Program-made: the position numbers and the translations under genes
Part shown: positions 1 to 16,134 of the stretch, piece after piece
How the letters are laid out: every line of letters begins with the position of its first letter
Position numbering within the stretch: position 1 is the stretch's first letter
DNA from: an uncultured bacterium
GTDB lineage: Bacteria; Lernaellota; Lernaellaia; Lernaellales; Lernaellaceae
Length of the DNA: 16,134 nt
Assembly (NCBI GenBank): GCA_964534375.1
Contig: CAZHPN010000145.1
Coordinates: 1 to 16,134, forward strand
Reading direction: 5' to 3'
Notes under the pieces: generated by a model
Seen by the model: the letters and a program-made list of their open reading frames with translations, nothing else
Database searches by the model: none
What the model was told of the DNA's origin: nothing

Positions 1-922
1 CGGCGCCGCCGGCGGCAAACCACGCTTGATAGGCGTCGATTTCGCGTCCGGCGAGGCTGAGGCACATGCAGCGCTCGCGGGCGATCAGGCCGCTCGCCCG
101 CATCAGCGCGAACAAAACCCGCGAACATGCGGCGTTGCTCACCAACGCGAACTTCTCGCCGGTGTTCAAGCGGTCTTGCTGCGCGCGATCGAGAAAATCG
201 ACAAGGCGAACCGTGAGGCGGCGAATCGACTGGAGGAAGGCCGCGCGCGCGTCGGGCAGGTCGCCGATCTGCCGGCGCGCGTCCGCGAGTTCGGCGTCGC
301 CCAATCTCGGCAGCGCGTACGCGAGCGTCTGGTCGAGGCGGTCGGCGACCGCGACGCCCATCAACGTGCTGATGATGTCGGGCCAGTTTTCGAGGCCGGC
401 TTCCATTTGCCGGAGCAACGCCAATCGGCCGACGCAATCCCCCGGCCGGCCCTCGTCGGCGTCGAGCGCGGCCAGCCCCGCATCCCAGTAGGCAAAGCCG
501 CGCAGGCCGGCGAAGTTGACCGTCTCCGCGGCGAGCGTATCGCCGAAGCGGGGGACCAGGTCGTGCGCCAGAATCGCGCGCAGGCGATCCTCGAACGGCC
601 GGATTTTCCCGGGTTCGCCGGCGCGGGTTTTCAACTCCGGCAAGTCGTACGGCGGGCACGATTTCTTCAGCAACGTCTCGGCCGCGCGCGGCTCGGCCTG
701 CGCCACGTCCGTCGCGAAGGCCTGCAACGCCGCGAAATCCTCTTGCGAGCCCTTGCGGTCGCGGCCGAGCGCGGCCACGTATTGCGCGTAGCGCGCGTCG
801 AGTTCGGCTTTGCTTTCCGGCGGCATGCGCCACCAGGGGCGCAGGCAGGCTGCCGCGACGATCGCGGCGACGACAACCAGGATCGCGAGGATGCCGAGGG
901 TCTTCTTTCCGGCGCCGGACAT
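1..922 (-). CDS. Hypothetical membrane-anchored, probably alpha-helical protein (3' end runs off the window, at least 307 codons)
   Basis: Manual minus-strand translation from ATG at 922 (AAGGAAGG RBS-like sequence just upstream) is open to position 1: MSGAGKKTLGILAILVVVAAIVAAACLRPWWRMPPESKAELD... Basic N-terminus plus hydrophobic helix; GC3-rich codons like the neighbouring genes. Absent from the ORF track, presumably because there is no stop in the window. Confidence 0.85.
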   Translation of the reverse strand, partial: MSGAGKKTLGILAILVVVAAIVAAACLRPWWRMPPESKAELDARYAQYVAALGRDRKGSQEDFAALQAFATDVAQAEPRAAETLLKKSCPPYDLPELKTRAGEPGKIRPFEDRLRAILAHDLVPRFGDTLAAETVNFAGLRGFAYWDAGLAALDADEGRPGDCVGRLALLRQMEAGLENWPDIISTLMGVAVADRLDQTLAYALPRLGDAELADARRQIGDLPDARAAFLQSIRRLTVRLVDFLDRAQQDRLNTGEKFALVSNAACSRVLFALMRASGLIARERCMCLSLAGREIDAYQAWFAAGGA

Positions 923-1022
923 GATTCGCCTTCCTTGTATCGGTCGGTGGTTGTGACAGGTTATGATTCATTGTCGCGCAGCGTCGATCGCGGTTCAAGA
1001 CAGAGGGCTTTTCCCGACAGAA

Positions 1023-1052
1023 TTGTTCACGTCGCCCGGCGCGTGGTAAACT
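1023..1052 (+). promoter_or_regulatory. Putative sigma70 promoter (extended -10) for the carboxyltransferase gene
   Basis: TTGTTC (1023-1028), 18-nt spacer containing TG, then TAAACT (1047-1052), 44 nt upstream of the ATG at 1097. Confidence 0.45.
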
Positions 1053-1096
1053 CCGCGCGAAATTCACGAAACGCCCAGTTGTTTGCGAGGGAACCC

Positions 1097-2647
1097 ATGA
1101 GCGACAAGACCCCGCTCGCGAAGCTCGATGAAATGCTCGCCGCGGCCGCGCTCGGCGGCGGGGCGGACCGCAGCGCCAAGCGCCACGCCGCGGGCAAGCT
1201 GACCGCGCGCGAGCGCCTGGCGCGCTTGTTCGACGAGGGCAGCTTCCGCGAGATCGACAGCTTCGTGGTGCATCGCTGCCCGGATTTCGGCATGGCCGAG
1301 CAAAAGGTGCTGGGCGATTCGGTGGTCACCGGCTACGGCACGATCCACGGCCGTACGGCATTCGCCTACGCGCAGGACGCGACGGTCTTCGGCGGCAGCC
1401 TGTCGTGGGTCGCGTCGGAAAAAATCTGCAAGGCGATGGACCTCGCGCTGAAAAACGGCGCGCCGTTCGTCGGCCTGAACGACTCGGGCGGCGCGCGGGT
1501 GCAGGAGGGCGTGGTCAGCCTCGGCGGCTACGGCGAGATCTTCAAACGCAACACGCTGATGTCCGGCGTCGTGCCGCAGATCAGCGCGATCATGGGGCCC
1601 TGCGCCGGCGGGGCGGTCTACAGCCCGGCGATCACGGATTTCGTGTTCATGGTCGAGGGGACCAGCCACATGTTCATCACGGGTCCGGCGGTGATCGAGA
1701 CCGTCACCGGCGAGAAAATCACGATGGAGGCGCTGGGCGGCGCGGCGGCGCACGCGGGCCGCAGCGGCGTCGCGCACTTCGCGCACCCCGACGAAGAAAG
1801 CTGCCTCGCGGCGGTGCGGCGGCTGCTGTCGTATTTCCCGAGCAACAACGCCGAAGACGCGCCGTGCTACGACAACGGCGACCCGCTCGACCGCGAAGAC
1901 GCCGAACTCGACGGCTTCGTGCCGGCCAACCCCAACCAGCCCTACGATGCGCGCGAGCTGATCCGCCGCGTTGTCGACGCCGACTCGTTCATGGAAGTGC
2001 ACGAGGCCTACGCGGCGAACCTCGTCGTCGGCTACGCAACGCTCGGCGGCCGCGCCGTCGGCGTGGTGGCGAACAACCCGGCGGTGAAGGCGGGCTGCCT
2101 CGACGTCGACGCCAGCATGAAGGGCGCGCGCTTCGTGCGGTGCTGCGACTGCTTCAATATCCCCATTATCACCTTTTGCGACGTGCCCGGCTTCCTGCCC
2201 GGCGTCGACCAGGAATACGGCGGCATCATCAAGCACGGCGCGAAAATGATCTACGCCTACGCCGAGGCGACCGTGCCGAAGATCACGGTCGTCGTGCGCA
2301 AAGCGTACGGCGGCGCGTATATCGTGATGGGGTCGAAGCAGTTGCGCGCGGACATCAACTACGCCTATCCGGGCGGCGAACTCGCCGTGATGGGGCCGGA
2401 CGGCGCGGTCAACATCGTCTTTCGCAAGCAGATGGAAAAGGCGGCGGACCAGGCGGCCGAGCGCCAGCGGCTGACCGACGAGTACCGCGAGAAATTCGCC
2501 AACCCCTATATCGCAGCCGGCTTCGGCTATCTCGACGAAGTGATTCGCCCGCGCGCCACGCGGCGCAAACTGTATGAGGCGCTGCTGCTGCTGCGCAATA
2601 AGACCGATAATCTGCCGCCGAAGAAGCACGGGAACATCCCTTTATGA
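1097..2647 (+). CDS. pccB: Acyl-CoA carboxylase carboxyltransferase (propionyl-CoA carboxylase beta / methylmalonyl-CoA decarboxylase alpha type), 516 aa
   Basis: ATG at 1097 with GAGGGA RBS. Motifs GKLTARERL, FGGSL, DSGGARVQEG, MGPCAGGAVYSPA, DVPGFLPG, RKAYGGAY and C-terminal PPKKHGNIPL. The first 357 aa of the 873-aa track ORF are a spurious extension. Confidence 0.93.
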   Translation: MSDKTPLAKLDEMLAAAALGGGADRSAKRHAAGKLTARERLARLFDEGSFREIDSFVVHRCPDFGMAEQKVLGDSVVTGYGTIHGRTAFAYAQDATVFGGSLSWVASEKICKAMDLALKNGAPFVGLNDSGGARVQEGVVSLGGYGEIFKRNTLMSGVVPQISAIMGPCAGGAVYSPAITDFVFMVEGTSHMFITGPAVIETVTGEKITMEALGGAAAHAGRSGVAHFAHPDEESCLAAVRRLLSYFPSNNAEDAPCYDNGDPLDREDAELDGFVPANPNQPYDARELIRRVVDADSFMEVHEAYAANLVVGYATLGGRAVGVVANNPAVKAGCLDVDASMKGARFVRCCDCFNIPIITFCDVPGFLPGVDQEYGGIIKHGAKMIYAYAEATVPKITVVVRKAYGGAYIVMGSKQLRADINYAYPGGELAVMGPDGAVNIVFRKQMEKAADQAAERQRLTDEYREKFANPYIAAGFGYLDEVIRPRATRRKLYEALLLLRNKTDNLPPKKHGNIPL

Positions 2648-2671
2648 GGGACGAAGGCCCTCACAAAGGGC

Positions 2672-2699
2672 AAGGAAGAAGGAAAAAGGAAAAAGAAAG
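2672..2699 (+). repeat. Purine-rich heptamer tandem repeat (AAGGAAR-like x4)
   Basis: AAGGAAG AAGGAAA AAGGAAA AAGAAAG directly after pccB. Confidence 0.65.
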
Positions 2700-2751
2700 C
2701 GGCTCGCCGCGCCGTAACCCCAACGTTCTCGGTCGACGTACCCCTTGAACC

Positions 2752-2780
2752 CTTTGCGGTCGTTGCGTCTTTGCGGTGAA
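2752..2780 (+). repeat. Short 8/9-mer tandem repeat (CTTTGCGGT type)
   Basis: CTTTGCGGT CGTTGCGT CTTTGCGGT GAA upstream of glmU. Confidence 0.55.
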
Positions 2781-2801
2781 AAAAATGAGAAAGGATCCCC
2801 G

Positions 2802-3803
2802 ATGCGCCCGCTCGCTGTTGTGATCATGGCCGCCGGCAAAGGCACGCGGATGAAATCCGACGCCGCCAAGGTGTTGCACGAGATTTGCGGCAAACCGCTG
2901 ATTTATTTCCCCGTGCGGCTGGCCGTGCAGATGCGCGCGCATGAAATCGTCGTCGTCGTCGGCCATCAGGCCGACGCCGTGACCGCCGCGGTGCGCGCCG
3001 AGTTTCCGCGGGCGCGGCTCGAATTCGCGACGCAAAAAACGCAGGAAGGCACCGCGCACGCCGTGTTGCAGGCCAGGCCGGCGCTGGCCGGTTTCGCCGG
3101 CGACGTCCTCATTCTTTCGGGCGACGTGCCGCTGCTGCCGCTCGAGACGCTGCGGGCGATGCGCCGCCGTCACGCGCAGGCGCACGCCGCGCTGACCGCG
3201 ATGGGCGCGGTGCTGGACGACGCGACGCCGTACGGCCGGTGGGTGCGCGGCGCCGACGGCCGGTTGCTGCGTGTGGTCGAGCAGAAGGACGCGAGCGAAG
3301 AAGAGAAAAAGATTCGCGAGATGAACGCCGGCGTTTATCTGGCGGACGCCGATTTCCTCTGGCGGGCGCTGGCGCGCATCGACAAAAACAACGCGCAACG
3401 CGAAATGTATTTGACCGACGCGATCGCCAAGACCAACGAACTGGCCGGCGTCGTGGCCGACTACCTCATGACGCAGCCGCAGCTCGCACTCGGCGTCAAT
3501 TCGCGCGTCGATCTCGCGGAAACGGCGCGCACGATTCGCCTGGCCCTGGCCGAAGAGGCGATGAGCGGCGGCGTGACCATTGTCGACCCGCAGACGACAT
3601 ATCTTGACGTCGAAGCGCGGGTCGGAGCGGACACGGTCATCGAGCCCGGGGTGTCGTTGCTGGGAAAAACGCGGGTCGGCCGCGGCTGCCGCGTCGGGCA
3701 GGGTGCGCGGCTGGAAAATGTGCAGGTCGGCGACGGCGCGATCGTCGGCCCGTACGTCGTGATCAGCGACACGCGCGTCCGCGCCGGCGAAGATCTGTGG
3801 TGA
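2802..3803 (+). CDS. glmU: GlmU homologue, 333 aa: complete GlcNAc-1-P uridyltransferase domain, truncated left-handed beta-helix
   Basis: ATG at 2802 after AAGGA. Motifs MAAGKGTRMKS, KVLH, GTAHAV, SGDVP, YGR, VEQKDA, EMNAG, NNAQREMYLTD, GVNSR, GVTIVDP plus a few hexapeptide coils, then TGA. Lies directly upstream of glmS. Confidence 0.9.
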   Translation: MRPLAVVIMAAGKGTRMKSDAAKVLHEICGKPLIYFPVRLAVQMRAHEIVVVVGHQADAVTAAVRAEFPRARLEFATQKTQEGTAHAVLQARPALAGFAGDVLILSGDVPLLPLETLRAMRRRHAQAHAALTAMGAVLDDATPYGRWVRGADGRLLRVVEQKDASEEEKKIREMNAGVYLADADFLWRALARIDKNNAQREMYLTDAIAKTNELAGVVADYLMTQPQLALGVNSRVDLAETARTIRLALAEEAMSGGVTIVDPQTTYLDVEARVGADTVIEPGVSLLGKTRVGRGCRVGQGARLENVQVGDGAIVGPYVVISDTRVRAGEDLW

Positions 3804-3916
3804 ATCCCCATTTTTTTTCGCCGGCCCGTCGCCAATTGCGCGCGGCGACATTAATTTCTCTACGTGTTAGTGTTCCTTGAACATGGAGTAGAGCAAATAA
3901 AAAGAGGGGGTCGAAG

Positions 3917-5746
3917 ATGTGTGGGATCGTTGGGTACGTCGGGCCGCAAAACCCGACCGAAATTTTGCTTCACGGTCTGAAGCGTTTGGAATACCGCGGC
4001 TACGACTCCGCCGGCCTGGCCGTGCAAGAGGATGGCAAAGTGCGACTGCGCCGGAGCGTCGGCAAGCTGCAAAATCTCGAACAAATGCTGCGGGACGATC
4101 CGCTCGAAGGCCATCAAGGCATCGGCCACACGCGCTGGGCGACGCACGGCAAGCCGTCGATCATCAACGCGCATCCGCACAAGGCGGGGCCGGTCAGCCT
4201 GGTGCATAACGGCATCATCGAAAATCACAAGGAATTGGCCGCGGAACTCATCGCCCAGGGCGCGAAGATCGTCTCGGAAACCGACACCGAAATCGTCGCG
4301 CACCTGATCGAGCGCAACATCGCCGCCGGGGCGGATCTCGTCAAAGCGGTGCGGCAGGCGATCGCGCGGCTGGAGGGCACGTACGCCTTCGTCGTGCAGA
4401 GCACGACCGAACCGGGCCTGCTGGTCGCGGCGCGGCGCGGCAGCCCGCTGGTGGTCGGCTACGGGCAGGGCGAGTCGTTTATCGCCAGCGACGTGCAGGC
4501 GATGATCTCGTACACCAACCAGGTCGATTATCTCAACGACGGGGAGATCGCCGTGGTGGATGCGGCGAAGATCCGGCTGATCGACGGCGCGGGCGAAACG
4601 ATCAAGCGGCCGTCGAAGCGCATCAGTTGGAACCCGATCGATGTGGAAAAGGGCGGCCACAAGCATTTCATGCACAAGGAAATCTTCGACCAGCCGCGCG
4701 CGGTGATCGATTCGATCGAAGATTGCTTCTCGCCGTCGCTGGGCGTCTCGTTCTGCACCGACCGCGCGCTGGTGGCCGACACCCTGGCGAACGTCAAGCG
4801 CGTGCAGCTCATCGCCTGCGGCACCGCGTTTCACGCCTGCCTGGTCGGCAAGACGTACATCGAGAGAATCGCCCGGCTGCCGGCCGAGGCCGAACTCGCC
4901 TCGGAGTTCCGCTATCGCGACCCGGTGCTCGACAGCGAGACGCTCGTCATCGTCGTCAGCCAATCGGGCGAAACGGCCGACACGCTCGGCGCGATGCGCG
5001 AAGCCAAGGCCCGCGGGGCCGTGACGCTGGCCATCGTCAACGTGCCGGGCTCGACGATCGCGCGCGAGGCCGACAATTCGGTCTTCACGCACGCCGGGCC
5101 GGAAATCGGCGTGGCGTCGACCAAGGCCTTCACGACGCAGCTCGTCGTGCTGTATCTGCTGGCCGTGCAGTTGGGGCAGTTGAAGGGCGTGTTGACGCTC
5201 GAGACCGCATCCGAGCGGCTGGCGGCGTTGGCGAAGGTGCCGAAGCTGATGGAGGAAATCCTGGCCGGCGAAGACGCGATTCGCCGCATCGCCCGCGATT
5301 TCCAGCACATGCACGGCTTCCTGTTCCTCGGCCGCGGCCCCAATTACCCGATCGCGCTCGAGGGCGCGCTCAAGCTGAAGGAAATCAGCTACCTGCACGC
5401 CGAGGGCTACGCCGCCGGCGAACTGAAACACGGCCCGATCGCCCTGATCGACGACCAGATGCTCGTGGTGGGTTTGATCCCCAACGACGAGATGCGCCCG
5501 AAGATGCTCTCGAACCTGCAGGAAGTGCGGGCCCGCGAGGGCAAAGTCGTCGCGATCGTCGAACGCAACGGCGGACTGCCGGCCGGCATCGCCGACGAGG
5601 TCATCGTCATCCCGGCCGCCGACCCGCTCGTGCTGCCGATGCTGATGGCGCTGCCGCTGCAGTTGCTCGCGTACCACGTGGCCAACTACATGGGCCTCGA
5701 TGTGGATCAGCCGCGCAATTTGGCGAAGTCCGTCACGGTCGAGTAG
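3917..5746 (+). CDS. glmS: Glutamine--fructose-6-phosphate transaminase (isomerizing), 609 aa
   Basis: N-terminal MCGIVG (catalytic Cys), LEYRGYDSAG, GHTRWATHG, HNGIIEN, SQSGETADT, ASTKAF, ALKLKEISY, C-terminal PRNLAKSVTVE; AAGAGGGGG RBS. Confidence 0.98.
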   Translation: MCGIVGYVGPQNPTEILLHGLKRLEYRGYDSAGLAVQEDGKVRLRRSVGKLQNLEQMLRDDPLEGHQGIGHTRWATHGKPSIINAHPHKAGPVSLVHNGIIENHKELAAELIAQGAKIVSETDTEIVAHLIERNIAAGADLVKAVRQAIARLEGTYAFVVQSTTEPGLLVAARRGSPLVVGYGQGESFIASDVQAMISYTNQVDYLNDGEIAVVDAAKIRLIDGAGETIKRPSKRISWNPIDVEKGGHKHFMHKEIFDQPRAVIDSIEDCFSPSLGVSFCTDRALVADTLANVKRVQLIACGTAFHACLVGKTYIERIARLPAEAELASEFRYRDPVLDSETLVIVVSQSGETADTLGAMREAKARGAVTLAIVNVPGSTIAREADNSVFTHAGPEIGVASTKAFTTQLVVLYLLAVQLGQLKGVLTLETASERLAALAKVPKLMEEILAGEDAIRRIARDFQHMHGFLFLGRGPNYPIALEGALKLKEISYLHAEGYAAGELKHGPIALIDDQMLVVGLIPNDEMRPKMLSNLQEVRAREGKVVAIVERNGGLPAGIADEVIVIPAADPLVLPMLMALPLQLLAYHVANYMGLDVDQPRNLAKSVTVE

Positions 5747-5780
5747 CAGTGAACAGTGAGCAGTGAGCAGTGAACAGTGG
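5747..5780 (+). repeat. Heptamer tandem repeat CAGTGAR, ~5 copies
   Basis: CAGTGAA CAGTGAG CAGTGAG CAGTGAA CAGTGG starting at the first base after the glmS stop codon. Confidence 0.85.
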
Positions 5781-5830
5781 TCGGCAGGCCGGGGCAGCTA
5801 AGCCTGACTGAAAAAGGGGCCGTGCGGTCG

Positions 5831-5968
5831 GCAGAGACCTTGGAAAATCTGGGAAACCTGGGAAATCTGGGAATACTGGGAAGCCTGGGAGTCAGGGGAC
5901 TTTTGCGGGCGACCTGACCCGCAGAGACCCATGATTCCCATGATTCCCATTATTCCCACGGTTTCCAG
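5831..5968. repeat. Two oppositely oriented 9-mer tandem arrays (TGGGAA core vs TTCCCA core) forming a large imperfect inverted repeat
   Basis: Left arm 5840-5893: TTGGAAAAT CTGGGAAAC CTGGGAAAT CTGGGAATA CTGGGAAGC CTGGGAGTC. Right arm 5928-5968: CCCATGATT CCCATGATT CCCATTATT CCCACGGTT TCCAG. GCAGAGACC lies at the start of both arms (5831, 5921). Confidence 0.8.
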
Positions 5969-5994
5969 CGCCCCGCCGCCGCGCGCTCGCGCCT

Positions 5995-6020
5995 TCCCGA
6001 ATCCCGAATCCCGAATCCCG
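5995..6020 (+). repeat. Heptamer tandem repeat TCCCGAA, ~3.7 copies
   Basis: TCCCGAA TCCCGAA TCCCGAA TCCCG; the same unit recurs at 15786-16134. Confidence 0.85.
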
Positions 6021-6032
6021 CCTTCTCACCGG

Positions 6033-6061
6033 TTGAACTTCCCCGCCATTTTGCGCAGAAT
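6033..6061 (+). promoter_or_regulatory. Putative sigma70 promoter for the hydrolase/M32 gene pair
   Basis: TTGAAC (6033-6038), 17 nt, CAGAAT (6056-6061), 28 nt before the ATG at 6090. Confidence 0.5.
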
Positions 6062-6089
6062 CGCCCGGTCAACCAACCGTGAGGCCGCA

Positions 6090-7007
6090 ATGCGCGATTT
6101 GGCGAAAGCGAAGTGGGTGGACCATCCGCGAAATCCCCTGATCGATCCGCAGCCGCCAAACTGGCTCGTGGCCGACCCGACCGTGCTGACGCCGGACAAG
6201 ACGCCCGACGGCAAGTGGCATCAGTTCGCGAACGGCGTCGGCTACATCATGCACTTCACGAGCGACGACGGCCTCGCCTGGACGCAACTCGGCGGCAAGC
6301 TGTTCCGCGGTTTCCGCGCCTTCGTGTTCCCGGAAAACGGCGAGTTCTATTTGTTCTACGAGCTGCACGCCAAGACCTATCATCGTTCCGGCGTCGTGGT
6401 GCGCCGCTCGGCCGATCTGCAAACCTGGACCGAGCCGCAGCCGCTGCTCGAAGCCCGGAGCGGCGGCGACGGCTTCCTGCCGCGCTTCCTCGGCAATCCG
6501 TGCCTGATCAAGACGGCCGGCGGCTATCGCCTGTATTTCAGCTCGTCGTGGATTTTTCTGCGCGACTGCCTCTTCTTCGAGCCGAAGTTCATCGGCGTCG
6601 CCGAATCCGACCATTTGCTGGGCCCATATCGCCGGCAGCCGCTGCCCTTGTTCGCGCCGGACGCGAAGCATCCGTATCGCAATTTCGGCGCGGGTTCGCT
6701 GAAGGTCTACGCCGACGGCGAGGGCGGCTACTGGGGCTTCAACAATGGCATCTACCTCGACGCCGAGCGCCGCAGCCGGTCGGCGATTCTGTTGCTGCGC
6801 TCGCCCGACGGGCTGCACTTCGAACAAGTGCACGACCAGCCGATCGTCGCCCCGGAGCCGGGCTGGAAAAAGGCGCTGGTGTACGCGTTCGATCTGGTCG
6901 ATTACAACGGCGAAATCCGCCTTTATTTCAACGCCCGCGACGGCTGGCTGAAGGGCCGCGAGCGGATCGGGTGCGTGGTCGCGGAATTTCCGGCGGAGCC
7001 AATATAA
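6090..7007 (+). CDS. Five-bladed beta-propeller glycoside hydrolase-like protein (GH43/GH32/GH130 superfamily), 305 aa, no signal peptide
   Basis: ATG at 6090 after GAGG. Blade motifs NPLI...ADP, TSDDGLAW, FYLFY, RSADLQTW, YRLYFS, IGVAES, RSPDGLHF, IRLYFNA. The track start at 5931 translates the repeats (MIPMIPIIP, PNPESRIP). Confidence 0.7.
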   Translation: MRDLAKAKWVDHPRNPLIDPQPPNWLVADPTVLTPDKTPDGKWHQFANGVGYIMHFTSDDGLAWTQLGGKLFRGFRAFVFPENGEFYLFYELHAKTYHRSGVVVRRSADLQTWTEPQPLLEARSGGDGFLPRFLGNPCLIKTAGGYRLYFSSSWIFLRDCLFFEPKFIGVAESDHLLGPYRRQPLPLFAPDAKHPYRNFGAGSLKVYADGEGGYWGFNNGIYLDAERRSRSAILLLRSPDGLHFEQVHDQPIVAPEPGWKKALVYAFDLVDYNGEIRLYFNARDGWLKGRERIGCVVAEFPAEPI

Positions 7008-7019
7008 AGGAGCGCTGTC

Positions 7020-8519
7020 ATGTCGATTGCCGAAACGTATCAACAAGTCATCGCCTGGAGCAAGGATGTTTCCCTGGCCGGCGCCATTTTCGAAATGCTC
7101 GATTGGGACCTACAGGTCAACCTGCCGAAGAAAGGCTTCGCGCGGCGCAGCGACCAACTGGCCTGGATTCAGGGCCAGCGCCATCGCCGGCTGACCGACA
7201 AAGAGATGGTCGCGAAGGTCTACGAGCTTGCCGACCGGATGAACGAACTGGACGCCGACGCGCAGGTGAACGTCCGCGAATGGAAACGGGCGCTCGATCG
7301 CGCGACGAAAGCGCCCGTGGAATTGGTCGAAGAGATCGCCCGCCACAACAGCCTCACGCAGGGCGTGTGGATCGAGGCGCGCAAGAACAGCGACTTCGCG
7401 AAATTTGCGCCGTATCTCGAAAAAACGGTCGATTTGCAAAAGCAGTTGGCGAGCGCGTGGGGCTTCGCGCGGCCGTACGACGGCCTGCTCGACGCCAACG
7501 AGCCGTTCGCGACCGAGGCGTCGATCCGCGCGCTGCTCGACGATTTGAAAGCGCGCCTTGTGCCGTTCCTGCACCGGATTTTCGGCGCCAAGCAGTACGA
7601 CGCCTCGCCGATCGTCGGCCGCAATTTCCCCGTCGACAAGCAGCGCGAATTTGGCCTGGCGGTGATCGGCAAGCTCGGCTTCGACTTCGACGGCGGGCGG
7701 CAGGATGTGTCGGCGCATCCGTTCTGCACCGGCACGAAGGGCGACGTGCGCATCACCTCGCGCTTTTTCGCCGACGATCCGCGGCCGAGCCTGTTCGGCA
7801 TGATCCACGAGGCCGGCCACGCGATGTACGAGCAGGGGCTGCCCGACGACCGTCTGGGCACGCCGTTGGGCGAATCCGTATCGCTCGGCGTGCACGAAAG
7901 CCAGAGCCGGTTCTGGGAAAACATCGTCGGCCGCAGCATCCCGATGTGGCGTTATTTTTATCCGGAAATCAAAAAGGCGTTCCCCGCCGCGCTCGGCGAC
8001 GTGCCGTTGGAGACGTTCCATCGCTGCGTCAACGTCGTCGCGCCGTCGCTAATTCGCGTCGAGGCCGACGAGGCGACCTACAACCTGCACATCATCTTGC
8101 GCTTCGAGATCGAACGCGCGCTGCTCGCCGGCGAACTGCGGGTCGCCGACCTGCCGGCCGCGTGGAACGCGAAGATGAAGGAATACCTCGACATCGCCGT
8201 GCCGAACGACGCCGAGGGCGTGCTGCAGGATGTGCACTGGTCGCTCGGTTCGCTGGGCTATTTCCCGACCTATACGATCGGCACGCTGTACGGCGCGCAA
8301 CTGTGGGACAAGATCCGCGCCGACATGCCCGGCCTCGAAGCGCTGATCGCCCGCGGCGAGTTTGCGCCGCTGCTGGAATGGCTGCGGCAGCACATCCACC
8401 GTTACGGCAAACGCTACGGCGGCGACGAGCTGATCGAGCGCGCGACGGGCAAGAAACCGACTGCCGAACCGTTCATGAATTATCTGCGCGAGAAATTCGG
8501 GCCGTTGTACGGCGTGTGA
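7020..8519 (+). CDS. M32 family metallocarboxypeptidase (carboxypeptidase Taq type), 499 aa
   Basis: HPF, DVRIT, HEAGH (HExxH), HESQSRFWEN, IRVEADE, GVLQDVHW and GYFPTY signature motifs; AAGGAG RBS, 12 bp after the upstream stop. Confidence 0.96.
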   Translation: MSIAETYQQVIAWSKDVSLAGAIFEMLDWDLQVNLPKKGFARRSDQLAWIQGQRHRRLTDKEMVAKVYELADRMNELDADAQVNVREWKRALDRATKAPVELVEEIARHNSLTQGVWIEARKNSDFAKFAPYLEKTVDLQKQLASAWGFARPYDGLLDANEPFATEASIRALLDDLKARLVPFLHRIFGAKQYDASPIVGRNFPVDKQREFGLAVIGKLGFDFDGGRQDVSAHPFCTGTKGDVRITSRFFADDPRPSLFGMIHEAGHAMYEQGLPDDRLGTPLGESVSLGVHESQSRFWENIVGRSIPMWRYFYPEIKKAFPAALGDVPLETFHRCVNVVAPSLIRVEADEATYNLHIILRFEIERALLAGELRVADLPAAWNAKMKEYLDIAVPNDAEGVLQDVHWSLGSLGYFPTYTIGTLYGAQLWDKIRADMPGLEALIARGEFAPLLEWLRQHIHRYGKRYGGDELIERATGKKPTAEPFMNYLREKFGPLYGV

Positions 8520-8546
8520 GAAGGTTGTTGGCTGTTTCCCGCCGTG

Positions 8547-9296
8547 TCACCGAAACCGCGGCATCGCTTTGCTTTCCAGCAGATCGACGACCCGCGGCAG
8601 GGTCGTCCCGACCGGGCCGTGAAGGACGAGATCGGCTTGCGGCGTCAGCGGCGTCGGCTCGAGATTGAACTCCGCCACGACGGCGCCGCCTTGCCTCGCA
8701 ACCGCCGCCAATGCCGCCGCCGGCTGCACCATGCTGCTCGTGCCGATGACGAGGTAAACGTCGCAGTTCTCGACCGCCCGCGCGGCCTCGCCCAGGCGCG
8801 TCACGGGTTCGCCGAACCAGACGACGCCCGGCCGCAGCAGGCCGCCGCACCGCTGGCAATATGCCGGGAACGCGACCTGGCCGCTGTGCTGCGGATGCTC
8901 GCTGCCGCAGTGCGCGCAACGCGTCGCGAAAATGTTGCCGTGCAGTTCGATGACGTTTTTGCCGCCGGCCCGCTGGCAGAGGCGGTCGACGTTTTGCGTG
9001 ACGTGCGCGAAGGCGGGCGCGAGCCGTTCCAGCCGCGCCAGGGCCGTATGCGCCGCATTCGGCGCGCAGGCCAGCGCCCGCTCGCGGCGCAGGTTGTAGA
9101 ACTCCCAGACGTGCGCCGGGTCGCGTTCGAACGCCTCCGGCGTCGCGATTTCGTACGGATCGAATTTGGCCCACAGGCCATCGGCGCCGCGAAACGTCGG
9201 CACGCCGCTTTCGGCCGACAGACCCGCGCCCGACAGCGCCGCGACGCGATAGGCGTTGCGCAGCGCGGCGGCCAATTCGACGGCTGGATCGCTCAT
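8547..9296 (-). CDS. cobB: NAD-dependent protein deacylase, class III sirtuin, 249 aa
   Basis: ATG at 9296 with GGAG upstream. GAGLSAESGVPTFRG, VWEFYNLRR (YxxR), PNAAH, TQNVD, ELHG, CAHC...CQRC zinc ribbon, LRPGVVWFGE, GTS. Confidence 0.95.
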   Translation of the reverse strand: MSDPAVELAAALRNAYRVAALSGAGLSAESGVPTFRGADGLWAKFDPYEIATPEAFERDPAHVWEFYNLRRERALACAPNAAHTALARLERLAPAFAHVTQNVDRLCQRAGGKNVIELHGNIFATRCAHCGSEHPQHSGQVAFPAYCQRCGGLLRPGVVWFGEPVTRLGEAARAVENCDVYLVIGTSSMVQPAAALAAVARQGGAVVAEFNLEPTPLTPQADLVLHGPVGTTLPRVVDLLESKAMPRFR

Positions 9297-9361
9297 GTGC
9301 GGCTCCGGCATTCGGCGGGCGGCGTTGCGGAATTTCTCATCGGCTTCGCTCGCATTTCGGG

Positions 9362-9627
9362 TCAGCCGCGCGGCGCCGGCAAGGCGATCAGTTCGGCGAA
9401 CCCTTCGAGGATGGCCGCCAACTCGTCGGCCGACAGCCGGCCGCAGCGCGCGCCAAAACGTTCGGTCGAAATCGTGCGCACCTGGCTCATTTTGACCCAC
9501 GACGGCTTCGGCATCTTGATCGACTTGAAAGGCTGACGACCAGCACCGGCCGCTTTCCCGCCTGTTCATGACCCTCTGACGGATCGAAATCCGCGCACAA
9601 GGTCTCGCCCCTCAATATACGGGCCAT
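9362..9627 (-). pseudogene. mazF: PemK/MazF-family toxin pseudogene (internal deletion with frameshift)
   Basis: From ATG 9627: MARILRGETLCADFDPSEGHEQAGKRPVLVVS (G-x-EQ...RP-hydrophobic-S signature). From 9529 in another frame: FKSIKMPKPSWVKMSQVRTISTERFGARCGRLSADELAAILEGFAELIALPAPRG* (Q-x-RT-x-S-x-x-R signature). The central segment expected in MazF proteins is absent. Confidence 0.85.
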
Positions 9628-9692
9628 GTCTCGACCTCGACAGACTCCTCGGCGAGGGATTTCTCCTCGGCCGGATCCAACTTGGCGCATTT
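9612..9692 (-). pseudogene. C-terminal remnant of the cognate antitoxin (probably ribbon-helix-helix type)
   Basis: KCAKLDPAEEKSLAEESVEVETWPVY* overlaps the toxin start by 16 nt (TGG CCC GTA TAT TGA vs ATG GCC CGT ATA TTG). It resembles the acidic CAKLDP..E..LAEE....WP.Y tails I recall from antitoxins paired with MARILRG-type MazF. No start codon or N-terminal domain is evident. Confidence 0.7.
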
Positions 9693-10797
9693 CGTCGCCT
9701 TTTTGTCAACGACGGCGGACCGAAACGCGCGGTGTCGGGGCAGTCCCAGAATTTTGCGGGCATACGCCGGCAGCGCCACGTCGGACAAGTCCGCGTTCGG
9801 ATCGAGCCAGCGGCGCCGCCGCCCGCGGAGCTTCGCCGCCGGCGAACAATCGTAGGCCTCGACCACCAGCCGGCGATGGCTCAAGTCGTGACGGACGGTC
9901 CGCCGCCGGCCGACGAGAAAGTCGGCGCCGAATTGCGCGCGAAGTTGCTCGGCCAGCCACTCCTTTTTCTGCGCGGCCGTCAGGCGGCGCGGTGCGGCGA
10001 ACTCCGGCGCCGTCCACATGCCGCCGAACAGACCCTCGCGAGGGTTTTGGACGACGAGCAGCCGGCCGCGTGCGTCGCGGACGACCGCCGCAAGCAGGGC
10101 CACCGTCTTGGAGGCGGCGGCCTTCCCACGGCGTGGAAAATCACCGACGCGGTCTTCGGCGAAGGCGCGGCACGATTTGCGCAGCGGACAGCGCGGGCAG
10201 AGCGGCGTCGCGGGGCGGCAGATCAGCGCGCCCAATTCCATCAGGCCCTCGTTGAACGCGCGCGGCTTCGCCCGCGGCAACAATTCGCCCGCGAGCCGCC
10301 ACAACCGGCGCCGTGTGCGCGGCGCGCGAACGTCGCCCTCGATCGCGAAGAGCCGCGACAGCACGCGCGCGACGTTGCCGTCGAGAAGCGGCGCCGGCCG
10401 ATCGAACGCGAGCGAGGCGATCGCGCCGGCGGTGTAGGGGCCGATGCCCGGCAACGTTTGCAATTCGCCGACGTCGGCGGGCAGCGCGCCGCCGCGCCGC
10501 CGCGTGCAACTGCCGCGCGCGGCGGTAATAGCCCAGCCCCGACCACAACGCGAGCACATCGTCGAGCGGCGCCGCGGCCAGCGCCGCGACGTTGGGAAAG
10601 CGGGCGACGAAGCGCTCGAAATAAGGCACGACCGTCGCCACGCGGGTTTGCTGCGCCATGATTTCGCTGATCCAGACGCGATACGGCGTGCGCTCGGCGC
10701 GCCACGGCAGCGGCCGGGCGTGGCGGGCGAACCAGCGGACGACGGCATTGGCGACTGCGCGGCGGAGGGCGGGCGAGGGCGAGGCGGCGGCACTCAT
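9612..10797 (-). pseudogene. mutY: A/G-specific adenine glycosylase MutY, split by a frameshift at ~10494
   Basis: Frame A (10797-10495): [39 protein letters not shown]. Frame B (10493-9612): [22 protein letters not shown] (HhH), [24 protein letters not shown]-x6-C-x2-C-x5-C Fe-S motif, NUDIX-like C-terminus. Could be an assembly error rather than a true pseudogene. Confidence 0.9.
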
Positions 10798-10983
10798 CCG
10801 GTCAGTCTACTCATTCCGCGCGCAGGCCGCGACCCGCGGGGATTGGATGATCCCAGGCGCGCGCGACGCGCCGGCTCGCGGACCAAGCGCGTGATTTTTT
10901 TCCACGGGCCGCGGCGGGTGGTTTGCGTTGCCGCTGGGCATAGGTTATGAACACGCCATGACCTTTTCCGGCAAGGATTCGGC

Positions 10984-11745
10984 ATGCCCGAGAACCTGAT
11001 CGTCATCATGGTCGTGGTCGTGGCCCTCGAAACCGTGATGCCGCTGGCGCCGGCGTTGTGGTGCTATTGGAAGACCGACGGCAGTTGGCGCTATTTCTTT
11101 TATGGTATGGCGACGTTCTTCATCTTTCAGGGGATTCTCCGCATCCCCGTCGTGTCGGCGGCGCAGATGCTGCTCGCCGGGTGGATTCACAAATACACGG
11201 TCGTGGAAGCGTCCTGGATGCTCATTCTCGCCGTCAGCGCGGGCTTCTTTGAAGAAGGCGGCCGGTACGTCGTTTTGCGGCACGTGCTGAAGCCGCCGCA
11301 TCGCTGGGAAAACGGCGTGATGTTCGGTCTCGGCCACGGCGCGATGGAAGTGCTGCTGATCGGCGTCGGCGGCCTCGTTGGCAGCCTCATCGTTCTCAAC
11401 ACCCCGACCGAAAACCTGCCGGCGTCCGTCGCGGCGGTCAAAGTGCAAATCGAGACCACGCCGCTCTACATGCCCCTGGTCAGCGGCTTCGAACGCGGGC
11501 CGGCGATCATTGCCCACGTCGCGTTGACGCTGCTGGTCCTGCGGGCGCTGCGCGACCCGGCCGGGCCGAAACGCTGGCTGCTGACCGCGATCGGCGCGCA
11601 CTCTCTGCTCAATTTCGTCACTGTCGGCGTCATGCGGGTCGTCAACGTTTTCGTCGCCGAGGGCCTGCTGGCGATCGTCGGCGGCTTCGCGCTTTGGTGG
11701 TTGCTGCGCGAGAGACGTTTTTCTTCGAAAAACTTGTTGACATAA
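10984..11745 (+). CDS. yhfC: YhfC-family (PrsW-related) glutamic-type intramembrane protease, 253 aa
   Basis: Multiple TM helices with AGFFEEGGRY (EExxR), FGLGHGAME, FER, AHVAL and AIGAH motifs; AAGGA RBS. Confidence 0.82.
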   Translation: MPENLIVIMVVVVALETVMPLAPALWCYWKTDGSWRYFFYGMATFFIFQGILRIPVVSAAQMLLAGWIHKYTVVEASWMLILAVSAGFFEEGGRYVVLRHVLKPPHRWENGVMFGLGHGAMEVLLIGVGGLVGSLIVLNTPTENLPASVAAVKVQIETTPLYMPLVSGFERGPAIIAHVALTLLVLRALRDPAGPKRWLLTAIGAHSLLNFVTVGVMRVVNVFVAEGLLAIVGGFALWWLLRERRFSSKNLLT

Positions 11746-11765
11746 CCGATAACGCGTCTTATTAT
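11737..11765 (+). promoter_or_regulatory. Near-consensus sigma70 promoter overlapping the yhfC stop codon
   Basis: TTGACA (11737-11742), 17 nt, TATTAT (11760-11765): 11/12 consensus match with ideal spacing in a GC-rich genome. Confidence 0.75.
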
Positions 11766-11771
11766 TCGATT

Positions 11772-11890
11772 AAGAAAAGCAAGCTGGCGTCTGTTGCAAG
11801 AACGAACAACTTCGATTTTCCGACCCACCCCGTTACTAACCCATCCGATACGCCAGCTTGCTTGCTATTTAACGGCCGTTGCCCTTTTTT
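11772..11890 (+). ncRNA. Candidate structured small RNA (~120 nt), family unknown
   Basis: Begins at the predicted TSS of the 11737 promoter. AAGCAAGCTGGCGT (11777-11790) is perfectly complementary to ACGCCAGCTTGCTT (11850-11863), enclosing a 59-nt loop with C-rich tracts; ends in GGC-CGTT-GCC followed by C and T6. No credible ORF. Confidence 0.5.
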
Positions 11891-11919
11891 GCGTCGCTTC
11901 CAACAAGTGAAACGAAAAT

Positions 11920-11935
11920 ATTGAAAGCGTTCAAT
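11920..11935. promoter_or_regulatory. Palindromic candidate transcription-factor operator
   Basis: ATTGAA-AGCG-TTCAAT, ending 28 nt upstream of the -35 box at 11964. Confidence 0.4.
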
Positions 11936-11963
11936 CGCGGATTGCGGGATCGTTGCGTCGGCG

Positions 11964-11993
11964 TGGACTTTCCGGCGGCGCGCCTCCTATAAT
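11964..11993 (+). promoter_or_regulatory. Putative sigma70 promoter of the glycosyltransferase operon
   Basis: TGGACT (11964-11969), 18 nt, perfect TATAAT (11988-11993), followed by GAGG (12007-12010) and an in-frame TTG at 12016. Confidence 0.6.
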
Positions 11994-12015
11994 TGCGCGA
12001 ATTGACGAGGCAACC

Positions 12016-14247
12016 TTGCTGCACATTCCGCGCCCGATTTTGCTGACCTTGACCGGGTTTGCCGTGTTGGCCGTTTACCTCGCGGCCATGGCCCCCGGCG
12101 TGTTCTGGCGCGACAGCATGGAGTGCTGTTTCATCGGCCACCAACTCGACATCGGGCACCCGGCCGGCTCGCCCGCGTACTCGCTGCTCGCCAAGGCGCT
12201 GAGCTTCCTGCCGCTGGGCTCGCTCGCCTGGCGGGCCAATCTGCTGTGCGTGCTCGGGGCGTGGGCGGCCGCGATTTTGATGTGGTTTGCGGTTGCACGC
12301 TGGTTGGCGTTTTTGCGGCTGGCCGAGCCGCCCGACGCCGGGCTGCTCGCCGCGGCGGCAGCGCTGGCCTTCGCGTTTTCCGAGTCGTTGTGGGCATGGT
12401 CGGCGACGGCCAAAGTCTATTCGCTGCGGGCCGCCGCGCTGGCGGGTTTGCTCTGGCTCGCGGCGGAGGCGCTCGACGGCGGGCTCGACGACCCACGCTG
12501 GGCGGCGACGATCGGCCTGCTGCTCGGCGTCGCGGCCGGAGTGCACATCGTCTTCGTGCTCTACGCGCCGGCGTTCGGCGTCGCGCTGATTTTCGGCCCG
12601 CGTTGGCGCGTGCGGTGGCGCGGCGGGGCGCTGATGCTGCTCTTTTTCTTCGTCGGCTTTTCGGTGTACGCCTATCTGCCGGCGCGGGCGCTGCACGGCC
12701 TGCCGTACGATCAGGGCAATCCGCAAACGTGGCCGGCGTTCGTCGCGCACATCACCGGCCGGCAATACGCGCACATCATTCACCGCTTCCCCTGGGCGCG
12801 CATCCTGCACCACCTGCGCCTCGCCGCCGGCTGGACGTTCCGCGAAATCAACCCGCTGCTGGCCGCCGCGGCCGTCGCCGGCGCGATCGCGGTCGCCCGC
12901 CGCTCGCCGCGCGCGTTGGCGTTGATCGTTTTGGTTGCGCTCGGCCACCTGTACCTGTACATCAAGGATTGGGCGACGGCTTTCGGCTATATCACCATTT
13001 ATCAATTGACCGCGGTGCTCGGCGGTCTTGGCTTGGCCGCGCTCTGGCGGCCCGCGGCGAGACGGCTGGCGCCGTCGGCCGCGGCGCCGGCGCTGGCGCT
13101 CGTGGCGGCGGCGATGGGCGTCTGGGGCGCGGCCGGCCATGGGTCGGCCTGCTGCCGCAACGAGCACGACCTGGCGCAGCGGCACGGCGCCGGCGTGCTG
13201 GATTCGCTGCCGCTGAACGCGATTCTCGTCGGCTATTGGGACTGGACGGCGCACAATGTCTTTTTCCAACAGCTCATCGAACGACAGCGGCCCGACGTGC
13301 AATTCCTCCCGCGCGTCTGGCTGCTGTTTCCCGATGAACTCGCCCGCCGGCTGCCGGCGTGGGATTTACGCGGCTACGACCCGGCGACCCCGTTTGCCGC
13401 GCAGAAAATGCTGCTGGCGAACGATAAGGGCGGCGGCGTGTATTGGGACCTGGGCATGGAAGAGCAGCCGCTCGTCGAGCCGGCGGACCTGACGCCGCAC
13501 GGCGCCGTGTTTCGGCTGGGCGCCGCGCCGTGGGATGGCCGCGAAACCGCCGACGATCGGCGGCTGTGGCGCGACGTTTTCGGACCGATTCTGGCCAGTC
13601 CGCTCGTCGCGCCGCGCGGCTACGATTGGACCGCGGCCGACGTGTACGCCCACATTCTTCAGGCGCGCGCCGAACTGCACGCGCTCGGCGGCCGCTGGGA
13701 AGCGGCCGAACGCGATGCGGCGGCGGCGATTGCGGCGGAGCCCGATTTCGCCGAGTTTCGCGCGTTTCTCGGCAAGCTCTACCTGGCCCAAAATCGGTTG
13801 CCGGAGGCGGCGGAGAAAACCGCCGAGGCGGTGCGGCTCGACCCGTATTGCGCGCACTGCTGGGCGATCGAGGCGCAGGTCGCCCGACGGCGGCAGGACC
13901 CGGCGGGCGCGATCGACGATTACCTGGCGGCGCGCCGCTTGCAGTCGCTCGAGGCTGCCGACGCGGTCGACCTCGCGGGTTTGCTCTTCGCCGGCCGGCG
14001 CATCGACGAGATGTTCCAGATCATCGCCGAGACCGAGCGCAACCCGCTGGATGCGGCCGCCCAAGGGGCATTTGACGAATTGGCCGCACGGGCCTACGCC
14101 GCGCGCGGACAGTGCCCGCAGGCGCTCGCGCGCCTGACGCGCCTGCAGGCCGCCCACCCCGAGAGCGGGACGATCGCCGCGGTGCAACAGGCCTGTGGCG
14201 CGCCGGGCGAAAATCACATAAAGTCGGCGCCCGATGAGCCACATTGA
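12016..14247 (+). CDS. DUF2723 / TMEM260-like GT-C membrane glycosyltransferase with C-terminal TPR-like repeats (~743 aa)
   Basis: MAPGVFWRDSME...LDIGHPAGSPAYSLLAKALSFLPLGSLAWRANLL and FSESLWAWSATAKVYSL match the DUF2723 pattern (AP...DS.E...HP.G.P.Y...R.N; FS...W......EVY.L). Roughly 10 hydrophobic segments, LDSLPLNAIL, ERQRPDV, then TPR-like helices (AIAAEPDFAEFRAFLGKLY, AVRLDP). Start moved to TTG 12016 on RBS and promoter evidence. Confidence 0.8.
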   Translation: MLHIPRPILLTLTGFAVLAVYLAAMAPGVFWRDSMECCFIGHQLDIGHPAGSPAYSLLAKALSFLPLGSLAWRANLLCVLGAWAAAILMWFAVARWLAFLRLAEPPDAGLLAAAAALAFAFSESLWAWSATAKVYSLRAAALAGLLWLAAEALDGGLDDPRWAATIGLLLGVAAGVHIVFVLYAPAFGVALIFGPRWRVRWRGGALMLLFFFVGFSVYAYLPARALHGLPYDQGNPQTWPAFVAHITGRQYAHIIHRFPWARILHHLRLAAGWTFREINPLLAAAAVAGAIAVARRSPRALALIVLVALGHLYLYIKDWATAFGYITIYQLTAVLGGLGLAALWRPAARRLAPSAAAPALALVAAAMGVWGAAGHGSACCRNEHDLAQRHGAGVLDSLPLNAILVGYWDWTAHNVFFQQLIERQRPDVQFLPRVWLLFPDELARRLPAWDLRGYDPATPFAAQKMLLANDKGGGVYWDLGMEEQPLVEPADLTPHGAVFRLGAAPWDGRETADDRRLWRDVFGPILASPLVAPRGYDWTAADVYAHILQARAELHALGGRWEAAERDAAAAIAAEPDFAEFRAFLGKLYLAQNRLPEAAEKTAEAVRLDPYCAHCWAIEAQVARRRQDPAGAIDDYLAARRLQSLEAADAVDLAGLLFAGRRIDEMFQIIAETERNPLDAAAQGAFDELAARAYAARGQCPQALARLTRLQAAHPESGTIAAVQQACGAPGENHIKSAPDEPH

Positions 14248-14965
14248 ACTCAGCCTGGTTATTCCCGTTTACAACGAACGGGAGCGGATCGCCGACGGCC
14301 TGCGCCGCATCTTCGCGTACGTCGATGCCGGCGCACGCCCGACGGAAGTGGTGATCGTCGACGACGGCAGCCGCGACGGCACGGCGGACCTGGCGGCGGC
14401 CGAAATCGCCGGCCGGCGCGAGGCGCGGCTGATCCGCCTGCCGGCCAATCGCGGCAAAGGGTTCGCCGTGAAAACCGGCATGCTGGCGGCGACCGGCGCG
14501 GTGCGGCTTTTTACCGATATCGACCTTTCGGTGTCGATCGAAACGGCCGACCCGTTCTGCGAAATGTGCCGTGAAGCAGACGCGGTCATCGGGACGCGCA
14601 AGACGGCCGTCAGCCAGGTGACGGTGCGGCAGCCGCGCCGGCGCGAGATGCTGGGCGAGGTTTTTCGCCAATTCACGTTGCGGTTTTTGACGCCGGGCCT
14701 GACGGACATCACGTGCGGCTTCAAGGCGTTTCGCGCCGCCGCCGCCGAGCGGATCTTCGCCGCCAGCCGGATCGACCGCTGGAGCTTCGACGCGGAGATT
14801 CTCTTTCTGGCGTTGCGTTGGGGCTTGACGGTGCGGGAAATTCCGGTCGAATGGCGCAACAGTCCGGCGTCGAAGGTGCGGTTGTGGGTGGATTTGCCGC
14901 GCAGCGCGGTGGATTTGCTGCGCATTCGCGCGGCCTGGTTGCTAGGGAGGTATCGCGAGGCATGA
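14234..14965 (+). CDS. GT2 glycosyltransferase, dolichyl-phosphate beta-glucosyltransferase (ALG5/DPG-synthase)-like, 243 aa
   Basis: VIPVYNE, VDDGSRDGT, NRGKGFAVKTGMLAATG, FTDIDLS (DxD), IGTR, DITCGFKAF, WSFDAE, EIPVEW; 14-bp overlap with the upstream gene. Confidence 0.85.
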   Translation: MSHIELSLVIPVYNERERIADGLRRIFAYVDAGARPTEVVIVDDGSRDGTADLAAAEIAGRREARLIRLPANRGKGFAVKTGMLAATGAVRLFTDIDLSVSIETADPFCEMCREADAVIGTRKTAVSQVTVRQPRRREMLGEVFRQFTLRFLTPGLTDITCGFKAFRAAAAERIFAASRIDRWSFDAEILFLALRWGLTVREIPVEWRNSPASKVRLWVDLPRSAVDLLRIRAAWLLGRYREA

Positions 14966-15651
14966 AGCGGCTTGTTCTGACGGTGACCTACAACGAACGC
15001 GGCAACATCGGCGCGCTGACCGCCGCCGTGCGCGCGCTCGGCTACGACATGTTGGTGGTCGACGATCGCGGCGCCGACGACACGGCCGGTCTGGTGCGCG
15101 AGTTCGCGGCGGCCGATCCGCAGGTGCATCTGATCGCGCGCGAGGGCAAACTCGGTTACGCCTCGGCTTCGCGCGACGGCCTGCGGTGGGCGCTCGACCA
15201 AGGCTACGAACAGATCGCGCAACTCGACGCCGACGGCAGTCATCCGCCGGCCCTATTGCCGGTGATGTTTCGCGCGCTCGACGAGGCCGACCTGTCGATC
15301 GGCTCGCGGTACGTGCTCGGCGGCCAGATGCCGGGGCTGACCTGGTTTCGCCGGTTGATCTCGCGCCTCGCCGGCGATTACCTGCGCTGGATGCTGCGCC
15401 TGCCGATCGCCGATCCGACCTCCGGCTTCCGCGCCTGGCGGCCGGAGTTCCTCGCGCGCGTGCTGCCCCTGGCCGCGACCAGCGAAGGCTTCGCGTTCCT
15501 GTACGAAATGGCGTTTTACGTGGTGCGCGCGGGCGCCCGCATCCGCGAAATCCCCATGGTCTTCGAAAACCGCCGCGCCGGACAATCGAAGATGTCGCTG
15601 AAGATCGCCCGCGAGGCGTTCGCCATGGCGCGCCGCCTGCGGCGCGTTTGA
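14962..15651 (+). CDS. GT2 glycosyltransferase, polyprenol-monophosphomannose synthase (Ppm1/DPM1)-like, 229 aa
   Basis: ATGA overlap at 14962-14965 with GAGG RBS. TYNERGNI, VVDD, GKLGYASA, QLDADGSHPP, IGSRYVLGG, DPTSGFRAWR, EIPMVFENRRAGQSKMS. The track start at 14713 is too far upstream. Confidence 0.88.
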   Translation: MKRLVLTVTYNERGNIGALTAAVRALGYDMLVVDDRGADDTAGLVREFAAADPQVHLIAREGKLGYASASRDGLRWALDQGYEQIAQLDADGSHPPALLPVMFRALDEADLSIGSRYVLGGQMPGLTWFRRLISRLAGDYLRWMLRLPIADPTSGFRAWRPEFLARVLPLAATSEGFAFLYEMAFYVVRAGARIREIPMVFENRRAGQSKMSLKIAREAFAMARRLRRV

Positions 15652-15679
15652 CGAATATCAGAGAATTCGGATTCTTTTG

Positions 15680-15706
15680 ACAGGGTCAACAGGATCAACG
15701 GGATCG
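15680..15706 (+). repeat. 9-mer tandem repeat, ACAGGATCA-like x3
   Basis: ACAGGGTCA ACAGGATCA ACGGGATCG. Confidence 0.6.
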
Positions 15707-15785
15707 CGCAGGAAATGGGTTTCTCTTGAAAGGATCACGGGATCGAATCGCGAACCTGCCTGCGCGAAGGCCACGGCAGGCAGCC

Positions 15786-15817
15786 CCCGAGTCCCGAGTC
15801 CCGAGTCCCGAATCCCG
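15786..15817 (+). repeat. Heptamer tandem repeat CCCGART, ~4.5 copies
   Basis: CCCGAGT CCCGAGT CCCGAGT CCCGAAT CCCG. Confidence 0.85.
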
Positions 15818-15911
15818 TGTGCGATCTCCAAAATTGGCTTTGTTTCGTAATAACATCTTGCGGCAGCGGAAATCCAGGGACATAAACGCCCGTATACGTT
15901 CGGACCTCACG

Positions 15912-16134
15912 CGGAATCCCGTACCCGGAATCCCGAATCCCGAACCCGGTCCCCGGAACCCGGACCCCGGAACCCGGACCCCGGAACCCGGATCCCGGAC
16001 CCCGAATCCCGAATCCCGAACCCGGTCCCCGGAACCCGGACCCCGGAACCCGGACCCCGGAACCCGGATCCCGGACCCCGAATCCCGAATCCCGAACCCG
16101 GTCCCCGGAACCCGGACCCCGGAACCCGGACCCC
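15912..16134 (+). repeat. CCCG-core heptamer array organised as a 76-bp higher-order tandem repeat (~2.7 copies, truncated by the window end)
   Basis: Unit = CCCGGTC CCCGGAA CCCGGAC CCCGGAA CCCGGAC CCCGGAA CCCGGAT CCCGGAC CCCGAAT CCCGAAT CCCGAA; CCCGGTC recurs at 15945, 16021 and 16097 (period 76). Confidence 0.92.

Follow-up and report, generated by a model that had tools for sequence, protein, structure and literature searches.

Three overlapping genes at the end of the 16,134-nucleotide stretch of DNA that we analyzed (the window), from an uncultured bacterium of the phylum Lernaellota, may encode a polyprenyl-phosphate-sugar-dependent periplasmic O-glycosylation module that acts on pilins and that has here moved away from pilA, the likeliest of the readings considered, to which the sequence evidence gives about an even chance. 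The first gene encodes a PF11028 (DUF2723/TMEM260-like) membrane protein, referred to below as GT-C, and is followed by the genes for two GT2 enzymes, GT2A and GT2B. The module probably sugars pilins because relatives of its first gene sit right after a pilus-subunit gene in several phyla. A type IV pilin as the acceptor had not been considered in the first-pass annotation of this DNA, which had proposed a TMEM260-like system with two sugar donors and folded substrates; its family assignments and its pairing of GT-C with GT2A stood, while the two donors as a core feature and the folded or IPT substrates did not.

Gene layout and the TMEM260-like protein

Open reading frame analysis bore out the three overlapping genes already described for this stretch, all on the forward strand. 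The GT-C gene (12016..14247, 743 aa) shares 14 bp with the GT2A gene (ATG 14234 to TGA 14965, 243 aa), which in turn overlaps the GT2B gene (ATG 14962..15651, 229 aa) by the four letters ATGA, and overlaps of this kind suggest translational coupling. The GT-C frame is open from 11953 to 14247, with its TGA stop at 14245–14247, and translation may plausibly begin at the TTG at 12016. Just 5′ of this codon, a consensus scan returned a candidate sigma-70-like promoter, TGGACT-18-TATAAT (11964..11993, forward strand, 10/12 matches), which we regard as a weak lead. The neighbors of the module in the window are YhfC, MutY, and Sir2 as assigned by Pfam, no pilin gene was found over the 12 kb of the window upstream of the module, and the contig ends 480 bp past GT2B.

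Profile matches and alignments establish the large protein as a genuine homolog of TMEM260 with its key residues kept, in agreement with its earlier placement as a DUF2723/TMEM260 relative. It matched Pfam PF11028 (TMEM260-like) at 1.8e-23, scoring 83.7 bits where the cut-off is 24.2, and a six-frame family search of the genome to which the window belongs placed the core of the match at 12112..12606 on the forward strand (2.1e-24, 88.1 bits). Residues 16 to 450 aligned with residues 35 to 485 of human TMEM260 (PDB 9rql; E 1.6e-22). An N-terminal multi-pass membrane part, with at least six hydrophobic segments in residues 1 to 370, leads into a region aligned with the Rossmann-like domain of TMEM260 and then into a TPR-like tail; the model provided by the ESM Atlas (pTM 0.83) had PF11028 clusters as its only structural neighbors. 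The first extracytoplasmic loop, which lies inside the PF11028 core match, carries the motifs WRDSME and GHPAGSP (D33, E36, H48). Residues D33, H48, Y251, and D409 align with D52, H67, Y267, and D441 of TMEM260 and are kept in 71, 72, 58, and 66 of 72 homologs, respectively. According to the TMEM260 structure preprint, D52 and H67 form part of the sugar-recognition motif at the donor site, R264 and Y267 belong to the donor loop, and D441 is the base in the Rossmann-like luminal domain that activates the peptide Thr. In the pairwise alignment, R264 falls on G248, one residue off the adjoining R249, and R355 of helix 10 falls on I328 in a gappy stretch, where the arginine is not kept.

The proposed check by profile search was positive for PF11028 in the large protein and for PF00535 in both GT2s but not for the TPRs of the tail (about residues 545–690; 13648..14086, forward strand), as TPR_16 (7e-5) and TPR_19 (1.9e-4) both remained below the Pfam threshold. 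Residues 548 to 645 do match the TPR region of OGT in the PDB (2.2e-7), and consensus TPR designs match too; the tail further matches NCBIfam PrsT at 4.8e-8, and the orthologs of GT-C match TPR families at 1e-9 to 1e-12. Homology with TMEM260 suggests that this tail is the periplasmic part that binds the acceptor. The TPRs had been thought to recruit folded substrates, a view that is not borne out by the TMEM260 structure preprint, in which the TPR holds an extended, unfolded peptide and not a folded domain. When the genome (94% complete) was searched for the suggested IPT/TIG substrates, it gave 0 matches to PF01833, which leaves the kind of substrate modified in humans without support here. 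An O-mannosylation system of the TMEM260 kind whose substrates are folded domains (IPT/TIG or Ig-like), and whose two donors supply two sugars or serve to lengthen a chain, would agree with the family membership of GT-C and with the two synthase-like GT2s coupled to it here; we give it next to no credence, given the missing TIG matches, the binding of unfolded segments by TMEM260, and the absence of GT2B from the cluster in 12/16 other genomes of the phylum.

GT2A and GT2B as candidate donor synthases

The likeness of both GT2s to polyprenyl-phosphate sugar synthases was upheld. Both contain a GT-A catalytic domain with a DXD motif (DID in GT2A, DAD in GT2B) that is homologous to solved polyprenyl-phosphate GT2s, and they are 26% identical to each other. 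GT2A (PF00535, 1.2e-23) matched GtrB sll0501 (1.2e-9), ArnC (1.7e-9), and dolichyl-phosphate-mannose synthase, DPMS (3.5e-9), in the PDB, and its DID aligns with the DAD of GtrB. GT2B (PF00535, 1.2e-18) is closer to the Pyrococcus DPMS of the DPM1/Ppm1 type (PDB 5mlz, 1.1e-21), with residues 1 to 218 aligned end to end with its catalytic domain, DAD motif included, and with the motifs DAD..HPP, GSRYV.GG, and DP.SGF in register. Neither enzyme has a hydrophobic segment or C-terminal membrane helices of its own, the maximum 19-residue hydropathy being 1.16 for GT2A and 1.23 for GT2B, whereas the archaeal DPMS has four C-terminal membrane helices. GT2B in this respect resembles the helix-less DPM1 forms that require a membrane partner; human DPM1 is such a form and needs DPM3. 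As to sugar specificity, the top NCBIfam scores (53 bits for GT2A against a cut-off of 370, and 51.6 bits for GT2B against 325) do not allow either enzyme to be assigned to a named equivalog, and none of the best matches of GT2A, which the first-pass annotation had called ALG5-like, comes near its cut-off, these matches being PpgS, a haloarchaeal dolichyl-phosphate hexose transferase, and ArnC.

We compared 17 species genomes of the phylum, including that of the window, and counted GT2 adjacency in the 16 others. The check on neighborhood conservation was positive for GT-C with GT2A and negative for GT2B. GT2A directly follows the GT-C ortholog in 15/16 genomes from four families of the phylum, a repetition which shows that the arrangement is not due to chance. 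Since GT2A is GtrB/ArnC/DPMS-like and the conserved partner of GT-C, it probably serves as the polyprenyl-phosphate sugar synthase that makes the donor for GT-C. GT2B, by its likeness to DPMS, is probably a second polyprenyl-phosphate hexose synthase of the DPM1/DPMS type, and it is a lineage-specific add-on and a variable member of the cluster: it adjoins the GT-C cluster in only 4/16 genomes, its orthologs above 50% identity are confined to G013, G014, and G016, and the adjacent copy in G001 has 41% identity. Two donors, which had been put forward as a feature of the module, are therefore not a core feature. Adjacency in one genome might also mean neighbors without a shared pathway, with the GT2s supplying other GT-C enzymes, as the genome has 11 YfhO-like GT-C matches and five DPM1-like GT2 matches (E<=1e-15), some of which lie next to each other; the overlapping reading frames, the GT-C/GT2A pair kept across four families, and a polyprenyl-phosphate-type GT2 after GT-C in sister lineages as well make this very improbable. 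In those sister lineages, which belong to the phylum of the outside clade member L006 (see below), the GT2 behind GT-C is a 316-aa protein with two C-terminal hydrophobic segments and DPMS as its sole PDB match.

Pilin adjacency and the acceptor

A GT-C ortholog is present in 17/17 genomes of the phylum. In G010, G013, and G014, the gene order is sigma-54 response regulator, type IV pilin, YfhO-like GT-C, TMEM260-like GT-C, and GT2A, and G016 has the same order without the YfhO gene. G016 also has a strong terminator-like hairpin between the pilin gene and GT-C, so the two genes need not share one transcript. This pilin link within the phylum is limited to 4/17 genomes, all close kin (three genera, one family); neither G015 nor any phylum genome outside that family (f1) has the module linked to a pilin gene. 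In the genome of the window, the GT-C gene does not immediately follow the major pilin gene, either in the window or elsewhere; the regulator-pilin-pilin locus lies on another contig and is followed by an ammonium transporter and no GT-C. Pilin acceptors are available in the same genome, which encodes three pilin orthologs along with secretins, T2SSE-family ATPases, and a prepilin peptidase.

Outside the phylum, a pilin gene ends at most 400 nt upstream on the same strand at 8/158 DUF2723 loci, most of which sit in pilB/pilC/pilS/pilR contexts. As a control, a pilin gene was found upstream of 5/128 complete GT-C ORFs versus 2/578 other long ORFs of the same loci (Fisher p 0.003). The phylum orthologs fall into a clade of 21 rows, supported at 98 by FastTree (172 rows) and at 99 SH-aLRT by IQ-TREE (56 rows), which consists of 16 phylum orthologs and five outside members (L006, L144, L151, L163, and L170), and all five outside members lie directly behind a pilin gene. 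The phylum of L006 has a homolog in 26/301 genomes, with a pilin upstream at 13/28 loci; among its 17 best matches, a pilin is upstream in 13, is not in one, and could not be scored in three that had too little upstream DNA. A type IV pilin is the most likely acceptor because the closest GT-C relatives, inside and outside the phylum, are found directly behind a pilin gene.

These neighborhoods also bear on a general periplasmic protein O-glycosylation system with many exported or membrane clients, like the broad-spectrum PglL, in which pilins would be at most one client. The modules without a pilin link, those of this genome, of G015, and of every non-f1 genome in the phylum, would agree with it, as would the ortholog in every genome of the phylum, which is expected for a housekeeping function, and the short extended peptide motif read by the TMEM260 TPR, which could occur widely. 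We nevertheless consider it unlikely, since a pilin gene immediately precedes 5/5 outside members of the clade and 13/17 best matches from the phylum of L006 and since pilins are the only class of neighbor that recurs.

A glycan or lipid (lipopolysaccharide, exopolysaccharide, or a wall polymer) would be the acceptor if the module worked like ArnT/ArnC, GtrC/GtrB, YfhO/CsbB, or Rv3779/PpgS, with the TPR docking to an assembly machine. The GT-C partners of PpgS and ArnC modify arabinogalactan and lipid A, and PpgS and ArnC are among the best sub-threshold NCBIfam matches of GT2A. In family f3, the ortholog has no pilin beside it and adjoins a GT4, two more GT2s, and a second DUF2723 gene (a paralog), which would also fit glycan assembly, as would the GT4, SIS-CBS, epimerase, and IspD-like genes in the operon of the sister lineages and the YfhO-like GT-C coupled to GT-C in three relatives. 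Against such an acceptor, which we hold to be improbable, stand the retention of D409, the equivalent of the base that activates the peptide Thr in TMEM260, in all but six of the 72 homologs, the recurrence of pilin adjacency across phyla, and the activity of the sole characterised member of the family, TMEM260, which is a protein O-mannosyltransferase.

Proposed pathway and related systems

We hypothesize that the pilin-directed module acts at the outer face of the inner membrane. By homology, GT2A, and here also GT2B, would transfer a sugar from a nucleotide sugar to polyprenyl phosphate at the cytoplasmic face, and a flippase would then move the lipid-linked sugar to the periplasmic side. 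As the conserved TMEM260 residues suggest, the membrane part of GT-C would bind the lipid-phosphate sugar through D33 and H48, the periplasmic Rossmann-like and TPR lobe would grip an extended stretch of protein, and D409 would activate the Ser or Thr hydroxyl for transfer. Pfam returned no flippase gene in the window, and the genome had 0 matches to GtrA (PF04138). In this genome, the module would work from a site relocated away from the regulator-pilin locus.

The human counterpart TMEM260, which O-mannosylates proteins in the ER (PF11028, CAZy GT117; PDB 9rql, 9rqm, and 9rqn), is homologous to the window GT-C from the membrane part into the beginning of the Rossmann-like domain. The two share the order of GT-C membrane part, luminal or periplasmic domain, and TPR or TPR-like tail, and a lipid-phosphate monosaccharide donor is expected for the bacterial protein too. 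The window GT-C differs in being bacterial, with an identity of only about 20–25%, and in having no aligned equivalent of R355; its genome encodes no IPT/TIG substrates and the gene context points to pilins, and its donor would be a bacterial polyprenyl-phosphate sugar made by the enzymes of the adjoining genes.

A second comparison is offered by TfpW, the pilin D-arabinofuranosyl transferase of Pseudomonas aeruginosa group IV strains. As described (bioRxiv 10.1101/2020.04.19.049825), TfpW is a GT-C whose first periplasmic loop carries an acidic motif and whose C-terminus is a TPR domain, features that recall the loop and the TPR-like tail of the window GT-C; its gene immediately follows pilA, and its donor is a lipid-phosphate-linked monosaccharide made in the cytoplasm. 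The position behind the pilin gene is shared by relatives of the window GT-C but not by the window gene itself. The TfpW donor is arabinose made via DprE1/DprE2 as against a DPM1/GtrB-type GT2 in the window, and TfpW polymerises; the likeness drawn here between TfpW and PF11028 proteins is one of description. The pairing of a polyprenyl-phosphate-sugar GT2 with an extracytoplasmic GT-C is common to the window module and the three-component systems GtrA/GtrB/GtrC, CsbB/GtcA/YfhO, and ArnC/ArnE-F/ArnT, as outlined in their descriptions (PMC11194591, PMC11127046, and PMC5836110). These systems act on glycans or lipids, whereas the likely acceptor of the window module is a pilin, and their GT2s have membrane helices, which are lacking in GT2A and GT2B. 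A dedicated flippase gene of the GtrA, MATE, or SMR type would be expected in a cluster of their kind, and the window cluster has none.

A literature search found no paper on bacterial DUF2723 proteins or on such a module, in line with the earlier remark that these proteins are largely uncharacterised. As a tentative proposal, with chances somewhat short of even, the bacterial TMEM260-family enzymes may constitute a third, undescribed class of pilin O-glycosyltransferase beside the PglL/TfpO type and TfpW, the animal O-mannosyltransferase may descend from a pilin-decorating lineage, and in this phylum the module may have lost its dependence on pilA and acquired a second synthase for donors. 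If this is true, two different sugars would be attached to pilins or to additional clients.

An overlapping gene module with a TMEM260-like transferase

The 3' end of the window carries three genes on the forward strand whose reading frames overlap. The first, the DUF2723 gene (here GT-C), lies in an ORF spanning 11953-14247 and encodes 743 aa from a TTG at 12016; alignments to its orthologs start at residues 6-17 of this version. The second, GT2A (ATG at 14234 to 14965, 243 aa), overlaps the GT-C gene by 14 bp, and the third, GT2B (ATG at 14962 to 15651, 229 aa), overlaps GT2A through an ATGA. This is the arrangement put forward in the first-pass annotation, and HMM searches agreed with the families it had named: GT-C matched Pfam PF11028 (TMEM260-like/DUF2723) at 1.8e-23, with sub-threshold TPR matches, and GT2A and GT2B matched PF00535 (Glycos_transf_2) at 1.2e-23 and 1.2e-18, respectively. 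The three-gene module is real, and the GT-C and GT2A pair is its conserved part.

The window, with a G+C content of 0.60-0.72, is a whole contig of 16,134 bp from a 6.3-Mb genome in 381 contigs that is 94% complete, and its DNA was present in 5 wetland metagenome DNA runs only, with no RNA run listed for it. Arrays of 7-nt units (CCCGAGT; CCCGGAC-like) at 15786-15817 and 15912-16134 reach the contig's last base, have a higher-order 76-nt period with a 98% match, and are probably the cause of the assembly break after GT2B. A YhfC-family intramembrane metalloprotease gene (10984-11745) precedes GT-C on the same strand at a distance of 270 bp; in the relatives examined, the ortholog was not seen with such a neighbor. 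At the opposite end of the window, an open-ended ORF of 881 aa (2-2647) contains a complete carboxyl transferase domain (residues 394-879; 2.2e-193), preceded by ~390 residues that match no family.

Human TMEM260 has been known as a protein O-mannosyltransferase only since 2023, and its loss leads to a heart and kidney malformation syndrome. Bacterial relatives are widespread, being present in >420 of ~600 candidate stretches in each of two collection scans. In our literature searches, no publication addressed the function or substrate of bacterial DUF2723/TMEM260-like members, and the accessible part of Larsen et al. 2023 mentions, on bacteria, only "distant homologs in bacteria" (PMC10214176). 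Residues 16-450 of GT-C align with residues 35-485 of the solved human TMEM260 chain (9rql, E 1.6e-22). The cryo-EM structure, as described in the accessible part of the preprint, combines a membrane part of eleven helices with a Rossmann-like domain in the lumen and a TPR domain that holds an extended peptide; D52 and H67 are donor-site residues and R264 and Y267 donor-loop residues, with R355 also named, while D441 in the Rossmann-like domain serves as the base, activating the threonine of the acceptor (bioRxiv 10.64898/2026.03.17.711096). When these residues were mapped by HMMER alignment, in which chain numbering equals native numbering, D52, H67, Y267, and D441 corresponded to D33, H48, Y251, and D409 of GT-C. 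R264 aligned with G248, which is adjoined by R249, and R355 aligned with I328 in a gappy stretch. Among 72 aligned bacterial rows, D33 was kept in 71, H48 in all 72, and D409 in 66; Y251 was kept in 58, with Phe in 10 more. The exact GT-C sequence is present in the ESM Atlas (model pTM 0.83), where its nearest neighbors by features and structure are all bacterial PF11028 families. By its sequence and residues, the protein belongs to the TMEM260 family, and its predicted GT-C fold rests on sequence homology.

Conservation of the module and its predicted donor side

To describe conservation we compared the 17 species genomes of the window's phylum in the collection. The GT-C ortholog is present in 17/17, and for 15 genomes a second, distinct DUF2723 paralog is listed as well; in G009 there is a single DUF2723 match, and the two matches in G011 are pieces of the ortholog. 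GT2A lies directly 3' of the ortholog in 15 of the 16 other genomes (its match is split into two pieces in G008, and it is absent in G009). GT2B follows GT2A in only four of the 16 (G013, G014, G016, and G001), and the genomes lacking an adjacent GT2B have only 34-43% identical paralogs located elsewhere. The conserved core is therefore GT-C plus GT2A, and GT2B is an add-on outside it. We also considered GT2B as the partner of a YfhO-like GT-C found in some of these loci and rejected this assignment, as the co-occurrence is inconsistent: G010 has YfhO without GT2B, and G016, G001, and the window's own genome have GT2B without YfhO. Across the wider DUF2723 family, pairing with these GT2s is not general, with a GT2A/GT2B match (E<=1e-5) in the fetched flanks of 5/80 genome loci (this phylum contributes 2 of the 5) and 9/80 metagenome loci.

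The second DUF2723/TPR gene of the own genome (locus L003 on contig C208, 6260-8203) encodes a protein 31% identical to the window's GT-C. A long ORF ends with a 4-bp overlap into this gene, the two together spanning 2706-8203. The C-terminal 490 residues of that ORF are multi-pass membrane with no Pfam family, and this part is kept upstream of the paralog in G016, G010, G012, and G014 (47-55% identity); the ORF may encode another membrane glycosyltransferase.

On the predicted donor side, residues 1-218 of GT2B align with the catalytic domain of the Pyrococcus dolichyl-phosphate-mannose synthase (DPMS) 5mlz at 1.1e-21, including the stretches DAD..HPP, GSRYV.GG, and DP.SGF. GT2A, which is 26% identical to GT2B, matches GtrB (sll0501), ArnC, and the Pyrococcus DPMS, each at ~1e-9, and its DID aligns to the DAD of GtrB. 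No hydrophobic segment was found in GT2A or GT2B. Their NCBIfam matches (PpgS, a haloarchaeal dolichyl-phosphate hexose transferase, ArnC, and AglJ) are all polyprenyl- or dolichyl-phosphate glycosyltransferases; because all fall far below the cut-offs, the sugar of either enzyme cannot be named. The donor logic is the same as in the three-component GtrABC, CsbB/YfhO, and ArnC/ArnT systems, as described in the accessible part of PMC11194591. A GtrA family search of the own genome (94% complete) gave no match to a GtrA-type flippase. The own genome has an unusually rich set of lipid-sugar-dependent transferases: 11 YfhO-like GT-C and 5 DPM1-like GT2 matches (E<=1e-15) were found on contigs C195, C200, C53, C1, C214, C193, and C18, some of them adjacent to one another (e.g., C195:3031-3528 beside C195:4720-9486).

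Type IV pilin genes beside DUF2723 orthologs

The first-pass annotation had proposed a search for secreted IPT/TIG or Ig-like substrates, and a TIG/IPT family search of the own genome (94% complete) returned 0 matches. Gene context pointed to another acceptor. In G010, G013, and G014, a sigma-54 response regulator, a type IV pilin, the YfhO-like GT-C, the DUF2723 ortholog, and GT2A follow each other on one strand; in G010 and G014 the ortholog and the YfhO-like gene share 4 bp, and the pilins are of 116-130 aa with a class III signal (MRNKGFTLIELM...). GT2A is followed by GT2B and then by an FGE-like protein in G013 and G014, not in G010; in gene order, G016 matches G013 and G014 except that YfhO is missing. 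The FGE-like product behind GT2B (loci L120, L122, and L126 of G013, G016, and G014) is small and secreted, with an FGE-sulfatase domain and a linker rich in Asp; in G007 (L114), a longer protein with this domain is encoded in a frame overlapping the start of GT-C.

Outside the phylum, a DUF2723 gene was called adjacent when a pilin gene on its strand ended no more than 400 nt upstream of it. Three of 78 genome loci (L006, L022, and L025) and five of 80 metagenome loci (L144, L151, L163, L170, and L195) qualified, and the best NCBIfam match of these pilins was the Myxococcus-type PilA model, below cut-off. Neighboring genes are those of type IV pili, in the orders pilC-pilS-pilR-pilin (L144), pilB-pilC-regulator-pilin (L025), secretin-pilB-pilC-three pilins (L022), and pilB-pilT-pilC-pilin (L195). 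An upstream pilin was found for 5/128 complete GT-C ORFs versus 2/578 other ORFs of >=300 aa in the same loci (Fisher p 0.003). In a FastTree phylogeny of 172 sequences, 16 phylum orthologs and exactly five outsiders formed a clade with support 98, the phylum's DUF2723 paralogs forming a separate one; the five outsiders are L006, L144, L151, L163, and L170, and all five are pilin-adjacent. IQ-TREE (LG+C20, quick; 56 rows) recovered the same 21-row clade with SH-aLRT 99, within which placements are unsure because long branches are present.

The phylum that hosts L006 was sampled separately, and a homolog at E<=1e-25 was found in 26/301 genomes, with an upstream pilin at 13/28 homolog loci. Among the 17 best matches, 13 had the pilin, 3 had <500 nt of upstream DNA, and 1 lacked it; none of the 11 weaker matches had one. 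For 11 loci of this phylum, 102 ORFs were called and 31 scanned with Pfam; gene calls in fetched loci came from a crude ORF picker, with some genes missed or misplaced. At L255, L256, L257, L260, and L262, GT-C is directly followed by a GT2 of 316 aa that has two hydrophobic segments at its C-terminal end, and the one searched (L257) had DPMS as its sole PDB match (2e-11); L263 has a 649-aa ORF between GT-C and GT2. Behind the GT2, these five loci carry GT4, SIS-CBS (sugar-phosphate isomerase-like), epimerase/dehydratase, IspD-like cytidylyltransferase, or AsnB (asparagine synthase) genes, which suggest a special activated sugar. The pilin, DUF2723 GT-C, and polyprenyl-phosphate-type GT2 triad thus recurs as a unit, of which the window's module is the pilin-detached form.

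Several observations count against the pilin reading for the own genome. The pilin-ortholog adjacency is missing there, as it is in G015 and in families f2-f4 of the phylum, and the four pilin-linked genomes are close kin. In G016, a strong terminator-like hairpin (12-bp stem plus T run; L122 11702-11729, minus strand) separates the pilin gene from GT-C; hairpins of this kind are common after major pilin genes. The layout in family f3 also counts against it: ortholog and GT2A lie beside GT4 and a 317-359-aa GT2 (L114 in G007, L115 in G004, L116 in G008, and L118 in G005), and within 6-8 kb there are also a 220-234-aa GT2 and the DUF2723 paralog in G004, G007, and G008, and a 580-aa TPR protein in G004 and G007, the paralog of G005 being on a separate contig. 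In G004, G007, and G008 these genes make up an extended glycosylation island that includes two enzymes of the TMEM260 type, and assembly of a glycan would suit the f3 arrangement too. The own genome has three pilin genes orthologous to those of its relatives (62-65% identity). On contig C32, two of them lie between the regulator and an ammonium transporter gene; the third is on C133. Pilus machinery is encoded as well, with 12 matches to the T2SSE family, a single prepilin peptidase, and a pair of secretins. A join of the window contig to C133, which starts with an FGE-like gene, was considered and rejected; the C133 protein shares just 21-24% identity with those encoded behind GT2B in G013, G014, and G016. 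Pilins are the best-supported acceptor, and the pilin-adjacent loci illustrate this more directly than the window does.

A possible route of pilin O-glycosylation

The direct observations are the homology and kept residues, the overlapping frames, the conserved gene pairs, and the clade-wide pilin adjacency. Judged from its sequences, the module most likely serves lipid-sugar-dependent periplasmic O-glycosylation. We hypothesize that polyprenyl phosphate is loaded with sugar by GT2A and GT2B and that the resulting lipid-linked sugar is flipped across the membrane. GT-C would then pass this sugar to a Ser/Thr residue in an extended stretch of protein gripped by its TPR and Rossmann-like lobe, the receiving protein presumably being the pilin. 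According to the accessible part of its description, the GT-C enzyme TfpW of Pseudomonas has an acidic motif in loop 1 and a TPR domain at its C-terminus, is encoded right behind pilA, and is fed by a lipid-linked monosaccharide (bioRxiv 10.1101/2020.04.19.049825). Likened by description rather than by sequence, TfpW would be the nearest described functional analogue of the window's GT-C.

The link to pilins in gene context, with a putative donor synthase next door, gives a simple hypothesis that is open to a test in a heterologous host, and bacterial members offer a tractable system for studying the split active site reported in human TMEM260. Since pilin glycans influence pilus function, phage attack, and surface properties, the module is also relevant to the biology of this little-known group of wetland bacteria.
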